Positions 1 through 64,000 of a DNA stretch of 64,000 nt are shown one piece after another. The notes under the pieces are model-generated. The model had not been told where the DNA came from, searched no databases, and worked only from the letters and a program-made list of their open reading frames with translations. Made by a program: the position numbers and the translations under genes. Location: IMG/VR virus record IMGVR_UViG_3300044712_001937, positions 248,001 to 312,000 of that record. The stretch is one strand, 5' to 3'. Positions within the stretch are counted from its first letter, which is position 1. The number at the start of each line of letters is the position of its first letter.

Positions 1-1
1 G

Positions 2-355
2 TTTTCGATTCTCAATTTCAAAAATTGAATCATCTTTAGATTCTTTAATGAATGTTTTTATTTCTCTCCAGAATAATCTTCGAATTCTTAATTGTTCTAA
101 ATCGAAATTATCTTTAGGTTTAGTTCCAGATTTTAAGCAACCCTTATCATTATTATTTGATAGTGGACAATCAGTATAGTTACAATTATTATTTTCTTTA
201 TCGAAATAAGGTTTACACATTTGACAATTTAAAGAAAATATAGTAATACCATAATCATCTCTTAATTTTTTAGAATTTAAATTAAGAGAAATAATATCAT
301 TAAACTGATTAATAATATTATTACAATATTCTAATATTTTATCTTTTTCAGACAT
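2..355 (-). CDS. Partial Cys-rich hypothetical protein (runs off window edge)
   Basis: Hand translation from ATG at 355: MSEKDKILEYCNN...NCQMCKPY...CNYTDCP...KGC; open to position 1. Confidence 0.6.
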   Translation of the reverse strand, partial: MSEKDKILEYCNNIINQFNDIISLNLNSKKLRDDYGITIFSLNCQMCKPYFDKENNNCNYTDCPLSNNNDKGCLKSGTKPKDNFDLEQLRIRRLFWREIKTFIKESKDDSIFEIENRK

Positions 356-357
356 AA

Positions 358-567
358 TTATTTATTCATAAATCGTTTTACAATTTCCACGTCAATAAGA
401 CTATTTATACGAAGTGCTCTTGTAAATTCTGTACCAATTTGTGGATTTTCAGTAAGTATATAGTTACCTAATTTATATGGTAAATCACCATATTTTTTAC
501 AGGCAATATTATTCTTTATTGAACGTAGTTCATCATCAGTATAAAATTTTATATCTTCGCTTTTCAT
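358..567 (-). CDS. Hypothetical protein
   Basis: 69-aa ORF, co-oriented and coupled to neighbours. Confidence 0.55.
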   Translation of the reverse strand: MKSEDIKFYTDDELRSIKNNIACKKYGDLPYKLGNYILTENPQIGTEFTRALRINSLIDVEIVKRFMNK

Positions 568-1166
568 TGAATTTTATGTATTAATGAATTTATTAACCCA
601 AATGTGCTACCAATTAAATGTTTATCTTCATTAGTTAATGACTTAAATTCAGGATTTTTAATTAAAAGTTGAAGATTATCTTTAAATGGAATTAATGATT
701 TTATATTTTCAATCCAAACCGGATTAAGAAGAATATCAATATTTCTATCTTCTTTCCATCTGAATATTTTGAATTCAGAAAGATTAGCTTTTCCAATTTC
801 CCATTCACCATATTCAAAAACACTTCTTAATAAATTACCATTACCTTCCAACATCCATTTGCAAGATTTAACAGCACCCCAATGATTTGAATATCGAAAT
901 ACATCACCATTTTCAGTAATTGCATATTCACTACCACTCGGACTTTTATGTTGGTAAATTAAATTTTGTTTCATAACACCAAAATCCCATGTTTCATGAA
1001 TATTATCGTGAGTATTTTCAATTTTTTTGAAATCAACACTCGTACAAATATGAAAGTTTGAAGTGTTAATTGTAGTATTAAGCTCACGAAAATGTATATA
1101 TCGGATATTTTCAAGCTCATTAATGAGCTTTAAATTTTCTTCAATATGTTCTTTAGGTATCATCAT
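564..1166 (-). CDS. Hypothetical protein
   Basis: 200-aa ORF with a class A promoter motif upstream. Confidence 0.7.
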   Translation of the reverse strand: MMIPKEHIEENLKLINELENIRYIHFRELNTTINTSNFHICTSVDFKKIENTHDNIHETWDFGVMKQNLIYQHKSPSGSEYAITENGDVFRYSNHWGAVKSCKWMLEGNGNLLRSVFEYGEWEIGKANLSEFKIFRWKEDRNIDILLNPVWIENIKSLIPFKDNLQLLIKNPEFKSLTNEDKHLIGSTFGLINSLIHKIQ

Positions 1167-1187
1167 TATAATTCATTTTTTATAAGA

Positions 1188-1214
1188 TACGATAAATCAT
1201 TCAATATGTTACAA
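1188..1214 (-). promoter_or_regulatory. Class A phage promoter TTGTAAC-N16-CGTA
   Basis: One of about 14 copies with the same spacing, all located upstream of genes. Confidence 0.65.
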
Positions 1215-1238
1215 AAAAACCCACTAATTAGTGGGTTA
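1213..1238 (-). terminator. Intrinsic terminator
   Basis: AACCCAC-TAATTA-GTGGGTT hairpin followed by a T-run on minus. Confidence 0.7.
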
Positions 1239-1643
1239 AATTTTATCTTCAATTGCCAAACATTGATTTATTAAATCATATTTATCATCTGATTTAAAAA
1301 TAATAGGTTTAAATGTTATACCAAATTCACTAAGAAAAAAGCATTTAGCTCTTTTATTACCAATATATATTCTTTTAATTAAACCATTATTATCGAAATT
1401 CATTACCCTTAACTTTCCACTACGCCAAATAATATGATTTTTTTTAACTTCTGGAGGGATATATTGAAATGAACCATTCTCTATTCTACCACCTCCAAAA
1501 TATGTTGGATTTAAATATGTTACAAATTTACCATTTTTTCTCATTTCTTCAACACATGCCTTATGGTCATAACTTACATATATAAATTTACAACCAGATA
1601 AAACAACTTCTTTAATGATGTGATATGGTATAGTTGAAATCAT
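1236..1643 (-). CDS. Hypothetical protein
   Basis: 135-aa ORF. Confidence 0.65.
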   Translation of the reverse strand: MISTIPYHIIKEVVLSGCKFIYVSYDHKACVEEMRKNGKFVTYLNPTYFGGGRIENGSFQYIPPEVKKNHIIWRSGKLRVMNFDNNGLIKRIYIGNKRAKCFFLSEFGITFKPIIFKSDDKYDLINQCLAIEDKI

Positions 1644-1656
1644 AAACCCTTTGATA

Positions 1657-1842
1657 TTAATAAAAACAACAAATTAATAAGTAGAAAAACAAGAAACAGC
1701 ATAAACCAAACTTCAGGTTTTTTAATTCAACTATAAATTCTTTCCAGAATTTTTTACTTTTATCGTAACTCGATGCATTCATTCCTTTAACCAAAAATAC
1801 TATGGTTAAATATAGTAGTACTTGTAAAACATATATATTCAT
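1657..1842 (-). CDS. Small two-TM membrane protein
   Basis: Two hydrophobic segments. Confidence 0.5.
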   Translation of the reverse strand: MNIYVLQVLLYLTIVFLVKGMNASSYDKSKKFWKEFIVELKNLKFGLCCFLFFYLLICCFY

Positions 1843-1863
1843 ATAAATTTTAATTTAAAGTTA

Positions 1864-2463
1864 TTATTTCAACATTTCTGCATAGCTACGTATTGACTCA
1901 TAATCATTTAAATTATTCTTCAAAAATGTAACTTGTCTTAAATACAGTTCCTTACTTAATATTCCAGATTGAATTAATGCGAAGCCATCATTCATGTCTT
2001 TATCTCTACCAAGTTCAAGTTTCATAATAGCTAAAAGTTCAGGATTGATAATTTTAACGTTAATATTGTTAATTTTAGCATATTTAAATGTTTTAAATAT
2101 AAAACTATTTATAGCTTTATTACCAACATTAGCATCAAGATAATCAGTATTGAAATCCTCTACAGTAATACCTAATAAACCAAGATTTCCAACACGTACA
2201 GCTTTATATAGAATATCTTCATTATCTAATTTAGATTTAAGTAATTCCATATCATCAACCATAAAATCAATATCTGGAGTTAGGTCTCTACCACCTTTTA
2301 GGTAATAAACTAATGCTGTTCCACCAATAAGTACAGCATTTGGGTAATTATTAACAGTCCATTCAATACCATTGGCAATTGCGACTAATTGAGATTCAGA
2401 TAATATAGATAATTTTTCATATAAATTTACTGAACCATAGTGTTCTTTAATTAATTTTTTCAT
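1864..2463 (-). CDS. Pol-beta-superfamily nucleotidyltransferase (AbiEii/DUF6036-like)
   Basis: LIGGTAL...TPDIDF catalytic motif; C-terminal LAIMKL..GRDKDMND. Confidence 0.75.
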   Translation of the reverse strand: MKKLIKEHYGSVNLYEKLSILSESQLVAIANGIEWTVNNYPNAVLIGGTALVYYLKGGRDLTPDIDFMVDDMELLKSKLDNEDILYKAVRVGNLGLLGITVEDFNTDYLDANVGNKAINSFIFKTFKYAKINNINVKIINPELLAIMKLELGRDKDMNDGFALIQSGILSKELYLRQVTFLKNNLNDYESIRSYAEMLK

Positions 2464-2465
2464 AT

Positions 2466-3158
2466 TTAAAATAAATTTTCTACTTTGAATGACATTTCTA
2501 TGCCATCTATATTAAATACTTTGTTTCCCCAAGTATAATACTTATAACCTGAATTTTTTACAATAGGAATTATATCTTCCCTACATTTAGGGTCTGTTGA
2601 GACCGATAACTTAGAATTAAAAACGTATTTCCAACTCATTGCTTTTTCTGGAATATTGTCTTTAAGTTTTTCAGACAGTTCATCTACTGTGATTTTACAT
2701 GCATCTAAAAAATTTTCATTTCGATACCAGTTTGGACATAGATGTTCAGGTAGACCTAATCTTTCAGATTCAGTTTTCCATTCAGTTTTAACCCAATTAC
2801 CATGATTATCATATAATTCCCAACCATTATCAATTAAAAATTGTTCAGTAAATAAACTATTTTCAAACTCTTCTTTAAATTTAAGATAATTTTTATAACG
2901 ATTATTTCTTAAAGCAAGATTTTGTTTTTTATTATCTTCGATTCTATCATTAAATTCTTCATCAGTTTCTAAGCGTTTTCTATAAACTTCAAAATAATGA
3001 AAATCAGGAGTCCAACAATCATTATCATGATATCCTTCTTCAAAACTAGTTTGAATCACATCATCAGGTAAGATTGTAAACTTAACTTCTGACAATTGTA
3101 TTTTTATAGGACTATGTAATGTATAAACACATTCATCCACATATTTTTTATCTGCCAT
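2466..3158 (-). CDS. Hypothetical protein
   Basis: 230-aa ORF. Confidence 0.7.
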   Translation of the reverse strand: MADKKYVDECVYTLHSPIKIQLSEVKFTILPDDVIQTSFEEGYHDNDCWTPDFHYFEVYRKRLETDEEFNDRIEDNKKQNLALRNNRYKNYLKFKEEFENSLFTEQFLIDNGWELYDNHGNWVKTEWKTESERLGLPEHLCPNWYRNENFLDACKITVDELSEKLKDNIPEKAMSWKYVFNSKLSVSTDPKCREDIIPIVKNSGYKYYTWGNKVFNIDGIEMSFKVENLF

Positions 3159-3567
3159 TTTTTAACTGTTTTAAAATTTCAGGAAAATATTTATCGCAAG
3201 AAGAATCTTTAGTTGATACTCTATATGTATAACTGGAATTATCAAATCTCTTATGTAACCAATCATCCTTTTTAAAGAATGTATAAGAACCATATACAAT
3301 TTCTTTTCTATTAATCAATTCAAGAATTTCTTTCACGAGTTCAATTCGTTTATTAAATTTTAATATCCTTGAATATGAGGTTTTAGCACTACGATTAACA
3401 CCATCGTAATCATCACAAGTACATTCCCTTGAAACATGACAATTATGCTTAAAGCACCATCTCTCAGTTTTAGCAACTTCATAGTGCGCTGCATGTTTTC
3501 TGGGTTGTTTGGGTCTGTTTGAATTTAAACATGAACCACAAGATTTTCCTAATTTAATTTCAATCAT
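3148..3567 (-). CDS. Cys-rich hypothetical protein (possible metal binding)
   Basis: CGSCLNS...WCFKH...CTCDDY. Confidence 0.6.
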   Translation of the reverse strand: MIEIKLGKSCGSCLNSNRPKQPRKHAAHYEVAKTERWCFKHNCHVSRECTCDDYDGVNRSAKTSYSRILKFNKRIELVKEILELINRKEIVYGSYTFFKKDDWLHKRFDNSSYTYRVSTKDSSCDKYFPEILKQLKNGR

Positions 3568-3624
3568 TTAAATTGAGATAATATAAATATTTCCGGATAA
3601 ATATACGAATAATAATTTAATTTG

Positions 3625-3918
3625 TTACTTTTTATCATTATAAAAATCATGAGTTTCAATTCCGGTGGAATTTTTTATTAATTTACGAATTTCATTACCT
3701 GCCCAAAATGCCATATATTCTCTATCCTTTAAATCCATTTTTTCAGTTTCCTGTAAATCATAAATTTTATCCATTAAAACAGATGAAAATATCTTAGTAG
3801 CTGCTCTTAATGCATCATCAGAAAAGTTAGGTTTAGAACCATTAAATGCTTCAAATTCCAATAAAGCATTCTCTATTTCAACAAGTATAGGTGTTAATTT
3901 ACTTCCAATTGTTTCCAT
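3625..3918 (-). CDS. Hypothetical protein
   Basis: 97-aa ORF. Confidence 0.65.
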   Translation of the reverse strand: METIGSKLTPILVEIENALLEFEAFNGSKPNFSDDALRAATKIFSSVLMDKIYDLQETEKMDLKDREYMAFWAGNEIRKLIKNSTGIETHDFYNDKK

Positions 3919-4170
3919 TATTCTTTATTTGTCATATGTATTATTGTTATATAATTTTGTATATGTATATTACTAATGTTTTAAACACTTATGTTAATTA
4001 ATTAGTTATAAGCCATGTATCAGTTTACTATGTAAAACATCTAACCTATCGCATACAGTATTGTAATAACTTCTGTAACCATCTTCAAACTTATGTTTAT
4101 TTCTCATTTCCCTTAGTTCATTTAACATTTTATCTATTTTTTGCACTTCCGAATCACAGTTTATAGTGTA

Positions 4171-4398
4171 TTATTTTTGTTTTGGATAATAATATTTTAA
4201 ATTTATTTTTAAAATATATAAGTCCTTAATAAACTTATTCATCAAATCTCTTTCTGCGAAGAAACGAATGTTTTTTGTTCCATCTTTAAATTTGGTAGGT
4301 GGTGCTGTATTATCAATTAATTTAGATAGTTTATCTATTTCACACTCAACATCTTTAATTGATATAAATCCAAGTTTAAATAATATTATTTTTATCAT
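4171..4398 (-). CDS. Hypothetical protein; reading frame stays open for about 54 more codons after its TAA
   Basis: ORF track plus hand translation past 4171. Confidence 0.55.
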   Translation of the reverse strand: MIKIILFKLGFISIKDVECEIDKLSKLIDNTAPPTKFKDGTKNIRFFAERDLMNKFIKDLYILKINLKYYYPKQK

Positions 4399-4492
4399 AT
4401 TTAATTGGTTAGTAAATATAAAAATTATTCATCGTACTCATATAAACCAACATAATTCATCGGGTCGTTGGATAAATAACGTTTATATTCAT

Positions 4493-4699
4493 TTAATAAG
4501 TATAATTATTTATTATGTACATTTTTAAGTTTCGTAATGTCATTATCTTTATACATATCTCTTTCAATACAAATTCACCTTCTGCAACAAATGCATTTAA
4601 AATATCTACTCTTGTATACATTTTTTTATAATCTAATTCAGGAATTTCACCATATCCAGAATAACTTGTTGCTTTTTCTTTAAGTTTAATATTACTCAT
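4493..4699 (-). CDS. Hypothetical protein
   Basis: 68-aa ORF. Confidence 0.4.
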   Translation of the reverse strand: MSNIKLKEKATSYSGYGEIPELDYKKMYTRVDILNAFVAEGEFVLKEICIKIMTLRNLKMYIINNYTY

Positions 4700-4730
4700 A
4701 ATTTTAACTTAAGTATATAGTGGTTTATAT

Positions 4731-5147
4731 TTATTCTTTATCTAAAAATTTTATAAGTTTTTTAATTGCATCAAATTGTCCCCATGTTAATTGAAATCTT
4801 TGTGATAAGGTATAACAAATATCTACATCAAAACCTTCACCATTATGCCAGTACGATATTTCAATATAATCATCCTTTTTTGCAAAATAATCAATTTTTT
4901 TTAATTCTTCTCCAGAAACATTGGCAGATTTTTTTTTATATTTTTCCATAATTGTTTTTATATCATCAATATTAAAATCACTTGATTTACCTATTGTTAT
5001 TTTAGTGTTAATAAATTCAAGTTTTCGTTTCGGTACAACATTTACTGATAACCCAATACATTCCCCATCTTTATTAAGAGGTTCTAACTTGAATTCATTT
5101 ATTTCGTATCCAAGTTCTTTTTCAATCATTTCTTTTGTAATTTCCAT
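4731..5147 (-). CDS. Hypothetical phage protein (likely start MEITK at 5147)
   Basis: C-terminal DDYIEISYWHNGEGFDV segment; TAAATTTG element upstream. Confidence 0.6.
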   Translation of the reverse strand: MEITKEMIEKELGYEINEFKLEPLNKDGECIGLSVNVVPKRKLEFINTKITIGKSSDFNIDDIKTIMEKYKKKSANVSGEELKKIDYFAKKDDYIEISYWHNGEGFDVDICYTLSQRFQLTWGQFDAIKKLIKFLDKE

Positions 5148-5187
5148 AATATTGATATAAATCATCTATAATTAGCAAATTTAATCT

Positions 5188-5195
5188 GTATTTAT
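5188..5195 (+). promoter_or_regulatory. Class B (putative late) promoter GTATTTAT
   Basis: 17 nt upstream of ATG 5213; motif recurs before at least 10 other genes. Confidence 0.6.
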
Positions 5196-5212
5196 GATAA
5201 AAACAAATTATT

Positions 5213-5767
5213 ATGGATATTAAAGAGATAAAAAACGGAGATTCATTTTTAGTTAATGGCGATACATTCCTAAGTCGCACTATTTGTAAAGTAATGAAAC
5301 ATTGGGGAAAGAAGAAAGGATATAATACCACTATTCTTTACAGTCATGCAGCCAGATTTTGTTGGATTGCTGACGAATTGTATTTATTTGGTAGTGTTGA
5401 TAATGGTTATCAACCAATTAAATTTAGATTGCATTATGATTGGAATAAAGATGATTTCGCAATCATGAGACGTAAAACTGAATTAAGTGCTACTGAAGAA
5501 AAACAAACAATCAATTATTGTTTACATTTAGATACTGTAAGTGTAGGGTATCAATATTGGAATTTCATTCAATGGCTATTATTAGCATATGTAGGAATAA
5601 ATACATTCAAGAAAGGTACTAATGATAGTTTTAATTATTGCTATGAAAGTGAACGTAAATGTAGAAAAGATTTAAATCCTGAAAATTATGGTGATGTTTC
5701 TCAAACTGATATTTTTGATTTATTGTATGACCCAAATTATACAATCCTATATCGCTCTAAGAAATAA
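5213..5767 (+). CDS. Putative permuted papain-like (NlpC/P60, YiiX-like) peptidase/amidase
   Basis: N-terminal GDSFLV..., YSHAAR His motif, C-terminal YCYES Cys motif in permuted order. Confidence 0.5.
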   Translation: MDIKEIKNGDSFLVNGDTFLSRTICKVMKHWGKKKGYNTTILYSHAARFCWIADELYLFGSVDNGYQPIKFRLHYDWNKDDFAIMRRKTELSATEEKQTINYCLHLDTVSVGYQYWNFIQWLLLAYVGINTFKKGTNDSFNYCYESERKCRKDLNPENYGDVSQTDIFDLLYDPNYTILYRSKK

Positions 5768-5775
5768 CATTAAAT

Positions 5776-5820
5776 AAAAAAATCTCGCCAATTTGACGAG
5801 ATTTTGGCGAGATTTTTTTA
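5776..5820. terminator. Bidirectional terminator between convergent genes
   Basis: AAAATCTCGCCAA / TTGGCGAGATTTT stem, A/T runs on both sides; loop holds a second CGAGATT copy. Confidence 0.7.
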
Positions 5821-5829
5821 TTTAATTTA

Positions 5830-6408
5830 TTATCCGAACATTATAGCATACGTTAATCCTATTGCACCTGCAAAGAAAAATATATGTAATACTTTTACAA
5901 ACTCAACTCCTTCATATTCAGCACCCTGAATAATTTCATACTCTTTAGGTAGCCAAAATTTCCATCCATTATCTTTAACTACAATACGTCTTGTACACAT
6001 ATTTTTATAACTACGGAAAATAAAAAATGTCACTATAAACATGAATATTAACCCAATTATAATTCGCATAAAATCTTTACCTACAACTTTCCAAGCAATC
6101 ATAATCATTGTAAATCGACCAACATCTGTTTTTCCAAATTTATCGGCAACATCAACAACAGCATTTAAACCTTCTTTCACAGCAGTTCCAACTTCACCAC
6201 CGACTCCAACCCATTTTCCATAAGTATCGAGTTTCTTTTGAAGTTCAGCAGCAGTTTGTTCAGCTTTAATTTTAGTCAATTGCTCAACTGTTAAATCAGT
6301 TGCATTAACTGTAAACTTTTCAGGAGTTGAACTTTGAGCATTTGCATTAGGACAACACGCAACCACAATAACTGCGATAATTAATGATAAAATAATTTTT
6401 TTTTTCAT
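5830..6408 (-). CDS. Membrane protein with signal peptide
   Basis: N-terminal signal peptide, two or three TM segments. Confidence 0.7.
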   Translation of the reverse strand: MKKKIILSLIIAVIVVACCPNANAQSSTPEKFTVNATDLTVEQLTKIKAEQTAAELQKKLDTYGKWVGVGGEVGTAVKEGLNAVVDVADKFGKTDVGRFTMIMIAWKVVGKDFMRIIIGLIFMFIVTFFIFRSYKNMCTRRIVVKDNGWKFWLPKEYEIIQGAEYEGVEFVKVLHIFFFAGAIGLTYAIMFG

Positions 6409-6534
6409 ACGTTTAAATTTATATTAGTTCTTAAGTTTAAAATTATTAATACGTTTAAATATTAAAATTGTTGCACCAAAAATAAAAAAACCCTCACAAT
6501 ACTGCAAGGGTTTTTCAATATAATTTTTTATTAT

Positions 6535-7335
6535 TTATTTAATACCACCAACAAGAGCATTAACCGGAGTGTTACCGTATAATGGAGTTTTACCATCCCA
6601 TTTTTCGATAAACTGTTGCATAAGAATTTCTTTAGTTAAACCTTTTGATAAGTTTATATTTTCTTGTGCTTTAAGTAGTGCCAATTCATTCTTTTTCTTT
6701 TGTTCGGTAATTTGCTGGTCGATTACAGAAATATTGGTATTTACTTCATTACGACTATCAATTTTAGCTTTTACTTTATCGGTAAATTCAAGCTGGCTGG
6801 AGAATGTTAATAATTCTAATCCTTTAGCATTAAATTCTTTTTTAACTAATTCTTGCACTTTATTTTCAAATCGAAGTGAACCACCATTTGCCATTAAAGT
6901 ATCGGTAGTATACATACGTGATTCTTCTTTCATTAAATCATAAATCTTAGTTTCCAAAATATTATCTTCTAATGCTTTCATGAAATCTGAACCAGAACCT
7001 AATTGTTTATTATCAAATACAACATCAACTGCACGTTCTTTAATAATTTTATAGGAATACATAGGTTTGCTACTAAAATCAGTATTATCCGCAGCTTTCA
7101 AATGTAAAATTCTATCACCAAAATCGGCACGTTGTTCCCATAATGGAACTTGAAAAAGTTCAGTACCGGGAGCTAAAACATTAACACGACCCATTTGTAA
7201 ACTAAAATCGGATTTACCGTTTTTACCATAATTTTCCATTAAAACACCTACATAGTTAGGAGCTACACGTTCACATGAAGTGAAAATTGACAAGGCAGTT
7301 ACTGCCAATAAAAGGAACAGACTAATTTTTCTCAT
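6535..7335 (-). CDS. SPFH/band-7 domain lipoprotein
   Basis: Lipobox-like FTSC; VAPNYVGV, C-terminal QQFIEKWDGKTP typical of phage SPFH proteins. Confidence 0.8.
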   Translation of the reverse strand: MRKISLFLLLAVTALSIFTSCERVAPNYVGVLMENYGKNGKSDFSLQMGRVNVLAPGTELFQVPLWEQRADFGDRILHLKAADNTDFSSKPMYSYKIIKERAVDVVFDNKQLGSGSDFMKALEDNILETKIYDLMKEESRMYTTDTLMANGGSLRFENKVQELVKKEFNAKGLELLTFSSQLEFTDKVKAKIDSRNEVNTNISVIDQQITEQKKKNELALLKAQENINLSKGLTKEILMQQFIEKWDGKTPLYGNTPVNALVGGIK

Positions 7336-7498
7336 TAATTTTTGATTTTAATTGTTTATAAAAATAATTGATTGTTAAGCCTATAGTTAAAGCATATGCA
7401 ATATATGCTATCCAAGGATTAATGTGATTAAAAATCCAGTTTGATACAAATAGTCCAATTAAAAATGCGACTATTACAACAAGATACATTGATTTCAT
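7322..7498 (-). CDS. Small two-TM protein (58 aa, not in ORF track), SPFH partner
   Basis: Hand translation MKSMYLVVIVAFLIGLFVSNWIFNHINPWIAYIAYALTIGL...; overlaps SPFH start. Confidence 0.65.
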   Translation of the reverse strand: MKSMYLVVIVAFLIGLFVSNWIFNHINPWIAYIAYALTIGLTINYFYKQLKSKINEKN

Positions 7499-7745
7499 AT
7501 TTTAGGTTTTTATAGTTTTAAATGAAAGGGAGACTTCTGCATCATCTCCCTTCCCACAATTGTGTATAAATTCCGCATTTTCATATTTAGGTTAGGAAAA
7601 CACTGCTGCAAAATTAACCTTACTTTTACTTCTTAAAACTTTTAAAATATCTACTTCACTATTCATCCAAAAGAATGAATTTTTGATTTTCTTTTACGCA
7701 TAAAAATCACTCAAGATAGCGAGAGCACAAAACAAGCGGCATATT

Positions 7746-8576
7746 TTAAAGAACTAATTTATTTACCTTATTAAAATATTCAGGATTCAAATTTATATAA
7801 TTAATTTCAAATTTGCAAATTTTTTTTAATCTTAATGCAAAAATTGAATGTGATACTACTATAATTTGCCATTTTTGAGTTAAATTATTAATATATTCCC
7901 AATATAATTTTTGATTATCTAAATCCAAATGTGAATCTAATTCATCAATAAGTAAAGTAGGTTTTCCATCTTTAGGCATTGAATTTAACCAATTTTGAAA
8001 TATATCACTTGTTTTTACCCAAATATCATTATTAGCTTTAGGGTCTAAAGGAGATGGATATTTGGTAGTTAAATTATAAATTTTATTTAATATATTTATT
8101 GATTCTTCACCTTTAGATTTATTACTCATTATTTTTCCTAAAATCTCAATACCTGAAAACAATCCATCACTTTTAGGAAAAGGTGAATCGTAGTTTTTCC
8201 ACATATTATTAGCATCAAAAGTATCTGGAGTTAAATAATGCACCATTGAGCCATCCCAAACAATATTTGAATTAGGATAATTTATATTCCTAATATTCTT
8301 TTTAATTAAATTAGGAATATTATCCCAAGCATTATCTTCATCATTTATCATAAAATTATGAATATCGAAAGGTTTTGGCATAACCGGACTACTATTATCT
8401 TTATTAATAAAACAATTGTTTTTCAATATATTTAATAATACAGATTTACCTGAACCATTACGACCAGTAATAATATTAATACCATCACTAAAATTATAGA
8501 TTATATCTTTATTTTTTTGATGAAATAGTCTATTACTAAAATTAGTTCCCTTTAATAAAGTTATAGATTTAATCAT
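7746..8576 (-). CDS. ABC/SMC-type ATPase
   Basis: Walker A GRNGSGKS, signature-like SKGE, Walker B LLIDELDSHLD, H-loop VVSHS. Confidence 0.8.
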   Translation of the reverse strand: MIKSITLLKGTNFSNRLFHQKNKDIIYNFSDGINIITGRNGSGKSVLLNILKNNCFINKDNSSPVMPKPFDIHNFMINDEDNAWDNIPNLIKKNIRNINYPNSNIVWDGSMVHYLTPDTFDANNMWKNYDSPFPKSDGLFSGIEILGKIMSNKSKGEESINILNKIYNLTTKYPSPLDPKANNDIWVKTSDIFQNWLNSMPKDGKPTLLIDELDSHLDLDNQKLYWEYINNLTQKWQIIVVSHSIFALRLKKICKFEINYINLNPEYFNKVNKLVL

Positions 8577-8974
8577 TTACAGTATTTTTTTATAACTGAT
8601 TTTGCAGTTAATAGTTGACTATTAAAATGAAAAACATATGAGGGAATATAAATATAACTCTTAAGAATTTCATTAAGAGCTTTTATAGTATCAGGATGTT
8701 GTGGAACTAAGCCAGTTTTTTTGCAAGCATCTTTAATTCTATCTCGATACCATTTTTCTACTTGCCCATGTTTTGCTTTTAATCCTTCTTTCTGAGCTTG
8801 ACTTAATTCAATTCTATATTTTTTATCTCCACGAATTTGTTCTTCAGTTAAACCAGTTTCAGACATAATCTGCCGAAGTTTTTTACCTTCATTTTTATTA
8901 GATATATGTTTATCTGGATTATTTGCTATTCTTTTAGACTTAGGTGTAACATACCTTTCATGTACAGTATTCAT
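8573..8974 (-). CDS. Basic hypothetical protein
   Basis: 133-aa Lys/Arg-rich ORF. Confidence 0.65.
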   Translation of the reverse strand: MNTVHERYVTPKSKRIANNPDKHISNKNEGKKLRQIMSETGLTEEQIRGDKKYRIELSQAQKEGLKAKHGQVEKWYRDRIKDACKKTGLVPQHPDTIKALNEILKSYIYIPSYVFHFNSQLLTAKSVIKKYCK

Positions 8975-8976
8975 AA

Positions 8977-9192
8977 TTAGTTTCCTTTAATTTCTTTAAT
9001 AACATTATTCCAAGATTCAATTCGTTTTTGAAGTCTTATTATTCTATTATTAATCAATTCTATTTCATTATCAAAACAATAACAACCTTTAGAAGTTGTA
9101 TGATTTGATAAAACATCTCGTTTATTCAACAATATTACTATTTTACAAATTAATTTTCGACAATACCATTCAATAATTTTAATAAAAATCAT
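8977..9192 (-). CDS. Hypothetical protein
   Basis: 71-aa ORF with class A promoter upstream (9221-9247). Confidence 0.55.
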   Translation of the reverse strand: MIFIKIIEWYCRKLICKIVILLNKRDVLSNHTTSKGCYCFDNEIELINNRIIRLQKRIESWNNVIKEIKGN

Positions 9193-9249
9193 AAGTAATA
9201 AAATATAAATTTAGTGTTATTACGGAATTAAAAATTTTTTGTTACAAAA

Positions 9250-9428
9250 AAGAAACAATTAACAAGGTGATTCCCATTGCCATATTCTCCGTTCGCATTT
9301 AAGCTACTAAATGAGAGACTTAATTGTTTCAATAAGGCGAACCGACTGATGTGCTAACAGAACGACACTTAATGGATTCTGTTCTTTATGCAAAGTATAC
9401 ACCACTTTTACCCTTTCCTTCAGTCGAT
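9250..9428 (-). ncRNA. Candidate two-domain structured RNA element
   Basis: GC-enriched; 11-bp stem 9252-9262/9320-9330, 7-bp stem 9343-9349/9420-9426 enclosing hairpin 9356-9383; ends in a T-run on minus. Confidence 0.4.
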
Positions 9429-9429
9429 T

Positions 9430-9711
9430 TTATACTTTATTTATTATAGGTTCGGAACAAGTTTGAATTTCACTTACAACTATTTTGATATTATCTTTAA
9501 GCATTGATAATCTTTCTCCAACACTATTAAAATCATGTTCCATACATTGTTGTAAATGATTAATATTTCTATAATCATTAGCAGGTTGATTATATTCAAC
9601 TTCAATACCTGCTTCAATTAAATTTTTCAATATCATCCAAGATAAGGTACTTTTTCCGGTGGCAGTAGCACCTATTATTTGTATTTTTACTGCTTTTTTT
9701 TCTTTTTCCAT
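9430..9711 (-). CDS. Small P-loop protein
   Basis: IIGATATGKST Walker A. Confidence 0.55.
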   Translation of the reverse strand: MEKEKKAVKIQIIGATATGKSTLSWMILKNLIEAGIEVEYNQPANDYRNINHLQQCMEHDFNSVGERLSMLKDNIKIVVSEIQTCSEPIINKV

Positions 9712-9720
9712 AGTTAGTAT

Positions 9721-10089
9721 TTAAATTTTATTTAATTTCCAATCTCGATAGCTATTTAACATTTTAATTTGAATAGATAAATCATTATCAATGCCAAACT
9801 GTTCTAAATCATAACCTAACATTTTATTGGATATCAATTTAATACCTCTTCTAAATCCAGCATTAAAACTTGACAAATCTCTTTGTGTAAAACGATATAC
9901 TTTATAATTAATAGCATCACCACAAGCAATTTTTATTGTTTCAAAAACATTTCTTTTAAATATTTTACCTGTAAATTGAATTTTATCTGAAACATTCATA
10001 TCATATTCGCAATTTTCCATTGTATATATTATATCATCCCAATAGAATTTTTGACCTTTCTTAATATTGCGTAATAATACTCGACTCAT
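9721..10089 (-). CDS. Hypothetical protein
   Basis: 122-aa ORF. Confidence 0.6.
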   Translation of the reverse strand: MSRVLLRNIKKGQKFYWDDIIYTMENCEYDMNVSDKIQFTGKIFKRNVFETIKIACGDAINYKVYRFTQRDLSSFNAGFRRGIKLISNKMLGYDLEQFGIDNDLSIQIKMLNSYRDWKLNKI

Positions 10090-10295
10090 TCTTCACAATT
10101 TTCAATATAAGTATCAATAAACCATTTTAACGGTCTAAATTTTAAATAATTAGGATGTGCTGCGAGTAAACCAAGTAATATAACTTCATCAAGTCTACCT
10201 CCGGTTTCAACATCAATATCTTTTGGTGAAACATGAAATAATTGTTGTGGAATTATTTCTTGAGTAAATTCTTCAAATCCTTCTTCTTCAGTCAT
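10086..10295 (-). CDS. Hypothetical protein
   Basis: 69-aa ORF; TAAATTTG upstream. Confidence 0.55.
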   Translation of the reverse strand: MTEEEGFEEFTQEIIPQQLFHVSPKDIDVETGGRLDEVILLGLLAAHPNYLKFRPLKWFIDTYIENCEE

Positions 10296-10350
10296 AAATG
10301 AATATTTAAGACAAATTTAAAAATAATAAATATCAATTCAAAATGTTTTT

Positions 10351-10384
10351 AAAAAAAAAGAGGATGCATCACTGCAGCCTCTTT
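10351..10384 (-). terminator. Intrinsic terminator closing the long non-coding tract
   Basis: AAAGAGG/CCTCTTT stem plus a 9-nt T-run on minus. Confidence 0.7.
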
Positions 10385-10800
10385 AATTGTTTTTAAAAAT
10401 AAGAAAAATTTTAATATTTTAAAAAATAGGTTAAATAGTAATAAGGTAATATAGATAATGTCAAAATCAACGTCAATGGCACAGACCTTCTTCCACATCA
10501 AGGACACAGACAAAAACTAAGTCTTTTTTCGTAAGCTAATTATCCAAGCCAGCATGTTTACATGAAGGACTAATAGGTAACTTATCTTACTACATGGTGG
10601 TTGTTTAAAAAGAACCCCAAAAAAACTTTATTAGTTTTGTAGAAGAAGCGGTTTTTTGCATATTAGATATCCAATATCCGAAGATTTGGATGCCAAATAA
10701 ATTGTTAATTTATTTATTTATCATAGTATTTTTAAAGAACCTTATTACTAAATATAAAGAAAGGCAAACTCGGTTTATACTTTATTTGCCTTTCACCCTA
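10385..10800 (-). ncRNA. Candidate structured ncRNA / long 3' element downstream of the 316-aa gene
   Basis: No ORF of 60 aa or more; 10-bp stem 10759-10794; cUUCGg-capped hairpin 10669-10691; period-6 tract about 10430-10522. Confidence 0.5.
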
Positions 10801-10801
10801 T

Positions 10802-11752
10802 TTAGTTTTCTATATCGTCAGTATTATCGTTTTTATTAAGTTCGTTTAAGAACAAATCGATAGTTTTTTGGAATCTACTATCTACTTCAATTCGCATTGA
10901 AGCAATCGTTGAAATAGCATCCTGACGAGTTTTTTCAAACTCATTATTTACGCCACGAACTACTTCATTATATTTCTTCATTTCGCTATCATAATCAATA
11001 CGAAGATTTGAGTTAATCTCATCAATATTTGCTTGTTTATCTGCATTAACTTTTGCAATACGAGCATTTTCGGCAGTTGCCAAGTTTTTAACCTTGGCTT
11101 TAAAATAATTAACTCGTTGTTCGTATTGACGATGCAAACCAGCTAATTCTTCATGAACCTTAAGTAATTCATCAGGAGTGTGATGAACAGTAATTTCAAT
11201 TGGAGTTTTTTCTCCAACTTTAAGTTCCATCCAATCAATTTCTGGAACATTTGGAAGTTCATCCCTTAATCGAGAAAGATGACCATCTTTATGAATAAAT
11301 TGTCCAATGTGAGCTGCAAATGCTTCAGCTTCCATATATTCATTTAATTCAGTAGTTGATAATTGTTCCCAACCAAAATTTTCATTAACTTGTGGCATGG
11401 GTTGATAATTTTCAAATGTAGGACGTTTAGGCATTTCAATATTTGAAATGTCAGCTATTTCACTACGAACATTTTTAAGCAATAAATCTTTAGCTTTAAT
11501 GTTTTCCATTAAAAATGCCTGACAAGCGTGTAATTCAGCAACTTCTTTCAATTTACTTACTACATCAGTAGGTAATTTAACACCAGTTTTAAGAGTTTTT
11601 TCTGAATCACCAACTTTAATTGTTTTTTTAAAGTTGTTAACTTGAGTTAACTCATTACTGATTTTAATTGCTCTTTGATTACAAAGATTGGAAATAGATT
11701 GAGCTTGTGAAAGACTCAAACCTTTATTTGGAACTAAATTATTCTTCTTCAT
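10802..11752 (-). CDS. Conserved-looking coiled-coil phage protein of unknown function
   Basis: GLSLSQAQSISNLCNQ, AAHIGQFIHKDGHLS; long helical C-terminus; TATCTTTG upstream. Confidence 0.75.
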   Translation of the reverse strand: MKKNNLVPNKGLSLSQAQSISNLCNQRAIKISNELTQVNNFKKTIKVGDSEKTLKTGVKLPTDVVSKLKEVAELHACQAFLMENIKAKDLLLKNVRSEIADISNIEMPKRPTFENYQPMPQVNENFGWEQLSTTELNEYMEAEAFAAHIGQFIHKDGHLSRLRDELPNVPEIDWMELKVGEKTPIEITVHHTPDELLKVHEELAGLHRQYEQRVNYFKAKVKNLATAENARIAKVNADKQANIDEINSNLRIDYDSEMKKYNEVVRGVNNEFEKTRQDAISTIASMRIEVDSRFQKTIDLFLNELNKNDNTDDIEN

Positions 11753-11819
11753 ATATAAAGTTTTTAGATTAGTTTAACATTATGCAAAGATATATTCTTT
11801 TTTGTTTTTAACAAATTTA

Positions 11820-12224
11820 TTATCGATTAAACCAAATTATTTTATCAAATTCTTTCCGGATTGAATTATGATTAACATCACTGGCATAAATTGTAATATT
11901 AGTCATTTTATCATCTTTAATATAATTTCCAGACCCATCATAATCAATATATCCACCACATTTAACTGAAGAAATAAAATTATTTAAAGACATTACATTT
12001 CCATATTTAGGAATGTCAGATAATTCGTATGACATAATCATGCGTTTATTACGGTCAAGTTTATTTCGTAATTTTACTTCAGGCATATTTTCCGTTAGAA
12101 ACATATATTCTTGAAAAGATTTAGTATTGATATATTTATCTAACTTCTCTTCAATAACTATATCAAGCTTATGAATTTCATTATTAATTTCTTCAATTTT
12201 TTTTGTGATTTCTTCGTTAGTCAT
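11820..12224 (-). CDS. Hypothetical protein
   Basis: 134-aa ORF. Confidence 0.65.
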   Translation of the reverse strand: MTNEEITKKIEEINNEIHKLDIVIEEKLDKYINTKSFQEYMFLTENMPEVKLRNKLDRNKRMIMSYELSDIPKYGNVMSLNNFISSVKCGGYIDYDGSGNYIKDDKMTNITIYASDVNHNSIRKEFDKIIWFNR

Positions 12225-12472
12225 TATCCGTAAACATTAAGTTGTGGATTATTTTTATTATTGAAACGCCAATATCTATATTGACTCTTTACAACATGTT
12301 CATTATTAAATTCACCTGACGTTGCAAGATATGGCATTTTAATAAATGAACAAAAATCGGCTTTTTGGTCAAGACTTAAATCTTCCCATTCATTTTCCCA
12401 GAAGTTAATATCTGATTCTTCAATTTCAAATATTTCTTCACCTAATGGATTTTTTCTACCTGTAGGTTTCAT
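12224..12472 (-). CDS. Hypothetical protein (likely start MKPTG at 12472)
   Basis: This start removes the overlap with the upstream gene. Confidence 0.55.
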   Translation of the reverse strand: MKPTGRKNPLGEEIFEIEESDINFWENEWEDLSLDQKADFCSFIKMPYLATSGEFNNEHVVKSQYRYWRFNNKNNPQLNVYG

Positions 12473-12473
12473 A

Positions 12474-12953
12474 TTAGTTCTTATTCCAATTAAAAAATTC
12501 ATTAAACATTCCACCAATATTATTATAATTATCAGTTAAAGGTGATAATATTTTTTTATTTTCACAATCAACCTCATAAATAAATGATTCATTTTGTTCT
12601 GGTGTACTAAATATCATCAAAATAACATCTTTTTTACAATTTAATTCAGAAACCCTAATATTACCAGTTTCTAATAATTTTTTCATTTCACTATTTTCTG
12701 TAGTTTCAGCAGCATATGCTTCAATAATAATTCCTGCAGCTTGAACTAAAGGGGTATGACAAATTTGAGTAATAATAAAACCAAGTTCTTGTTTTCCTTC
12801 AAATGTAGAAAATAATTCAGAAGGTATGAACGATAATGTTGGAACATCTTCTTTAAAGAAAAATAAAGCTGGACTTAAATATCCATCATTTTCGAAATTT
12901 TTAATCATTCCTAATCGAAGAGATTCTTTAAATATTGAAAGTTTTTCGTTCAT
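12474..12953 (-). CDS. Hypothetical protein
   Basis: 159-aa ORF; class A promoter 12973-12999. Confidence 0.7.
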   Translation of the reverse strand: MNEKLSIFKESLRLGMIKNFENDGYLSPALFFFKEDVPTLSFIPSELFSTFEGKQELGFIITQICHTPLVQAAGIIIEAYAAETTENSEMKKLLETGNIRVSELNCKKDVILMIFSTPEQNESFIYEVDCENKKILSPLTDNYNNIGGMFNEFFNWNKN

Positions 12954-12993
12954 GATTTATATTTTTGTTTAATACGTTTCTTTTTGAATTTTG

Positions 12994-13320
12994 TTACAAT
13001 AAATCAATGACATCTTCATCATCATTTTTATATATTCTATCAATTATTTTTTGTTCTTGTTGACTTTGAAGCTGATACAATTCTTTTGGAGATAATGTTA
13101 ATAATTGCTCAATAGAATATCTGGGAGCTTCGTATTCATTTTCATCATATATTAATTGTTTTTCAGAAATACGTAAGCAAGCATCAAAAACATCCTTTTC
13201 TTTTGCATTTCTAACTTTAAAATTATATTGAATACGTTCAGCATTCAGTTTAATCCAAAGTTTCCGGTCTGCATCACTTTTAAAAAATTTACTCATAATA
13301 GCTAATATAATATCCATCAA
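12994..13320 (-). CDS. Hypothetical protein
   Basis: 108-aa ORF. Confidence 0.6.
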   Translation of the reverse strand: MMDIILAIMSKFFKSDADRKLWIKLNAERIQYNFKVRNAKEKDVFDACLRISEKQLIYDENEYEAPRYSIEQLLTLSPKELYQLQSQQEQKIIDRIYKNDDEDVIDLL

Positions 13321-13428
13321 TACCCATCACAACTTTACCACAACAGATTAAATCACCTGTGCAACAATAATAATATACGTAATTTCCAACTATAAACATA
13401 ATTTAAGTTTTATTAATATACGAAGTTA

Positions 13429-13620
13429 TTAATTATTTGTTGTCGCTTTTATTAGTTTTTTTGCTTGTTGTCTTGCAGTTTTTTTACTTTTTACAGTATT
13501 CAGTTCAACCTCCCACCAGTTTACCCATCCCTTTTTAGGATGAAAATCTGGAAAATTTACTCTTAATTTATTCCTAAGTCCGTATGCTTTCATCGTAATA
13601 TTGAATTTCCATTTTCCCAT
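13429..13620 (-). CDS. Small basic phage protein
   Basis: HPKKGWVNWWE...ARQQAKK. Confidence 0.6.
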   Translation of the reverse strand: MGKWKFNITMKAYGLRNKLRVNFPDFHPKKGWVNWWEVELNTVKSKKTARQQAKKLIKATTNN

Positions 13621-14095
13621 TTAAATATCCAATGATATCAATTTCCATATCACATTCCCATCCACCACTATAATAATCTTGACTTCTAATATATGTTAAT
13701 TCAACCACAAGATAATTTGACGCAGGTATTGAATGTTTTTTAATATCATCATCTATACGTGGAGTGAATACTGATAATATTTTTTCAAAATCAATATCTT
13801 TGAATAAATCTGTTATTCCAGATTGACTTATCTCATAATCCAAAAGTCTATCTGCTGTTGATAAATTCACCAAAAGATATTTTTTATCTGTAGTTTCTTT
13901 GAATAAACCAACAAATTGAAGATAATAATTTGCTTCAATTAAACAGTTATTAGCACCTTCATTTTTATTTATAGTATATTCCGGAAGGATATCAAATACC
14001 ATTTCTGGCTTTTGACAATTATCTCTCAATTCCCGAATATAGTTTTCAGAAATTTCATATACCTCAATATTTAAAATACATCTAAGAGTTGACAT
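13574..14095 (-). CDS. Hypothetical protein
   Basis: 173-aa ORF. Confidence 0.65.
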   Translation of the reverse strand: MSTLRCILNIEVYEISENYIRELRDNCQKPEMVFDILPEYTINKNEGANNCLIEANYYLQFVGLFKETTDKKYLLVNLSTADRLLDYEISQSGITDLFKDIDFEKILSVFTPRIDDDIKKHSIPASNYLVVELTYIRSQDYYSGGWECDMEIDIIGYLNGKMEIQYYDESIRT

Positions 14096-15050
14096 TATAT
14101 TTTCCTTACTATTAATGATAAATTATTGTCATTCTGCATAACACCACATATTGGTTTAAATCCAAGATTATTTAACTGATTTTGAATTTCATAATTATAA
14201 TCGCATTCAGTTAACTGGTTAAAAAACAAGTATAACCTCTACCTGAAATGTCTTTATATCCCCAACATTCACTATTTTTATTTTTTTCAGTCATAACATT
14301 CGATGAAAATATAAAATATCCACCAGTTTTTAATGCTTTATATGCTTGACTAAAATATTCAAATCTATCCTTTTGTGAACAATGCTGTAATACATTTATT
14401 GAATAAACTATATCATAAAGTTCATTTCCAGATAAATCTTCATATAGATAATCCGGAATTCCACTTTTATCAATTTCAATAAAATTTTTATATTTTTTTA
14501 AAAATTTCGGTATAGTATAATCAATTCCTGTATAATTACACTTATCTTTCATTTTAAAAAAGAAATTACCATATCCGAATCCAATCTCCAAAATATTTAA
14601 TTTTTCTGGATTATCGTCAATTATTTTATTGATAATATCAGTAATACCAATTGCATCAGGAATTTGATTAGTATTTTGATTAACTTCTTTAATATTTTTA
14701 GAGGGACGACCACAAACACTTAATTTTGGAAAATATTCCTTACTTTTAATCCAGAATTTTTTATTATTAATTTTATTGGGATGAAATCTTTGAATTCCTT
14801 CATGTTTTAATATTAAGCAAACTCTATCTTTAGATAATGTATTTTGTACAATCACTAAATCTTCAAATATAAATGTATTAGTACAAATCATAGGTATTTG
14901 AATATAGTTTCCATTATCATCTTTTTTACAATATTTATTTTTTACAAAATATTCATTTTTTTTGTATGATAAATCTTTAAAATAATTAAAAGAAGTGTTA
15001 AATGATTGAAACTGTTCCATAGTTAATACATTATATGATAAGCTCCCCAC
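14095..15050 (-). CDS. Class I SAM-dependent methyltransferase with apparent frameshift at the T6 tract (14221-14226)
   Basis: ILEIGFGYG, DIVYSINVLQH, LKTGGYFIF; shifted frame continues 41 codons to a TAA overlapping the next ATG (TAATG). Confidence 0.75.
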
Positions 15051-15448
15051 ATTAATAATAAATGTATTGTATTATCTGTCATAGCATACACATATGCAGT
15101 AAATCCACCTTTTAACATTTGATTGCCGGGAGTGTTATTAAGATATGCCCATTTAGCTGAATTATTAACATCATCAATATATTGTTTCATTCCATATCCT
15201 TTAATATAATGCATATAATATTCACCTAAACTGAATTTATCAATAGGAAAATGTGAAAGAAATACAACTATAATCCAGATTAAATCAAAATTCTGCATAA
15301 TAACACAAACAGATGCTGTATATATCACACAATGCAATATTGCATAATACCAACCAAGTTTAGTGTTTTTTGACTTATTTAAAGCCATTTCTTCCGTTTG
15401 TAGTAAATAGTCGCCCAATAAATGTCCCAAAAATAATTCAAACATCAT
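15023..15448 (-). CDS. DUF3307-family membrane protein
   Basis: HLLGDYLLQT, SHFPID, DNTIHL motifs. Confidence 0.75.
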   Translation of the reverse strand: MMFELFLGHLLGDYLLQTEEMALNKSKNTKLGWYYAILHCVIYTASVCVIMQNFDLIWIIVVFLSHFPIDKFSLGEYYMHYIKGYGMKQYIDDVNNSAKWAYLNNTPGNQMLKGGFTAYVYAMTDNTIHLLLMWGAYHIMY

Positions 15449-15819
15449 ATTTTACATAAATTTTTAAGTTCTTCCCAAGTAGGGGTAGTTCCTTTATTAA
15501 CAAAAAATTCAATACCTAAAGAATGCCAATTATCACCATAACATAATTCAAATTTATCATTTTCATCTTTTACAAGATAAGCAGAATCATATGAAGCACC
15601 ATCCATAATAAAATGGTCAACTGTTGACGAATTTGCAATCAATTCATCAAATTCATCATTCATTATAATAAATTTTCTAAAATTAAACCAATCTTTAACA
15701 AAATCACCTGAATTAAATATCATATGACAACTTTTAATATCACCATATACTAATTTAACTGAAGTATATCCCAAATTAGTTTTATTTCCTTCATCATAAA
15801 CAATACTAACAACTGCCAT
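15445..15819 (-). CDS. Hypothetical protein
   Basis: 124-aa ORF. Confidence 0.65.
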   Translation of the reverse strand: MAVVSIVYDEGNKTNLGYTSVKLVYGDIKSCHMIFNSGDFVKDWFNFRKFIIMNDEFDELIANSSTVDHFIMDGASYDSAYLVKDENDKFELCYGDNWHSLGIEFFVNKGTTPTWEELKNLCKI

Positions 15820-16091
15820 TATAATAAATTTTTAATATTAATCAATTCAAATTCTTCAAGCATTGGACTACCTGTACTATTAATAGCAACACTGTTAAAT
15901 TTTTTTAACCAATTCAAAATATCTTCTTTTTCGCCATTAATAATTACATTATCACCAATTTTAACGATAATATCGTCATCAGTAGTATCAGGTGGAAATA
16001 TTACTTTAATTTCACCAAAATTAAAATCAATTGAAATCGAATCTGGTATTGTTTTTTTTAAACTTTCGGTTAGTAGGATGTTAAGTACCAT
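15819..16091 (-). CDS. Hypothetical protein
   Basis: 90-aa ORF. Confidence 0.6.
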   Translation of the reverse strand: MVLNILLTESLKKTIPDSISIDFNFGEIKVIFPPDTTDDDIIVKIGDNVIINGEKEDILNWLKKFNSVAINSTGSPMLEEFELINIKNLL

Positions 16092-16276
16092 AATTAATGA
16101 TTATTTTTCCTATATTTTTCCCTATTATTTTTTTTATATGATTTAATTTTTTCATCTGCAAAATCATTTGCAAATTTCATTACTTCTGCAATTGTCCAAT
16201 CACCAAGTTCTTTTCCACCTTTATAAGTTTTATCACACCATTCACTTATATAATTCTCCGCAATCATATTTAATGA

Positions 16277-16783
16277 TTATTTTATCCAAACTTCTTTATA
16301 ATCAACTAAATTATCTGTATTGAAAGGCAAAACTGAGGTTAAATACTTAGCTTCCTCTTTATTGATTTTTTGTTTATCCCAAATTTCACTTAGTTGTTCA
16401 TCTGAAAAATATCCCAAAGGAAATAATTTAGTTGTGTATACATTTATATCAATGAACGTATTTTCAGGTAATTTTTTGAACATATAATAAACATACATAA
16501 CTCCTTTACCGGGAGACTCTATATGCTCCAATAACATTAATAAACAACCAAAACTTATTTTCAAAGTTGTTAATGCTTTTAATCTACTTAAAAATACTTG
16601 TACTTGAAAAATAGATAAAACTTGTTTATATTCTTCAGATTCTTTATCAAATTCTTCAACATTTTTATTTAAAATTGGATTATCTGAAAATAATATACCA
16701 ATCATATTTTTTGTTTCATCCTCTGACATAGGAGTATTAGGAGAATGTTGGTCGAAAATTTCGGAAAGTAAATTAAGGTTCAT
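16277..16783 (-). CDS. Hypothetical protein
   Basis: 168-aa ORF; TACATTTG upstream. Confidence 0.65.
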   Translation of the reverse strand: MNLNLLSEIFDQHSPNTPMSEDETKNMIGILFSDNPILNKNVEEFDKESEEYKQVLSIFQVQVFLSRLKALTTLKISFGCLLMLLEHIESPGKGVMYVYYMFKKLPENTFIDINVYTTKLFPLGYFSDEQLSEIWDKQKINKEEAKYLTSVLPFNTDNLVDYKEVWIK

Positions 16784-16857
16784 TACTATTTAAATTTAGT
16801 TAATAATAAACAAATGTATTAAAATTTCTGAAAATGAACAATAAATTAACATATTTT

Positions 16858-17346
16858 TTAAAATGGCAAAGTATCATTATTTTCAACAGCTTCATCTAAA
16901 TCAATTAATGATATTATATATGAATTAACATCATAACCATCATATAAGCCTATTACAACACCTCTTTTCGATTTTTTTACTATTGATTTTATCATTTGAT
17001 AATTATCATTAGGTTCATATAAATTTAACATAACTTTAATTGAATTCATAGGTTTTTTAACTTCAATAATAGGTTCACTTTTGTCAACTAAACCATTATC
17101 AAGGTTAACAGGTAGTAATATATCATATTTAGGATTAATAATATCATTATCTACATCATATTCAAATTCAAATGTAGTTATAAATCTAATCTTATTAATA
17201 GGGACTTGATTATCTAAAAGCAAGTCCCTATTAATTTTAATTAAATTAACTGGTGTTAAATTATCACCAGTCGTATGTTTTTCATAAACAATGATTTTCT
17301 TTTTAAAAGTGATGAATGGAAATTTAAATGAAAATTGTAAGCTCAT
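16858..17346 (-). CDS. Hypothetical protein
   Basis: 162-aa ORF. Confidence 0.6.
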   Translation of the reverse strand: MSLQFSFKFPFITFKKKIIVYEKHTTGDNLTPVNLIKINRDLLLDNQVPINKIRFITTFEFEYDVDNDIINPKYDILLPVNLDNGLVDKSEPIIEVKKPMNSIKVMLNLYEPNDNYQMIKSIVKKSKRGVVIGLYDGYDVNSYIISLIDLDEAVENNDTLPF

Positions 17347-17738
17347 AACTTAATGTTTTGCATCAATCTGTTTTTCATATTTTCCAATGTTTCTTTTGGA
17401 ACATTATGTTCATTAACTCCATTATGCCTATTTTCAATTACAATATAGAATACCTTATAACCAAAAAGTTCAGCCATTGTCGAATATGGTAACATATCCT
17501 TTTCAGTTGTATTTGTATTTGCAATAACAATACGTTCTGCATTAGCACGCATAAATTTCATACACTTACGTTGACACCATTTATGTGCTTTATATGCATT
17601 ATCATATGACCAATTATATTTTCCATCATGCATCATATAATCATCAGCAGTACAAATAGCTTTAGTACCCAATGTTTTAGCAAATGTCGATTTCCCAGCT
17701 CCCGGACATGCCCTTAATATATAGAGAATTTTTTCCAT
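17343..17738 (-). CDS. P-loop kinase (AAA_33 / polynucleotide-kinase-like)
   Basis: ILRACPGAGKST, CTADDY, IANTNT, RHNGVNEHNVP. Confidence 0.8.
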   Translation of the reverse strand: MEKILYILRACPGAGKSTFAKTLGTKAICTADDYMMHDGKYNWSYDNAYKAHKWCQRKCMKFMRANAERIVIANTNTTEKDMLPYSTMAELFGYKVFYIVIENRHNGVNEHNVPKETLENMKNRLMQNIKL

Positions 17739-17774
17739 AAAATTTGAATACGATATTTATTTAAATTTGTTTCA

Positions 17775-18326
17775 TTAATCATCAAATTCGAAGTCTATAT
17801 CTATAGCTTCTAATTGTTTTTCGCTATATTCAGACCTTATTTTTTTACGAACTTCCATTAATGCTTTACCCAATAAATTCATGCCCTGCCATTTTCTTTC
17901 ATCAAGAACATCATCATTACTCCAAATCAAACCAATACCCCATATTTTATCAACTGGAGAAGCCTCAACTAATGTTTTTGCTTTGGTATGTAATAATGAA
18001 GTTTTTAAACGTAAATTTTGAGTAAATTTAGCATAATTAACATCAACCATAACTTGAAATGATATTATCATCCATTGTTCTGGATTGAAATTTTTAACTT
18101 TTCTTCCTAATGCTTTATTTTCTTTTGGATTTGGAGTTTTAATTATTAATTCAGCAGTTTCCATATCACCAAAGTATATCGCTTTTTCCCACATAAATGC
18201 TTGTTCAGTATTGAAAAAAGTAATTCCTTTATATTTGAATTTACATTCGAACCAATTTGAATATATACCACTCCAAAAATATATGTGACTTTTTGTTATT
18301 CGTTCACCTTCAGTATAGTTTTTCAT
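17775..18326 (-). CDS. NADAR family protein
   Basis: YSNWF, TEQAFMWEKA, KALGRKV, AKFTQN, LVEASPVDKIWGIG, GMNLLGKALMEVR. Confidence 0.92.
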   Translation of the reverse strand: MKNYTEGERITKSHIYFWSGIYSNWFECKFKYKGITFFNTEQAFMWEKAIYFGDMETAELIIKTPNPKENKALGRKVKNFNPEQWMIISFQVMVDVNYAKFTQNLRLKTSLLHTKAKTLVEASPVDKIWGIGLIWSNDDVLDERKWQGMNLLGKALMEVRKKIRSEYSEKQLEAIDIDFEFDD

Positions 18327-18448
18327 TTTATTCAGATTTAGTATATTTAGCTCTAATTATTTTTATTTTTCCTTTTAAATCATTATCAATTTCTCTTGAT
18401 TTTGTAATCGAGATAATAAAATCAGAATTTTTTACTTTATTAATAGAT

Positions 18449-19366
18449 TTATTCGTTGGTTTCATCTTTTTTATAAAATAAATTTTCAATAAAAATTTTC
18501 ATAGCATTTACTAAATGCTCAGTATCTACAGATTCTGCAGTTTTAGGTATTTTTTCTTTATATCCACGTTTTTTATATGTAGTAATACCACTTGTAGGAA
18601 TTAAAACTATTTTAAAACCATCTCTTGTTTCTTCGTATTTTAAGCAGTATCTTAAGCTATACCAAGTATTTTTATAATATTTAAGATTTTCAAATTGATT
18701 AAAAAACTTTAAAAATTGTTCAATACATTCTTCTTTTGAATTATAGTCGATATTTTCTCGATTTAATATTCTATTAAAATCCATATTATAGTCACGATTT
18801 TTAATCAACCCATCTTCAGTAAAATACATATGACCCATTCCATAATGATTTGAATAATTTACTTCAATATATTCATAAACTATTTCTTTAAAATGGTCAT
18901 TATATTTAGAAATATAAAAACTATATCTTTCTTCATTAAAAATAACATCAACCCCATCATAAAATGATTTAATACTTGAATCACTTTCGATACCTATTAA
19001 TCCCCTTATAGGAAATTTAGAAATCATCTTTAAAATAGTAATGTTTTGAAGATGATATGGTGCAAAATACTTATTAAAAGTATCTGAAACAAGATATACT
19101 CTATTTATTTCATGTAAATGCCAGTCATGTAAAGCTTCTGCATATTTTTCATTAGTCATCGATTTTAAATCACCATTTTTATTAACTAATAAAACTTTAG
19201 TATCATCAACCTTTTCCTTTATTTTACAAATACCTAATTCCCAATGATTAATAACGTTAGGTTTAGGAAAATTTTTTATTTTTTCAACTAATTCTTTATC
19301 TGGATTATCATAAATTGAATATCCATCTTCTTTTCTTATCAAATTGAATTTACTCATTTTAATCAA
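18449..19366 (-). CDS. Hypothetical protein
   Basis: 305-aa ORF. Confidence 0.7.
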   Translation of the reverse strand: MIKMSKFNLIRKEDGYSIYDNPDKELVEKIKNFPKPNVINHWELGICKIKEKVDDTKVLLVNKNGDLKSMTNEKYAEALHDWHLHEINRVYLVSDTFNKYFAPYHLQNITILKMISKFPIRGLIGIESDSSIKSFYDGVDVIFNEERYSFYISKYNDHFKEIVYEYIEVNYSNHYGMGHMYFTEDGLIKNRDYNMDFNRILNRENIDYNSKEECIEQFLKFFNQFENLKYYKNTWYSLRYCLKYEETRDGFKIVLIPTSGITTYKKRGYKEKIPKTAESVDTEHLVNAMKIFIENLFYKKDETNE

Positions 19367-20855
19367 GTTTAGTTGTTAATACAGTTGCAGCAATGCTCGG
19401 TCTGGTTAATGCTACGTATTTTATCTGATTTCGTTCTCTTACGAGCCAATTTTGGTTAATATCATTCTCCATCACGAATACATGTGAATATGTACTACCT
19501 TGAGATTTATGCCCGGTAATTGCATAACCATAATCCATATCTTTAACAATAACGTCACTACTACTTCTGGCTTGACCATTAATATATTTATCAATGGTTT
19601 TCATCAAAATATTATTGCGTCTAAATTCGTAATATTTTTTCCACAATTTTTTATTGTTTTTTGCTGAATCTCTAAAGTAATCATGCATTTGTCCATATAA
19701 ATGTAAATTTTCGAAATTATTAGCATTTACAATAAAAACATCAGTAAATTTAAACTCACCTCTCGCTAAATCTTCTCTAATATTAACTCTATATCCTTGA
19801 ATTCCATATTGATTTTCTTCAAGTCTGGATTTATCCATTATTCTATAGTCTGCAGAATTCTCAATAATATTACTATAATTATTTTCATCAGTAATACTTC
19901 TATAACCCATTAATACATCTCCAACTTCAATAATATCAGTATTAGTACCAAATAATTCTTCCCTAATAACTAAATTAGATGCTTTTACAGTATCATTTTT
20001 CCATGCAATAAGTTTACAAAAGTCAGTATCTTTTTTAAACTCATCAGTTGAGAATTTTTCAATAATTGCATTTCTAAATTCTTTTTTATTTATTAAAAAT
20101 CGAATACCTTCACCTAAATCATTAATATTAGTTATTCTTTCAATACCTCCATCAATACTTTCAAGATTATTTCTTAAAGCATCATATACAAATGCTAATG
20201 GATTTGTATCGTTTTGTCTTTCAACTTTAGTAAGCTGATAAAAATCTTTTGAATTGTCTTGTTCAAAAACAGCACTCTTAGCCTCACCTACAGGTGGTAT
20301 CTGTGCAGAATCACCCATAAATAAAACTCTTGTTCTACTATTTTTAGTTTTTTCAATAAGAAGATTATATAATTCATGATTAATCATAGATGCTTCATCA
20401 ATAATAACCCAATTATAATCAGTTATTCTTGGTAATGCAATAGGATTAAACTTTGGGTCATTTGGATTAAAATTATCAAGTTCAACATCAGGTCTTAATC
20501 CCAATAATCCATGTAATGTTTGACCTTCTTCATTGGTAGTGTTTATAATAACCTTCTTAGCTTTATGCGTTGGTGCTGATACTACCACACCTCCATGATA
20601 ATCTTCAAGAAGTTTTTTAATAATTGTGGTCTTTCCTGTTCCAGCATATCCGCTTAACGTGAAAAATGTTGATTTACCATTTCTTAACCAATAATTAATT
20701 TTACCTAAACCATCAAATTGTTCAGGATTAAATGTAATTATTTTTCCACTTGGTAATAATAATTGATTATCATTAACATATGTTTTAGGTGCTTTAGATT
20801 TAGTGCTATCTCGTAAGAGATATTCTAATTCATTCCTATTCCATCCTTTGTTCAT
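19359..20855 (-). CDS. SF1B ATP-dependent helicase (Dda/RecD-like)
   Basis: GYAGTGKTT, APTHKA, IIDEASM, GDSAQIPPV, YAITGHKSQGSTY, YVALTRP. Confidence 0.92.
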   Translation of the reverse strand: MNKGWNRNELEYLLRDSTKSKAPKTYVNDNQLLLPSGKIITFNPEQFDGLGKINYWLRNGKSTFFTLSGYAGTGKTTIIKKLLEDYHGGVVVSAPTHKAKKVIINTTNEEGQTLHGLLGLRPDVELDNFNPNDPKFNPIALPRITDYNWVIIDEASMINHELYNLLIEKTKNSRTRVLFMGDSAQIPPVGEAKSAVFEQDNSKDFYQLTKVERQNDTNPLAFVYDALRNNLESIDGGIERITNINDLGEGIRFLINKKEFRNAIIEKFSTDEFKKDTDFCKLIAWKNDTVKASNLVIREELFGTNTDIIEVGDVLMGYRSITDENNYSNIIENSADYRIMDKSRLEENQYGIQGYRVNIREDLARGEFKFTDVFIVNANNFENLHLYGQMHDYFRDSAKNNKKLWKKYYEFRRNNILMKTIDKYINGQARSSSDVIVKDMDYGYAITGHKSQGSTYSHVFVMENDINQNWLVRERNQIKYVALTRPSIAATVLTTKLD

Positions 20856-21151
20856 TGTTTTTTGAGATTTTTTAGAAAATCTAATAACAATACAAGAAGA
20901 TATTTATTATCAATATATCCTATAGTATCATAATCAAAGAATTCCACTTTATAGTTATTTTCTATAATGCATTCAGTATTAGCATTACTAATTAACATAG
21001 TAATTTCTTCACCATGTATATCCTTTAATTTAAACGTAAAATAATGATATGGTTCACCACCACTATCTTCTTTGTTCACATCTTCTCGTTTAAACCCTAA
21101 AGATAATAAAAATTTTTCGGTAATTATCGTATTTTCTTTTGAACTTGACAT
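20852..21151 (-). CDS. Hypothetical protein
   Basis: 99-aa ORF. Confidence 0.6.
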   Translation of the reverse strand: MSSSKENTIITEKFLLSLGFKREDVNKEDSGGEPYHYFTFKLKDIHGEEITMLISNANTECIIENNYKVEFFDYDTIGYIDNKYLLVLLLDFLKNLKKQ

Positions 21152-21153
21152 TT

Positions 21154-21741
21154 TTAATACATATTAAAACCTTTATTTTTCAAAAATAAAATAGTATTTC
21201 CAATTCTTTCATTATGATTGAATGCCCAATCCAAATTATTGTTATAAAAATCTGATAATTTCATCCATTTAACTTCTGCAGTTTCATTATTTTTGAATTT
21301 TTCAATTTCAATTGGAAATTTACCATTTTCAAATTCATAACACATAACATAAACAAATGATACATTCTGACGTTTATCTTTATTAGGATTATCATTTATA
21401 AAATATGGTTGTTTATCATTATTAAACACTAAATACTTTTCAATATCCGGTAAATATAATGAAGATTCTTCATAAATTTCTCTCGTAACTGCCTCATAAC
21501 ATGATTCTTGCCAATCTAAATATCCACAAGGTGCACAATATTTATTTTTTTCATCAATCATATTGTTAGACCTTTTTATAATTAAGATGTAATATTCTCC
21601 TTCATAAAAAGCCACAATAATACCAACTACAGCAACTGCTCTACTAATCCAAAAATCTTGATGAATTTTAGTACCTAACCCATCATCATAACGATAAACA
21701 ACATGTTGATTAGGTTTATTATTAAATATCGGTTTTCCCAT
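21154..21741 (-). CDS. Nudix hydrolase
   Basis: PCGYLDWQESCYEAVTREIYEES Nudix box; WAFNH. Confidence 0.88.
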   Translation of the reverse strand: MGKPIFNNKPNQHVVYRYDDGLGTKIHQDFWISRAVAVVGIIVAFYEGEYYILIIKRSNNMIDEKNKYCAPCGYLDWQESCYEAVTREIYEESSLYLPDIEKYLVFNNDKQPYFINDNPNKDKRQNVSFVYVMCYEFENGKFPIEIEKFKNNETAEVKWMKLSDFYNNNLDWAFNHNERIGNTILFLKNKGFNMY

Positions 21742-21742
21742 A

Positions 21743-22228
21743 TTATGTTAATTTTATTATTTTTCTTTTAAGATTCCAAATCCTCATACACCCCAATTTA
21801 GCTACTTTAAGTTGTTCTTCTATTGTTAGCTTTCTTGAACCTTTTATTTTCTTAGCATCCTTTATTTTAGTGGCATGAATTCTGTCATTATAACCTCTTT
21901 GACAAATAAAAACACCCGCATCTTCTGGAAATAAACCTACACATTTTCCATAAATTTCTTCAGGAATTGCATAATAAAATTCATTAATTTTATTATCACG
22001 TTCATGATGATTATGCCTTTTTTTAAAATCAGCTAATAAATCTTGTTTACTACGCTTTATTTCAACTTCAACAGCTAAACCTGAACGTTTAACTATAAAC
22101 ATATCGCATTCATGTGATACAAATCCCCATGATAAATTAGGAACCATTAAATGTCTTCGAGTTCCATAATATTCTGAAATAGCAATTTCAATTTCAGTAC
22201 ATGAAATAGTTTTAAGCTTTGCCGTCAT
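21743..22228 (-). CDS. PD-(D/E)xK nuclease-like protein (MmcB-like)
   Basis: ECDMF...EVEIKRSKQDLLAD, FYYAIP. Confidence 0.7.
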   Translation of the reverse strand: MTAKLKTISCTEIEIAISEYYGTRRHLMVPNLSWGFVSHECDMFIVKRSGLAVEVEIKRSKQDLLADFKKRHNHHERDNKINEFYYAIPEEIYGKCVGLFPEDAGVFICQRGYNDRIHATKIKDAKKIKGSRKLTIEEQLKVAKLGCMRIWNLKRKIIKLT

Positions 22229-22770
22229 TATTTCTTTTTTTCATTTTTTGGCACTTCTGGAACTGAATTTATTCCTAATTCTAATACATAATTAAAGAAT
22301 TTACTTAATTTTTGGTATACTATATCATAAATTTCTTTAATCATATCTTTTAAGAACCAATCTATAAGGGATATTACCCATAAAAGCCACCATCTTTTTA
22401 CATTATTTTTAATATTTCTATTAATTGTATATTCAAAATCAGAACTACGTCCTTCTAATCGGCTTTTATTTAATTTATTTTTTTCAATTCGACCATGAAA
22501 GAAAATTCTTATAATAGCATAAATTATTCCAATTATAAGATATCCTAATACCAATTTCCAAGTAATAAAATTTATTACAATATTCCAAGTTTCTTTACCA
22601 AAGAAATAAAATAATAAACTTGTAATAACAAGAGCTGTTGTAGCAATATAACCATTCTCATCCCAATCTGCTACAAAACAAAATGTAATAAATAAACCTA
22701 ATACGGCAATCCCTAAAATTGCACTACCAAATAATTGGATTACTAATAATCCTGATAATAGTTCTAACAT
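22228..22770 (-). CDS. Multi-pass membrane protein
   Basis: Several hydrophobic segments. Confidence 0.7.
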   Translation of the reverse strand: MLELLSGLLVIQLFGSAILGIAVLGLFITFCFVADWDENGYIATTALVITSLLFYFFGKETWNIVINFITWKLVLGYLIIGIIYAIIRIFFHGRIEKNKLNKSRLEGRSSDFEYTINRNIKNNVKRWWLLWVISLIDWFLKDMIKEIYDIVYQKLSKFFNYVLELGINSVPEVPKNEKKK

Positions 22771-22795
22771 AGTTTTTAAACATTAAATTAATAAT

Positions 22796-23365
22796 TTAAG
22801 CTAATTTTTTATCTTTAATTAAATTGCGAAGAAATACATTTTTTTCGCCACCAATAATTTTAACCCATTCTGAATATTCATCTGGATTTGCTTCAATCAA
22901 ATTTTCTTCAGGAGATAATACTAATCTATTACCTTCCGTATTACCAAACTTTTCATAAACTCCATTAATAAAATATTGTTTAAAATCCGGATAATCTTTT
23001 CGATTAAACACTCTTTCATCGCAGATAAAGCAAACCGAAGTCAAAGCATCATTTAAATCTGGTTCACGAAAATATGAAAAATTAATATAATTTTCTCTAT
23101 TACCATAATTAAAATGAATAATATCTGCCTCAATTTGATTTAATGAACCAAAATAAATGTTATCAACAAGTTTATCACTTGTTGTGCCACCATTAAGAAT
23201 AATCCAAGTCTTCCAATTATCAACAAAATCTCTAAATAATCCAGTATTTCCAAAATGACGAGCATATTCTAAAGCAGCATGCCCACATTGTATTCCCTTA
23301 GATATATTATCTAATGAAAATACCGTAAAAAAATACATTCTAAGTTCTAAAGGTTTATTTTCCAT
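22796..23365 (-). CDS. PTH2-like peptidyl-tRNA hydrolase fold protein
   Basis: GIQCGHA, IILNGG, FREPDLNDALTSVCF. Confidence 0.65.
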   Translation of the reverse strand: MENKPLELRMYFFTVFSLDNISKGIQCGHAALEYARHFGNTGLFRDFVDNWKTWIILNGGTTSDKLVDNIYFGSLNQIEADIIHFNYGNRENYINFSYFREPDLNDALTSVCFICDERVFNRKDYPDFKQYFINGVYEKFGNTEGNRLVLSPEENLIEANPDEYSEWVKIIGGEKNVFLRNLIKDKKLA

Positions 23366-23366
23366 A

Positions 23367-23882
23367 TTAATCTTTAAATTTATTTACAAAATCATTATAA
23401 TCATCACAAAATATAATATTTTCATCATTAAATATAATGTGATTATTAATTATAAGAAAAATATCTTTCCACATATCACCTAACAAATATACGTTTGGTT
23501 TATCTTTCATTTTTCTTATAAAATCCAAAGTTAAGAACAATTCAGCCATAGTTCCAAAAGCACCCTTTTGAACTACAAACATATCTGATAAAATTATTAA
23601 TTCTCTTAATCTATCAAACAAATCTATTGCAGGTTGTACATCTGTAAGATATTTATTACCTTCTATACTGCCGAAACTATAGCAAGTATAACCTATTACT
23701 TCACCGCCAGCTTCTTTAGCTCCTTTAGATACTGCTTCCATTAATCCCCGGTATCCACCATTTTTAACTATATAATTTTTATTAGCTAAAAATTTACCAA
23801 TTTCAATAGAATCTAAATATTCTTTTGAATCAGTAATATTCAATGCTCCACCAAAAAAAGCCACAGATTTCATATTATTCAT
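23367..23882 (-). CDS. SLOG/LOG-family protein
   Basis: GGYRGLMEAVSKGAKEAGG, RLRELI, GAFGTMAEL. Confidence 0.82.
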   Translation of the reverse strand: MNNMKSVAFFGGALNITDSKEYLDSIEIGKFLANKNYIVKNGGYRGLMEAVSKGAKEAGGEVIGYTCYSFGSIEGNKYLTDVQPAIDLFDRLRELIILSDMFVVQKGAFGTMAELFLTLDFIRKMKDKPNVYLLGDMWKDIFLIINNHIIFNDENIIFCDDYNDFVNKFKD

Positions 23883-24213
23883 CAGTTTTAATTAAAACAG
23901 CATCTTTAAAACCCGGAGATGTTTCCATATCATAACTACCATCTTCATTTGGTTTCATCTTATATTTATAACGTAAAATTATTTTAATAATCCATATTCT
24001 GATATAAATATAATATAATTCAATTCTTAAAGATATTTTATACATATTAATATTTTTTTATAATTTTTTCGAGTTGTTTTACAATATCAAGAGTATTGTT
24101 ATATTCATGAACTAATACAGTATGTGCGTAGTCAGATATTTTATGATTCATTTTAATACTACGAGCAGTATTTTCGTCCATTAATTTTTTAATTAATAAC
24201 TGTATTTCTTGTT

Positions 24214-24462
24214 TCATATTGTTGAAGTATTAAGTTCATCTTTTGGAATATAATTACAAACCTCTTGTGGTTCTAAATACCATTCTGCAAACATTTTAAA
24301 TTTATTCATCGGTATTCTCATTGTAGTTGCACCCATTTTTAATACAACAACATTAGGTTCAACTGTAATTGAATCTTCATTATGTCCAATGCCTTGTTCA
24401 TTTAATAAACCTGCTGTGTACATATCTGGACAATCACAAGGACGTAATTTATTTTTTTCCAT
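24214..24462 (-). CDS. Hypothetical protein (likely start MEKNK at 24462)
   Basis: CDCPD motif. Confidence 0.55.
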   Translation of the reverse strand: MEKNKLRPCDCPDMYTAGLLNEQGIGHNEDSITVEPNVVVLKMGATTMRIPMNKFKMFAEWYLEPQEVCNYIPKDELNTSTI

Positions 24463-24559
24463 TATTTTTATTATGTATGATAGCGTTAATGATAAAACAT
24501 ACTGCAAGAAAAACCAATGTAACTATTATCGCTATTAATAATTCATTAATCACTTTCAT

Positions 24560-24808
24560 TTAAAAATCAATATTATTTTCTTTTAAAAATTGGCGAAGAG
24601 TAAGTTTTCCAGTATGTTCAATTCTTGTACCGAAGTCTAAAGACCCATTATCATTCTGATAACTCTTATCCAAGAACTCATCTTTATTTTTTAAAGCACC
24701 ATAATGTTTATCGGTTTGTAGGTCACATTTTTCTTGCAGTTCTTCAATAGAAGTAACCCAACCCCAACAAGCATTTGATTCATACCAAAATTTAGGAAAG
24801 TTATTCAT
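24560..24808 (-). CDS. Hypothetical protein (likely start MNNFP at 24808)
   Basis: Promoter motifs at 24831-24865 lie inside the longer ORF call. Confidence 0.55.
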   Translation of the reverse strand: MNNFPKFWYESNACWGWVTSIEELQEKCDLQTDKHYGALKNKDEFLDKSYQNDNGSLDFGTRIEHTGKLTLRQFLKENNIDF

Positions 24809-24879
24809 TAGTTCGTAATTTATATTATTGCAAATATATACGAAAAAAATGAATAAGTGATACAAATAAGTTAAAAATT

Positions 24880-25410
24880 TTACCCAAGTTGTAATGTTTC
24901 ATTAAACAATCTAAAGCTTGGACTTTCAGTTAAATCTATTAGCGCAACGAAATTTATTTTAATACCATATTGAGCAACTTCACTTTGAGTATCTTCAGTT
25001 AAAGCATCATTAATACCTCCAACATTAGTTATACAAGTTTCAAATTCATTAACAGATATTGTATTACGAATAATTATACATGTTTTATCTGAAATAGCAC
25101 TTCTGGTATCATATACCTTATTATAAAAATCTTCAATATTTTCAATTGAAAAACCTACAACTCCTTTAACAATTAATTCTTTTCCATCAGATGTTATAAC
25201 TGATTGTGCTGGTAATACCATAGTTGTATCAACAACATTATCTGAAAGTACGGTTTGTACATATGGAAATTTAAAATGTATTCCGGGTTTTAATACTTTT
25301 GATTTTCTACCAAAAGTATATCTTACTCCATTTTGAAATTGAAATATTATTACAAATGGAATGATATTCTTTATTTGATTGAGAATGAAATCAATAAGTT
25401 TGTCAAACAT
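24880..25410 (-). CDS. Short SPFH/band-7 protein
   Basis: GVRYTFG, LKPGIHFKFP, QSVITSDG; class B promoter 25425-25432. Confidence 0.82.
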   Translation of the reverse strand: MFDKLIDFILNQIKNIIPFVIIFQFQNGVRYTFGRKSKVLKPGIHFKFPYVQTVLSDNVVDTTMVLPAQSVITSDGKELIVKGVVGFSIENIEDFYNKVYDTRSAISDKTCIIIRNTISVNEFETCITNVGGINDALTEDTQSEVAQYGIKINFVALIDLTESPSFRLFNETLQLG

Positions 25411-25450
25411 TTTAATATTTTCTTATAAATACAAAATGTTTTATTATAAT

Positions 25451-26452
25451 TTATAATTTTATTCCAAGTATATTTAAAATATACTCCAAACGTCTATTCT
25501 GTATAGAATAAAAATTTAATTTTTTAATAACATCATTTCTGGCGTTATCTAAAATATACTGGTATCTTTCTTTATTCCTTGAAATATCTACAATTTTATC
25601 AACGAACTCATTACAATCTTTAGCTAAAAAACCATTATAACCATCAATTACAATATCACTATATGTTATAATATCACTTCCAACAAAAAAAGTATCAGAT
25701 AATGCTGCTTCAAGAAATTTAAGATTGCTTTTACATTGATTAAACGGAATGTTTATAAGTGGAGCTATTGAAACTGTTACATTTGAATATAAACTAAAAA
25801 AATTATTTATAGGTATAAAATTAACGACATCAAAATTATCTAAACATAGTTTATTATTTGTTAACAAGTTTATATATCCTTCACTTGCTTGATGCCTTTC
25901 AGTAATTTCATAACCATAAAGTGTAAATTTATGATTATTTAAGGTATTATTTAATTTAAAATTAAGATTTTGAACTAATGAAAAATCTTTAAGATGAGAA
26001 TTATGACCTAAATAACCAATATTAAAGATATTTTTATTTTTAGGTATCATAAATCGAGCATCTAAATGAGGTATTGAATTTTCAAAAACGTCAATATCTA
26101 TTTCAACATTATGCTCCAGCATTTTTGTTTTTAATCTTTCATTAGTTGTAGTAATTTTATTGGCATATCTTAACCAGATAACAAAATCTGGTCGATTTAA
26201 AAAATAATCATCAACATCAAAAATTATAAATTTACCATGCTGTTGAGCTTGTTTAAAAAATTTTCTTATTGAATGTTTAGCCAAATAAATAATATCATAT
26301 ATTGTTGAATTTTCTAAGAAATTACTTTCATAAATATATTCAATTTCGATATCAAATTTAATTAATTCTGATTTAAGATATTCAAATGGTAAAATTAATC
26401 TATACCATTCACAAGCTCCAAAATTATCTCTGAGTACTATACCTATTTTCAT
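25451..26452 (-). CDS. GT-B glycosyltransferase (GT4-like)
   Basis: FIIFDVDD, IGYLGH, IAPL...FNQCKSNLKFLEA, GYNGFL. Confidence 0.8.
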   Translation of the reverse strand: MKIGIVLRDNFGACEWYRLILPFEYLKSELIKFDIEIEYIYESNFLENSTIYDIIYLAKHSIRKFFKQAQQHGKFIIFDVDDYFLNRPDFVIWLRYANKITTTNERLKTKMLEHNVEIDIDVFENSIPHLDARFMIPKNKNIFNIGYLGHNSHLKDFSLVQNLNFKLNNTLNNHKFTLYGYEITERHQASEGYINLLTNNKLCLDNFDVVNFIPINNFFSLYSNVTVSIAPLINIPFNQCKSNLKFLEAALSDTFFVGSDIITYSDIVIDGYNGFLAKDCNEFVDKIVDISRNKERYQYILDNARNDVIKKLNFYSIQNRRLEYILNILGIKL

Positions 26453-27107
26453 TATTTCTGTATCTTGGAATTTCAAAAAATTCTATATATAATTTATAAA
26501 AATCAATATTGGAGATTTTGATTTCATTTTCAGTATTTGCAAGTTTCCAACGGATGTAATCAAAGCTTAATTGGTCTCTCCAACTACTAATTTTTAATTC
26601 TTCCCACCATAATTTGTAAAAATGTCTAATTTTTTCATTATTTCTAATGATTCTACCGCCTTGAGAATGTAAACCATATTTTATTGGAAAACCTTCTTTT
26701 AAATATCTTTCTTTCTGATTATCGACAATGTTTTTATATTCAGGAAATCTTTTATTAACTGCATTAAATTCATCATAAATACAAATTCTTCTATCATGAT
26801 AAGCTAACACAATATCAGTTTCAGGAGTAAGATAATCTAATAAACAATTGAAATCACGTTTAATCACCATACTTGCATCAATTTTGACTACAATATCATG
26901 ATTTAAATATTCATAAAAATGTGTATAAATATATCGAGACAGCCATTTTGGGTCTAAATCACTATCAATTTTAATTATTTTCCAGAAATTTGAAGTTATA
27001 TCTTGGTCAGTTATACAATAATAATCCCATTCATTATCCGGTTTAATATCATGATTAGATAACGTAACATCACTACCTGTTAATGCGCAAAAACAAGCTT
27101 TTTTCAT
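26424..27107 (-). CDS. DUF616/TOD1-like glycosyltransferase, copy 1
   Basis: YYCITD, KIDAS, HDRRICIYDE, WRDQLSFDY. Confidence 0.75.
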   Translation of the reverse strand: MKKACFCALTGSDVTLSNHDIKPDNEWDYYCITDQDITSNFWKIIKIDSDLDPKWLSRYIYTHFYEYLNHDIVVKIDASMVIKRDFNCLLDYLTPETDIVLAYHDRRICIYDEFNAVNKRFPEYKNIVDNQKERYLKEGFPIKYGLHSQGGRIIRNNEKIRHFYKLWWEELKISSWRDQLSFDYIRWKLANTENEIKISNIDFYKLYIEFFEIPRYRNNENRYSTQR

Positions 27108-27769
27108 ATTATATCATGATTAATATGTTCGTTATACTTAAATATTTTTTTAATTAAATAACGGAAATTAATATTTGCAATATTTAATTCGAATTCTGAA
27201 TTAACAGAAATCCAACGAACAAAATCAAAACTTAATTGGTCTCTCCAGCAATTTGTTGAAATTTCTTCCCACCATAATTCATTAAATTTTCTAATTTTTT
27301 CATTATTTCTCATAACCCGGATTCCCTGATAATGTAAACCATAATTTTCAGGAAATCCTAATTCACGATATTTTATCATTTGATTATTAACTAATTCTTT
27401 TGAATTTGGAAATTTATTAACAACAGCGATGCTTTCATCATAAATACAATTTCTTTTTTCATGTTTAGCTAATACAATATCAATTTCAGGTGTAAGAAAA
27501 TCTAATAAATAATCTAAATCATTAATAATTATCATATTTGCATCATGCTTTACAATAATATCACAATCAATAAATTTATCAAAATGAGTCCAAATATACC
27601 GGGATTGATATTTTGAATCTAACGCACTATCAATTTTAATTATTTTCCAGAATTTTGAAGTTATATCTTGGTCAGTTATACAATAATAATCCCATTCACT
27701 ATTAACAATGAATGGGAGTTTTAAAGTATCATAATTTCCTATTATAACACAGAAACATGCTTTTTTCAT
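27104..27769 (-). CDS. DUF616/TOD1-like glycosyltransferase, copy 2
   Basis: IIGNYDTL, YYCITD, HEKRNCIYDE, WRDQLSFDF. Confidence 0.78.
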   Translation of the reverse strand: MKKACFCVIIGNYDTLKLPFIVNSEWDYYCITDQDITSKFWKIIKIDSALDSKYQSRYIWTHFDKFIDCDIIVKHDANMIIINDLDYLLDFLTPEIDIVLAKHEKRNCIYDESIAVVNKFPNSKELVNNQMIKYRELGFPENYGLHYQGIRVMRNNEKIRKFNELWWEEISTNCWRDQLSFDFVRWISVNSEFELNIANINFRYLIKKIFKYNEHINHDII

Positions 27770-28320
27770 AATAATCGAGTTTGTAAATCTACAATCAAGT
27801 TATTTATTGCTTCATTATGAATATTAATATCAATAGGTACTATACTTAATTCATCAGAAGATTTAGCACTATCAATAGCATCTTCTTTAGTATATACACC
27901 CGCAAAATATTTATATGAAGTATATCCACATGAATTCGGTCGATAATATTCACCTCTTTTTTTGATATAACAATATTGAATTGTTGAATCATTTAATATT
28001 AACTCTAATTCAGCAATTCGTTTTCTTTCATTTAAAATTTTATTGATTTGAAATAAAGTCTTTTTATCACCTTCAAATTCATACCAATCAGCTTCTTCGC
28101 ATCTTTTAACTGGAATTGTTAAATAAGTTACATTATCATTAGTACTTCTTAATGATAAATATAAACATTGGCAATTATTTCGACTTAATAGAATTGATTT
28201 AGCTTTGTTTAATGAATCCGCATGGCAAATCTCACTTGAGTATTGATGCCCTTCATTTATTCTTGAAAAATCAATTTCATATGCCTTTTGAATTAATTTA
28301 TACATAACTAATATCTCCAC
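27766..28320 (-). CDS. Hypothetical phage protein
   Basis: YYRPNSCGYT...AGVYT motif. Confidence 0.65.
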   Translation of the reverse strand: MEILVMYKLIQKAYEIDFSRINEGHQYSSEICHADSLNKAKSILLSRNNCQCLYLSLRSTNDNVTYLTIPVKRCEEADWYEFEGDKKTLFQINKILNERKRIAELELILNDSTIQYCYIKKRGEYYRPNSCGYTSYKYFAGVYTKEDAIDSAKSSDELSIVPIDINIHNEAINNLIVDLQTRLL

Positions 28321-29750
28321 CTATTATATGACGTATCGTTATTATCGTCATCAGAACTATATTCATTTGAAATAATCCAGATATTTATTCCTATTGAAAT
28401 TATTATTGCAAATATGAAAATAAACCACATTGCACCTTTAGATGGCTCTACAGTAAGATAATCAAACTGTTTGAAACTTCTTTTTTCAAATCTATTTAGA
28501 TTTTTATCAAGAAATAAATACAAATCATTCCATGTTTTTTCAGTTAATACCGGATAATTAAGTGATTTAACTTTTATAGTAGTATCAACATAAGTAGTAT
28601 CATTTTTAGGTTTAAAATTATCTACTTTATTTAATTTACTAAGTTTACCTTTATTTATTTTATTCTTTATTGTTTTAAAACCTTTATTATTATCATTAAC
28701 AATTGAAAGAACTGGAGGAATCATTTTCTTAATAACAGTATCTTTATATTGATACATGCCCATTACATAATCTTTTACTTCGGCAGTTAATATAGCTGTT
28801 GGACTCCATGAAAATGCATACGACCACAATATTTCATTACCTTTTTTACCAATACATAATACTAACTCATTTTTATTACCTCTTACCCAATAATTTTCTT
28901 GTTTTAACGCAATATCCATTGGTTTATTCTCATAAACTAAAATCCATAACCGTAAATGGTTGGAAACACCAAATTTTCCATTTAAGCGTTTAAAATTTTC
29001 TTGAGTATTTTTAGATACACTTCCACCTAAAATTGTAGGATATTCCAATCCATTAGTATTTGAAAACCAACCACCATTTTTACAATCCGGATATTTAAAT
29101 AATTTTAAGCTATCAGCATCTGCTTCTGAAACCATTTTAATATTAAAAATTGTTAAATCAGATGCTTTTACTTTATTTACATAAGAATGTAAGCTTGCAT
29201 ATGCTTTTCTTGTATTTTCCTGTTTATTCCATTTAGTTTCGTAAGTATATGAGTATTCACCAACTTCTTTTCCTTGAAATTTAGTGCCATCACTACCAGT
29301 ACATCTATCATCAGAATCGTAATTCTCAACTTTATCTATAACAGTTTTCTTAGTATTAAATTGTCGAACTAATTCATCATGTTCTTTTTCAGTAATACTG
29401 AATTCTTCATTAAGATTAGTTATCGCCCACCAAGAAGGTGCATGGTCATCTTGATACGAACAATCATAATCGGTACAATGTTCTTTTCCATCACTATCAG
29501 TAGTACAATCTTGGCAAGTTTTATGTACCCATTCATTCCAAGGTTCTTTTTCATATACTGCAACTACAGTTGAACCCCAATATTCACTATAACTAACTTT
29601 AGCACTTTCTACACAAACTTTAGTAATAGCTATTACAATGGCAACAGATGCAATAGGAATAAAAAATTCCCACCATGTAAATTCATGTTTTTTATACAAA
29701 TAAAAGCCAAATGTGATGGCAAGTGGAATTAATAGTGCTAACCAATACAT
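28308..29750 (-). CDS. Large membrane protein with extracytoplasmic domain (TPM-like region possible)
   Basis: Two N-terminal TMs, Cys-rich C..DSDG..HC..YDC loop, WVRGNKNELVLCIG, C-terminal TM. Confidence 0.7.
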   Translation of the reverse strand: MYWLALLIPLAITFGFYLYKKHEFTWWEFFIPIASVAIVIAITKVCVESAKVSYSEYWGSTVVAVYEKEPWNEWVHKTCQDCTTDSDGKEHCTDYDCSYQDDHAPSWWAITNLNEEFSITEKEHDELVRQFNTKKTVIDKVENYDSDDRCTGSDGTKFQGKEVGEYSYTYETKWNKQENTRKAYASLHSYVNKVKASDLTIFNIKMVSEADADSLKLFKYPDCKNGGWFSNTNGLEYPTILGGSVSKNTQENFKRLNGKFGVSNHLRLWILVYENKPMDIALKQENYWVRGNKNELVLCIGKKGNEILWSYAFSWSPTAILTAEVKDYVMGMYQYKDTVIKKMIPPVLSIVNDNNKGFKTIKNKINKGKLSKLNKVDNFKPKNDTTYVDTTIKVKSLNYPVLTEKTWNDLYLFLDKNLNRFEKRSFKQFDYLTVEPSKGAMWFIFIFAIIISIGINIWIISNEYSSDDDNNDTSYNRWRY

Positions 29751-29805
29751 AATATTATTTTTTTAGTTTGTATTAATTACGAATTAATTTACAATATGTT
29801 GCAAA

Positions 29806-30000
29806 TTAATATCTACTTTTTAAACTAAGAATTTGATTTTTTTCATCCCAGAAATCAACTTTAACCTTATTTTCAAGGTCTGACATTTTTAAATTAAAAT
29901 CATATTCAGGATTAAAATTCTTGTCTTTTACTGTTTTTCCATTATAATAAACAATATTACTTTTTGTAATTAACTTAATGATTGATAGTTTAGTTTCCAT
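29806..30000 (-). CDS. Hypothetical protein
   Basis: 64-aa ORF. Confidence 0.5.
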   Translation of the reverse strand: METKLSIIKLITKSNIVYYNGKTVKDKNFNPEYDFNLKMSDLENKVKVDFWDEKNQILSLKSRY

Positions 30001-30048
30001 CCGATAATCCTCCGATTTAATTAATAATCTACCGATAATCTACCGATA
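30001..30048. repeat. Short direct repeats (ATAATCTACCG x2 plus CCGATAATC variants)
   Basis: Read directly at 30001-30011, 30024-30034 and 30035-30045. Confidence 0.7.
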
Positions 30049-30050
30049 TT

Positions 30051-30079
30051 AAAACCTGTTTTTCATTTATCAAAAACAG
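30051..30079 (-). terminator. Terminator-like hairpin at the 3' end of the structured RNA
   Basis: CTGTTTTT/AAAAACAG 8-bp stem plus TTTT on minus. Confidence 0.55.
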
Positions 30080-30084
30080 ATTAA

Positions 30085-30560
30085 AAAGTTAGGTTTAGTT
30101 GCGAACTTTCCTTTCAGTGACGACATCATTATTTTTAGTCTTAGCTGGGCAAGTGTTATGTCACAATCTCATTCAGCTTTGCCCAATACTGAATTGTACA
30201 TCGAGCGTAGAGAGGTATTCGAAACCTCACGTTAGGCAGTAAAATTTTCGGTGCACCTTCTGCCGTAGACCTCTGCTCTTTCGGGCAGGTACTATACCAT
30301 TCAGTCATCTACGCAATGAGAAGAAGTGTTCCTATTGTGTTATTAGGAAAATCACGTTAACCTAAACTCACTATGGCTAAGTGATACAGAAATCGTCATC
30401 TGTAATGATTCTGACTTATAGATTTAAACACATGAGTAAACGTTTTACGGTCTTAACCGTTTCTAAGGCTTTGGAGCACTGTTGCCAGCGTATTTATGTG
30501 ACTAACATCACTATGTCGGAATGCACCCCCTCAATTATACCGCCCTTCAAAACAATTTAC
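30085..30560 (-). ncRNA. Large structured ncRNA candidate (GOLLD-like architecture) with embedded tRNA-like domain
   Basis: GC-enriched; at least five local hairpins, two long-range crossing helices, 3' GATGTCGTC...GTTCGCAAC hairpin. Confidence 0.55.
30204..30314 (-). tRNA. Atypical tRNA-like element (111 nt, no canonical anticodon loop)
   Basis: Acceptor GCGTAGA/TCTACGC, D-arm ACT-GAATGGTAT-AGT, T-arm GAGGT-TTCGAAT-ACCTC; 3' end T-CGA. Confidence 0.65.
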
Positions 30561-30600
30561 AATCTATTTTATCAGCACTTCTCTTTTATTTTAAAGAACT

Positions 30601-31149
30601 TTAATTTGCAAATGGGTCAGCATTATTATCTTGTCCAGTTTTAAATGCTTCTTCGGTTCTGGCAGATGTAACTAATTTAATTTCCAAATCCGGACGACCA
30701 CCAATAATTAAACTATTCGGAAATGTTGCTTTCATTGTTTTATGTTGCCTATCAATATCAATAAGTTTTTGCTGATTGAAGGTAAATTCTTTTCGAGTAC
30801 CTTCAATAGTATTCATTAATTTTGAATATAAGCTGGCATCAAAAGTAGGATTACTTTCTTGTATCCATTTCATTAAAACTTCTTTTCCACCATTACCATC
30901 GTTCTTATAACGACCTTCCATCATTCCGATGTATATTTCTTTGAAACCTTCTTTATATTTATCGGTAACCTTTGCCTGACCAGCGATAGTTTTCCAAGTG
31001 TTATCAAAGATAACTTCACAATCTTTCTGTACAGCTTTACCTGTTAAATACAATCTTTTTTCATCATTTGAAACACCTATTGCCCAAATAATAAGGGAAA
31101 CAGCAAAGATTGCAATTAAACCAAATATAATCCAACCAGTTTTTTTCAT
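30601..31149 (-). CDS. Membrane-anchored helical protein (LemA-like, tentative)
   Basis: N-terminal TM; NTWK.I..QA.V.DKY, WIQESNP, IEGTRKEF. Confidence 0.6.
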   Translation of the reverse strand: MKKTGWIIFGLIAIFAVSLIIWAIGVSNDEKRLYLTGKAVQKDCEVIFDNTWKTIAGQAKVTDKYKEGFKEIYIGMMEGRYKNDGNGGKEVLMKWIQESNPTFDASLYSKLMNTIEGTRKEFTFNQQKLIDIDRQHKTMKATFPNSLIIGGRPDLEIKLVTSARTEEAFKTGQDNNADPFAN

Positions 31150-31217
31150 TTTTTAAATTTTTAAGTTTAACAATATTTTAATTACAATTTATAATTACGA
31201 CAAATATATAAAATTTG

Positions 31218-31592
31218 TTACAATAATTTAGCTAAATAATCAATAGAAATTTCACATTGATTCATTTCTTTTTTCATTAGTTCTGTTAATTTATTAAACA
31301 ATTCATCATTATCACATTCATCTCGTTTTTTAATTATAGCCAACAAATTTTTTAACGGAGATAATTTATTTCTAATGTCAGCACCAATTTCACCTGAATC
31401 AACAATATCAATTTCAATTAATTCATAATCATCAAAATTAATTTCAGGATTAATTTTTTTAATATCATTAATATCTGCAGTTATTGATAATATTTGAGGA
31501 ATTTCACATGAATATGATTCTGGGTTAGAACCAAATAAATATAAATGAATAAATTCTTTAGTATCTTTTGTTCTAAGTGTTTTAGCTTTCAT
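31218..31592 (-). CDS. Hypothetical protein
   Basis: 124-aa ORF; C-terminus resembles a DHp helix (DIRNKLSPL). Confidence 0.6.
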   Translation of the reverse strand: MKAKTLRTKDTKEFIHLYLFGSNPESYSCEIPQILSITADINDIKKINPEINFDDYELIEIDIVDSGEIGADIRNKLSPLKNLLAIIKKRDECDNDELFNKLTELMKKEMNQCEISIDYLAKLL

Positions 31593-31923
31593 CTGTTGCT
31601 ATTATTATATTGGTTTGTTTTCTGGTTACAGCTAATCTATGAATAGTGCTTGCATATGAACATTTAATTAATTGATTGAAATATTGATATAATTTATATA
31701 ACTTTTCTTTATCAAAAGTTAATACACTATCACAACATTTTTTAAATGCAAATGCCTCACATAATTTTAAATCTTCTTCATTAAGATTTGAATATTTTTT
31801 CAATTCAGAAATACTCCATATAAAATTAATAAACAATTCTTTAATTTCATCGGTTAATTCGTTCAATTCCTGACTACGAATAATTTCATTCGATAATTCT
31901 AAATCATACTCTTTAGTTGTCAT
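31582..31923 (-). CDS. Hypothetical protein
   Basis: 113-aa ORF. Confidence 0.6.
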   Translation of the reverse strand: MTTKEYDLELSNEIIRSQELNELTDEIKELFINFIWSISELKKYSNLNEEDLKLCEAFAFKKCCDSVLTFDKEKLYKLYQYFNQLIKCSYASTIHRLAVTRKQTNIIIATDES

Positions 31924-32210
31924 TTTAATTCTTCTTTTTTAAGTCTAAAACTTTTACCTTCTTTACGTAATCTCTTCTTCAACTCATCTTTTAATTCCAA
32001 CCCTATTTCTTCGGCAGCACATATAGCATTTACACAATATGATAAATCTTTCTTATTATAGTATAAACCATTTACATATACAATTCCATGATATACATTT
32101 TGAAAAGGTTTAATTAATCCAGTAATTGGTTTTAATTCAACTTCCACTATTAGTTCATTTAATATATCATCTTCACTATATGTTAATCTATATTCACCTT
32201 TAATCTGCAT
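31920..32210 (-). CDS. Hypothetical protein
   Basis: 96-aa ORF. Confidence 0.6.
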   Translation of the reverse strand: MQIKGEYRLTYSEDDILNELIVEVELKPITGLIKPFQNVYHGIVYVNGLYYNKKDLSYCVNAICAAEEIGLELKDELKKRLRKEGKSFRLKKEELK

Positions 32211-32472
32211 TTAGTAATAAATTTCTAATGAATGCTTCAGTTTCATCATTCATCAATTCTTTTGGCATAGATTTAATAAAGGCATGTGCATTATTAGTAC
32301 GTTTTACTTTAATTAATGCTTGAGCATCTTCTTCGTTTAAATCTTTAGCAATTATATTTAAATTTTTGCCAATATTATCATAATTTTCTTCAGGATTATA
32401 TCTGGTCATAAAACGACATCCAACATATTGTGGACTCGCTTTTTCATTATACTCGTATACTACAAATTTCAT
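32200..32472 (-). CDS. Hypothetical protein
   Basis: 90-aa ORF. Confidence 0.6.
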   Translation of the reverse strand: MKFVVYEYNEKASPQYVGCRFMTRYNPEENYDNIGKNLNIIAKDLNEEDAQALIKVKRTNNAHAFIKSMPKELMNDETEAFIRNLLLNAD

Positions 32473-32552
32473 AATTACTATATATATTAAATTAAAAAAC
32501 TAATTTTTTCCTAAATTTATGTAAAAATATCCATTTTCTTTAAGAAATTCAA

Positions 32553-33092
32553 TCACGCTACTTTCATTTTAACGTTAAAATGATTATTTTTCAAATCAAT
32601 TAAACAATCTTCAAACGTAGGTAATATTTTACCTCCAAATAATTCAATACTTTCTTGTAGCATTAAATTAACACAATTGTTTCCAAAATTTTCGATATTT
32701 GGAAATTCAGATTTTTGTTTTAGATAGTTATAATTAAAATATGTTTCAGTAATGTCTTTCAATTTTTCATTATGAAACTGAGTATAACCATATATTATTT
32801 TTTTCAAACTAAACCCAACACCCATTTCAAATGCAGAACCATCATCAACACAAGCACCACGAAATGGATTTAAATTTACAATAATTATGTTACATTTTTG
32901 AATTAAATCAACATTTGATAAAAATATACTTTTTGAATGTGCTTTCGAGAATAATTCACCATCAAAATTTTCATTATCAAATGGTGATAAACCTGTAAAT
33001 CCATATTTTTCACATAATGCTTTAATTCTTTCAAAATAGTCTAACGCATCAGCACGAAAAACGTCAGCACCTGCTAAATAAATGTTGTTCAT
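32553..33092 (-). CDS. Nucleoside 2-deoxyribosyltransferase family protein
   Basis: IYLAGADVF, NLNPFRG, DDGSAFEMG, NLML. Confidence 0.88.
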   Translation of the reverse strand: MNNIYLAGADVFRADALDYFERIKALCEKYGFTGLSPFDNENFDGELFSKAHSKSIFLSNVDLIQKCNIIIVNLNPFRGACVDDGSAFEMGVGFSLKKIIYGYTQFHNEKLKDITETYFNYNYLKQKSEFPNIENFGNNCVNLMLQESIELFGGKILPTFEDCLIDLKNNHFNVKMKVA

Positions 33093-33094
33093 AG

Positions 33095-33307
33095 TTAATT
33101 AGTTTTTAATTTATTATGCTTTGATACAATATCTAAAATTTCTCTTATTTTTTCTTTATATTCTTCAGAATTATAATATTGAAATTCTTCTTCACATGTA
33201 GGTATTTCACAAAGAGGTAATGGATATTTATCACGAACTTCTTTAATTGAAGGAAATCCACAATCCCCTGAAAACTGTTCCCATATACATCTACCTGAAT
33301 AGCACAT
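33095..33307 (-). CDS. Small Cys-containing hypothetical protein
   Basis: MCYSGRCIWE..SGDCG. Confidence 0.55.
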   Translation of the reverse strand: MCYSGRCIWEQFSGDCGFPSIKEVRDKYPLPLCEIPTCEEEFQYYNSEEYKEKIREILDIVSKHNKLKTN

Positions 33308-33308
33308 C

Positions 33309-34229
33309 TTATATTAATGTTGAAGAATTATTATTATATTTTCTTTTTGAATCAAGACATTTTATAATAAATCCATTTAATGATTTTCCATTTTTTGGAT
33401 TGTGATTAATTATTTTTCCAGAATTAATTTGTTTAAATTCTTTATAGAAAGAATAACCACGATTTTTAAGAAATTTAGATATATTCATTGTCCTAAATTC
33501 ATTTCCATCGACATCAATAATAATATATCTTAAAGCTCTATGATATTCTAATTCACCCGATTTTATTCTTTCATCGTCTATATTCACTCTAAATTTATTA
33601 CCATCCCAATCTCTAACAACAAGAGTTCCTTTTCTTTGTTTTGATAAATTTTGTTTTGTCTCATTACTCAATTTAATGCCAACATTAGGATATCTATATT
33701 TAGATTTATTTTGATGATATTTATTTTTACTTATTCTTACAAGAGTATTAGTTTCTATATCAATAACACTAACAAAACCACAAGTATGCCCAGATAATTT
33801 TGGATTATTATCAAACTCATCTTTACTAATTCTTATTTTCATTCCCATTTCATTAATTGCAATCACTTCATTTTTTCTATTAAACATAGGATTATTATTT
33901 CCTTTAACATTTCTACCAAAACACCCTCCAATACTTGCATAAGATTCATTAAAATATAATTCAGATTCAACAACATTATTTTCTTTTTGAATACGCAATT
34001 CTTCAATTAATGCATCATTTCTATTATTATGATATGATAATATTTTTAATGAAAATAAATATTTATTATTTTTTAATTCAGATTCAAATATTTTTCTATA
34101 TCTTTTACTTCTAATAGTACCAAAATATTTTCCAGATAATGCTTTTATTTCCGATGTAGAACCAATATAATATTTAGGTAAATTATCACCTAAATATGTT
34201 GTTAAATATACCACAAATTTATTATTCAT
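33309..34229 (-). mobile_element. Free-standing GIY-YIG homing endonuclease gene next to DNA ligase
   Basis: VVYLT...YYIGS, ALIEE catalytic Glu, YFN; repeated C-terminal DNA-binding-like units; class B promoter 34245-34252. Confidence 0.78.
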
Positions 34230-34280
34230 ACTAAATTATTTAATATAAATACGAGGGTACTGTAGTAAAATCATAATTTA

Positions 34281-35699
34281 TTAAATAAATTGTGAACTTT
34301 TATTTATTTCAATACATTCAATCAATGTATTTGCAATATCTTTTTCACCAATACGAAGACCTTTATATACTGGATGAAGTAGTGAATAATTTTTATCTGA
34401 ATCTTGTGACAATCCAGAACATTTAACAGCAACCACAGTTCCTAATAATTCATTTTGTCTTTCAGTTATATCGAGCATAACATCTTCTGACATTCCAGTA
34501 GGACTTGTTTGCAATAAGCCACATTCAGTTTCGCAATTTAATGATGATATTACATTAGAATTTTTTCCTGTACCATAATTAAACCCAACTATTTTTAAAT
34601 CCAATTCAATTTCCTTTTTTAGTTTAACTTGAGTTACAGGCTTACCATCAGACCATTTTCCATTATATGATTTCAAAATTGTACCTTCACCATTTTTACT
34701 TAAAATATCTTCAAAATGTTCAATAACATCATTCATGGTTGATACTTCTCTTGTTTCAACCAATGAAATCATTGAGAAATTATTATTATTAATTAAAATT
34801 TTAAGATTATTAAATCTAACATAATAAGGGGATTCAGATTTATTATCATAATATTCATCGTTTGTTATTACATCCCATACTGTTAATCTTATTAAATTCA
34901 ATGCCGATTGAAATTCCATATGCTTTTTCTCAAATTCATCGATTTTCTTTTGTGTTTCTTCCGATGTTCTACTTTCTCTTTTTTTATTAATATCAATTAA
35001 TGAAGCTATTATTCCATTAGAAACATATCTTTCCATGATTCCACCATCAGGAGAATCCATCGTCAGTTCACCATTTAACACACAATCGCCTAATTTTTCT
35101 AATTCAAATAGAAATTTTGCACCATCTAAAACTGTTGGCTCACCTTGTCTTGAAGATAATTCAACATCACCAGAATCAATAATGACATTAACATACCTTC
35201 CATCCATTTTTTCCTGCGAAAAATTTATTGGGGTAGATTTTAATATATTTTTAACTAATTTATCTGAATATGATTTAGCTCCAAGATATGCAACTTTTTC
35301 AATTAGGTCAGGAAATACTTTGTTAATATTTCGAGTTCCCATGCCTATTTTACAATCTTTTTCAATTATACGTTCAATAATATATGAAGAATCTTCGTCA
35401 AGACTTTCTAACACACCTTTTAAATGTTGAATAGCTGCATTACCAGTAACACTTCTATTACTTAATAAAGTTAATTGATTTATCGCCCACCATAAAGAAT
35501 CATTGTAAGATTCCGGAATATGTTCTTTATGTTTATCATATTCAGGAATTTGTTTAATATAAAACTTAATTCGTTTTGAATTTGCTAAATATAATATTTT
35601 TTCTAATAAATCATTATTAATATATTTAGAAAGAATATTCATTTTCTCATTAGTACTTGATTCATTACTAATTTCATCGAAAATTTGTTTAATTGTCAT
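34281..35699 (-). CDS. ATP-dependent DNA ligase (T4 gp30-like)
   Basis: QEKMDGRY, LNGEL, VWD, EGTILK, KLK, LLHP. Confidence 0.92.
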   Translation of the reverse strand: MTIKQIFDEISNESSTNEKMNILSKYINNDLLEKILYLANSKRIKFYIKQIPEYDKHKEHIPESYNDSLWWAINQLTLLSNRSVTGNAAIQHLKGVLESLDEDSSYIIERIIEKDCKIGMGTRNINKVFPDLIEKVAYLGAKSYSDKLVKNILKSTPINFSQEKMDGRYVNVIIDSGDVELSSRQGEPTVLDGAKFLFELEKLGDCVLNGELTMDSPDGGIMERYVSNGIIASLIDINKKRESRTSEETQKKIDEFEKKHMEFQSALNLIRLTVWDVITNDEYYDNKSESPYYVRFNNLKILINNNNFSMISLVETREVSTMNDVIEHFEDILSKNGEGTILKSYNGKWSDGKPVTQVKLKKEIELDLKIVGFNYGTGKNSNVISSLNCETECGLLQTSPTGMSEDVMLDITERQNELLGTVVAVKCSGLSQDSDKNYSLLHPVYKGLRIGEKDIANTLIECIEINKSSQFI

Positions 35700-35710
35700 G
35701 TTAAAAATTT

Positions 35711-35899
35711 TTAATAAAAAATATCACTTATTCCTCTTGCAATCCAACTTAAAAACACAAATATTAATACTATTGGAAAAAATACTGCAGGAATCCATAG
35801 CATATCTTCAAATACTTCAATTAAATCATTATCATATAAAATATTTGCAATTGTTTTTCCAACAAGTAAATAAAGAATTGTACCAATTATCCACCACAT
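35711..35899 (-). CDS. Small membrane protein
   Basis: Two TM segments. Confidence 0.6.
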   Translation of the reverse strand: MWWIIGTILYLLVGKTIANILYDNDLIEVFEDMLWIPAVFFPIVLIFVFLSWIARGISDIFY

Positions 35900-35938
35900 A
35901 AATTTATTTTTACTTTAATTTTTAAAATTTGATTTAGT

Positions 35939-36169
35939 TTATATAATTAAAAAAGTGGGTGAACGAGCTTTAGGAAATTCAACATTAAATTTCCATCTCC
36001 AAATTTTTTTATATATATGACAAATATACTTTTTTATTTTAAAAAATAATAAATATTTAGCAATTATTATTTCATTAATTTTATTATAATCATTAGCACT
36101 TATTTTGCCTATAAGTATGAATAATACTAAAACTATAATAAACAATGAAATTATAAATCTATAATACAT
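35939..36169 (-). CDS. Small membrane protein
   Basis: N-terminal TM. Confidence 0.4.
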   Translation of the reverse strand: MYYRFIISLFIIVLVLFILIGKISANDYNKINEIIIAKYLLFFKIKKYICHIYKKIWRWKFNVEFPKARSPTFLII

Positions 36170-36184
36170 TATTAAATATTATTT

Positions 36185-36925
36185 TTATTTGATATTATTT
36201 TTAAAATTATAAAACCATTTATTGAACATACTTGGTAATATATTATGTTCAGAAAATCCATATAATCCACAAGAATAAAAATTATGACATTCAATTATAA
36301 ATGTATCTTTATCATTTACTCCAACATCAAGAGTATATGCAATTGGTGCAGATTTATATGATTTAATCATTTCTTTAATCACCTCAACATTAGGAAATAA
36401 AGTAAATTCACCACTATAACAATTTAAACCAACTAATTTTCCATCATATATAAATGCACGCCATTCACTATCTATAGATATAAATGTGGAAAATTGATAA
36501 TCACCTATTGGTGGTAATTTACTTGAAGAGACAAAATCTGCAAATTTTTTAATCTCATCATTACTTTTAGCAAACCATTTACCACTTAAATCTTCAACAT
36601 CCATGTGATTGCCATTTTTTACAACACGTTTTGTAAAATAATAACTCATTAATTCTTCCGGAATATTAATTGGATTAGGTGAATAACCATAAAATTGTTC
36701 CATAAAAGCATGAACAAATTCTACAGAACCTATTGGAGTATAATCTCTATGACAATTCTTAAAAAAGAATTTTTTTTGTTCAGAGGTTGTATCAAAAAAT
36801 TTGACGATAATTTTATCTAAAGTATTTCTTTCTCTTAACCAATTAATAAACCTAATTGATTCAAGAAGTGTAAATGAAAAATCGTGCCTAATATCACCAT
36901 CAATCTTTTGTATAAGAAATCTCAT
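36185..36925 (-). CDS. ATP-grasp domain protein (DUF4343/R2K-like)
   Basis: GSVEFV, SEWRAFI, YTLDVG, IIECHNFYSCGLYG. Confidence 0.8.
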   Translation of the reverse strand: MRFLIQKIDGDIRHDFSFTLLESIRFINWLRERNTLDKIIVKFFDTTSEQKKFFFKNCHRDYTPIGSVEFVHAFMEQFYGYSPNPINIPEELMSYYFTKRVVKNGNHMDVEDLSGKWFAKSNDEIKKFADFVSSSKLPPIGDYQFSTFISIDSEWRAFIYDGKLVGLNCYSGEFTLFPNVEVIKEMIKSYKSAPIAYTLDVGVNDKDTFIIECHNFYSCGLYGFSEHNILPSMFNKWFYNFKNNIK

Positions 36926-37272
36926 AATTCATCTTCCTTTCCTTCAAAATTTTTATCTAACCAAAATATTTGAGCTGCTTCAGTTGGGTCACCATCATGA
37001 TATTTTTTTACATAATCTCTACGAGAATCAACGAAATTAGCATAACTATACCACCAACCTTCAGGTTTAAATTTTTTCCAAGCTTCTTCAGCTTCTTTTT
37101 CACCTTTAAATATAAAGGTTTCTTCACACATTATAATAGAAATTCCTATTGGTTTAAAGCCAGCTTCTCTAACTTCTTTCAATAAAATACTACTTGGTGT
37201 ACCATATCGCCATACGCCATTTTCATCGTAGAAATTGTCAAGGTTATCAAAATATTCTTCAGTCTTTTCCAT
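36922..37272 (-). CDS. Hypothetical protein
   Basis: 116-aa ORF. Confidence 0.65.
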   Translation of the reverse strand: MEKTEEYFDNLDNFYDENGVWRYGTPSSILLKEVREAGFKPIGISIIMCEETFIFKGEKEAEEAWKKFKPEGWWYSYANFVDSRRDYVKKYHDGDPTEAAQIFWLDKNFEGKEDEL

Positions 37273-37333
37273 TATGGATATATTTCAAACAAATGTAAAA
37301 CTAATTAAATAAAATTGCAAGAATATTTTTAAA

Positions 37334-38494
37334 TCATTCTAAAATTCCTTTATCGCTAAATGTTTTATATAATTTTAATGATGTTGCATACATTAAATTA
37401 GGAATTTCATCTGCAATAATATCAATCAGTTGATTATTTACTGTAACTGGAAAATGTGGGGGAACTTGGTCTAAACAAGTAACAACAATATTTTTATTTG
37501 AATACATATTATGATGACAATCGCAACAAAATGCATATTTTAATAATTCAATATCCAATACCGATTTTCTAAAATCACCTTGAAATCCACCATTAACATT
37601 AGTTTCTAATGGATTATTAATTATATATGAATTATCTAATTCTTCGTTTGTCATAAAACCATTACCATGCCGAGTTTGATATGCACGTGTAATATAATAA
37701 GTTTGAATATTAAAAATATCTTTTAGTATAGAATTTTTAATAATTTCTAAAGCATTTTTAGATGTCGTATTACTCCGGGTTACATTCGGAAAAAAACCAT
37801 AATTTTGGTCTAATAATATTCCTTGTCCACCTTCAAAAATATAATTATCATACTTTTTCGATGAAATTAAAATATCTAAATTTTCAACAATAATATAATT
37901 TTTAACCAAATTATCACAAGCAATAATAAAATCATCAACAGCTTTTTTTAATTTAAAATTTAAATTTACTTCAATATTATCATAATTATAGTTATAATAA
38001 TTATCTTGAATCAATTTTAATTTAGCGTCACGAATTTTAGGAAATAATAAATCTCGAACATATAAATGAAAATAATCTTCATTTCTTTGAATAGTAGTAC
38101 CAAAACCTACGCCAACACTTCCGTGATTATTTACTTTTTCAAGTTTATGATTTTTAAAAATATCAAAAGGTGTTGTAACCATAGCATTTGAGTTATAAAT
38201 ATTAACTGGATTAACTCCAATATTATTTAAAACTAAACTTTCTTTATACACTCCAATTGGATTTACAGTACAATATTCTGACCAATAAGTATGTGCACCT
38301 TGAAATGAACCAGAACCAAAATTTGAAAATATATGTCGATGTTCGTCACTAAACACAACGGTATGTCCTACTTGATGTCCACCATTAAATCTAATTATTA
38401 ATGATTTTGGTGATTGTTTAGCTAAATAACTAACTGTAGCTCCTTTACCTTCATCTCCGAATTGTAATCCTAGAATTATAGATACTTTATCCAT
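37334..38494 (-). CDS. Divergent adenylosuccinate-synthetase-fold enzyme
   Basis: GLQFGDEGKG, RFNGGHQVGHT, FEGGQGILLD, TRAYQTRHGNG; lacks the canonical TTGRxRR aspartate loop. Confidence 0.85.
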   Translation of the reverse strand: MDKVSIILGLQFGDEGKGATVSYLAKQSPKSLIIRFNGGHQVGHTVVFSDEHRHIFSNFGSGSFQGAHTYWSEYCTVNPIGVYKESLVLNNIGVNPVNIYNSNAMVTTPFDIFKNHKLEKVNNHGSVGVGFGTTIQRNEDYFHLYVRDLLFPKIRDAKLKLIQDNYYNYNYDNIEVNLNFKLKKAVDDFIIACDNLVKNYIIVENLDILISSKKYDNYIFEGGQGILLDQNYGFFPNVTRSNTTSKNALEIIKNSILKDIFNIQTYYITRAYQTRHGNGFMTNEELDNSYIINNPLETNVNGGFQGDFRKSVLDIELLKYAFCCDCHHNMYSNKNIVVTCLDQVPPHFPVTVNNQLIDIIADEIPNLMYATSLKLYKTFSDKGILE

Positions 38495-38551
38495 ATAAAA
38501 TAATTTTTGATTAATTTACGATAATTACGATAAAACAATACATTATGTTAC

Positions 38552-38585
38552 AAAAAAAGGGATGTATTTTCATACACCCCTTTTA
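38552..38585 (-). terminator. Intrinsic terminator between vWA and PurA-fold genes
   Basis: AAAAGGG.TGTAT/ATACA.CCCTTTT imperfect stem; abuts class A promoter 38526-38553. Confidence 0.55.
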
Positions 38586-38614
38586 CACATAGTTAGTAGT
38601 CGTATTAGTAGTAG

Positions 38615-39538
38615 TTATAAGTTAAGAACACCTTCGTCATTAGTTGCAACAATACCACCAGTTGTAGTTACTAAAGCAAGAGCGTTTGTAACCATACCAG
38701 CAGTCTTAGAATCAAATTTACTAACTACAGTTTTGATATCAACACCATGTTGAACTGCAATTAATGTTGCAATAGTTGCACAAATAGCATGATAATCATC
38801 AAGAATAATTAATCTTTCGCCAAGCATTTTTCTCCAATACCCCAAAACATTACTATCATTACAGTACGAACCTTCGTTAACATGTATATGATATACGTTA
38901 TAAAGTCTTTGTGCTTCTGCAAGAAGTTGTTCATCAGACGCATCCTCTGATTGAGGATAACCCATAATATTTTTTAGAGATTCAGCATCTAAACAATCCC
39001 AAGATTTTTCATCACCAATTGTAAATAAAAAACCTTTTTGATTACGTTTTTCAAAGCAATCAATAGAAGTATGTCTACCTGCAATAAGCCAAGCAAGAAG
39101 ATAACTTTCCATATCCTGTCCACCACCACCTTTTTGGATTGCAACTCCTGTTAACCACTTATCAAGTTCTTCAGTACCTGATTCAAATTGTCCAACTTGA
39201 AGCGGAGTACTAATACAATGATGGTCATTAATTGCACCGAAAAGTACTTGTGGGTCTGGAACACCATTATCAATAATAGTATTCATAAGAGTAGGAAGTT
39301 CATTTTTAACTAAGTCTTCAGGTATACGACCCATACTTCCAGTATCATCAAGAAATATCATTACAGCTAAAGAATTTGGATGAATATCACTATCACGAGA
39401 TTCCCTAATTGTAAGATTTTTAGGACTCATTTCAACAGTAGCTGTTTTAGAAAAAATAGCATCTGCACTTTTAGTAGCATAACTTTTAGACGAACTTAAG
39501 TTCGTGTATGCATCATCTGACCAACGGCTATATCCCAT
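38615..39538 (-). CDS. vWA domain protein
   Basis: IFLDDTGSMG MIDAS, QVGQFES, GGGGQDMESY, FTIGDE. Confidence 0.85.
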   Translation of the reverse strand: MGYSRWSDDAYTNLSSSKSYATKSADAIFSKTATVEMSPKNLTIRESRDSDIHPNSLAVMIFLDDTGSMGRIPEDLVKNELPTLMNTIIDNGVPDPQVLFGAINDHHCISTPLQVGQFESGTEELDKWLTGVAIQKGGGGQDMESYLLAWLIAGRHTSIDCFEKRNQKGFLFTIGDEKSWDCLDAESLKNIMGYPQSEDASDEQLLAEAQRLYNVYHIHVNEGSYCNDSNVLGYWRKMLGERLIILDDYHAICATIATLIAVQHGVDIKTVVSKFDSKTAGMVTNALALVTTTGGIVATNDEGVLNL

Positions 39539-39540
39539 GT

Positions 39541-39696
39541 TTATTCAGATTTAGCGTTTTCAGTTTCAGGAGCAGGTTCTTGAGTTGGTTCAGAAGGAAT
39601 TGAAGTATCTGAACAATCATCAGTTTTTTCAACTGTTGCTTCTTTTTCATTTTCCAACTCTTCAAAAGACATTGGTGAATGTACGTTATTACCCAT
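39541..39696 (-). CDS. 51-aa acidic low-complexity peptide (not in ORF track)
   Basis: Hand translation MGNNVHSPMSFEELENEKEATVEKTDDCSDTSIPSEPTQEPAPETENAKSE; stop 2 nt before the vWA ATG; TATATTTG upstream. Confidence 0.65.
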   Translation of the reverse strand: MGNNVHSPMSFEELENEKEATVEKTDDCSDTSIPSEPTQEPAPETENAKSE

Positions 39697-39757
39697 AATT
39701 TTAAGATTTAAATGTTAATTAATAATTAAAATAGAATACAAATATATAAAAAATAAA

Positions 39758-40663
39758 TTAAATATCAAGAGGATAAAACTTTTTTTCGAAATTTTTACTA
39801 ATAATTTCTCGATATTGTTTATACTCATCAATATCGTTTTGATGTTTAGTTAATAAAAAATTCAAAACATTAGCATTAATATCTTTATTCATTTTAAGTT
39901 TTGTTCCGGCAGCACTTTTATCACCTAATAAATATATGGTAATCTTTTTGCATAATTCTAAATCTACATCCGGTGTTGCAAATTTTTCTGAAAATAATGT
40001 TGTAGGATACCACATTTTATATTTAGCAGATATTGTAGTTGCTTTTTTAAACACTTCAGTCATATGATAAAAAGATATTACAATAATACCATGTGTTTCT
40101 GGAACTACAAAAACTGTTGTTGGATTTAAACCAAGATGTACATAATTAATTTGTCGTAACCATAATGTAAATTCAAACATTCTTGAAAATATCCAATTAG
40201 TATGAATTTGTGGAAGTTTTTGATTTGATAGAGGTATTGACCTATCTTTCAATAAAATAACAAGTTTTTCACTTTTATCTATTTTTGAAGTTTCCCAACG
40301 CATACTTTCAGGTAAGTAACGATGAAATCCAAGAGATGCTTTATCTTTTTTATCTTTAAGAATTTTAAAATTATTAAATGATTTTCTTAATAAAGCACGG
40401 TTAGCATCAGTAACAATATATTCTATTTTTTTATCAAATATTTTAAAATTACCTGTTTCATCAGTAAACGTAGTTCCACCTTCAAGAATTAACTTATATT
40501 CTGTAAGCTTTGCCATTGCATCATTAGCATTAGGCAATTTACATATGTCGGGGTGAATTAGTTTGCAATATTGAATATAATCCTTTTTCCAATCATCAGT
40601 AGGAAAAATGTCAATAGGTTTATTTGCACTTAAAACCTTTGAAATTAACTCGGTAGCTGTCAT
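39758..40663 (-). CDS. J-domain-like (HPD) plus protein-kinase-like (probable pseudokinase) fusion
   Basis: KLIHPDIC; YVHLGLNPTTVFV and IVISFY at catalytic-loop and DFG-equivalent positions. Confidence 0.65.
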   Translation of the reverse strand: MTATELISKVLSANKPIDIFPTDDWKKDYIQYCKLIHPDICKLPNANDAMAKLTEYKLILEGGTTFTDETGNFKIFDKKIEYIVTDANRALLRKSFNNFKILKDKKDKASLGFHRYLPESMRWETSKIDKSEKLVILLKDRSIPLSNQKLPQIHTNWIFSRMFEFTLWLRQINYVHLGLNPTTVFVVPETHGIIVISFYHMTEVFKKATTISAKYKMWYPTTLFSEKFATPDVDLELCKKITIYLLGDKSAAGTKLKMNKDINANVLNFLLTKHQNDIDEYKQYREIISKNFEKKFYPLDI

Positions 40664-40671
40664 ATATTAAA

Positions 40672-40878
40672 TTAATTATCACTTTTACTTTCACGACCTT
40701 TTTCAAATCCATCGGCATAACCATCTTTATAGCCACGAGCATATTCATCATTAACTACTTGTTCAGTTTTTGATGTGTGTTTATTTTTATCTTCATTATC
40801 AACAAAGATACCAACTATAGCCAATGACATTGTAATCATGATAGTGATAAACAATATAAATCCAAATTTTTTTCTCAT
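40672..40878 (-). CDS. Small membrane protein
   Basis: N-terminal TM; YARGYKDGYADG repeat. Confidence 0.55.
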   Translation of the reverse strand: MRKKFGFILFITIMITMSLAIVGIFVDNEDKNKHTSKTEQVVNDEYARGYKDGYADGFEKGRESKSDN

Positions 40879-40882
40879 ATAT

Positions 40883-41098
40883 TTAAGGTTTAATTATTAC
40901 TGCCCAATATCTAATTTCATTTCCATTGTACGCCCATCCAGAGCCATTCCAAGTTTCCCAATGAATTTTTCCGTCTTTTCGTTGTATTAAATATTTACCA
41001 TATTCAGGTGGATAGGTTGTAATATCTAATTTATTAAATTTACTCCAATGACTAAGTGCTGGACGTTTATTTTTTTTTATAATATTAAAAATACTCAT
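40883..41098 (-). CDS. Small phage protein (DUF551-like)
   Basis: PPEYGKYLI...WNGSGW...RYWAVI. Confidence 0.55.
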   Translation of the reverse strand: MSIFNIIKKNKRPALSHWSKFNKLDITTYPPEYGKYLIQRKDGKIHWETWNGSGWAYNGNEIRYWAVIIKP

Positions 41099-41138
41099 AT
41101 TAAAATTTTAACTATATTACGAAATAAATAAATTTATG

Positions 41139-41420
41139 TTACTCACTTTTATTTTTTAATTTAATTAATTCCATTCCAGCACATAATCTTAAACTGTTTA
41201 CAATTAACATCCATTCATTATTCAATCTCATATCAATCATAGCTTTTTGAATTGGTTTAAGATTTTTTAATGCATTTTTGTAATTTTTTTCATTGGTTTT
41301 AATAATAAATTCTGCACCAGCAATATATGACTCAATTGGAACTTTTTCAGTTAAAGGTTCACCTTCAATATTTTTTTTATAATGCTGTTCGGCTGAGTTA
41401 ATAATGATTTGTTTATCCAT
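41139..41420 (-). CDS. Hypothetical protein
   Basis: 93-aa ORF. Confidence 0.55.
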   Translation of the reverse strand: MDKQIIINSAEQHYKKNIEGEPLTEKVPIESYIAGAEFIIKTNEKNYKNALKNLKPIQKAMIDMRLNNEWMLIVNSLRLCAGMELIKLKNKSE

Positions 41421-41558
41421 ATTAGGTTTATTTTAATTGCAAATATAAATTTATTTTTAGTAAATACAATAAAGTATTTATTTTTTTTAAATATTGTAAC
41501 TATATTAAAATTTTTTCGTATGTTTGTATACCATTATTTAACCTAAATTATTGAAACT

Positions 41559-42110
41559 ATGAAGAATATTTACCTTTATCGGTTGATATCACTAATTACT
41601 ACATTTATAATATCTACAGGTATGATTAGTGAATCAGAAACAAATTTAATCAATTTTTCAAAATCTAACTCTAATATTGAATTATTATATAATAATGTAT
41701 GGGGTACAATTTATAATGCAACAGAATCTCAATGTGATGCTTCACCCTTTCATACTGCCGATGGTTCATTTATTAAAGCTAAAATTGCAAGTAAATTACG
41801 TTGGATTGCTATTAGTCAAGAAATGATTAATTGTTCATATCGTGATAGAATCAGTGGAAATAAACATCTATTTAAAGGAAAAATCAAATTTGGTGATACT
41901 GTATGGATTGATAGCCAATATCCTGAAATAAATGGTTTTTGGGTTGTTCATGATGCAAAAAATTCTATGTTTAGAAAGAGTATAGACTTTTTACAAACTC
42001 AAGGTGATAAATCATTATATAAAAATTATCCATCTTGGTCTGGTAAATTTACTGGAATTAAAATTTATAGAATTTTAAATTCAAAAGATTCAGTAAATAA
42101 TTTGTTATAA
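41559..42110 (+). CDS. 3D-domain (lytic transglycosylase-like) protein with signal peptide
   Basis: TIYNA..SQCDASPFHTADG, IAIS, FGDTVWI, VVHD, IDFL. Confidence 0.72.
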   Translation: MKNIYLYRLISLITTFIISTGMISESETNLINFSKSNSNIELLYNNVWGTIYNATESQCDASPFHTADGSFIKAKIASKLRWIAISQEMINCSYRDRISGNKHLFKGKIKFGDTVWIDSQYPEINGFWVVHDAKNSMFRKSIDFLQTQGDKSLYKNYPSWSGKFTGIKIYRILNSKDSVNNLL

Positions 42111-42146
42111 CAAATAAATTTGCTATTATTGTAAAAAAAATTAAAC

Positions 42147-42689
42147 ATGGGACTTGATTTGATTAAAATCAGAGAATACGCACAAAAATGTCATAATGAT
42201 GCTAACTGCACATATGATGAACAAAATTATTTTGTTCATGTTGATATGGTTGTTGATGAAGTTGATGCTAATTTCGGAATTTTTAAAAATATTGAAGATT
42301 ATGAAATTACAAAAGCTGCTGCTAATCTGCACGATTGTATCGAAGATGCTAAACAATCCTTTAATGATATAAAAAAGATATCAAATAAAGAAGTAGCTCA
42401 TGTTGTATTAGCTGTTACTGATTATCCCGATGAAAATAGATTATTACGTCATTTATTAACAATGCATAAAACTGTTAGAGATTATCGTGCAATAATTCTT
42501 AAATTATGTGATATTTATGCTAATGGTTCATATAGCAAAAAACGTGGTAGTTCCATGTATAAAAAATATAAAAGAGAATATGAATATCGTAAACCTATAT
42601 TCAAAATAGCTTTTGAATGGTATGATGAAAAAATAAATCAAAAAGAATTAGATATTTTCTGGGATAAACTTGATAAATTATTTGAATAA
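42147..42689 (+). CDS. HD-domain hydrolase (RelA/SpoT-HD, small alarmone hydrolase-like)
   Basis: YAQKCH, YFVH, AANLHDCIED, LKLCDIYAN. Confidence 0.8.
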   Translation: MGLDLIKIREYAQKCHNDANCTYDEQNYFVHVDMVVDEVDANFGIFKNIEDYEITKAAANLHDCIEDAKQSFNDIKKISNKEVAHVVLAVTDYPDENRLLRHLLTMHKTVRDYRAIILKLCDIYANGSYSKKRGSSMYKKYKREYEYRKPIFKIAFEWYDEKINQKELDIFWDKLDKLFE

Positions 42690-42691
42690 TT

Positions 42692-43009
42692 ATGGATTGG
42701 TATGAATTAAATATTGAAGAACCAATTCGAGAAATTGTCCGAAATCTCAGAAATAACGGAATTAATACTTTTTGTAGTTGTGGACATGGAATGTGGATTC
42801 AATGTGAATCTGTTGACCAAAATACTGAACTAAATACTATATATTGTGTATTTTCTGAATTAAAAATAAAAAAATATAGAGTTCAAATATTCGATGATAT
42901 TATAGAAGGTCATAGATATACACATATAGAAATATCATTTCCAGATAAAAATGGTGAATATTATTCAAGAACAATAGATAACGAATCATTTATTTTAAAT
43001 AAATTTTAA
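42692..43009 (+). CDS. Hypothetical phage protein
   Basis: IEEPIREIV..L..NGINTFCSCGHG. Confidence 0.6.
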   Translation: MDWYELNIEEPIREIVRNLRNNGINTFCSCGHGMWIQCESVDQNTELNTIYCVFSELKIKKYRVQIFDDIIEGHRYTHIEISFPDKNGEYYSRTIDNESFILNKF

Positions 43010-43010
43010 C

Positions 43011-43562
43011 ATGAAAAATTTAGGACATGTAATGATTGACCTTGAAACTATGGGTAACTGTAGTTTGTCATCAATACTTTCTATCGGTGCTGTTGAATTT
43101 GATATTAATACAGGTGAAACTGGAAAAGAATTTTATAAAAGAATTCATTTACAATCATGTCTTGACTTAGGATTAAAAGTTCAAGCAGAAACTATATATT
43201 GGTGGTTACAACAAAATGAAAATGCAAGACTTGAAGTTTGCAAAGGTGGTGATGTATTACCAAAGGTATTAATGGATTTAAACAACTATTTCTCAGAACT
43301 TGGAGATTTTCAACTCTGGGGTAATGGTGCAAGATTTGATATTGGGATTCTTGAAGATGCTTATGTAGCTTGTCAAATTAAATCTATATGGAATTTTAGA
43401 AATGAAAGAGATGTGCGAACATTAGTTTCATTTCTGCCTAAAATTAAAGAACATTATCCATTTGAAGGTATTCAACACAATCCAATTCACGATTGTAAAC
43501 ATCAAATTGCATATTGTTCAGATATTTGGCAAAATTTGAATATTAATACAGATAAATTATAA
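43011..43562 (+). CDS. DEDD 3'-5' exonuclease (DUF5051/Rv2179c-like)
   Basis: VMIDLET, WGNGARFD, RDVRT, HNPIHDC. Confidence 0.88.
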   Translation: MKNLGHVMIDLETMGNCSLSSILSIGAVEFDINTGETGKEFYKRIHLQSCLDLGLKVQAETIYWWLQQNENARLEVCKGGDVLPKVLMDLNNYFSELGDFQLWGNGARFDIGILEDAYVACQIKSIWNFRNERDVRTLVSFLPKIKEHYPFEGIQHNPIHDCKHQIAYCSDIWQNLNINTDKL

Positions 43563-43613
43563 CACCTATTGGCATAAATATTTTTTATTATAGTATTTAT
43601 AGTAAAAATATTT

Positions 43614-43787
43614 ATGCCGATAATATATATTACTACAAATTTAATTAATAATAAAAAATACATAGGTGCTGATAAAAATAATAATCCTAAATATTTAGGC
43701 TCTGGATTAATAATTAAATTAGCTATAAAAAAATATGGAAAAAATAATCTTCAAAAAATGGCACTCACTGTTAAAAACGTTGCTTAA
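43614..43787 (+). pseudogene. Truncated GIY-YIG (Seg-like) homing endonuclease remnant, 57 aa
   Basis: MPIIYITTNLINNKKYIGADKNNNPKYLGSGLIIKLAIKKYGKNN then stop; class B promoter 43593-43600. Confidence 0.75.
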
Positions 43788-43797
43788 TCTTAAATTT

Positions 43798-44088
43798 ATG
43801 GATATTTTTAAAAACATTTTTTACATTTTACCAGTACTTATGTACTACTTCGTAGAATCTATTATAATAGGATTCTTCATTTATTTACTTTGGATATTTT
43901 CATTACAACAACTATTTTTTAATTTTAAAATAGGTTATATTGAATGGGTATTCATCATATTTTGTATTAAAGCAATATTTTTTGATGTTTTTAAACTTTT
44001 GGCTGGACTTAATTTACCAATACAACAAACTCAGGAAAACGATAATACAAATGAACAAAATAACACTAATGCATATAGCTCTCAATAA
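43798..44088 (+). CDS. Membrane protein (likely start MDIFK at 43798)
   Basis: Hydrophobic ORF; the longer start at 43735 lies inside the GIY-YIG remnant. Confidence 0.6.
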   Translation: MDIFKNIFYILPVLMYYFVESIIIGFFIYLLWIFSLQQLFFNFKIGYIEWVFIIFCIKAIFFDVFKLLAGLNLPIQQTQENDNTNEQNNTNAYSSQ

Positions 44089-44306
44089 TGAAATACGAAC
44101 AAGAAACTCCGAGATTAACAATTAGTTTCATTAACAATAAAAATGAAGAAGAATTATTTGAAATTGAAAGAAATTGGACTAACGTAGGTGAAGTTTTTAC
44201 TAATCATATGACCAGTTTATTTATGCAACAACAATTTAAAAATAAAAAACCTCCAAAACAAATTATTGTGATGACTGCTAAAGTTTTCAACTTAATTGAA
44301 GAATAA
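44088..44306 (+). CDS. Hypothetical protein
   Basis: 72-aa ORF. Confidence 0.6.
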   Translation: MKYEQETPRLTISFINNKNEEELFEIERNWTNVGEVFTNHMTSLFMQQQFKNKKPPKQIIVMTAKVFNLIEE

Positions 44307-44307
44307 T

Positions 44308-44340
44308 AAAAATGCATGTATTTAAATACATGCATTTTTT
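44308..44340 (+). terminator. Intrinsic terminator
   Basis: AAAAATGCATGTA-TTTAAA-TACATGCATTTTT palindrome. Confidence 0.7.
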
Positions 44341-44396
44341 GTAACAATGAATATCGTTTTTCGTATTATTTAATGAAATTAAAATACATTTTAAAT

Positions 44397-45113
44397 ATGA
44401 AAACTTTATTAATTTTTTTATTTTCAATATCATTCATTAACAATACCTATACTCAAGGAAGTTTATGTTACTTTGATGATACTGCAATTGTAAATCAGAA
44501 AGTGATTTGTAAAAGGCAATGTTATAACTTCAATGCTAATGATATTGAATATATCGTATCATATTCAGCAAATGAAGATTTTAATTGTGATTATACTCAT
44601 GATTGCAGTCGTAATTTATATCTATATCGATGGGATTCACTTAAAAATTCTTGGATTATTGCATCTGATATTATACAAACAGATTATACCATTTATATGG
44701 GTAATAAAAGTATGTTATTAAAAATAACCTCTAACAATTACGATGATGCAAGAAATGTTAGGAAACAACGAATAAAAGTATTAAATAATGGCTGTATAAT
44801 TTTACTGCTTGAAAATTATTATATAGAACCTGCAGATATGGGTAGATTTAAAACATATAATTCAATAATTGTATTAGTTCCAGATGGCAATAAATTTAAA
44901 TCCACTCGTTTTGAACTGTATGATAATAAATGTAAAAATTTTCCTTATAATTCTATTGTTTATGAAAACATTAATAATGATGCTAATTGTTTTAATTATG
45001 AATTAAATTTTTATTACAATAATAAAGCATTATTTGTTTTCGAAATAAATGATGATGAAAGTGTTAGTTTAAAAAATAAATATGCAAATTCAATTTATAT
45101 CAAAAACAAATGA
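44397..45113 (+). CDS. Secreted protein with signal peptide (start MKTLL at 44397)
   Basis: Signal peptide; class A promoter 44339-44365. Confidence 0.65.
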   Translation: MKTLLIFLFSISFINNTYTQGSLCYFDDTAIVNQKVICKRQCYNFNANDIEYIVSYSANEDFNCDYTHDCSRNLYLYRWDSLKNSWIIASDIIQTDYTIYMGNKSMLLKITSNNYDDARNVRKQRIKVLNNGCIILLLENYYIEPADMGRFKTYNSIIVLVPDGNKFKSTRFELYDNKCKNFPYNSIVYENINNDANCFNYELNFYYNNKALFVFEINDDESVSLKNKYANSIYIKNK

Positions 45114-45541
45114 TTAAAGTTACACCGTTTATCCATACAACAGGTAGCGAGAAATTTAAAAAGTTTCTTGCTACTCCATTTTCAATAGATATGTTATACC
45201 CTGTATTTAATGATAAATCTTGTGAAACATTATTTGAAGGATGGAAAGGTAAAGATATGTTAAGTTGGCATAAATTTACTAATGATGATAAATACATACT
45301 TGAGTTTTATCCAGATTCCTATTATATAAAAAGGAATGGTTATAATGTAACCTATCAATTAAAATTTCCAAAAACTATCCATGACTTTATTAATGATGCT
45401 GAAAGATTTGGTATTCAATTATATTGGACTAAATGGATTGATAAAAATTTTGAACCTAAAGAATACCTTCATAAAGATAATATTTATCAATATTTTGTTA
45501 ATTTATTATTTAAAATGGGTAAATCTAATGAATTAAATTAG
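45110..45541 (+). CDS. Hypothetical protein
   Basis: 143-aa ORF ending in TAG. Confidence 0.65.
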   Translation: MIKVTPFIHTTGSEKFKKFLATPFSIDMLYPVFNDKSCETLFEGWKGKDMLSWHKFTNDDKYILEFYPDSYYIKRNGYNVTYQLKFPKTIHDFINDAERFGIQLYWTKWIDKNFEPKEYLHKDNIYQYFVNLLFKMGKSNELN

Positions 45542-45590
45542 CTTGCAGATTTTATTTTTTATATCTATATTTGACATAAATATATACATT

Positions 45591-46316
45591 ATGGATAATA
45601 AAAGTTTAAATCTATGGAATAATTTATCATTTAAAACGTTAAGTTACAGAAAAAACTACGATTTTATAAATACTAATGAAAATATCATCACAGAATGTGA
45701 AGGTACAATTTCTGAAATAACCACTGAACCTCAAAGACCACCTTTAATTATCGGAGAATATCAATTTTCAATATGGGATATTCGTACTTCTGAGATATTA
45801 AAAATCAACGTTATTGATTTGATAAAAAAACATTCATTTGAAGAAACTTATAATCAATTTCTTGATTTAGTTAATAATAAAACAATAGAAATTAATAAAT
45901 ATGATAAAATTATATTAATTCATACTTTAATATTACGACCAGATTATAGAAAACAGGGTGTTGTTGATGAATTTGTTGAAATGTTATATAGAGAATATCA
46001 TAATAGAAAATGCGCAATTATTGCATTAGTGATGCCATTTCAAAATAATGATATTGATTTTGATTTTTATTATAACAAAAGAAATGTTCAGGTTAAAGAA
46101 ACTATTGGATTTTTCACAGAAAATAAATTTATATCATCCAGAGAATATTATAAATTAGATGAATTAATTGAAAAAAAAGATTTAGAATCTAACCAATATA
46201 GATTATTTGCAATAGCTAATAGATGTGGTTTTTTTAGATTAAGTGAATCTGATTTATTTATATTTTTCCCGGAAAAAATAGTTAAAAGATTATTAGATAA
46301 GCAAATTAAAAATTAA
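45591..46316 (+). CDS. GNAT-like protein (tentative; start MDNK at 45591)
   Basis: LILRPDYRKQGVV resembles acetyl-CoA binding motif A; RCGF near the C-terminus. Confidence 0.45.
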   Translation: MDNKSLNLWNNLSFKTLSYRKNYDFINTNENIITECEGTISEITTEPQRPPLIIGEYQFSIWDIRTSEILKINVIDLIKKHSFEETYNQFLDLVNNKTIEINKYDKIILIHTLILRPDYRKQGVVDEFVEMLYREYHNRKCAIIALVMPFQNNDIDFDFYYNKRNVQVKETIGFFTENKFISSREYYKLDELIEKKDLESNQYRLFAIANRCGFFRLSESDLFIFFPEKIVKRLLDKQIKN

Positions 46317-46321
46317 ATTTC

Positions 46322-46678
46322 ATGAAAAATTTTACAAATGATGAACTTAATAAATTAAAAATTGAATTAAGTAAATACAATTCTCCTTGGTTTTCAAGAA
46401 TTATAATTTCATTTTGGTTTAACTATGTGAAGAAAACGATACAATATATATCAATATTAATGATATTATTAGGAATTAGTTATTTTTTATATAATTTTAA
46501 TGTCATAAAAATCATAATGAAAGTAATATTTTTTATGTTAAGTTTTTATATGTCATCATTATTTCTTGCAGTCATATTTGAGATATCAAATATCAAATAT
46601 TATCAAAAAAAATTAAATCTTAGTGATGATGAATGGGATTATTTAATAACATTATTTCAAAATGGCGAAAATAAATAA
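46322..46678 (+). CDS. Two-TM membrane protein
   Basis: Hydrophobic segments. Confidence 0.6.
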   Translation: MKNFTNDELNKLKIELSKYNSPWFSRIIISFWFNYVKKTIQYISILMILLGISYFLYNFNVIKIIMKVIFFMLSFYMSSLFLAVIFEISNIKYYQKKLNLSDDEWDYLITLFQNGENK

Positions 46679-46880
46679 AAAACTTGATGAATTTCATTAT
46701 CATGAAGCATTAGATAGAACGTATCTTATTAATACAATGATATATGAATTTATATTAAATCATCCAGTTATCAAAAAACATAAAAAAGTTAGGAAAAAAA
46801 CTAAAAAAGCATTATCTTTGCTTTTAGAAGTTTATCAAGAACTCGGAAATTTAGGGGTACAAAATGTTACAGACCAATAA
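46662..46880 (+). CDS. Hypothetical protein
   Basis: DEFHYHEALDR motif. Confidence 0.6.
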   Translation: MAKINKKLDEFHYHEALDRTYLINTMIYEFILNHPVIKKHKKVRKKTKKALSLLLEVYQELGNLGVQNVTDQ

Positions 46881-47128
46881 ATTGAACCTTTTTACAATAT
46901 TTGAGTATTTATATAAGCTTTAATGAACAATAAAATTAAAAATATTGATAGTTAATACTCGAAAAATAACACGAAATTTCCTCAAAAATTTCAAAAAACC
47001 CAGAAAAAACAGCCTTTCTGGGCATTTTAATTTAAATACCTACCAAAATCATCCCGATTTTTTATGCCTTATGAGTAATAACTGATTAATACTCAGTTAG
47101 AAAAATAATATTATTAAATCTATGAAAA

Positions 47129-48001
47129 ATGGAAAAAAACCCTATGTTGAAAAAAGTTTATGCAATCATGTTAATCTTATTAGGATTCAATTTAATTGCT
47201 TTACTTAGTTCAACAACTACAAATGCAAATGTAACTATGGTTACTGAAAATAACAGTGACAATATTATATGGAAATCAAAATACATAAAACTCAATTATG
47301 AATTATTAAATCTTGAAAAGAAGATTAATGAAATGAGTGAATATAACAATCAAGTATATTTCCAAATAATGGGTGTTGATACAGATGCAATTGAAATTCC
47401 AGAACACTTGAATAATATAAAAACAATTTCAAGTGATTCTATTTTTAAAAACTTAGATGAAAGAAGTATGAAAGCTTCTCAACTAATGTCATCACAAATA
47501 AATAAATTAGTAATTATATCTAAAAATTTAAAAAATAATACTAATTTAGCTGACTGTTATCCTACAATATCACCAATTAAAACTGGCGATTTTCAAGAGA
47601 TAAGTGCGGGTTATGGCTGGAGAAAACACCCGTATTATAAAAAACCTGTATTCCATCAAGGTGTTGATATTTGTGCTCAATATCGCTCCACAATATTATC
47701 AACTATGAATGGATATGTAAGTAAAATTGTATATTCAGGATATGGATATGGAAATAAAATAATAATAAAAAATGCTCAAGGATTTGAAATACTTTATGCA
47801 CATATGAGTACTATTACTGTCAAAAAAGGACAATTTATAAAAAAAGGACAATCTGTAGGAACGGTAGGAAGTTCAGGTTTGTCAACAGGTGCTCATTTAC
47901 ATTATGAAGTTCGAAAAAATGATAAACTTAAAGACCCTTTAGCATATTTTTATACATATTTAACAGATAATCTAATTGCATCTAATGAAAACTCAAATTA
48001 A
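47129..48001 (+). CDS. M23 family metallopeptidase with N-terminal anchor and coiled coil
   Basis: WRKHP, HQGVD, GYGNKI, YAHM, STGAHLHYEVR. Confidence 0.92.
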   Translation: MEKNPMLKKVYAIMLILLGFNLIALLSSTTTNANVTMVTENNSDNIIWKSKYIKLNYELLNLEKKINEMSEYNNQVYFQIMGVDTDAIEIPEHLNNIKTISSDSIFKNLDERSMKASQLMSSQINKLVIISKNLKNNTNLADCYPTISPIKTGDFQEISAGYGWRKHPYYKKPVFHQGVDICAQYRSTILSTMNGYVSKIVYSGYGYGNKIIIKNAQGFEILYAHMSTITVKKGQFIKKGQSVGTVGSSGLSTGAHLHYEVRKNDKLKDPLAYFYTYLTDNLIASNENSN

Positions 48002-48287
48002 AACTATTCATGAAGAAGAATATTCCACTGAAACTAAAAGAATCATTGGAGTATTGTATAATTATTCAGTTGAAGTTAATAACGACTGGCAAGACAGTTT
48101 GATATATATTTACCGGGATGGAATATATATTTTTTTCGAAACATTAATTGAAATGCTTGATTATTTAATGTATGCAGAAAAAAAAGTTAAACGTGCATAC
48201 TTAGAAGAAAGTGAATTCGATAAATATTACGATTCAATAATTGATGATAGTTTTACAAAAAAATTAAAGTGGCAATTGCCACTTTAA
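47976..48287 (+). CDS. Hypothetical protein
   Basis: 103-aa ORF. Confidence 0.6.
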   Translation: MHLMKTQIKTIHEEEYSTETKRIIGVLYNYSVEVNNDWQDSLIYIYRDGIYIFFETLIEMLDYLMYAEKKVKRAYLEESEFDKYYDSIIDDSFTKKLKWQLPL

Positions 48288-48353
48288 TTTTTTTTGTTTT
48301 TAAGCTTGTAATTGATTTTTTTAATTTAAATATAGATAAACATCTCTTACATT

Positions 48354-49190
48354 CTAAATTTGTCTTAATTCATTTAATAATTGAATACAAAGATTAGTTT
48401 GATTAGCCGATTGTGTTGAAATGAATTCAATTGTTTCTTTAGGATTAGTATCAATATTACTCCAATAATATTTAGATAATTCACTTTGTGATAATAATGT
48501 TGTACTTTTCTTTAAACCAAGAAAATCTGATATTAAAGACAATGTTGTACTACCATTATCAAAACCATTAAACTTATAAATATTCATCACATCGATAACA
48601 TCAGAATCCCAAGGTTTTGCACTTAATACTCTTTGTAATATATAAGGAATTTTATTTTTTATTTGAAGATTATCTCTGTTATTAAGAATTCTCTTTATCA
48701 ATAACGGAATATCACCATTCATGATATTATATCCACATAATGATGGAAAAAATTTAGGTGTTGATTGATTTCCACTAATAGATAATTGTTGTAATATATC
48801 TACAAATGCATTAATAACTCTTAATTCATCAATATCTGCAATATTTTTTATTGACCTTTTCAATTTACCATCTTCCATAAAAACAGTTGCATAAGTGATT
48901 GCAACTATTTTAGAAAATTCAGGATAATAAGAAGCATTTTCTTGATAAATATCATTTTGAATTATTTGATGTGAAGAATAATCATCAGTAACTATTTGAA
49001 TATTCTTAACGGGTTCAACAATATCAAATTTATATTTATTTTTAGAGATTTCTTTCCAATTATCAAACATTGGTTTATTACCAACTTCAAGTTTATCAAG
49101 AGTTGGGTAAATTAATACTGATTTAATATTAAAAAATAGCATTTCATAAATGCTTGCTTTGTTAAAAACATCTTCAAATAAAGTAGCCAT
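48354..49190 (-). CDS. DnaQ/PolB-exo-like protein, catalytic acids apparently lost
   Basis: CGYNIMNGDIPLLIKR, DVMNIYKF, LISDFLG; ExoI position reads FFNIKS instead of DIET. Confidence 0.65.
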   Translation of the reverse strand: MATLFEDVFNKASIYEMLFFNIKSVLIYPTLDKLEVGNKPMFDNWKEISKNKYKFDIVEPVKNIQIVTDDYSSHQIIQNDIYQENASYYPEFSKIVAITYATVFMEDGKLKRSIKNIADIDELRVINAFVDILQQLSISGNQSTPKFFPSLCGYNIMNGDIPLLIKRILNNRDNLQIKNKIPYILQRVLSAKPWDSDVIDVMNIYKFNGFDNGSTTLSLISDFLGLKKSTTLLSQSELSKYYWSNIDTNPKETIEFISTQSANQTNLCIQLLNELRQI

Positions 49191-49239
49191 AATAATTAGA
49201 TTAAATTGTTATTGATATGCAAATATAAATAAAAATTAT

Positions 49240-49590
49240 TTAGATATTAAATATAAATCTAAATAATTTAGATAAAAATGAACTTCTTTCTTGTTTAATT
49301 TGATTATAAATATCTCTAACATCTTCTATGGAATATGTCATTAAATCTTCGTCAGTATATTTATTTTCTGAATATTTTAATATATATGGTATTAGCTTAA
49401 CTTTTTCAATAGTTTGCCTATTTTTATTAGCTTCAATTTCTTTTAGATAAATTTTGCCCATTTCATCAAATTCATTGGCAATTTTCTTCTTTCTTCGATT
49501 AGTATCATCATTTAAAAATTCGTCAAATTGTAGATAATTTTCATTATCATCATCAGAATCTATAGATAATATATTTTTATTAATCGGCAT
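49240..49590 (-). CDS. Hypothetical protein
   Basis: 116-aa ORF. Confidence 0.65.
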   Translation of the reverse strand: MPINKNILSIDSDDDNENYLQFDEFLNDDTNRRKKKIANEFDEMGKIYLKEIEANKNRQTIEKVKLIPYILKYSENKYTDEDLMTYSIEDVRDIYNQIKQERSSFLSKLFRFIFNI

Positions 49591-50082
49591 TTATCCAACT
49601 TTTTCAATATTAGTAATAACAGTTACAGTATCAGCACTGGTTGTAGGAAATTTACCTTTTTTCGGCTTAAACTTAACTTCTTTTTTTATTGAATTATCGC
49701 TGATAGTTTTAAATGATTGTTGTTTTAAATCATCAAGTTCTTTATAAAATTTAGATGTTTCTTGTGTTAAATGTCTTTTCAATTCATCCATTTTATCATT
49801 AAATGCCTTTTCTTTTTGAGCAATTTCTTCATTAGTTTCAATAATTCTACCAACAAATAATACTAAATCATCAATAGATACATTTTGATGTATTGGTGAA
49901 ACATTTATTAATTTTCCTTCATCATTTTCAGAAATGATTTCACATTTAATATCACTATTACTCGCAAAAACCCAATTAGCAGGTAATCCAATTTCAAACT
50001 CATACCATCCATTGATAGTATCACGTGATATTAATATCAAATATCCAGTGATTGGTTCTAATGCATTTTCAATTATATTCAT
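49591..50082 (-). CDS. Hypothetical protein (start MNIIE at 50082)
   Basis: WYEFEIGLPANW, coiled-coil C-terminus. Confidence 0.65.
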   Translation of the reverse strand: MNIIENALEPITGYLILISRDTINGWYEFEIGLPANWVFASNSDIKCEIISENDEGKLINVSPIHQNVSIDDLVLFVGRIIETNEEIAQKEKAFNDKMDELKRHLTQETSKFYKELDDLKQQSFKTISDNSIKKEVKFKPKKGKFPTTSADTVTVITNIEKVG

Positions 50083-50086
50083 TAAT

Positions 50087-50281
50087 TTATAATAGATATG
50101 TAAAAAATATTGCAATTGCAATCCATAATGTAAATTTTTCAAATTGTGTTAACACAAATTTGGTTTCAGCATGTAACTTAAATCTTCCATAAGTTTTTAT
50201 AATTAAATCACCTAAGACATATATTATAAAAATTATGGAAGATATAAATAAAAACTGATATATTTCAGTTAATAAATTCAT
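50087..50281 (-). CDS. Small two-TM membrane protein
   Basis: Hydrophobic ends. Confidence 0.6.
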   Translation of the reverse strand: MNLLTEIYQFLFISSIIFIIYVLGDLIIKTYGRFKLHAETKFVLTQFEKFTLWIAIAIFFTYLL

Positions 50282-50556
50282 TATTCACCGTGTGATTGAC
50301 CTTGATGTACTACACCTGCAGGTTGATTTACTGGTTGACCAATAGCGACTTGTTGTTGTTCAGGTGCTTTAAAATATTGTTCAACTAAACCCATTTCAGC
50401 ATTTAAAATTGATATTTCTTGCAAAGAAGATTGCATTGCATTGATTTTATCTTTATAAACTGTGTTTGGGTCTTGTGCTAAACGCACTAATTCAATTTCT
50501 GCGTAATATTTATCATTACGAATTTTGTTTAAAAGGTCGAGCTTTAAATCTGCCAT
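50281..50556 (-). CDS. Hypothetical helical protein
   Basis: 91-aa ORF. Confidence 0.65.
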   Translation of the reverse strand: MADLKLDLLNKIRNDKYYAEIELVRLAQDPNTVYKDKINAMQSSLQEISILNAEMGLVEQYFKAPEQQQVAIGQPVNQPAGVVHQGQSHGE

Positions 50557-50631
50557 TTTTCATTATAAAATTATATAATATTATTTTTGTTTTGTAAAAA
50601 TAGATAATTATCATGCAAGATGCAAGGTTTT

Positions 50632-51048
50632 TTAAACTATTTCTAAAATATTTTTCTCATTATTAATTGATTTATCATATATGATATAAATCTCTAATAA
50701 TAAGTTTAATGTATTTTTATTTTTTTGTAAATCAATTTCAAAAATATTTCTCCAAAAATTCTCATAAAAAACTAATTTATTAATTTCGGGAATTTTATAA
50801 AACTGATGATAATAATAAGCATAATAATATTTTCTTAACTCATTATTATCTTTAAAATTAATATTCTCTTCAATAAATTCATCACATGTTTTATTAAAAC
50901 ACCAATTAAAATGGTTTTTTATATCAGTATCATTAGAAAGAGTTTCTTTATCAATATAATAGCTATATATATAATTTAATAGATTTATTGCAAAATCTTT
51001 ATAAATTTCTACTCTATCTCTAACAATCATATATTTTAAAGTTGCCAT
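50632..51048 (-). CDS. Hypothetical protein
   Basis: 138-aa Tyr/Phe-rich ORF. Confidence 0.65.
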   Translation of the reverse strand: MATLKYMIVRDRVEIYKDFAINLLNYIYSYYIDKETLSNDTDIKNHFNWCFNKTCDEFIEENINFKDNNELRKYYYAYYYHQFYKIPEINKLVFYENFWRNIFEIDLQKNKNTLNLLLEIYIIYDKSINNEKNILEIV

Positions 51049-51813
51049 TTATTTTAACGATTTTAACATCTCAATTAATTGAGGGTCAGGGTGACAATCT
51101 GATTTTCCATTACCTCTATAACTAACATGAGTCCAAATTCCCGGTTTACCAGTTAATGCCTCAGTATTAATATCCCACATTTTTTCGTTATAATCAAGAG
51201 GAATTTTATATTTTTCATTAAAATAAACTAAAAGTTTTCTTACAGATTCAATCTGTGCTGGAGTATATTTTTCATATGCATTAAATCCCATAAAACCTTT
51301 AGGGTATTCTTGAACATTTTCTGCAGGTATTGGTTTTACTTTAGTGTTTGCAATATAATTTTTTAAACTATCTACATATAAAGCAGGATACCACTGATTT
51401 TTTAATTTAATTAAACCTCCCCATGCATCTATTTCAATTCCAATTGTTGTTTTATTTAAAGCAAGATTATTAGATGTTTTTAATCCTAAATGATGTGCCC
51501 AATATTGAGAAGAAAAACATTGATAAATCTTTCCATCCCAACCAATAATTAATGCAGTACCAATTCTATCTGCTGTTTCTCTCCACCAACTAATATCACC
51601 ATCAACACCTTGACCTGATACTGTATGATGTATAACAATTTGAGTTTTATTAGTTTGTTCTTTCATATATTGATTTTCGGGAAAATCAACTTGAATAATT
51701 TCATTAAGATTTAATTTATTAATTAAACTTAATTTTTCTGCATCTTTAAATTTAAGAGCTTGTTTTTGACTATCTTTAAAAAGACCAAATGTTAATTTAT
51801 TATTACTAATCAT
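51049..51813 (-). CDS. N-acetylmuramoyl-L-alanine amidase (Amidase_2), probable endolysin
   Basis: IVIHHT, WAHHLG, IGIEI, YTPAQ, WTHVSY, KSDCHP; class B promoter 51831-51838. Confidence 0.88.
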   Translation of the reverse strand: MISNNKLTFGLFKDSQKQALKFKDAEKLSLINKLNLNEIIQVDFPENQYMKEQTNKTQIVIHHTVSGQGVDGDISWWRETADRIGTALIIGWDGKIYQCFSSQYWAHHLGLKTSNNLALNKTTIGIEIDAWGGLIKLKNQWYPALYVDSLKNYIANTKVKPIPAENVQEYPKGFMGFNAYEKYTPAQIESVRKLLVYFNEKYKIPLDYNEKMWDINTEALTGKPGIWTHVSYRGNGKSDCHPDPQLIEMLKSLK

Positions 51814-51867
51814 AATATTTTTATTTTCCCATAAATACTCATAATTTTTTTTTATACTTTTTTATAA

Positions 51868-51900
51868 AAAAAGAGGTGTTAATTATCTTAACACCTCTTT
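51868..51900 (-). terminator. Intrinsic terminator
   Basis: AAGAGGTGTTAA/TTAACACCTCTT stem plus T-run on minus. Confidence 0.75.
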
Positions 51901-51929
51901 ACAAATATAAATATTATTTATCTAAATAG

Positions 51930-52298
51930 CTACTGTTTAATATAAAATTTATCGACTAAATTTTCATATTCCTCTTTAGTTACACCAAGTTCTTTACGAA
52001 TTTTATTAAGTCTAATATTATTTAATATAACTGCACTAAATAAATATAAAACTAATGATGCTAAAACAATACCAAAAACATAAGTAGCAATACCAATTAT
52101 TAATTTTGATACATTTAATATAGTTCCTATAAATCCAACTAAAAATAAACCAATTAATATATATGATATTGTTTTACTTAATTTAATATCTTTTTCAGTT
52201 GTTGATTGAGAAAAATATTTATATGCAAATTTAATCCAACCATTTGGTGAATATTTGTTATATGCTTTATCAAATTCTTCTTTAGTTATTTCTTTCAT
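51930..52298 (-). CDS. Two-TM membrane protein
   Basis: Hydrophobic segments; lies upstream of the amidase. Confidence 0.6.
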   Translation of the reverse strand: MKEITKEEFDKAYNKYSPNGWIKFAYKYFSQSTTEKDIKLSKTISYILIGLFLVGFIGTILNVSKLIIGIATYVFGIVLASLVLYLFSAVILNNIRLNKIRKELGVTKEEYENLVDKFYIKQ

Positions 52299-52299
52299 A

Positions 52300-55200
52300 T
52301 TAAAATCCTCTATTCTTTTTTACATTAATTGTATTTGTAAAATTATTTGGTTTATATCCAAGTAAATGTTTCATTTTATCAACTTGTTCATTAACTACAG
52401 GTTTAGATTCAATTTTAGCATTTTCATTTAAAACTTGAGCTTTATTTTTTATAACAAAAATTTCTTTTCCATTAGTATAAAATTTATTTGCAGATATTAT
52501 AGAATCTACGCTTTCATTCACACTTACTTTATAATTTTCAGTTCTACTAATATATTTATTACCAAATCCTGTAAAATCTAATTCAAATAAACCAGTTTGT
52601 CTTGCAGTATCTGAAGGAGTTGTTAATTCAACAGCTTCTTTTAATTGAAAATCAATAATATGTTTTTTACCTAATAAATCTTCATATCTTCCTGTAATCA
52701 TTGATTCACTTAAACCATTTTCATCATTCCATTTAGATTTATTTTTATCATATTGTGTGGTTTTAACTGCAGTAGGTTCAGTTGGTTGAGCATCTTTATT
52801 ATACATAGATTGATGAGATTTATATTCCATTTGTTCTTGTCTCATATCATAAATTTTATCGCCCATATCTGCTTTCATTCTATCTTCAAATTTTTGATTA
52901 GGTTTATTATCATAAACCAAACTATGTTGACCATTACGCATCATATCAACTGAATGTTGTTCATCTGAAGTCATATTACGTTTAGGAATTTCATTTCCTT
53001 TATCATTAGCAGAATCACCAACATTTTCAAATGATTGTCCTTTAGTTTTTTTAATCATAGTATCTTCAATATCCTGACCTAATTTTTGTGGGTCATCACC
53101 AATTTCAGTTTGTTGGTCTTTATATTGTAATTCTTTTTGAATATCAATAATTTCTTTAGTTCCACTTTGATTTAAATCTTTTTTGAAATTAGCTTTATTT
53201 TCATCGCCTAATCTATCTTTCATAATTAGTGATGATGGTTTTCTTTCTTCTGCCATAATTTTTAGTTTATTATGAAAAATTGAATATGCTTCCAATTCTT
53301 CATTTATTTCTTTAAATAATTTTTCATTAGCTTCTTCCATAGCACTTCCACCTCCACTTGTAGAAGACATACCCATTTGTAAACCACTTGGTTGGTCTCC
53401 TGCTGGTTGTTGTTTATTTGCCATAGTCATTTGAGATGGATTAACCATAGATTGACTATCTTCACCAATAATTTCTAATGCACGTGGGTCTTGTTGCCAA
53501 TTATAATTAGATATACTTAATTTTGATTTTAGATTACCTGCAATTTTTTCTGCCTGACCTTGATTACCTTGCTTCATTGCTAAATTATAATCCATACCTG
53601 CTTTTTCAATAGCTTGTTTAGGGTCTAAATTTTGATAAAAATTCATTTCTTCGCTCATATTAGGTTGGGGAATTTCTTTATTTTGATTTATAAATTCTAA
53701 AAAATCTGGTGCTATTGTACCAAGCATATATTCAACAGTATTAATGAAATTTACATCATCAAAACTTTCACCCAATTCTTCCATTTTTTCTAAAATTTCA
53801 GAAATTCCTTTCCAGTTTGCATCAGTATAATCTGGATGTATTTCCAAAAATTTAGCAACTAAAGGATGATTAGGTGCTGTTCTTGATATTTGAGCATTTT
53901 CAGCAATTTGAATTAATTCATTAATTCTTGCTTCATTAATTATATTTTTTTTCATATTTTCATTTATATTAGATTCTTGTATATTCATTTCTTCTTGCCA
54001 TCTTGAATAATCGTAAACTAAATCAGTACCATATCTATATACTCCGATATCAATTTTTCCATTTGGATATTTTGCATTTACAAATTGCCATCTATCACCA
54101 CCCATATTGAACACATTTTCACCATTTCTATCAGAAACATATTCAACAACATCGTGTAAACTTAATACTTCATTTATTTTCTTCTTCTTTTCAGGTAAAC
54201 CTTTATGTTTTGTAGATGCAAAATCTTCTACATCAGTAGGGTCTACAGTATTTGCAATTTTTTTAACTGCACCACCAACTTTACTTGGACTTAATTCACC
54301 TTTTTGAACAGCATGAGCCATTCCAAATAATTTTTGTTGAGCTTTAGATTTAGCTTCTTCATCAATACTATTATTTTCTTCCATAGTACTTAAATTAGCT
54401 TTATCCCAAGTATGAGTTTTCATATCACCATCAATAGTGTTAATATCTTTATTTGACATATTTTTAGTTTCATTTCCATATGCATCTGAATTATTACTAA
54501 TAAAATCAATTTTTTCTTCTCTACTATCAATAGATAAATCTGCTTCATTTAACATATTAAAAAATTCTTCAAATCCATTAGTTTCAATTAAATAATTGCT
54601 TTCAGCAATTACACTACCACCTTGCCAAATTGGTTTACGAATAGGATTAGCTCTACCACTACCTTTACCACTTTTTTTAAAATCACCACTTAAATCACCA
54701 CTTTTACTCCAAGCAGCAGGACCTGCATATGCACCTGAACTTCCAGCACCTGTAGTTTCATCAACTGCTTTTTGTTGATAACCTAATGACGGAGAAAATG
54801 CACCTGAACTTGCAGCACCTGTAGACTCATTTTCTTCAGGTTTATATGCTGGATTTTTTGCAGGTTTAAATTTAGGAATTTCACCTACTTTACTTTGAGT
54901 TTCTTCACCTGCTTTTTTTAATTGATTAATTCCGCTTTTATCACGTCTTTTCTTTTTCTTAGGAACAGCCATTTTATATTTTTGCAAATATTTTGGACTA
55001 TTAAGAATATAATCATTAAAAATCATATTCATGATAGTTTCATTATAATGATAACCATATTTTTCTTCACCATTTTCAGCCATTTGTTCATAAACTGAAG
55101 TAAGTTTAGGGTCTGAAAATACTAAAGTTTCCATTTTAGCTAAACTAAAAATCTTTTTCTTAATTGATTGTTCAACTTCGCTTAATAATGAATCAGCTTC

Positions 55201-55314
55201 ATCTAATTTAACATTATATTTAGCCATAGTACTATCAAAATTTTTTTCAAAATTTTTAGATAATTTACCAACAGGTTTTTTTATCGTAGGTTTAAAATTT
55301 TTAATGTCGCCCAT
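52300..55314 (-). CDS. 1004-aa mosaic protein with an internal DUF3008-like domain; probable virion internal/core protein
   Basis: AKSKAQQKLFG...EDFASTKHKGLP; many I/L-x-E motifs; Gly/Ser-rich repeats. Confidence 0.6.
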   Translation of the reverse strand: MGDIKNFKPTIKKPVGKLSKNFEKNFDSTMAKYNVKLDEADSLLSEVEQSIKKKIFSLAKMETLVFSDPKLTSVYEQMAENGEEKYGYHYNETIMNMIFNDYILNSPKYLQKYKMAVPKKKKRRDKSGINQLKKAGEETQSKVGEIPKFKPAKNPAYKPEENESTGAASSGAFSPSLGYQQKAVDETTGAGSSGAYAGPAAWSKSGDLSGDFKKSGKGSGRANPIRKPIWQGGSVIAESNYLIETNGFEEFFNMLNEADLSIDSREEKIDFISNNSDAYGNETKNMSNKDINTIDGDMKTHTWDKANLSTMEENNSIDEEAKSKAQQKLFGMAHAVQKGELSPSKVGGAVKKIANTVDPTDVEDFASTKHKGLPEKKKKINEVLSLHDVVEYVSDRNGENVFNMGGDRWQFVNAKYPNGKIDIGVYRYGTDLVYDYSRWQEEMNIQESNINENMKKNIINEARINELIQIAENAQISRTAPNHPLVAKFLEIHPDYTDANWKGISEILEKMEELGESFDDVNFINTVEYMLGTIAPDFLEFINQNKEIPQPNMSEEMNFYQNLDPKQAIEKAGMDYNLAMKQGNQGQAEKIAGNLKSKLSISNYNWQQDPRALEIIGEDSQSMVNPSQMTMANKQQPAGDQPSGLQMGMSSTSGGGSAMEEANEKLFKEINEELEAYSIFHNKLKIMAEERKPSSLIMKDRLGDENKANFKKDLNQSGTKEIIDIQKELQYKDQQTEIGDDPQKLGQDIEDTMIKKTKGQSFENVGDSANDKGNEIPKRNMTSDEQHSVDMMRNGQHSLVYDNKPNQKFEDRMKADMGDKIYDMRQEQMEYKSHQSMYNKDAQPTEPTAVKTTQYDKNKSKWNDENGLSESMITGRYEDLLGKKHIIDFQLKEAVELTTPSDTARQTGLFELDFTGFGNKYISRTENYKVSVNESVDSIISANKFYTNGKEIFVIKNKAQVLNENAKIESKPVVNEQVDKMKHLLGYKPNNFTNTINVKKNRGF

Positions 55315-55321
55315 TTTATAG

Positions 55322-55528
55322 TTATTTAATATCAGTCTTCCAAAAATCTCTTTTTTGCCATAATACTTTATACACTGATTCTAATGAATCTTTTATTGTT
55401 TTAATCAATTCATCCCTTGATTGAGTGTTTTTATTATGTAGCATGTTTTTTATTTCTTTATCAAGAGAAGTAGTAATGAATTTTTTAAGTTCATCATTAA
55501 CAATCTCTTTAATAGTATTTTTGTCCAT
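55322..55528 (-). CDS. Small probable late protein
   Basis: 68 aa; class B promoter 55548-55555. Confidence 0.6.
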   Translation of the reverse strand: MDKNTIKEIVNDELKKFITTSLDKEIKNMLHNKNTQSRDELIKTIKDSLESVYKVLWQKRDFWKTDIK

Positions 55529-55575
55529 ATATAATTATCAGTTAATCATAAATACTTCCGGAGTACAAAAAATTG

Positions 55576-55622
55576 ATAATAAATAAAAAGAACGTATAAA
55601 TTTAACTATACGTTCTTTTCTT
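55576..55622 (-). terminator. Intrinsic terminator
   Basis: AAAAGAACGTATA/TATACGTTCTTTT stem. Confidence 0.7.
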
Positions 55623-55649
55623 TATGAGAATATATTTGAAATGTAATAT

Positions 55650-56444
55650 TTATTTGATTAAATAAATTCCAATACCTGCACCAACTACACCAGCAATACC
55701 AACAGAAATCACAGCATTTTTATTTTTATTCGCCCAATTACCTATTTTTTGCCAAAAATTAGGGTCTAAATCAGATTTTTTTAAATTTGGTATAGCATAA
55801 CTATCAATATTTACAACCTTAAAATATTTATTAGAATTACTTACACTAAATGAAATAGGATATCCTTTTTTCTTATCATTTTTCCAATGAAATTCAATAA
55901 ATTGTTTATTAGGCATTTGAAACATATTAAAAGTTAATGTTGGAAGTGTATCTTTATATGCAGGTAAAGCTTTTCCAACAGTAAAAACATATTTTAAATC
56001 TTTCGATGTTGTATCAGAAAATATTATATTTTTTTTACTAATATTAACTTCAGTATTTCCTTTATGAATTAATGAATCAAGAGAAATTTGAGTAGAAATT
56101 AAAGCTGCAGTTATGATTGAATTATCTTTTTGAATTTGTTTAATTCTTGCTAATAATTCTAATTGAGAATTAGTTAAATCACTATTTATTTTTTCAAGAT
56201 TTTTTATACTTGCTTGAATTGTTAATTTTTCAGCAACCCATTCTTTTTCTTTATTTTGATAAAAAGTAACTTTATCAAGTAGTGCATCTTTTAATTTCTT
56301 CTCAGCTTCGAGCTTATCTTGTAAGTTATTAACTTTATTTTGATAAAGTTTCCAACCACCACCAAATACTAACAATATTATTGCTGCTATCAGTAATATA
56401 GTTGTTAGATTGACATTTAATTTAATTTCGGTAATTTTTGCCAT
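55650..56444 (-). CDS. Membrane-anchored coiled-coil protein (spanin-like candidate)
   Basis: N-terminal TM, coiled coil, C-terminal hydrophobic GIAGVVGAGIG. Confidence 0.5.
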   Translation of the reverse strand: MAKITEIKLNVNLTTILLIAAIILLVFGGGWKLYQNKVNNLQDKLEAEKKLKDALLDKVTFYQNKEKEWVAEKLTIQASIKNLEKINSDLTNSQLELLARIKQIQKDNSIITAALISTQISLDSLIHKGNTEVNISKKNIIFSDTTSKDLKYVFTVGKALPAYKDTLPTLTFNMFQMPNKQFIEFHWKNDKKKGYPISFSVSNSNKYFKVVNIDSYAIPNLKKSDLDPNFWQKIGNWANKNKNAVISVGIAGVVGAGIGIYLIK

Positions 56445-56447
56445 ATG

Positions 56448-56942
56448 TTAAGAGTTTTGTTCTAATACATTATCTCTCCAATATTTATAGAATATATCAT
56501 AATAAGATTTAATTCTTTCAATAATTTCTTGATTATCAGGATTATCTTCTGAAAAATCTGGAGTTTTATCTATAGTTACTGTACTTGTTGCTTCATCAGG
56601 AGTTGCTTGAAATGTAAACATAAGTACTCCATCAATTACACCTGTCCAGAGAACAGCATCCGCAAATACTTTTAAATCGCCAAAAATTATATTTACATTA
56701 AAATCTTTAAAGAATTGTCTAAATTTATCTTCTTCAGCTTTTTGGTCGAAAGCAGTTTCCATATTTTGGGTATTTTCTTCACTATCATTATTAAAATCTT
56801 CGTTTAATCTACGTGTTATTTTAAGCATATCACGCATACTTAGATTTTTATTTTCTTTCTTATCATTTTCACCTATAATATAACCACCTTTTCGCATTTT
56901 AGATAAAAGTGACCTTGCATCATTATAATTAGTTTTCTTCAT
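56448..56942 (-). CDS. Probable late/virion protein
   Basis: RRLNEDF; class B promoter 56957-56964. Confidence 0.6.
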   Translation of the reverse strand: MKKTNYNDARSLLSKMRKGGYIIGENDKKENKNLSMRDMLKITRRLNEDFNNDSEENTQNMETAFDQKAEEDKFRQFFKDFNVNIIFGDLKVFADAVLWTGVIDGVLMFTFQATPDEATSTVTIDKTPDFSEDNPDNQEIIERIKSYYDIFYKYWRDNVLEQNS

Positions 56943-56972
56943 ATATTAAATTTATTATAAATACTAATATTT

Positions 56973-57587
56973 TTAATCCAGCATTTCATGTCTTTCATTT
57001 ATCACATTTTCAAGTAAATTTGCAAGCCATTTCCAAACTTTCTTTTTATCTTCATCATTTATTCTTATTCCCTTTTCTTCTGCTTTAGATATCTCTAAAT
57101 TATCATATGCATACCATTCATATTTATCACCTTTACTACCTTTACGTAATTTATTACCTGCTTCAACAGGAGGTATTATTATATAACAATGATATAAACC
57201 TTTATAATTTCTTTCTAAATCCCAAACATATTCAGGTTTATGTGATTTTTTCCATTCATCACCTTTAATAATACCATATTCATTTTTAAACTCAAGTCTA
57301 AAATACATAACAGGCATTTCCCAATCACCACCAGCTTCCATAAGCTCGGCATTTATTTCATATTTAACAGGTTGGTCTTTACGTAAATTCTTTTTTAAAT
57401 AAAATGTTTTCTTTTGACCTGTAGAATCATCATTCTCTAAATCAAATGCAATTTTCTGAAAATTTTTAGCTTCTTTCATTTTTTCATCCCAAGCATCATT
57501 TGCAATAGAATGATAATCGAAAATTTCCTTTTTTTTATCTTTAGTTATAGCAGAAATTTCTTCATTTATAATTTTAATTAAATCCAT
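56973..57587 (-). CDS. Probable late/virion protein
   Basis: MDLIKIINEEI N-terminus; class B promoter 57601-57608. Confidence 0.6.
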   Translation of the reverse strand: MDLIKIINEEISAITKDKKKEIFDYHSIANDAWDEKMKEAKNFQKIAFDLENDDSTGQKKTFYLKKNLRKDQPVKYEINAELMEAGGDWEMPVMYFRLEFKNEYGIIKGDEWKKSHKPEYVWDLERNYKGLYHCYIIIPPVEAGNKLRKGSKGDKYEWYAYDNLEISKAEEKGIRINDEDKKKVWKWLANLLENVINERHEMLD

Positions 57588-57610
57588 CTTAAAATTTTTT
57601 ATAAATACTT

Positions 57611-58222
57611 TTAAATAAATTCATTTCTTAGCATTTCATTAAATTTCTGAATATCAAACAACGGACTTATATCGCTACTATCTTCAGCATAATTTCCTCT
57701 AAATACAATACCCCGGAATTTAATAATATCTTTATGGTAATGATTAAAATCAACACAAATTCTTGGAATATTATGCCTTTCACAAATATCTTTACATAAT
57801 AGAAGTAAATTTTCAATTTGTTTATCAGTATAATTCTCCCAATAATTATATGTTAGCCACTTTTTTTCAATCACATTTTCGACATTACAAATTTCATTTA
57901 GCCAATTTACATATCCAATTTCAGGTAATTTATATAATGAACCCATATTTTCAAGAACAATGGATATACTTTGTTTATCAGCTTCTTTTATATTAAGAAA
58001 ATCACTATGTAATTTATCATCATAATGTTGATATATAATTCCATCTCTGGAAATAGTATATGTATTCCATCTTTTAGTTTTACCATAATCTTTATGTAAC
58101 AATCTTTTAATATGATTATTATCTTTACGTAAACTTGATGCAATAATTATTTGCCTTTTAGCTATTTTTGTTTTATAAATATTTTCTTCTTTTACTTGAT
58201 ATGTTATATTATCTATAATCAT
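57611..58222 (-). CDS. Amidase_2-fold protein lacking Zn ligands (pseudo-amidase)
   Basis: YTISRDGIIYQ, SISIVLEN, YTDKQ, DISP; His/Cys ligands absent. Confidence 0.7.
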   Translation of the reverse strand: MIIDNITYQVKEENIYKTKIAKRQIIIASSLRKDNNHIKRLLHKDYGKTKRWNTYTISRDGIIYQHYDDKLHSDFLNIKEADKQSISIVLENMGSLYKLPEIGYVNWLNEICNVENVIEKKWLTYNYWENYTDKQIENLLLLCKDICERHNIPRICVDFNHYHKDIIKFRGIVFRGNYAEDSSDISPLFDIQKFNEMLRNEFI

Positions 58223-58683
58223 TTTCTATTAGCTTCATAATTCATGTAGATAATTTCTACACCACCTTCTTTTAATTTTTCCCATGCAATCACATGGTCT
58301 AATGTCCAATTATCCTTTTGAGTCCAATCTGGTTCTTTATCACAAAAAACACGTTTAATACCAGCATTAACAATTTCACCAGCACATCGTGAACATGGAA
58401 ACCAATTTACATACATATCAGTACCTAATGTTCTTTGTCCATTACGAGCAGCATTAACTATAGCATTTTCTTCTGCATGTAGTACCCATGAATATTTAGT
58501 TGGACGTTCATGACGTTCTTCTAAATCATCATCACAACCACGTGGAAATCCATTATACCCCATAGAAATTGGATTTTTATCAGAAACTATAACTGCGCCA
58601 ACTCTGCTACTTCTATCTTTACTCCACTGTGCAATATGGTCAGCTAAAACCATAAATCTTAAATCCCAATTTGTATTACCCAT
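58219..58683 (-). CDS. dCMP deaminase
   Basis: VGAVIV, GYNGFPRG, HAEENA, PCSRC. Confidence 0.92.
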   Translation of the reverse strand: MGNTNWDLRFMVLADHIAQWSKDRSSRVGAVIVSDKNPISMGYNGFPRGCDDDLEERHERPTKYSWVLHAEENAIVNAARNGQRTLGTDMYVNWFPCSRCAGEIVNAGIKRVFCDKEPDWTQKDNWTLDHVIAWEKLKEGGVEIIYMNYEANRK

Positions 58684-58694
58684 ATAAATTTATT

Positions 58695-58889
58695 TTAAGT
58701 TAATTTCCACCATCTGTTTTGTTTAAGCACTCTTGCACGAATTATTAATTTCTGCAATTCTTCAACATCAAAATCATCATTAGTGATATCACCATCAACA
58801 TCCGCTAATTCAGATTTGGCTAATTTGTCAACTATTTTTAATGCTTCTTTTAAAATTTTACCTTTTTCTAAAACTTCTACATCTTCCAT
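58695..58889 (-). CDS. Hypothetical protein
   Basis: 64-aa ORF. Confidence 0.6.
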   Translation of the reverse strand: MEDVEVLEKGKILKEALKIVDKLAKSELADVDGDITNDDFDVEELQKLIIRARVLKQNRWWKLT

Positions 58890-59071
58890 CTTAAAACAAT
58901 TTTAACTTTTTCAATATAATTATGTTTAATTAAAATTTCTTTTTTTTGAAATTCATCAAAAGTTATAGTACCATCATTATTTGAAGAAAAATTATTTTTA
59001 TTTTCAGCAATAGCATAATAATAATTATCTAATAATTCTCCAATTTTTTCGTTAATATTTTCGTCTCCCAT
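58877..59071 (-). CDS. Hypothetical protein
   Basis: 64-aa ORF. Confidence 0.5.
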   Translation of the reverse strand: MGDENINEKIGELLDNYYYAIAENKNNFSSNNDGTITFDEFQKKEILIKHNYIEKVKIVLRWKM

Positions 59072-59072
59072 A

Positions 59073-60239
59073 TTATCTCATATTTTCAAGTATTCTATAT
59101 ACATCATCAAACTTATCAATAACAACCTTTGCTTCATTATAAGTTAATGATATATGTCTTCTTTTTCCATTAGTAATAAAAACTCCTAAATTATCCATAT
59201 CTTTTAGAAATTCATCAACTAATTTATTAGAGTTAGGAATATTTGCTTTATCCGCAACCAATTCTTTTAACTCAAGTCCACTAATTACCTTATCACCGGG
59301 ATTTGCATTACCATCACGATATATAAATGCAAGTAATGCATTATATCTGTCTTTTCTTTGATATACTTTTTCAAATCTTTGATGATTGATTTCTAATAAT
59401 TTATGTTCATAATATTCTCTAAAATAAATCCCCCATATAATAAGAATTTCATCGCATATTGTTAAAATCATGAATAAAACAATTAACCCAACATCCTTAT
59501 CTTTATTTTCTTCTTTTTGAGTATTTGAAGTTAAATTAAGGTTAGTAATTACATTTTTCAATTCATTATCAATATTTTTAATTGACAAATCATTGTTTTT
59601 TATAACATCAATATTATTATCAATATTTTTCTGATAGCCACTTCGAATATTACTATAAGTAATTGGTGTTTCAATTAATTTACTTCGTAATTCATTATTA
59701 ATTTCACGAAGTTTATTATTATCATTGATATACGATGTTTTTTTATTTTCATAAAACTTAGTTAAACTATCAATTTTACTGTAATTAACATTTTCAATAT
59801 CAGCATTAATTTTACCACTTGTAGTAGCTAAATTCATAGAACCACTAATTGCAATATAAAAACTAATACCAATAATAATTAATGTAGTTGATAACTTACC
59901 AGTTATTGCTGGTGTAAATTTTTTATTATTATCAAAATAATCAAGTGAAAAAATTTTAATTACATATCTTTTAATTATTTCAAATATTGTTAATATTAAA
60001 ACTGTTGTAACTAAAGCAATTGAAAGACCCCAAAATCCTGTTAATAAATGAACTGAGATTGCTTTCAATAAAGCTGGGAATATAAAAAAATATGCAAAAA
60101 ATATTGAGCCGATATTACCTATAAATGATACCCTGAACAACCATTTACTCAATCCTTTGTTTCTACCTTCAAAGTCCTTTTTGTTTTTTTTAGCTTTTAA
60201 TTTGTCGTAATCTTTTAAATCCATGATTTGTTTTTTCAA
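59073..60239 (-). CDS. Multi-TM protein with coiled coil and soluble C-terminal domain
   Basis: Three N-terminal TMs, Asn-rich coiled coil, one further TM. Confidence 0.7.
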   Translation of the reverse strand: MKKQIMDLKDYDKLKAKKNKKDFEGRNKGLSKWLFRVSFIGNIGSIFFAYFFIFPALLKAISVHLLTGFWGLSIALVTTVLILTIFEIIKRYVIKIFSLDYFDNNKKFTPAITGKLSTTLIIIGISFYIAISGSMNLATTSGKINADIENVNYSKIDSLTKFYENKKTSYINDNNKLREINNELRSKLIETPITYSNIRSGYQKNIDNNIDVIKNNDLSIKNIDNELKNVITNLNLTSNTQKEENKDKDVGLIVLFMILTICDEILIIWGIYFREYYEHKLLEINHQRFEKVYQRKDRYNALLAFIYRDGNANPGDKVISGLELKELVADKANIPNSNKLVDEFLKDMDNLGVFITNGKRRHISLTYNEAKVVIDKFDDVYRILENMR

Positions 60240-60259
60240 TAAATAGTAAAAATTATAAA

Positions 60260-62989
60260 TTATTCGATAATAAGTGATGATATTCCGTTCTCATCCAATT
60301 CAACGTTTATAAGGTAATCAGGATTTACTTCGTGAACTTGTTCAACAATTAAAACCTTTTTCATTCCATTTTTTATTAGTTGTAAAATTTCAATAAATTC
60401 ATCAACACTACCCGCTAAATCTAATTTCCCCATTACTTCATCTAATAGAAAAATAGTAGGTTTTGCTTTGACATTAATTTGGTTTAATGCAAATTTTAAT
60501 ACTACACTTGAAAATGTTCTTTCTTTTCCACTGGCACTAATACAATCGATTATTGATTTAGGTCTACTATAATACATTAGTTTAGGTCTAAACGTATCTG
60601 GGTCAAGCCAAACTTTAAATTGTGCAACTGATAATATATTTTCCAATGTTGCGTTTATTTTAGGTAATATATAATTCCCTAACATCTGTCTTGGAATGCC
60701 ATCTCTATGAACACATTTTTTATATAAATTCATTACAGTATCCTGATACTCTTGTTCTTTAAAATCAATAATTAATCGTTCATTATATTTGATTGTTTGT
60801 TGTTTATTACCAACATTTGTTTTATTAATAAAAACATTTTCCTTTTCTTCAGATTCTTCTGATTCAAGAACTAATATTTTATCTTTAGCTGCCTTTATCC
60901 CTTTTTCAATATTTTTATTTTCTTCAATTTGTTTTAAACTATTATCATAATTGTCGATTTTTTTCTGAAGAATATCAATTTTAAGCTCTTCATTTTGAAT
61001 TTTTGTTGGAATCTGGTCTAATTCATTTTGTAGTTCCTTACGTTTTTCAACATCATTTTTATCATTAGTTAACTCACCTATTTCAATTAATACAGTTTCC
61101 ATTTCAAGAGCTGCTGTTTGAATGTTTTCATTAACTATTGCAATATCTTTTTGTTTAAGAACTATTGATGCTTTATGTGTTAAATCAATTTCGATTTCTT
61201 TATCTTTTATTATTTTAGCAATTTTAAACATTTCAGTTTCTTTTAACTTTATAACATCATCAATATTATGTTGATGTTCTTCAGTTAAGGGTTGTCCACA
61301 AGTAGGACAAATTTTACTTTCTTTTAATTCACCTATTTCTTTTTTAAACTTAGTACCATCTTGCTTTAATCTGAATATTTCGCCATTAATTATTTCAATT
61401 TTATGTTCAATATCACGAATTTCCTGTTCAATAGCTTTAATTTTAAGTTTTTCTTGATATTCATTATTTCTATGAATATCTTTCTTTTGAATTAATTCAT
61501 TTAATCTTTTATCATCATAAAAAGATTTTAATGGTTCAATACTTTCATTTAAAATCGATTTTCGTGCATTTAATTCAATAATTTTATTTCTATGAACACT
61601 TATATCATAATTTACATTATCAACCTTTAAATCGTAAATTTCAGGGTCAATTTTAAATAATTTCTTAGTTAAAGTTTCAACATAAGTTCTTCCAGTTAAA
61701 ATTCTATTTTGAATATCTGGCAATTTAACATTTTCAATTTGATTGATATTTTCTTCTAATATCTTTATATCTTGTTGTAAATTTTCAATTTCATTTGTTT
61801 TAGCTTCAACATTACAAGCAACTCTTATTTTTTCATTATTTCGTCTATTAATAATTTTCCAACCATCCATTTTTTTATCAAAAATATCTAAACCTGAATC
61901 AAATAATATTGAATCAATAAATGTTGACATATCATTCGATAATATTTTATTTAATGAATCTGAAGTAGTCATTACAATACGCATGAAATTATCATATGTA
62001 CCAATAATTGAAGTTAACTTCTTTTGAGTTTTAATTCTTTTATCCTCATCCAATTTTTCTAATGATGTATTATCATTCATTTCTTCATCCGGATTAGAAA
62101 GAATATAATAATTTAATGTTGTAGATGCACCATCAACATCACCATTTTTATCCTTAGAAATTTCAGTTTTCTTTTTAATACCATAATATTCACCATTTGA
62201 TTCAATAACAAGATATGTATCACAAGAAAGTGCACCATTTCTATTATTTACGAATCTTGAGTCACCATATTTTTGCCTAAAATCAGTTTCAGGAGCTTTA
62301 TTATAAAGCAAATATGATAAAAGTTTCATTATAGTAGTTTTTCCTGCGGTGTTAATTCCTGTGATTTGAAATAACCCATCCATATCACGCCAATCAATAT
62401 CTAATTGTTCATATGACATAAAATTATTACCACCAAATTTAATTACACTCCATTCACCGCCTATTTCATCACTTAAATCAATTTCATTAAGTACTTCTTC
62501 ATCTAATGCAATAACATCTTCAATTAATTTCTTGTCAGTACCAATTTTTTCTAAAAATTCTCTAAAAATTTCATGTTGGATAGATTTATCACTTACATTC
62601 TCCAGAGTTATATTTTTATTAACTTCAATTTTTTCACTTTCAATAAATTCATTCTTATGTAAGATAATAACATTTTTATATTTACTTTTTAAATATTGAC
62701 TTAATTTTCTTTCATTTTCATTATTTCTTGTTTGTGGAAGTGTACACCAAATAAATCTAACATGCATTTCTTTAGTAGCATCATCAATATCAAAATCTAA
62801 ATCATCAAAATCAATATACGGTGTTATTTTAACATTATGATATGAATGATAATTTTCAACAGATATTTCTTCACATGACATTGAATCTAAATTCCATAAT
62901 AAATATCCATGAAATTGACCATCACCCTCAGTAATATCTTGTGACACTAAACTACTTGAGTAACCACCAAAAATTTTTTTATTCTCCAT
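60260..62989 (-). CDS. Rad50/SbcC (gp46-like) ATPase fused to the C-terminal part of an Mre11/SbcD nuclease
   Basis: N-terminal GYSSSL..QD..EG...HGYLLW; GINTAGKTT; CPTCGQ hook; SASGKE signature; LLDEVMGKLD. Confidence 0.88.
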   Translation of the reverse strand: MENKKIFGGYSSSLVSQDITEGDGQFHGYLLWNLDSMSCEEISVENYHSYHNVKITPYIDFDDLDFDIDDATKEMHVRFIWCTLPQTRNNENERKLSQYLKSKYKNVIILHKNEFIESEKIEVNKNITLENVSDKSIQHEIFREFLEKIGTDKKLIEDVIALDEEVLNEIDLSDEIGGEWSVIKFGGNNFMSYEQLDIDWRDMDGLFQITGINTAGKTTIMKLLSYLLYNKAPETDFRQKYGDSRFVNNRNGALSCDTYLVIESNGEYYGIKKKTEISKDKNGDVDGASTTLNYYILSNPDEEMNDNTSLEKLDEDKRIKTQKKLTSIIGTYDNFMRIVMTTSDSLNKILSNDMSTFIDSILFDSGLDIFDKKMDGWKIINRRNNEKIRVACNVEAKTNEIENLQQDIKILEENINQIENVKLPDIQNRILTGRTYVETLTKKLFKIDPEIYDLKVDNVNYDISVHRNKIIELNARKSILNESIEPLKSFYDDKRLNELIQKKDIHRNNEYQEKLKIKAIEQEIRDIEHKIEIINGEIFRLKQDGTKFKKEIGELKESKICPTCGQPLTEEHQHNIDDVIKLKETEMFKIAKIIKDKEIEIDLTHKASIVLKQKDIAIVNENIQTAALEMETVLIEIGELTNDKNDVEKRKELQNELDQIPTKIQNEELKIDILQKKIDNYDNSLKQIEENKNIEKGIKAAKDKILVLESEESEEKENVFINKTNVGNKQQTIKYNERLIIDFKEQEYQDTVMNLYKKCVHRDGIPRQMLGNYILPKINATLENILSVAQFKVWLDPDTFRPKLMYYSRPKSIIDCISASGKERTFSSVVLKFALNQINVKAKPTIFLLDEVMGKLDLAGSVDEFIEILQLIKNGMKKVLIVEQVHEVNPDYLINVELDENGISSLIIE

Positions 62990-63896
62990 CTTTTAAATTT
63001 ATATCTTTAATTAATTTATCTTTAAAATCATTTAAATAAATTTCATTTTCCCAATATCTAAACAATTTAAAATTATTTTCATTAGCTAATTCATTTTTAT
63101 ATAAATCATTTAAAATGGCAATTTTTTGCATTTTATTTGGGTTAGGAAATATCTTTGGATTTCCATGCCAATAATCACCATCAATCTCAATTAAAATATT
63201 TTTTTGAGTAATAAAAAAATCATATGTTTTATATTTATGATTTTTTTTATCATAAAATATTTTAAATTGTTTCATAAAATTAATATTGTTTTCAATTAAA
63301 ATATTTTCAACAAATTTTTCAGGTTTTGTGTTTTTATTGAAACACATATCCTGTCCCATTTCCCATGAATATTTTCCATATTTTTTTAAACACGTTTTTT
63401 TCCTTTTTTCTTTAGAATCATCATCAGTTCCGAACCAATATCCAAGTTCTTTATATTTTTTAATCGTACCATTTTTTATTTTATTTCTATATTCCTCAGA
63501 TTCCCACAATTTTTTTGCTACTATAGAATGTTTTAATTTAGTTTCATTACTATGTTTCAATATTCTATTATCAGGATTATATATTCCCAATTTATTCCCT
63601 ATTTCATATATATTCCTACATTGTTTTGAACAAAATTGTTTATTTTTTCTCAATTTTAATCTTTTAAAATTAATACCACAATTTAAACAATTAATATTTT
63701 CCCATTTTTCATTTTTTATCCCAGAATTACCAATATGTTGACAATTTTCAGAACAATAAACTTTATTTGGTGTAGATTTTCCACATGTTAAACATTTTCT
63801 TTGTTTATTTTTAAAATCAACTGATTGACATTGTTTTGAACAAAATGTTTTATTTTTTGTTTCTTTACCACAAATTATACAATTATGTGCTTCCAT
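62979..63896 (-). mobile_element. Homing endonuclease gene (CxxC zinc ribbons plus DUF559/Vsr-like PD-(D/E)xK domain) inserted in the Mre11-Rad50 gene
   Basis: Three CxxC...FCSxxC repeats; TKPEKF, YDFFI, IEIDGDYWHG; class B promoter 63920-63927. Confidence 0.82.
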
Positions 63897-63947
63897 AAAA
63901 TTTTACTATATTAGTAAATATAAATACTCATTAATATAATAAAATTT

Positions 63948-63998
63948 TCAAGACCTATAGAATAATTGTTTTTTATGAATGTGTCCAAAAAAAGACAA
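63948..63998 (-). CDS. 3' end of the N-terminal Mre11/SbcD phosphoesterase fragment (partial, window edge)
   Basis: Hand translation LSFFGHIHKKQLFYRS*; GHIH is the last metal-binding motif of Mre11/SbcD. Confidence 0.7.
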   Translation of the reverse strand: MSFFGHIHKKQLFYRS

Positions 63999-64000
63999 AT

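Follow-up and report, generated by a model that had tools for sequence, protein, structure and literature searches.

A conserved structured RNA gene linked to an uncharacterised protein gene in huge phages, gut phages and bacterial chromosomes

Known RNA and protein–RNA systems and the locus under study

The large "ornate" RNAs ROOL and GOLLD are carried by phages and prophages, have many helices and no assigned function, and typically lie next to tRNA islands; GOLLD env-38 lies downstream of a tRNA-Met (10.1101/2024.12.08.627333). They are about 580–800 nt long. OLE RNA, which is about 610 nt and occurs in Bacillota, is a large structured bacterial RNA whose partner-protein gene is adjacent and which forms a ribonucleoprotein with OapA, OapB and OapC. 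A different principle is seen in the RNAs bound by the ring-shaped proteins TRAP and HutP, which read spaced triplets: TRAP reads 11 G/UAG triplets spaced by 2–3 nt, while HutP reads two sets of three UAG triplets spaced by 4 nt. Bacterial Y RNAs associate with Ro60 (Rsr) in the rsr-yrlA-rtcBA RNA-repair context, and in type III toxin–antitoxin systems (ToxIN, CptIN, TenpIN) a protein gene is paired with a dedicated RNA gene in a mobile two-part cassette found in phages and bacteria.

We analysed a 64,000 nt stretch of DNA (the window), which corresponds to positions 248,001 to 312,000 of the IMG/VR virus record IMGVR_UViG_3300044712_001937. A preliminary description made from the sequence alone had reported a 316-residue coiled-coil gene followed by about 450 nt of structured, hexamer-periodic noncoding sequence closed by its own terminator, and had interpreted the tail as a conserved RNA partner, template or antitoxin of the protein, that is, as a type III toxin–antitoxin-like pair or a novel ribonucleoprotein. 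We find that the observation is confirmed, with each of the listed elements present at or very near the positions given for it, while the interpretation is only partly supported. The tail is a conserved structured RNA that is genetically coupled to the protein, which we call X, but the toxin–antitoxin reading is not supported, the template reading has no support, and a novel ribonucleoprotein remains the best reading, although it is inferred from linkage.

Compared with ROOL and GOLLD this RNA is also phage-borne and multi-helix, and 47 of 66 related huge-phage loci, as well as the gut and rodent phages, place it beside tRNA genes. It is however much smaller (170–380 nt), has an obligate adjacent protein gene and conserved single-stranded periodic tracts, and also occurs as an isolated cassette in bacterial chromosomes. 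OLE is unrelated in sequence and structure, and X is not a membrane protein and shares no Pfam family with the Oap proteins. The resemblance to TRAP and HutP targets lies in a triplet-like element (U-N-G, mostly UUG or UAG) that recurs at fixed spacing with unconserved spacers, in two blocks separated by a helix strand. This is an analogy of mechanism only, as X has no TRAP or HutP domain and the RNA is not a 5′ leader with terminator/antiterminator logic but lies 3′ of the gene and ends at a terminator whatever the downstream gene is. TnpB/IscB omega-RNA systems were also considered, in which the 3′ end of a RuvC/HNH nuclease gene overlaps its guide-RNA scaffold. X has no OrfB_IS605/RuvC domain and the cassette is single copy; a true TnpB beside the RNA in one related locus (L013) is a separate insertion.

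Neither part matched a described family. Covariance model searches against Rfam 15 (including RNase P, tmRNA, Y RNA/YrlA, GOLLD, ROOL, OLE, HEARO, raiA and 6S) gave no hit at the gathering score in the window, nor in 17 related loci apart from tRNAs, and at E ≤ 10 the tail gave only chance-level hits. ARAGORN found no tRNA or tmRNA in the window. RNase P RNA and tmRNA, suggested by the tRNA context, have no Rfam or ARAGORN support. Literature searches found no description of this RNA.

Architecture of the RNA and its protein gene

The X gene lies at 10802–11752 on the minus strand and encodes 316 amino acids, in a family of about 285–320 residues. We collected 2481 homologues, and the family forms 1026 clusters at 50% identity. 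No Pfam, NCBIfam or PADLOC family was matched, and a sequence profile search of the PDB returned nothing. The description as a coiled coil is only roughly right, since the AlphaFold model (pLDDT 86) shows long helical hairpins plus two beta-hairpins. Fold searches with this model (PDB by Foldseek, VIA-align wide, AFDB clusters, Swiss-Prot, BFVD and ESM Atlas) returned only uncharacterised homologues or generic helical matches. A weak PHROG hit to "head scaffolding" (E = 0.008) was treated as coiled-coil noise, since the surrounding genes are replication and nucleotide-metabolism genes. The sequence motifs proposed for the family, L-S/T-x3-A-x2-I-x-N-L and I/L-G-x2-IH-x-DG-x-LS, are indeed the conserved ones. 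The basic and polar residues K86, K88, R163, R208, K218, H154, N22 and N215 are invariant across families, although X is acidic overall (pI 5.7) and has no recognisable RNA-binding domain.

The tail that follows comprises 506 nt (10296–10801), with 11–15 stop codons in each sense frame and 10–16 in each antisense frame. The only ORF, of 54 residues at 10349–10513, runs through the terminator and is not conserved. In 99 related modules stop-free stretches have a median of 51 residues, and 1-nt indels occur inside the conserved core. Alternative genetic codes hiding a gene were rejected, as codes 4 and 15 barely change coding density and TAA dominates the stops of the tail. The minimum free energy of the whole tail has a z-score of −4.0. 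Within it, 10423–10800 on the minus strand encodes a structured RNA of about 375 nt, running from hairpin P1 through the 3′ strand of closing helix P2 plus a conserved AAC. An nhmmer search found a single copy in the genome. Covariance modelling was confined to the 3′ domain, and model R1, built from other phages only, hits 10423–10653 at E = 7e−15.

All features of the RNA lie on the minus strand. The 5′ hairpin P1 (10757–10796), which contains the 10-bp stem originally noted at 10759–10794, starts 5 nt after the stop codon of X, and its loop (10769–10784, UAAAGUAUAAACCGAG) matches the family consensus UAAGCACAAGCCGAU. In an alignment of 47 sequences (A1) folded with RNAalifold, the stem pairs of P1 show 6–19 of 47 sequences changed on both sides. 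The 5′ strand of P2 (10739–10752) pairs with 10431–10447 to form a closing helix, of 12–18 bp, in which 13 pairs have 6–19 compensatory sequences each. In an alignment-free test, duplex energies with the own partner strand were compared with those of swapped partners, giving −12.1 versus −5.2 kcal/mol for P1, −21.5 versus −8.6 kcal/mol for P2 and −13.8 versus −9.3 kcal/mol for P3. The cUUCGg hairpin of the preliminary description is a hairpin of the variable region (Pv, 10671–10689); hairpins at the equivalent position in relatives carry UUCG, UCCG or CCCG loops, and the own versus swapped energy is −5.8 versus −3.0 kcal/mol.

The long-range helix P3 (5′ strand 10639–10648, CUUCUUCUAC, preceded by a conserved CGC) pairs with 10487–10496 (GUGGAAGAAG, followed by the near-universal GGUCUUUG, which is GGUCUGUG in the window) and heads a rod of helices P4–P7. 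A formal pair count on a further alignment (A5) gave 7 pairs that are 99.4% paired, of which six have 18–27 of 47 sequences changed on both sides and the outermost has 1. For P3 and P6 together 98.3% are paired, 0 of 500 shuffles reach the observed values and slid controls give 38–56% paired, although these counts come from an alignment fitted to the model. P2 and P3 are retained with entirely different sequences in gut, rodent and bacterial versions. P4 (10631–10638, AAAACUAA, pairing with 10513–10520, UUAGUUUU) was found by RNAalifold with ribosum scoring, but is mostly invariant so that its covariation support is weak. A clade-specific inserted hairpin at 10596–10618 is present only in the window's subgroup. 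P6 (10582–10590 with 10531–10539), which RNAalifold on the 47 sequences gives together with P1 and P2, covaries and reads GUAAG/CUUAC in the window where most relatives have GCUAG/CUAGC; it encloses the variable P7 arm (10540–10581), so that the P6–P7 region spans 10531–10590.

The helices frame two single-stranded U-rich tracts with a conserved period-6 pattern, NNNU(U/A)G, at 10448–10520. Tract 1 (10497–10520) comprises the 3′ strand of P4 plus the U-rich internal loop UGUCUGUGUCCUUGAU, and has no indels in 47 sequences. Tract 2 (10448–10486) is a single-stranded linker of five to six hexamers between P3 and P2, with a constant length of 30–36 nt in every family, including those of bacteria. 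In the window alone the periodicity does not exceed that of shuffles (P = 0.27). Across 99 distinct relatives, however, five successive hexamers keep U at position 4 (95–99%) and G at position 6 (60–97%), with weakly conserved positions 1–3 and no indel over 36 nt. No covarying partner was found for either tract, and pairing with the A-rich 5′ variable region, J3/4 or the P1 loop gave no own versus swapped advantage. After a 48-nt A/U-rich spacer (10383–10430) the RNA is followed by an intrinsic-terminator-like element at 10351–10382, made of a hairpin (10360–10382) plus U9 (10351–10359). A simple terminator scan did not flag it, but comparable hairpins follow the RNA in many relatives.

Linkage, distribution and genomic context

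The linkage of the two parts held in every locus with enough flanking sequence. Of the protein-anchored loci 74 of 74 had the RNA, and of the RNA-anchored loci 91 of 91 had X upstream on the same strand, so no RNA was found without X. The condition set beforehand as a refutation, that homologues would be followed directly by unrelated coding sequences without conserved structure, was examined in this way and was not fulfilled. A covariance model built from one phage clade hits exactly once per locus, always 60–170 nt after the X stop codon, in 48 of 71 sources, including Moraxella, Capnocytophaga and gut phages. A signature detector scored 21 of 49 downstream regions, compared with 0 of 49 reverse complements, 0 of 49 shuffles and 3 of 49 upstream regions. 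Direct contiguity is not needed, as in about a fifth of huge-phage loci one or two extra ORFs (up to about 740 nt) separate X from the RNA. P1 begins at the stop codon of X, or of an inserted ORF, leaving no room for a promoter.

The pair occurs in huge soil and freshwater phages and recurs at 22–41% protein identity in 160–190 kb human-gut phages, in a 98.6 kb rodent-faeces phage, and patchily in Moraxella, Capnocytophaga and Bacteroidales chromosomes. The preliminary description had placed the protein in crAss-like and other Bacteroidota phages, also followed by such noncoding tracts, and occurrence in other phages of Bacteroidota-type hosts is borne out. INPHARED phage genomes gave only two hits. 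The cassette is found in 12 of 42 Moraxella and 14 of 31 Capnocytophaga species, is single copy, is sometimes pseudogenised, and has crossed phyla, with a 59% identical X in Moraxella and Capnocytophaga. Cultured carriers include Capnocytophaga sputigena NCTC11653, Moraxella lacunata, M. nonliquefaciens and Bacteroides cellulolyticus. The DNA sequencing runs found to contain this sequence are rhizosphere and soil metagenomes, and no RNA-seq run containing it could be listed.

In huge phages X is a syntenic and well conserved gene at the end of tRNA arrays. A same-strand tRNA lies upstream of X within the 4 kb of flank in 47 of 66 huge-phage loci, within 1 kb in 41, and as close as about 15 nt; the last tRNA before the cassette is tRNA-Met in 28 of 47 loci. 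A calcineurin-like phosphoesterase lies within 2.5 kb downstream of the X stop codon on the same strand in 20 of 64 huge-phage loci, and immediately upstream of X in 9 of 11 Moraxella loci, at 31–35% identity. A TROVE/Ro60 gene follows directly after the RNA in the five protein-anchored loci where its position was read (huge-phage loci L030, L063, L070, L071 and L074), and is present in 10 huge-phage loci in all. RtcB lies 1.4 kb downstream of X, after a tubulin-like gene, in the Bacteroides locus L281 and is present in the L276 locus. In the window's own genome, however, the cassette lies about 110 kb from the tRNA arrays and about 100 kb from the phosphoesterase homologue, and neighbours in bacteria are often plain housekeeping genes.

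A possible ribonucleoprotein and the alternatives

The analysis establishes that the tail is the gene for a structured RNA, oriented in the direction of the X gene and ending at its own terminator, with the helices and tracts described above, and that RNA and X form one cassette that is inherited and horizontally transferred as a unit in phages and in bacterial chromosomes. What the pair does, and that it is expressed at all, is inferred. In our view the two very probably work together, most likely in tRNA or RNA-end metabolism, but we hold the following explanation only tentatively, at somewhat less than even confidence. The RNA would be made as the 3′ part of the X transcript, which in many relatives would be a tRNA-array operon. 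X, probably as an oligomer, would recognise the regularly spaced U-N-G triplets that the helices hold in place, resembling the way in which TRAP or HutP rings read spaced triplets. The resulting ribonucleoprotein would work in processing, repair or surveillance of tRNA or RNA ends, together with the phosphoesterase that is often encoded next to it. A more far-reaching possibility, which the data allow but which we consider doubtful, is that the particle of X oligomer and RNA scaffold recruits or regulates RNA-end enzymes (metallophosphoesterase, RtcB, Ro60) on tRNAs or other broken RNAs, as a previously unknown, widely distributed ribonucleoprotein of phages and bacteria. This would be a new RNA-based component of tRNA maintenance, carried by huge phages at the end of their tRNA operons.

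The leading alternative, though unlikely, is that the RNA acts on its own or with host factors, as ROOL and GOLLD are thought to, and shares an operon with X only because both belong to the phage tRNA module. The tRNA-Met context, the absence of a known RNA-binding fold in X and the ORFs that can separate the two are consistent with this, but linkage to X survives where the tRNA context is lost, as in the window's clade, in Moraxella and in Capnocytophaga, and also survives inter-phylum transfer. A cis-acting 3′ element controlling stability or translation of the X mRNA, possibly through autoregulation by X binding to the periodic tract as T4 gp32 or TRAP act on their own or target leaders, is less likely still. 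It would fit the strict same-strand position downstream of X, the start of P1 at the stop codon and the terminator. However, a multi-helix architecture of 170–380 nt conserved from phages to bacteria is more than known 3′ stabilisers need, inserted ORFs of 60–250 residues are tolerated, and the RNA core is more conserved in sequence (70–84% of nucleotides) than the protein (about 50% of amino acids).

It is quite improbable that the RNA is a Y-RNA-like partner of a host or phage Ro60 in RNA quality control, with X as an accessory. The TROVE gene directly after the RNA in some huge phages is where bacterial Y RNAs are expected, paired 5′ and 3′ regions form a long stem as in Y RNAs, RtcB neighbours occur, and Bacteroides thetaiotaomicron, examined as a control, carries TROVE. 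TROVE is however absent from the window's genome and from four other carriers (genomes G001, G002 and G004, and PQ006092), most carriers lack it, no Y RNA or YrlA match and no tRNA-like domain was found, and the closing helix P2 varies freely in sequence whereas the Ro-binding helix of Y RNAs is conserved. A type III toxin–antitoxin or abortive-infection pair is very unlikely. The cassette is patchy, mobile and two-part, with one locus next to a WYL regulator and another next to an integrase. On the other hand the RNA lies downstream of the gene rather than upstream, Tandem Repeats Finder detected only a weak A/T-rich 27-nt repeat in two copies at 10390–10443 rather than an array of 34–36 nt repeats, X has no ToxN/AbiQ/CptN-like domain or fold and no PADLOC hit, and X is strongly conserved across a whole huge-phage clade. 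Least likely of all is that the tail is not an RNA but holds small protein genes, a promoter array or a replication origin. A sigma-70-like TTGACG-17-TATATT lies at 10476–10448, a 20-codon ORF can be read on the opposite strand in some members, and an A/T-rich stretch follows the RNA. Yet promoter-like matches are at chance level (21 found versus 19.9 expected), 1-nt indels break every candidate frame, the GC-skew extremes lie at 235 kb and at the genome ends rather than at 258.6 kb, and compensatory changes link segments about 300 nt apart, which only an RNA explains.

The pair is very common, with more than 1000 protein clusters at 50% identity, and spans phages and cultured Moraxella, Capnocytophaga and Bacteroides, so that the hypothesis is open to direct testing in culturable bacteria. 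The finding also corrects annotation, since at least one GenBank phage record calls a coding sequence on top of the RNA. The RNA would add a new class to the short list of large structured bacterial and phage RNAs, and is one of the few with an obvious protein partner. Its repeated placement beside tRNA arrays, a phosphoesterase, Ro60 and RtcB gives a concrete, testable handle on why large phages carry tRNA operons and how they maintain them.

A structured RNA downstream of the gene for protein X

The window is part of a 364.7 kb IMG/VR phage genome with direct terminal repeats and a G+C content of about 25%, for which the standard genetic code fits. The gene at 10802-11752 (minus strand) encodes a protein of 316 amino acids, here called X, and is followed by 506 nt with 11-15 stop codons in each sense frame, ending in a hairpin plus U9 at 10351-10382. 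A weak A/T-rich 27-nt x2 tandem repeat at 10390-10443, between the end of the RNA described below and the terminator, is probably low-complexity sequence. The preliminary description of this tail had listed a stem, a cUUCGg hairpin and a hexamer tract, and its observation held, as each of these is present where it was placed.

To determine whether the tail is conserved we retrieved 80 IMG/VR loci encoding X homologues of 45-63% identity, most of which show the same ORF-free gap of 340-550 nt. A BLASTN comparison showed that about 100 nt of the tail (window about 10449-10544) is 70-84% identical across nearly all loci, although the proteins are only about 50% identical. Alignment of the whole module from 47 sequences, analyzed with RNAalifold, gave a 5' hairpin (P1) that begins right after the stop codon, a closing helix (P2) that joins the segment after P1 to the 3' end about 300 nt away, and an inner helix (P6), with 6-19 of the 47 sequences carrying changes on both sides of each pair. 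An alignment-free test, in which each sequence's own duplex was compared with duplexes formed with the partners of other sequences, supported P1 (-12.1 versus -5.2 kcal/mol), P2 (-21.5 versus -8.6) and a further long-range helix P3, CGCUUCnnCUAC / GUAGnnGAAGG (-13.8 versus -9.3), while control segment pairs showed no difference. RNAalifold with ribosum scoring on the majority clade added P4 and P5, and P3-P7 together form one rod, although P4, P5 and P7 rest mainly on conservation and folding rather than on covariation.

A covariance model was then built from the 3' domains of 25 majority-clade phages only. The model found the window RNA at 10423-10653 (E = 7e-15), and found exactly one hit, at the expected place and strand, in 48 of 71 sources. 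On the resulting alignment P3 and P6 are 98.3% paired and 17 of 18 pairs change on both sides; none of 500 shuffles reaches the observed values, and slid controls give 38-56% pairing. This alignment is fitted to the model and so leans towards the structure, a bias that the 47-sequence RNAalifold analysis and the alignment-free test do not have.

Two U-rich stretches flank the 3' strand of P3, the second of which is the linker between P3 and P2 and has no indel in 47 sequences. In 99 distinct sequences this linker reads as five hexamers in which position 4 is U (95-99%), position 6 is G (60-97%), position 5 is mostly U or A, and positions 1-3 vary. The pattern is not significant in the window alone (P = 0.27), and its reality rests on the family. 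Neither tract has a covarying partner elsewhere in the RNA, and they are therefore most likely single-stranded or engaged in non-Watson-Crick or protein contacts.

Linkage to X and distribution of the cassette

Nhmmer profiles of P1 and of the core found the RNA downstream of X, on the same strand and in single copy, in every protein-anchored locus with enough flank, and the window's genome also has a single copy. In about a fifth of loci one or two small ORFs lie between X and the RNA, in which case P1 starts at the stop codon of the last ORF. In the reverse test a core pattern retrieved 100 IMG/VR stretches, of which 91 had X directly upstream on the same strand, while the other nine had less than 450 nt of upstream sequence.

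The cassette is much wider than the huge phages. A 26%-identical homologue in a human-faecal phage fragment led to 47 loci from gut phage contigs of 95-280 kb, most of them of 100-190 kb, and a 41%-identical homologue lies in the 98.6 kb rodent-faeces phage PQ006092.1. Two distant metagenomic contigs were found through a profile search that counted 1026 clusters at 50% identity. All of these carry a shorter RNA of about 170-230 nt with the same plan, namely P2, then P3 preceded by CGC and followed by GGUCUUUG, an inner stem-loop, and two periodic tracts, the second of five hexamers, while the helix sequences are completely different. In PQ006092.1 the annotated hypothetical CDS XHH63432.1 (88046-88222; 3918-4094 of the extracted locus, L230) lies on top of the RNA, with P1, P2 and P3 all falling within or around it, and is probably not a gene. 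In gut phages a further stretch of about 230 nt (about 4125-4350 in locus L183) follows the RNA before the terminator. It is conserved, richer in G+C and visibly hairpin-rich, and may be a second domain or a second RNA. In MT836666.1 the X homologue (2980-3669 of locus L182) stops at 229 aa, whereas identical IMG/VR contigs encode 303 aa, which is probably a frameshift or an assembly error in that record.

A scan of one genome per species found 55 cellular loci, including Moraxella (12 of 42 species) and Capnocytophaga (14 of 31), with X also present in Bacteroides, Prevotella, Phocaeicola and a few Bacillota MAGs. In two loci examined the neighbours are ordinary chromosomal genes such as coaBC, an acyl-CoA synthetase, tex and an aldose epimerase. 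Moraxella and Capnocytophaga X are 59% identical, which implies transfer between phyla. Some copies are pseudogenes, and in some Moraxella and Capnocytophaga genomes X is interrupted by stops or split (contig C3 208214-209089 of genome G019, contig C34 61942-62463 of genome G054, and genomes G012 and G016), consistent with a dispensable accessory gene. Under strict criteria the RNA signature was detected downstream in 21 of 49 loci, compared with 0 of 49 reverse complements, 0 of 49 shuffles, 3 of 49 upstream regions and 1 of 49 gene interiors. A more lenient setting found more, and the covariance model hit 34 of the 53 genome loci searched, with detection in Bacteroidales genomes being incomplete.

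Genomic context and properties of X

The window around the cassette holds replication, recombination and nucleotide-metabolism genes, which include Dda helicase, DNA ligase, a Rad50/SbcC-like protein and a PurZ-like enzyme. The last is an adenylosuccinate-synthetase-like gene at 37334-38494 (minus strand) whose best PHROG match is phrog_1211, labelled "2-aminooxy adenylosuccinate synthetase", which we read as PurZ-like; the phage may replace adenine by 2-aminoadenine in its DNA. The window holds no tRNA. The genome has 49 tRNA genes in arrays (contig C1 104111-148110), but these lie about 110 kb from the cassette. One of them, at 148036-148110, has a CUA anticodon and so reads amber, although the standard code fits the window. 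In contrast, in 47 of 66 related huge-phage loci a same-strand tRNA lies upstream of X within the 4 kb of flank, in 41 of them within 1 kb, and the last tRNA is tRNA-Met in 28 of the 47. Gut phages have tRNA-Leu(UAA) 30-920 nt upstream of X, and the rodent phage has two tRNA-Arg about 30 and 220 nt upstream. In locus L045 ARAGORN calls a permuted tmRNA (1040-1571) that overlaps three tRNA genes inside the array upstream of X, probably a false call.

A calcineurin-like metallophosphoesterase travels with the cassette (5289-5939 in locus L018, 5266-6024 in L028 and 1991-2926 in L244). It lies within 2.5 kb downstream of the X stop on the same strand in 20 of 64 huge-phage loci, where it is downstream of the RNA, and immediately upstream of X in 9 of 11 Moraxella loci, at 31-35% identity. 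The window's genome has a homologue at 157.9 kb. A TROVE/Ro60 homologue is encoded directly after the RNA in a subset of huge phages of 207-434 kb (5339-6919 in locus L030; also L063, L070, L071 and L074) and is present in 10 huge-phage loci in all, but is absent from the window's genome. In Bacteroides cellulolyticus (locus L281, 4293-6541) the RNA is followed by a tubulin/FtsZ-like gene and then by the RNA ligase RtcB, and homologues of both also lie in locus L276. Other recurrent neighbours are a YqeY-like gene and, in the window, a tRNA-methyltransferase-like gene. The site downstream of the RNA looks like an insertion hot spot, as a TnpB (OrfB_IS605 / Cas12f-like TNB) gene is inserted right after the RNA in one huge phage (locus L013, 5486-6922) and a NUMOD3 homing-endonuclease-like gene occupies the same place in locus L055.

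X matches no Pfam, NCBIfam or PADLOC family, and its one PHROG hit is weak and coiled-coil-like. The AlphaFold model is confident (pLDDT 86, pTM 0.76) and shows long helical hairpins and two beta-hairpins, but it matches nothing informative in PDB, AFDB, Swiss-Prot, BFVD or the ESM Atlas. Residues invariant across the phage families include G11, L12, N22, E83, K86, K88, G150, I153, H154, R163, R208, E211, N215 and K218, while the histidines that are invariant within the huge-phage clade are not conserved more widely.

Relation to known RNAs and possible role

Rfam 15 has no matching family for the window or for 17 related loci, and full-text searches of the literature found no description, although the motif could still be an unnamed entry in bulk catalogues of candidate viral RNAs (PMC10690425). 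By context it resembles ROOL and GOLLD, which are phage RNAs near tRNA islands (10.1101/2024.12.08.627333), and by having a partner gene it resembles OLE, but it is unrelated to all of these in sequence and structure. We place it with the orphan structured RNAs that have a candidate protein partner, with a substantial chance that it is a new kind of RNP.

What the analysis establishes is a new structured RNA gene and its strict genetic coupling to X across phages and bacteria; co-transcription, binding and function are inferred from sequence and context alone, and host assignment is indirect. The suggestion in the preliminary description that the tail is an RNA partner of X, type III toxin-antitoxin-like or a novel RNP, is thus partly supported, in that the conserved RNA and its linkage are real while a type III-like toxin-antitoxin is very unlikely. 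Of the other alternatives, a stand-alone RNA of the ROOL/GOLLD sort is unlikely but the nearest competitor, a cis-acting 3' element is less likely still, a Y-RNA-like partner of Ro is slightly less improbable than the toxin-antitoxin, and a non-RNA element is the most remote.

The reading that we tentatively favor, without regarding it as secure, begins with co-transcription of the RNA with X, because there is no room for a promoter and tRNAs lie as close as about 15 nt upstream of X. In this view X would bind the RNA, most plausibly at the regularly spaced U-N-G elements, whose fixed number and spacing suggest an oligomer that reads them as TRAP or HutP read spaced triplets. Given the tRNA arrays and the phosphoesterase, Ro60 and RtcB neighbors, the particle would work in tRNA or RNA-end metabolism.

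Follow-up and report, generated by a model that had tools for sequence, protein, structure and literature searches.

A conserved cassette of vWA and PurA-like genes shared by phages and bacteria

The locus considered here lies in a 64,000-nucleotide stretch (the window; positions 248,001 to 312,000 of IMG/VR record IMGVR_UViG_3300044712_001937) of a jumbo phage genome, and it raises the question of why a relative of the purine enzyme PurA should be encoded next to a J-domain/kinase-fold fusion and a vWA protein, and whether these genes form a functional unit. The initial annotation described four co-oriented genes between positions 37334 and 40663, and this observation is confirmed, except for one regulatory element. 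The genes and the elements around them are the following:

40478..40663 (-), J domain (residues 1-62) of a 301-aa J-pseudokinase (whole ORF 40663..39758)
39758..40477 (-), protein-kinase-fold domain (residues ~63-301) of the same protein, lacking the canonical catalytic residues
39541..39696 (-), 51-aa acidic, Glu/Thr/Pro-rich micropeptide beginning Met-Gly
38615..39538 (-), vWA protein of 307 aa with MIDAS-type residues
38552..38580 (-), intrinsic-terminator-like hairpin between the vWA and PurA-like genes
37334..38494 (-), PurA-superfamily enzyme of 386 aa
36185..37272 (-), downstream context only: a 116-aa protein of unknown function (37272..36922) and an R2K-clade ATP-grasp protein (36925..36185; Pfam R2K_2 at 6e-20)

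The genes of the cassette and their products

The 301-aa protein was modelled by AF2 with a pLDDT of 85.5. Helices 25-36 and 46-62 flank the H37-P38-D39 motif, forming a helix II-HPD-helix III hairpin, and residues 1-66 match J-domain clusters in structural comparison at TM 0.8-0.85. HPD is invariant in 76 of 76 family members, although the Pfam DnaJ model remains below threshold here and is weak (E 0.016) in gp251 of mycobacteriophage Cali. Foldseek searches against PDB and AFDB match residues ~63-300 to protein kinases at probability 1.0, and PHROG 3043 ('kinase') matches at E 9e-5. The catalytic loop of the family is HxG(L/I)NP(E/T)(S/T), with Gly at the position of the HRD Asp in 73 of 76 sequences; in this protein it reads H176-L-G-L-N-P-T-T, and DFG is replaced by I-S-F-Y-H. 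H176, H191 and H200 are invariant or nearly so, and the domain, although termed a pseudokinase, could be catalytic in an unconventional way.

The micropeptide is conserved in frame in 17 distinct positional homologues, all starting Met-Gly, with an N-terminal motif MGxxxxSxxxSFEEMAxEQE followed by a variable acidic/Thr-rich tail. It is a real but clade-specific accessory gene, confined to close jumbo-phage relatives; it is absent from the bacterial copies, in which the kinase-like and vWA genes are mostly 3-30 nt apart, and from most of the more distant viral copies.

The vWA protein has an AF2 pLDDT of 93.7, and Foldseek relates it to integrin beta-I, NorD and RGLG vWA domains and to an AFDB 'VWFA' entry at TM 0.93. 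No Pfam model matches it, whereas phrog_2971 does so at E 5e-43. The MIDAS-type residues D64-x-T66-x-S68 and D176 are invariant or nearly so. It also harbors a family-specific N-terminal extension with the RESRDS motif and a flexible C-terminal tail ending G-V-L-N-L. The protein starts Met-Gly in about 95% of copies (135/150 diverse cluster representatives and 144/147 locus copies) across phages and bacteria of Actinobacteria, Proteobacteria and Bacteroidota, while the residues that follow vary.

The hairpin between the last two genes, a 9-bp G/C-containing stem with a GAAA loop followed by U7, folds at -19.6 kcal/mol (z -5.4), with none of 200 shuffled sequences being as stable, although a simple terminator scan did not detect it. 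Strict co-transcription of the PurA-like gene with the other three is therefore not required in this phage. The promoter that was also proposed at this point is not supported, as sigma-70-like matches are at chance level (44 found against 45 expected).

A PurA-superfamily enzyme without the aspartate site

The enzyme matches Pfam PF00709 at E 1e-37, but it scores 112 bits with the NCBIfam PurA equivalogs, against a cut-off of 402, and 34 bits with the PurZ model, against a cut-off of 300 and over the N-terminus only. In PurA (adenylosuccinate synthetase, EC 6.3.4.4) of Escherichia coli, R131, R303 and R304 are the aspartate-binding arginines, and D13 and H41 are the catalytic base and acid. 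Alignment to this protein showed that the window protein keeps the P-loop G13-DEGKG, H44 (E. coli H41), Q224, T239 and the TCLD guanine motif, whereas about 60 aa of the canonical C-terminus are missing. In 139 sequences of the family, D13, K16, H41, Q224, D229 and T239 (E. coli numbering) are invariant or nearly so, and the guanine-specificity Asp of TKLD is kept. By contrast, R131 becomes V/L/K/M, R303 is variable, R304 becomes F/L/Q, the inter-subunit R143 becomes P/H/F/Y, T300 becomes aromatic and T301 becomes Gln (99%). New conserved residues are R240 (78%) and H273 (100%), corresponding to R240 and H276 in the window protein, which also carries the family-specific F304-Q305-G306.

Distribution and genomic context

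Co-occurrence of these genes in other genomes, whose absence had been set beforehand as grounds for rejecting a functional link, is far beyond chance. Among isolated phages, the vWA-like gene occurs in 219 records and the PurA-like gene in essentially the same set, which comprises about 200 cluster C mycobacteriophages, 10 Rhizobium phages, 6 Vibrio phages and 1 faecal phage, and the two genes are adjacent. In 160 loci retrieved with the vWA alignment alone (80 viral, 80 bacterial), the PurA-like gene is the next gene in 155. The upstream gene is the J-pseudokinase in 85 loci and an unrelated ~115-aa helical protein in 54; the J-pseudokinase is one of at least three interchangeable first genes, and both operon types occur in viral contigs and in bacterial genomes. 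Homing endonucleases are inserted between the vWA and PurA-like genes in some phages without breaking the pairing. Nor is the module phage-specific, since at least 578 of the 600 matched stretches listed from species-representative bacterial and archaeal genomes encode a relative. The ATP-grasp gene and, less often, the 116-aa gene follow the PurA-like gene only in close relatives of this jumbo phage (within loci L006-L047 of the 160). No published description of the cassette was found.

In 25 of the 160 loci, from several lineages, genes of NAD+ and ADP-ribose metabolism lie within 6 kb. In Mucilaginibacter, seven same-strand genes separated by 3-53 nt encode NrtR, a Prs-like protein, NAMPT, an ADP-ribosylglycohydrolase, the kinase-like protein, the vWA protein and the PurA-like enzyme. 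In Chryseobacterium/Flavobacterium, the cassette is found in islands with NrtR, NADAR, PARG, Macro, SIR2, ARH, Tpt1, NAMPT and a Prs-like gene. A viral contig carries NMNAT-Nudix and NAMPT two genes upstream, and in one further locus an isochorismatase-TCAD9-phosphatase protein is encoded directly downstream. NADAR or NMNAT/PRTase genes also lie close by in Vibrio phage pv27 and Rhizobium phage Y65. The phage studied here encodes NADAR and NAMPT elsewhere in its genome, not adjacent to the cassette. This association is, however, seen in only about 16% of the sampled loci, and most cassettes sit in unrelated, variable neighbourhoods.

What the cassette may do

The initial annotation interpreted the genes as a chaperone-recruiting sensor/effector system, such as a protein or nucleotide modification switch, and this interpretation is only partly supported. 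The domain assignments and the existence of a conserved module hold, and a role in protein or nucleotide modification fits an enzyme that keeps the catalytic residues but has lost the aspartate site. However, there is no direct evidence for a sensor/effector switch, the core is the vWA and PurA-like pair rather than all four genes, and the micropeptide does not belong to the conserved module, its suggested role as MIDAS ligand or nucleic-acid mimic being hypothetical. The recurrent NAD+/ADP-ribose context and the nearly invariant N-terminal glycine of the vWA protein had been overlooked.

What the analysis itself establishes is that the obligate core consists of a MIDAS-type vWA protein and a PurA-superfamily enzyme encoded immediately downstream, that a third, exchangeable gene precedes them, and that the enzyme is neither canonical PurA nor PurZ. 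The mechanism and the role are inferred, in the absence of biochemical or genetic data for any member, and are put forward tentatively. In this view, the cassette is self-contained and horizontally mobile, and the enzyme, keeping everything PurA needs to bind GTP and to phosphorylate O6 of a 6-oxopurine nucleoside monophosphate, would activate IMP or GMP with GTP and transfer the purine C6 to an amine other than L-aspartate, producing an N6-substituted adenylate-type product. Loss of R143 and changes in the 120-131 loop could nevertheless mean that the first substrate also differs. The vWA protein would be its dedicated partner, either presenting the acceptor at its MIDAS site or being itself the acceptor through its N-terminal glycine. 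A structure-based prediction of the complex gives no support for a contact between both proteins, as the score stayed the same when the PurA-like chain was replaced. The pseudokinase domain would be a scaffold that holds the vWA protein, with its J domain recruiting host DnaK (Hsp70), and the micropeptide may be an additional Met-Gly-initiated substrate or competitor. J domains with HPD that recruit Hsp70 are likewise fused to, or work with, other modules in phage proteins such as Rki of phage RB43 and in the eukaryotic kinase and J-domain proteins GAK/auxilin, with a different domain order and partner; stimulation of DnaK by this J domain is inferred by analogy.

The boldest version of this proposal is an N-terminal purinylation, in which, after removal of Met1, the α-amine of Gly2 of the vWA protein (and, in this phage clade, perhaps of the micropeptide) replaces L-aspartate as the nucleophile, so that a purine nucleotide becomes covalently linked through C6-N to the protein N-terminus, and the modified vWA protein, handled by the J-pseudokinase and DnaK, would be the active species. 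It would fit the vWA gene being the only gene always found with the enzyme, the Met-Gly starts of both putative substrates, the loss of exactly the side-chain carboxylate-binding arginines that a peptide N-terminus would not need and the gain of an invariant aromatic-Gln-Gly motif. There is also a direct precedent in type IV CBASS, where the QueC-like enzyme Cap9 conjugates a nucleobase to Gly2 of its partner CdnD, which has a conserved Met-Gly start, the protein amine replacing ammonia in a nucleobase biosynthetic reaction (Wassarman et al., bioRxiv 2025, doi 10.1101/2025.04.06.647259); the enzyme superfamily (QueC against PurA), the partner (a CD-NTase against a vWA protein) and the base are nevertheless unrelated, and here conjugation is only hypothesised. 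This reading is purely inferential and remains doubtful, as the complex prediction gave no specific signal, the first ten residues of the vWA model average pLDDT 90 and may be packed rather than free, and a conserved Gly2 could have a structural role or carry another modification. Somewhat less likely still is a small-molecule aminase or ligase of NAD+/ADP-ribose salvage, which would re-aminate a hypoxanthine-containing nucleotide (IMP, or a deaminated NAD/ADP-ribose species) with ammonia or another small amine, or make an N6-modified adenylate signal or inhibitor, the vWA and J-pseudokinase proteins only regulating or assembling it. The repeated embedding in NrtR/NAMPT/Prs-like/ADP-ribose hydrolase clusters in independent lineages, the proximity of NMNAT/NAMPT genes in phages and the replacement of the aspartate-binding arginines by hydrophobic residues and Gln speak for it, and loss of R143 could accommodate a bulkier 5' substituent; but most loci lack NAD genes nearby, no candidate deaminase partner is conserved, and it does not explain why a MIDAS vWA protein with a conserved Gly2 is obligatory.

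The remaining alternatives are judged very unlikely. Analogy with the NTPase-vWA pairs (MoxR-vWA, NorQ/NorD, BchI/BchD) would make the PurA-like protein a mere GTPase motor and the vWA protein an adaptor for assembling or metallating a client with help from DnaK. vWA proteins typically work with a dedicated NTPase, NorD is among the structural matches and the J domain implies chaperone involvement, but the residues specific for purine-nucleotide chemistry (D13, H41, Q224, T239), and not just the P-loop, are conserved, the partner is a PurA-type ligase rather than an AAA+ protein, and neither a MoxR partner nor a conserved client gene is seen in the 160 loci. The vWA and kinase-fold adjacency also recalls the TerY-P triad (vWA, kinase and PP2C phosphatase), although the kinase-fold protein here lacks catalytic residues and carries a J domain, and no PP2C phosphatase is conserved with it. 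An ordinary auxiliary metabolic gene, boosting AMP synthesis from IMP and aspartate via adenylosuccinate beside unrelated neighbours, would agree with the Pfam match, the intact catalytic core and the database label 'adenylosuccinate synthetase', but it is opposed by the family-wide loss of R131, R303, R304 and R143, the low equivalog score, the pairing with the vWA gene in 155 of 160 loci and the chromosomal copies in bacteria, which presumably also carry a housekeeping purA. The least likely identity is PurZ (N6-succino-2-amino-2'-deoxyadenylate synthase of Z-genome phages), the first enzyme of 2-aminoadenine (Z-base) DNA synthesis and another phage-borne PurA relative with changed substrate specificity, with which current labels lump this family (phrog_1211 and RefSeq phage records read '2-aminooxy adenylosuccinate synthetase'). 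The family scores low with the PurZ model, PurZ uses aspartate and retains the aspartate site, which this family lacks, the neighbours in the 160 loci are vWA and kinase-like genes rather than DatZ/MazZ/DpoZ-type genes, and the family occurs within NAD-related clusters on bacterial chromosomes.

From its genomic context, it is inferred that the cassette is tied to the NAD+/ADP-ribose economy of the cell, although its proteins belong to none of the families of the NAD+ salvage/reconstitution and ADP-ribose processing islands (NrtR regulon, NAMPT/NMNAT, NARP-type pathways, NADAR/Macro/PARG/ARH). In the phage, it could serve nucleotide/NAD+ homeostasis or counter-defence during infection.

Genomic setting and predicted products of the cassette

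The analysed bases, 248001-312000, belong to a 364.7-kb metagenomic jumbo-phage genome with direct terminal repeats, and have about 25% G+C. The DNA ligase encoded in this region is closest (49%) to those of Cellulophaga phages, and the nearest bacterial copies of the genes studied here are found in Bacteroidota, so that a Bacteroidota host is likely. A nucleotide similarity search revealed no relative of the region among isolated phages. The cassette and the genes that accompany it are the following (window coordinates, unless the whole genome record is indicated):

40663..39758 (-), 301 aa, predicted J-domain/pseudokinase fusion
39696..39541 (-), 51 aa, acidic micropeptide
39538..38615 (-), 307 aa, predicted vWA protein
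38494..37334 (-), 386 aa, PurA-superfamily (PurA-like) protein
36185-37272 (-), R2K-clade ATP-grasp protein (a predicted peptide/amino-acid ligase) and a 116-aa protein of unknown function, directly following the PurA-like gene
34281-35699, ATP-dependent DNA ligase, further downstream
33309-34229 (-), homing endonuclease similar to the GIY-YIG/NUMOD genes inserted in the cassettes of related phages
42147-42689 (+), 43011-43562 (+) and 32553-33092 (-), other nucleotide/RNA-related genes: a SpoT/RelA-type HD-domain protein (HD_4, borderline score), an Rv2179c-like 3'-5' exoribonuclease and a nucleoside 2-deoxyribosyltransferase
17835-18269 (-), NADAR domain protein (156 bits)
129709-130464 (+) of the whole genome record, NAMPT-family phosphoribosyltransferase

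The observation made in the initial annotation holds, as its four co-oriented minus-strand ORFs lie exactly at the coordinates it gave and each of its domain calls was checked. Coding strand and GC skew switch at about 41.5-42 kb. In this jumbo-phage clade the ATP-grasp gene regularly follows the PurA-like gene, and the 116-aa gene and a shorter ligase-domain gene do so in some relatives.

The 301-aa protein is modelled confidently by AF2 (pLDDT 85.5). Its residues ~63-300 match bilobal protein kinases in Foldseek searches (probability 1.0, TM ~0.5-0.6), whereas residues 1-66 match J-domain clusters (TM 0.8-0.85), with modelled helices flanking, in a helix II-HPD-helix III hairpin, a His-Pro-Asp motif that is invariant in 76 of 76 distinct family members. 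In the same 76 sequences the HRD Asp is replaced by Gly in 73, the catalytic-loop Asn by Ser, Thr or Gln in 72, and DFG by S-F-Y-H, with Asp in 1 of 76. By canonical criteria this is a pseudokinase fused to a genuine-looking J domain. However, H176 and H191 are invariant and H200 is conserved in 73 of 76, together with an invariant P188 and near-invariant Y219 and D234, and this histidine triad leaves room for a metal or ligand site, or for unconventional catalysis, rather than a dead scaffold. The homologue gp251 of mycobacteriophage Cali has the same J plus kinase-fold architecture, with a catalytic loop HGAITPDN, and passes the Pfam Pkinase cut-off (33.8 against 31.7 bits).

The 307-aa protein has no Pfam hit at E<=1 and no NCBIfam hit at E<=0.1, but it is modelled at pLDDT 93.7 as a Rossmann-like vWA domain, with Foldseek hits to integrin beta-I, NorD and RGLG vWA domains at probability 1.0 and to an AFDB VWFA entry at TM 0.93. 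The residues of a putative MIDAS are D64-x-T66-x-S68, with Thr in place of the first Ser, and D176; D64, S68 and D176 are invariant and T66 is conserved in at least 90% of 68 diverse sequences. The AFDB entry A0A2A4U119, a 526-aa cellular protein, carries this vWA subtype at its N-terminus (TM 0.73, 27% identity) fused to a U-box (E3-ligase-like) domain, which hints that the subtype works in protein-modification contexts. The 386-aa protein is a member of the PurA superfamily (PF00709, E 1e-37). Between the vWA and PurA-like genes there is a hairpin (-19.6 kcal/mol, z -5.4) followed by seven U, which was missed by a simple terminator scanner but confirmed by direct folding. The promoter that the initial annotation also placed here remains unverified, as a sigma-70 scan, which is uninformative for a likely Bacteroidota phage, gave hits at chance level.

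Conservation of the vWA and PurA-like gene pair

A tblastn search of 50,697 phage records found the vWA-like gene in 219 and the PurA-like gene in essentially the same genomes, namely about 200 cluster C mycobacteriophages (Bxz1, Cali, Catera), 10 Rhizobium phages, 6 Vibrio phages and one faecal phage, in which the two genes are always adjacent. The vWA family is large, with more than 7600 hits among 90%-identity clusters and 1562 clusters at 50% identity, and in species-representative bacterial and archaeal genomes at least 578 matched stretches encode a relative. Using only a vWA alignment as bait, 80 viral loci and 80 loci from bacterial genome assemblies were collected, the latter including Hymenobacter, Dyadobacter, Niastella, Chryseobacterium, Flavobacterium, Saprospiraceae, Candidatus Electronema, Methylococcales and CPR lineages, and all their ORFs were subjected to HMM searches and clustering. 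A PurA-like gene lies downstream of vWA on the same strand in 155 of the 160 loci. It is usually the very next gene, although small ORFs or a homing endonuclease intervene in some phages, and most of the exceptions end at a contig edge. GIY-YIG/NUMOD homing endonuclease genes are inserted between the two genes in several related phages (sampled loci L006, L015, L019, L027, L030-L034, L077 and L078) without dissolving the pair.

The gene that precedes vWA is the J-pseudokinase in 85 loci and an unrelated, well-conserved helical protein of ~115 aa, termed c3 (consensus ...SLKRNNxQIRxDRA...YLFG), in 54, whereas a third, Met-rich protein takes this place in the Vibrio and Rhizobium phages. Both operon types occur in viral contigs and in bacterial genomes. 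Therefore, the obligate core is vWA plus PurA-like, and the first gene is exchangeable. Clustering across the 160 loci showed no further gene cluster conserved with the cassette, which for the phosphatase gene of the TerY-P triad (vWA, Ser/Thr kinase and PP2C phosphatase) rests on ORF clustering rather than on a PP2C model search of every locus, and no conserved AAA+ neighbour is present such as the MoxR ATPase of MoxR-vWA chaperone pairs. A search with the PADLOC 2.0 models of anti-phage defence systems gave no hits for the three window proteins, and a single weak hit of the c3 representative (JAB, E 0.0034) is taken as chance.

The micropeptide exists in 17 distinct forms, all of which begin Met-Gly, share the motif xSFEEMAxEQE and continue with a variable acidic/Thr-rich tail. 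These homologues were recovered by position, since a phmmer search with this low-complexity peptide found almost nothing. They occur only in close jumbo-phage relatives of the window, plus one more distant viral copy, and in bacterial copies the kinase-like and vWA genes are mostly 3-30 nt apart. The micropeptide, which the initial annotation included in the module, is thus a real gene but not part of the conserved module.

Residues of the PurA-like protein and of the vWA N-terminus

The PurA-like protein scores far below the curated thresholds of both enzymes whose names it could carry. Its best score with the NCBIfam PurA equivalogs is 111.9 bits against a cut-off of 402 (NF002223), TIGR00184 gives 94.7 against 395, and the PurZ model NF038379 gives 33.8 against 300, covering residues 4-59 only. 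Alignment of 139 distinct family members with E. coli PurA, taken from NC_000913, showed that G12-D13-E14-G15-K16-G17 of the P-loop, H41, Q224, L228, D229 and T239 are invariant or nearly so, that N38 is a conservative Gln, and that the TKLD guanine motif is T-C-L-D, with the Asp kept. The MAFFT alignment of the C-terminal third was unreliable, so that TKLD was placed by eye, and R305 is probably retained as window R309, depending on gap placement. In the window protein, D14 and H44 correspond to E. coli D13 and H41, and R240, H276 and F304-Q305-G306 to E. coli positions 240, 273 and 300-302.

Residues of E. coli PurA that are changed in the family (E. coli position, then residue in the family)
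R131: V/L/K/M
R303: variable
R304: F/L/Q
T300: Y/W/F
T301: Q (99%)
R143: P/H/F/Y
S240: R (78%)
V273: H (100%)

In the E. coli enzyme, studied by the Fromm and Honzatko laboratories, D13 and H41 are the catalytic base and acid for O6 phosphorylation of IMP, R131, R303 and R304 bind L-aspartate in a site that also comprises T300 and T301, and R143 reaches across the dimer to the IMP 5'-phosphate. The family therefore keeps, as inferred from sequence, the chemistry and probably the GTP donor, but not the aspartate site, which argues against an ordinary PurA and also against PurZ, which still uses aspartate.

A feature that the initial annotation missed is the N-terminus of the vWA protein, which starts Met-Gly in 135 of 150 representatives of 50%-identity clusters and in 144 of 147 distinct locus copies, including those of the Vibrio and Rhizobium phages. 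The next few residues are small or variable, of the form G-(Y/G)-(S/G)-x-(W/Y)-S. In Mycobacterium phage Cali (locus L001, 3965-5020) the annotated start of gp252 (VPNSKHTAKENV-MGSGAW...) is probably 12 codons too far upstream, as the family-conserved Met-Gly lies inside it. Many family members also end in a G-hydrophobic-hydrophobic-x-Leu/Phe motif after a variable, low-confidence linker, which suggests terminal docking or modification motifs. A conserved Gly2 is the hallmark of the partner protein in type IV CBASS, in which a QueC-like enzyme conjugates a 7-deazaguanine to the Gly2 amine in place of ammonia. By analogy, and by inference only, the vWA N-terminal amine is an attractive candidate for the nucleophile that replaced aspartate.

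Genomic context and inferred function

In Chryseobacterium and Flavobacterium (loci L147-L165) the c3-vWA-PurA-like trio sits inside an island that contains NrtR (Nudix plus winged helix), NADAR, a 2OG-Fe(II) oxygenase, DUF4291, PARG, Macro domains, SIR2, ADP-ribosylglycohydrolase (ARH), Tpt1/KptA, a metallophosphatase, NAMPT and a PRPP-synthetase-like (Prs-like) gene. In Mucilaginibacter (L100), seven same-strand genes with 3-53 nt between them read NrtR, Prs-like, NAMPT, ARH, J-pseudokinase, vWA and PurA-like. The Prs-like and NAMPT-like pair of these NrtR islands resembles the two-enzyme NARP1 pathway that rebuilds NAD+ from ADP-ribose, so the islands may be ADP-ribose recycling units rather than classical salvage. 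A viral contig has NMNAT-Nudix and NAMPT two genes upstream, another bacterial locus has an isochorismatase-TCAD9-phosphatase protein directly downstream, and Vibrio pv27 and Rhizobium Y65 have NADAR or PRTase/NMNAT genes within a few kb. The present phage encodes NADAR and NAMPT away from the cassette, while no Macro domain was found. Overall, 25 of the 160 loci have such genes within 6 kb, a count without a background rate. The association recurs in independent lineages but holds for a minority of loci, and is treated as a lead to the physiological role and not as proof. A single three-chain structure prediction (PurA-like, J-pseudokinase and vWA as partner) gave a score of 0.39, which fell to 0.00 when vWA was replaced and was 0.44 when the PurA-like chain was replaced; it is not evidence for or against binding, and at most hints that any signal comes from the vWA/J-pseudokinase pair.

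What the analysis establishes is a conserved, mobile cassette with a vWA plus PurA-like core, an enzyme that is neither PurA nor PurZ by defining residues and curated thresholds, and a J-domain pseudokinase as one of several first genes. It remains an inference that the enzyme is a GTP-dependent ligase transferring an activated 6-oxopurine nucleotide to a non-aspartate amine, that vWA acts as adaptor or acceptor, that DnaK is recruited, and that the role is connected to NAD+/ADP-ribose metabolism or conflict. The interpretation in the initial annotation, a chaperone-recruiting sensor/effector system such as a protein or nucleotide modification switch, is in this sense supported in part, without direct evidence for a sensor/effector switch.

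Among the alternative explanations, a plain PurA serving as an auxiliary metabolic gene is rejected on the loss of the aspartate site and the obligate pairing. PurZ, the enzyme of Z-genome phages, is rejected on the model score, the aspartate site and the neighbourhood, as the neighbours in the 160 loci, examined by ORF clustering rather than with models of the Z-cluster partners DatZ, MazZ and DpoZ, are vWA plus the J-pseudokinase or c3, and half of the loci are on bacterial genome contigs, some of them inside NrtR/NAD-related gene clusters. An NTPase-vWA chaperone pair and a small-molecule aminase in NAD salvage are further rivals, next to N-terminal purinylation of a protein. In this last view, which is possible but unlikely on present evidence, the cassette would be a protein-nucleotide conjugation system, in which a PurA-derived ligase uses GTP to activate IMP or GMP and joins purine C6 to the alpha-amine of the nearly invariant N-terminal glycine of its vWA partner, and in this phage clade perhaps also of a Met-Gly micropeptide. 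The resulting 'purinylated' protein would be assembled or targeted by the J-domain pseudokinase and host DnaK. This would be a second, independently evolved case of nucleotide-biosynthesis machinery repurposed for protein N-terminal modification, used on both sides of phage-host conflicts linked to NAD+/ADP-ribose.

The PurA fold and superfamily are already known, and what is new is a branch of it in a new operon architecture, whereas a conjugation system would be categorically new. Literature searches on adenylosuccinate synthetase or PurA-like proteins in connection with vWA domains, kinases, jumbo phages, NADAR, ADP-ribose or defence, and on NrtR with vWA, found no description of this module, and two Aravind-lab reviews mention only other vWA systems, although prior mention in de Souza & Aravind 2012, on NAD-utilising pathways, cannot be excluded. 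Every part is currently annotated as 'hypothetical', 'kinase', 'PurA-like' or, wrongly, PurZ. RefSeq labels Cali gp254 and its relatives '2-aminooxy adenylosuccinate synthetase' (PurZ), which is not supported by the present evidence, and members of phrog_1211 that are paired with a vWA gene should not be called PurZ. The vWA family is present in about 200 sequenced cluster C mycobacteriophages, which are genetically tractable. If the enzyme really uses a non-aspartate amine, it defines a new reaction class within the PurA superfamily, as PurZ did for Z-DNA, and if the acceptor is the N-terminal glycine of its partner, it is a new post-translational modification. The recurrent NAD+/ADP-ribose context connects the cassette to the active field of NAD+-depleting immunity and phage counter-measures.

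What the first reader, a model, noticed from the sequence alone, without database searches (positions are those of the whole stretch)
60260..63998. Mre11-Rad50 (SbcDC) fusion gene split inside the nuclease domain by a free-standing homing endonuclease
Seen: the upstream fragment ends ...FFGHIHKKQLFYRS* (63948). The HEG follows with its own promoter. The next ORF starts overlapping the HEG stop with MENKKIFGGYSSSL..., the motif that normally follows GHIH within a few residues, and continues into a full Rad50 ATPase. The junctions are short and AT-rich, with no visible intron core or intein motifs. Known precedent: Aeh1 nrdA split by mobE forms a composite active site from two polypeptides. A natural nuclease-ATPase fusion that is then split in trans would be a new example.
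Basis: partly seen in the sequence, partly recalled or inferred. Interest (0 to 1): 0.7.

Follow-up and report, generated by a model that had tools for sequence, protein, structure and literature searches.

The report
Phage Mre11-Rad50 gene split by endonuclease
A 365-kb phage carries its fused Mre11-Rad50 DNA-repair gene in two pieces because a selfish Vsr-like (EDxHD) homing-endonuclease gene sits inside the nuclease domain; this is real, but a very similar case was reported in 2009.

Summary
The sequence observation holds. On the minus strand, a 204-aa ORF carries Mre11 motifs I-V and ends at TGA 63950-63948; only its last 17 codons lie in the window. A 51-nt spacer follows, then a 305-aa ORF (62979-63896). 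A 909-aa ORF (60260-62989) overlaps that ORF's end by 11 nt. It supplies the remaining Mre11 strands, the capping region and a complete Rad50.

Fifteen IMG/VR relatives, LR756501.1 and Microcystis phage Mel-JY01 have one uninterrupted reading frame of about 1070-1200 aa. The insertion maps to a variable loop five codons after the motif V histidine.

The inserted ORF is a Vsr-like/EDxHD homing endonuclease with three zinc modules. All seven homologues I looked up sit at this same site. Split genes are scattered among whole ones on the host-gene tree. The endonuclease's synonymous divergence is lower than that of its flanks, which suggests mobility.

No intron or intein is present, and the spacer is a hairpin rather than a detectable promoter. 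A complex prediction supports reassembly of the two fragments (0.92; best control 0.00).

Dassa et al. 2009 already described an SbcD-like gene fractured by a Vsr-like endonuclease. This is therefore a new member of a known kind.

The parts
63948..64000 (-). 3' end of the N-fragment gene: its last 17 codons plus TGA. The full gene is 204 aa and corresponds to window 63948-64562 (G000:C1:311948-312562, L001:3449-4063). It carries Mre11/SbcD motifs I (DIH), II (GDLVHD), III (GNHD), IV (LFHD) and V (GHIH, 63975-63986).
   Evidence: Pfam Metallophos E 7.5e-16. PHROG SbcD-like and phrog_35725. PDB profile hits to SbcD and Mre11 at about E 1e-9. All family-invariant residues are present.
63897..63948 (-). 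Hairpin that fills the spacer between the N-fragment stop and the endonuclease ATG. It has a 17 + 6 bp stem. It probably occludes the endonuclease's translation start; that role is inferred.
   Evidence: -18 to -20 kcal/mol, z -4.8/-4.9, and 0 of 200 shuffles fold as well. Hairpins sit in the same position in five of six related loci that have a spacer (L029, L034, L032, L036, L030; z -2.6 to -8.2); L028 has only a degenerate copy (z -1.2). Hairpins 5' of free-standing endonuclease genes are described in PMC2677866.
62979..63896 (-). Free-standing homing-endonuclease-type ORF of 305 aa. It has three CxxC...CxxxC zinc modules (aa 6-93, 63618-63881), a helical middle part and a Vsr-like/EDxHD nuclease domain (aa ~188-300, 62997-63335). 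The nuclease domain carries E237, D239, H244 (63162-63188) and D264.
62979..62989 (-). 11-nt overlap (ATGGAGAATAA) between the end of the endonuclease ORF and the start codon of the C-fragment ORF.
   Evidence: Overlaps occur in all related split loci, and overlaps of 6-69 bp are reported in PMC2677866.
62600..62989 (-). C fragment aa 1-130: the native loop, two core beta-strands of the Mre11 phosphoesterase fold (YSSSL 62948-62962; FHGYLLW about 62903-62929) and the capping region.
   Evidence: Alignment with uninterrupted relatives. Weak profile match to T. maritima Mre11 residues 219-252. Predicted contacts of aa 4-15 and 25-35 with N-fragment residues 2-12 and 188-203.
62459..62593 (-). 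C fragment aa 133-177: helical linker between the Mre11 part and Rad50. It may correspond to the Rad50-binding helices of Mre11.
   Evidence: Only a sub-threshold profile alignment to T. maritima Mre11 residues 334-368. This is an inference.
60260..62458 (-). C fragment aa 178-909 plus stop: Rad50/SbcC ATPase. Walker A is at 62333-62359, the zinc hook CPTC at 61298-61309, the signature motif at 60512-60538 and Walker B at 60437-60454.
   Evidence: Pfam AAA_23 E 8.5e-11 and Rad50_zn_hook E 7.2e-6. PHROG 77 SbcC-like E 5e-20. Motif positions.

Best explanation
A mobile cassette sits in the phage's single Mre11-Rad50 fusion gene. The cassette is a stop codon, a hairpin spacer, a Vsr-like/EDxHD homing-endonuclease gene and a new start codon. 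It lies in the loop-coding DNA five codons after the motif V histidine.

Shown: the gene is now two ORFs. One encodes 204 aa with all metal-binding motifs. The other encodes 909 aa with the last core strands of the nuclease fold, the capping region and Rad50. Uninterrupted alleles exist in sister lineages, and nothing is lost at the junction.

Inferred: the three ORFs are co-transcribed, and the hairpin limits translation of the endonuclease. The C fragment starts at the ATG that overlaps the endonuclease stop. The two polypeptides reassemble non-covalently by beta-sheet complementation into a working Mre11-Rad50. No RNA or protein splicing is involved, as in the mobE-split NrdA of phage Aeh1. 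The endonuclease cuts uninterrupted alleles near the GDIH-x-x-Q coding sequence during co-infection. Recombinational repair then copies the cassette in.
For: Architecture.

Uninterrupted orthologues, and the junction mapped to a loop of variable length.

The endonuclease belongs to the Vsr-like/EDxHD family. Profile hit to I-Bth0305I (3r3p), E 0.0016. The model has pLDDT 83.9. Foldseek gives Vsr 1cw0 at E 3e-4 and 3r3p at TM 0.75. E, D, H and D are invariant. Relatives carry DUF559, Vsr and NUMOD3.

Same site in all seven homologues looked up.

Sporadic distribution. The tree needs at least 6 state changes, and each split gene is sister to a whole one. The AU test rejects WINDOW+L028 as a clade (p 0.007) and rejects it with L029 added (p 1e-101).

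Synonymous difference between the window and L028. It is 0.37 (95% 0.29-0.45) in the endonuclease, 0.57 in the N fragment and 0.55 in the C fragment. It falls towards the junction in N. dN/dS is 0.21-0.26 for all three ORFs.

Reassembly. Complex prediction score 0.92, best of 3 controls 0.00. That mark was reached by 58 of 80 solved complexes and 2 of 110 mismatched pairs. The runs agree in at least 95% of contacts and partner pLDDT is 76-78. My own alignments were used.

No second Mre11-Rad50 exists in the genome. No intron was found. Conserved hairpin. Precedents: PMC2677866, PMC3045599, PMC3239194.
Against: No RNA data exist for this phage. Only DNA runs were found, so co-transcription and the absence of splicing are not shown directly.

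The complex prediction is fold complementation of a known single-chain fold and may score high from memory.

The window's endonuclease lacks a 23-aa repeat module that nearly all of the 31 aligned relatives have, so it may no longer bind or cut its target.

Endonuclease identity tracks host-gene identity across all split loci. That also fits long vertical co-inheritance with losses.

Synonymous sites in the flanks are near saturation, so the dS contrast is approximate.
Confidence: 0.8

Rival explanations
1. The inserted ORF is no longer, or never was, a selfish homing endonuclease. Instead it is a stably co-inherited or domesticated partner of the Mre11-Rad50 machine, and the split is an old fixed gene arrangement.
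For: All seven homologues examined occupy the same place. Endonuclease identity tracks host-gene identity from 78/67% down to 32/27%. dN/dS is 0.26. The ORFs overlap and the hairpin is conserved.
Against: Split genes are scattered among whole ones, and each is sister to a whole one. Most relatives are whole. Synonymous divergence is lower in the endonuclease than in its flanks. The family's characterised member is a true homing enzyme (PMC3239194). Strict site fidelity is what a site-specific homing endonuclease is expected to show.
Confidence: 0.1
2. The insertion inactivated the nuclease. The two ORFs are remnants, or only the Rad50 part still works, and they do not reassemble.
For: No functional data exist. 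The break lies inside a single fold. The window variant lacks the cassette-borne tail peptides that other split variants carry. Such tails are essential for the split NrdA (PMC3045599).
Against: Both ORFs are intact and keep every family-invariant residue. dN/dS is 0.21 and 0.25 against a split relative. Split arrangements with intact ORFs persist in lineages only 27-67% identical. This is the only Mre11-Rad50 in the genome. The complex prediction passes its controls.
Confidence: 0.07
3. The endonuclease lies in a self-splicing intron, or the fragments are joined by a split intein, so one continuous protein is made.
For: EDxHD endonucleases also occur in group I introns and next to split inteins (PMC2677866). 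Relatives of this very gene carry an intein at motif III.
Against: No Rfam family matches at E<=1. Non-coding sequence is only 51 nt upstream and none downstream. The C fragment has an in-frame ATG exactly at the junction in every split locus. Only 3 extra residues lie on each side, too few for intein halves, and no Cys/Ser/Thr nucleophile sits at the junction.
Confidence: 0.03

Closest known systems
SbcD-like gene fractured by a Vsr-like putative homing endonuclease (GOS Lake Gatun locus; Dassa et al. 2009, NAR 37:2560, PMC2677866)
   Same: The host enzyme type is the same (SbcD/Mre11), and so is the endonuclease family. There is no intein. A hairpin lies 5' of the endonuclease ORF, and the endonuclease's 3' end overlaps the downstream fragment's start.
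   Different: That locus has a 25-residue C-tail and a 9-residue N-head not found in whole genes. I see this variant in L034, L007, L030, L032 and L036. The window's variant is essentially seamless, with 3 + 3 residues. Here the downstream fragment is shown to continue into a complete Rad50, so the host is a fusion gene. I did not compare the sequences directly.
Phage Aeh1 nrdA split by mobE (genes-in-pieces ribonucleotide reductase; Crona et al. 2011, PMC3045599)
   Same: A free-standing homing-endonuclease gene splits an essential enzyme gene. The fragments are translated separately and reassemble without RNA or protein splicing. Endonuclease expression is damped by RNA structure.
   Different: The endonuclease family (HNH) and the host gene differ. 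In Aeh1, cassette-derived charged tails are essential, whereas the window's fragments have almost no tails. The Aeh1 case is shown biochemically; here function is inferred.
I-Bth0305I, prototype of the EDxHD homing-endonuclease family (Taylor et al. 2011, PMC3239194; PDB 3r3p)
   Same: The C-terminal nuclease domain has the same Vsr-like fold and the same E, D, H, D residues. Both are bipartite, with an N-terminal DNA-binding part and a C-terminal nuclease domain.
   Different: I-Bth0305I is encoded in a group I intron of recA. The window's ORF is free-standing and has three zinc modules at its N-terminus. Its activity was not tested.
T4 gp47/gp46 and bacterial SbcD/SbcC
   Same: The same two activities are present, with the same motifs: phosphoesterase motifs I-V, Walker A/B, signature motif and zinc hook.
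   Different: In T4 and bacteria these are two genes cut between Mre11 and Rad50. In this phage clade they are fused, and here they are re-cut at a different place, inside the nuclease domain.

Membership tests
Mre11/SbcD nuclease (calcineurin-like phosphoesterase) | Phosphoesterase motifs I-V with their metal ligands (D-x-H, G-D, G-N-H-D/E, H, G-x-x-H) | tested here: met
   All five motifs are present in the N fragment. They are invariant in a 41-sequence alignment. Pfam Metallophos E 7.5e-16. PDB profile hits to SbcD and Mre11 at about E 1e-9.
Mre11/SbcD nuclease (calcineurin-like phosphoesterase) | A complete fold: the strands after motif V (Y-x-G/S-S-L ... F-G-E) and the capping domain | tested here: met
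   They are present, but on the other polypeptide (C fragment aa 1-130). Supported by alignment with whole relatives, a weak match to T. maritima Mre11 residues 219-252 and predicted strand pairing with the N fragment.
Rad50/SbcC ATPase | Walker A, Q-loop, signature motif, Walker B and H-loop, separated by a coiled coil with a CxxC zinc hook | tested here: met
   AAA_23 and Rad50_zn_hook. PHROG 77. The coiled coil is inferred from composition only.
EDxHD / Vsr-like homing endonucleases | Vsr-like nuclease fold | tested here: met
   The model has mean pLDDT 83.9, and above 90 over most of the nuclease domain. The best Foldseek PDB matches are Vsr 1cw0 (E 3e-4) and I-Bth0305I 3r3p (TM 0.74-0.75 by target).
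EDxHD / Vsr-like homing endonucleases | Conserved catalytic residues E, D, H, D | tested here: met
   E237, D239, H244 and D264 are invariant in 32 sequences, including the window's. Profile match to 3r3p at E 0.0016.
EDxHD / Vsr-like homing endonucleases | Site-specific cleavage of the empty allele, and mobility | not testable with these tools
   Only indirect evidence: the same site in 7 of 7 homologues, scattered presence and lower synonymous divergence than the flanks. The window's copy lacks a 23-aa module.
Genes-in-pieces made by a free-standing homing endonuclease (fractured gene without an intein) | Two ORFs that together equal one uninterrupted homologue, with an endonuclease ORF between them | tested here: met
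Genes-in-pieces made by a free-standing homing endonuclease (fractured gene without an intein) | The fragments assemble into an active enzyme | tested here: inconclusive
   The complex prediction passes: 0.92 against a best control of 0.00. Both fragments are under purifying selection. There is no biochemical test.
Group I / group II intron | A ribozyme core flanking the endonuclease ORF | tested here: not met
   0 Rfam matches at E<=1 over L001:2300-4200. There are 51 nt of spacer upstream and none downstream.
Intein / split intein | Intein blocks (N-terminal Cys/Ser, C-terminal His-Asn followed by a nucleophile) at the junction | tested here: not met
   Only YRS and MEN are extra at the junction. 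By contrast, relatives L014, L019 and L020 carry a clear 323-aa intein at motif III.

The most novel reading that the evidence does not exclude
One lineage of EDxHD endonucleases may have specialised for a single site in phage Mre11-Rad50 fusion genes and persisted there across very divergent huge phages (host proteins down to 27% identical). It would have evolved two ways of neutralising the split. One uses cassette-borne acidic-tail and basic-head peptides. The other, as here, is a seamless cut in a loop. Because the element sits in the end-resection machine that recombination-dependent homing needs, endonuclease and host enzyme may be functionally coupled rather than merely tolerated.
Probability: 0.15. 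Interest if true: 0.6.

Novelty: new member of a known kind. Interest (0 to 1): 0.35.

Why it matters
It adds a clear, complete-genome example to the small set of genes split by free-standing homing endonucleases. The cut goes through the core beta-sheet of a well-understood nuclease and leaves almost no added tail peptides. That makes it a useful natural test of how much a split enzyme needs helper tails.

The comparative set found here gives ready material for testing endonuclease target recognition, homing and fragment assembly. It includes whole alleles, seamless splits, splits with tails and intein-bearing alleles of one gene.

It also shows that Mre11-Rad50 fusions are common in large environmental phages, yet database annotations name them only as 'metallo-phosphoesterase' or 'AAA domain' proteins.

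Tried and rejected
Rfam search of the insertion and both junctions: nothing at E<=1. An intron is therefore rejected.

Promoter and terminator scan: promoter-like sites are at the shuffle level and there are no terminator-like sites.

Sequencing runs: only three DNA runs from rhizosphere metagenomes, and no RNA. Logan contigs are short and low in depth. The listed joints (565>3049, 3368>3617) have sides of only 20-21 nt and are probably spurious. No endonuclease-free allele was seen.

Pattern scan of IMG/VR with the endonuclease found no relatives. The protein-cluster search did find them.

Search for endonuclease paralogues in the phage's own genome: none, apart from one weak nuclease-domain match.

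A second Metallophos ORF (G000 157923-158453) is a small unrelated phosphoesterase, not a second Mre11.

Literature search for a named 'Mre11-Rad50 fusion' in phages returned only unrelated eukaryotic papers. This does not show that it is undescribed.

BLASTP of the window's endonuclease against the 305-aa ORF that splits the gene in LR756508.1 found only the zinc modules alike (31% over 91 aa). Homology of their nuclease domains is not shown.
Full report
WHERE THE WINDOW LIES. The window is G000:C1:248001-312000 of a 364,702-bp virus record with direct terminal repeats. GC here is 20-28% and all genes of the region are on the minus strand. The only public runs that hold the sequence are DNA runs from rhizosphere metagenomes.

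THE OBSERVATION.
- Read on the minus strand, the frame entering the window at 64000 ends ...DLSFFGHIHKKQLFYRS, with TGA at 63950-63948.
- Extending into the genome (L001) shows a 204-aa ORF starting MINKIAHLADIH. It corresponds to window 63948-64562.
- After a 51-nt spacer, a 305-aa ORF runs from ATG 63896 to TAA 62981-62979.
- The next ORF starts at ATG 62989, inside the last 11 nt of that ORF, and runs 909 aa to 60260.
- Contigs from a third, independent run cover both junctions without a single difference (records 19 and 21). The arrangement is therefore not an assembly artefact.

WHAT THE TWO FLANKING ORFS ARE.
- The 204-aa protein matches Pfam Metallophos (E 7.5e-16) and the PHROG SbcD-like family.
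- A profile built from it and 40 relatives hits solved SbcD and Mre11 structures at about E 1e-9.
- Motifs I-V are all present and invariant in the family.
- The 909-aa protein has AAA_23, the Rad50 zinc hook (CPTC, aa 561-564), Walker A, a signature motif and Walker B. It also matches PHROG 77, SbcC-like.
- Both fragments match successive parts of one long PHROG profile, phrog_35725 (positions 6-229 and 265-882 of 1376). That was the first hint of a fusion family.

THE UNINTERRUPTED ALLELE EXISTS.
- In LR756501.1 the tblastn matches of the two fragments abut to the nucleotide, inside one 1202-aa ORF.
- In Microcystis phage Mel-JY01 both fragments lie in one annotated 1066-aa CDS.
- Of 18 IMG/VR relatives that are 42-69% identical to the C fragment, 15 have one continuous ORF of about 1100 aa. 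The other three carry an in-frame intein, described below.
- Of the 150 best cluster representatives related to the N fragment, 96 are longer than 1000 aa.
- The Mre11-Rad50 fusion is therefore the common state in this phage group, and the window's split is the derived state.

WHERE THE BREAK IS.
- Whole relatives read G-D-I-H-x-x-Q-[FY]-[FL], then a loop of 4-12 variable residues, then [AG]-Y-x-[GS]-S-L-I-x-Q..F-G-E..H-G-Y.
- The window reads GHIHKKQLF + YRS-stop, and M-E-N + KKIFGGYSSSL. Some whole relatives have almost the same loop, for example ...NRDKKIFGGYCSSL in P0088.
- Nothing is missing, and at most three residues are added on each side.
- The C-fragment profile aligns, weakly but in the expected place, with T. 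maritima Mre11 residues 219-252. These are the strand after motif V.
- The cut is therefore inside the phosphoesterase fold, in a surface loop.

THE INSERTED ORF.
- It has three CxxC...CxxxC modules (aa 6-93), a helical middle part and a C-terminal domain reading ...YDFF...LIEIDGDYWHGNP...ND...RYW.
- A 32-sequence alignment shows E237, D239, H244 and D264 invariant.
- Its profile hits I-Bth0305I (3r3p, 'mobile intron protein') at E 0.0016.
- Relatives carry DUF559, Vsr, DUF7487 and NUMOD3.
- The AlphaFold model has pLDDT 83.9. Its best PDB matches are Vsr (1cw0, E 3e-4) and I-Bth0305I (TM 0.74-0.75 by target).
- This is the Vsr-like family predicted by Dassa et al. 2009 (PMC2677866) and named EDxHD by Taylor et al. 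2011 (PMC3239194).
- The window's copy lacks a 23-aa 'CLKKYG' repeat module found in nearly all of the 31 aligned relatives, so its present activity is uncertain.

IS IT MOBILE?
- All seven homologues I looked up (36-72% identical by the search table) lie immediately after a 195-240-aa Metallophos ORF. Each is followed by the rest of the gene. This endonuclease lineage is therefore tied to this one site.
- On a tree of the host proteins, the split state needs at least six changes. Each split gene is sister to a whole one: window with L010/L012, L028 with L018, L029 with L027, L034 with L006, and L007 with L008.
- The AU test rejects a clade of window + L028 (p 0.007). With L029 added it rejects it at p 1e-101.
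- Between the window and its nearest split relative L028, the proportion of synonymous differences is 0.37 (95% 0.29-0.45) in the endonuclease. It is 0.57 in the N fragment and 0.55 in the C fragment.
- In the N fragment this proportion falls towards the junction: 0.66, 0.66, 0.55, 0.41. This fits cassette transfer with co-conversion of flanks after the hosts diverged. The flanks are near saturation, so the contrast is approximate.
- Against that, endonuclease identity tracks host identity over all split loci. Long vertical association with repeated loss therefore cannot be excluded.

IS THE SPLIT ENZYME STILL FUNCTIONAL?
- dN/dS against L028 is 0.21 for the N fragment, 0.25 for the C fragment and 0.26 for the endonuclease.
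- Both fragments keep every invariant residue.
- Intact split arrangements persist in lineages only 27-67% identical.
- The genome has no second Mre11-Rad50.
- The complex prediction for the 204-aa fragment with aa 1-185 of the C fragment scored 0.92, and the best of 3 controls scored 0.00. That mark was reached by 58 of 80 solved complexes and 2 of 110 mismatched pairs. The runs agree in at least 95% of contacts and partner pLDDT is 76-78. My own alignments were used, so the calibration counts hold only roughly.
- The confident contacts place C residues 29-32 (YLLW) against N residues 4-7, the first strand, which leads into motif I. They place C residues 8-10 against N residues 192-201.
- This is what a complemented phosphoesterase sheet should look like. 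It is also what a model would recall from single-chain Mre11 structures, so it supports binding but does not show it.

EXPRESSION.
- Promoter-like sites are not enriched: 20 found, 22.3 expected.
- The whole spacer (63897-63948) forms one hairpin that ends 1 nt before the endonuclease ATG (z -4.9).
- Hairpins at the same position, with different sequences, occur in L029 (z -8.2), L034 (-5.6), L032 (-3.7), L036 (-3.4) and L030 (-2.6). In L029, L034 and L036 the stem includes the AUG.
- The same features were reported for free-standing endonucleases in fractured genes, including the SbcD-like locus: a 5' hairpin and an overlap of 6-69 bp with the downstream ORF. MobE expression is known to be inhibited by RNA structure.
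- I infer one polycistronic transcript with damped endonuclease translation. There are no RNA data to test this.

WHAT IT IS NOT.
- No Rfam family, and so no group I or II intron, matches the region at E<=1.
- There is no non-coding sequence downstream of the endonuclease.
- Three residues per side leave no room for intein halves.

COMPARISON WITH WHAT IS KNOWN.
- The closest precedent is not Aeh1 nrdA/mobE. It is the Lake Gatun locus of Dassa et al. [quoted passage not shown] That locus has no intein, 25 extra C-terminal residues and 9 extra N-terminal residues.
- I find that tail-bearing variant in L034, whose 25-residue tail is NFREIELEVDEEELDKYLKDGWKIV. I also find it in L007, L030, L032 and L036, with a conserved acidic tail (E-x-x-L-x-x-Y-x-x-x-G-W) and a basic head (M-x-K-[IV]-K-[IV]-K-K).
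- Comparison of L034 with its whole sister L006 shows that tail and head came with the cassette.
- The window, L028 and L029 are a tail-less, seamless variant.
- Crona et al. 2011 showed that such tails are essential for the split NrdA. Whether the seamless Mre11 split needs none is open.

VERDICT. The finding is a new, well-documented member of a known kind. It gains some interest from three things: the host is a fusion gene, the split is seamless, and the comparative series found here is rich. Interest 0.35.

Noticed in passing
L014:2663-3631, L019:2666-3634 (and L020, identical to L014): Three relatives carry an in-frame 323-aa intein in the same gene, directly after motif III (GNHD). It starts CFTGDHEILT and ends ...FITGN, followed by Cys. 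L024 is almost identical to L014 but lacks it (branch lengths 0.006-0.008). The window has the empty site (GNHD|C). The gene is therefore a hot spot for two kinds of mobile element.
   Followed up: partly
L034:3261-3935 and 4872-7907; L007:1027-1758 and 2667-5252; also L030, L032, L036: More distant split variants carry a conserved acidic tail of about 25 aa on the N fragment (E-x-x-L-x-x-Y-x-x-x-G-W-x-[IVL]) and a basic head on the C fragment (M-x-K-[IV]-K-[IV]-K-K). Whole sister genes lack both. These are probably cassette-borne assembly peptides like the NrdA tails of Aeh1. They match the 25 + 9 residues reported in 2009.
   Followed up: partly
window 62979-63896 (aa ~168-170 of the 305-aa ORF): The window's endonuclease lacks a 23-aa module. 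This is the first of two 'T-C-L-K-K-Y-G' repeats present in nearly all of the 31 aligned relatives. It looks like a deletion between the repeats and may signal decay of DNA binding.
   Followed up: no
L030:4890-8155 and L036:4903-8166: In two lineages the gene is fragmented further. A 75-76-aa ORF holds the strands after motif V and ends in the capping region. Two or three small unrelated ORFs follow, and then a 774-783-aa ORF presumed (by position only, no Pfam hit) to be Rad50.
   Followed up: no
L032:3397-3948: One split locus has an extra 183-aa ORF with an ExoX-like_C domain between the N fragment and the endonuclease.
   Followed up: no
L028:4819-5646: The closest split relative also has a 275-aa LAGLIDADG_3 (weak) ORF directly downstream of the Rad50 end. 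The window has no such ORF there. It is probably a second free-standing homing endonuclease.
   Followed up: no
proteins P0059 (520 aa) and P0094 (551 aa): These N-fragment relatives show a gap of about 320 aa at motif III and also end a few residues after GDIH-x-x-Q. They may be alleles invaded by both the intein and the endonuclease cassette. Contig truncation is not excluded.
   Followed up: no
G000:C1:339919-340230 (outside the window): There is a weak second match to the endonuclease's nuclease domain elsewhere in the phage genome (36% over 109 aa, E 0.004). It may be another Vsr-like ORF.
   Followed up: no
L001:4237-4641 (+) and 4690-4938 (-), just beyond the window end: Upstream of the N fragment lie a 134-aa ORF that looks like a small heat-shock protein and an 82-aa ORF resembling the C-terminal end of a sigma factor. 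In a relative the corresponding neighbours carry HSP20 and Sigma70_r2 (Sigma70_r4 only faint) Pfam hits. The downstream 388-aa membrane-protein gene (window 59073-60239) is likewise conserved next to the gene in relatives.
   Followed up: no
annotation of relatives (PP395634.1, NC_049383.1, NC_049340.1, phrog_35725): Whole Mre11-Rad50 fusion proteins of cultured phages (Microcystis Mel-JY01, and apparently Tenacibaculum pT24 and PTm1) are annotated only as 'AAA domain containing protein', 'metallo-phosphoesterase' or 'DNA repair exonuclease'. I found no paper that names the fusion.
   Followed up: partly
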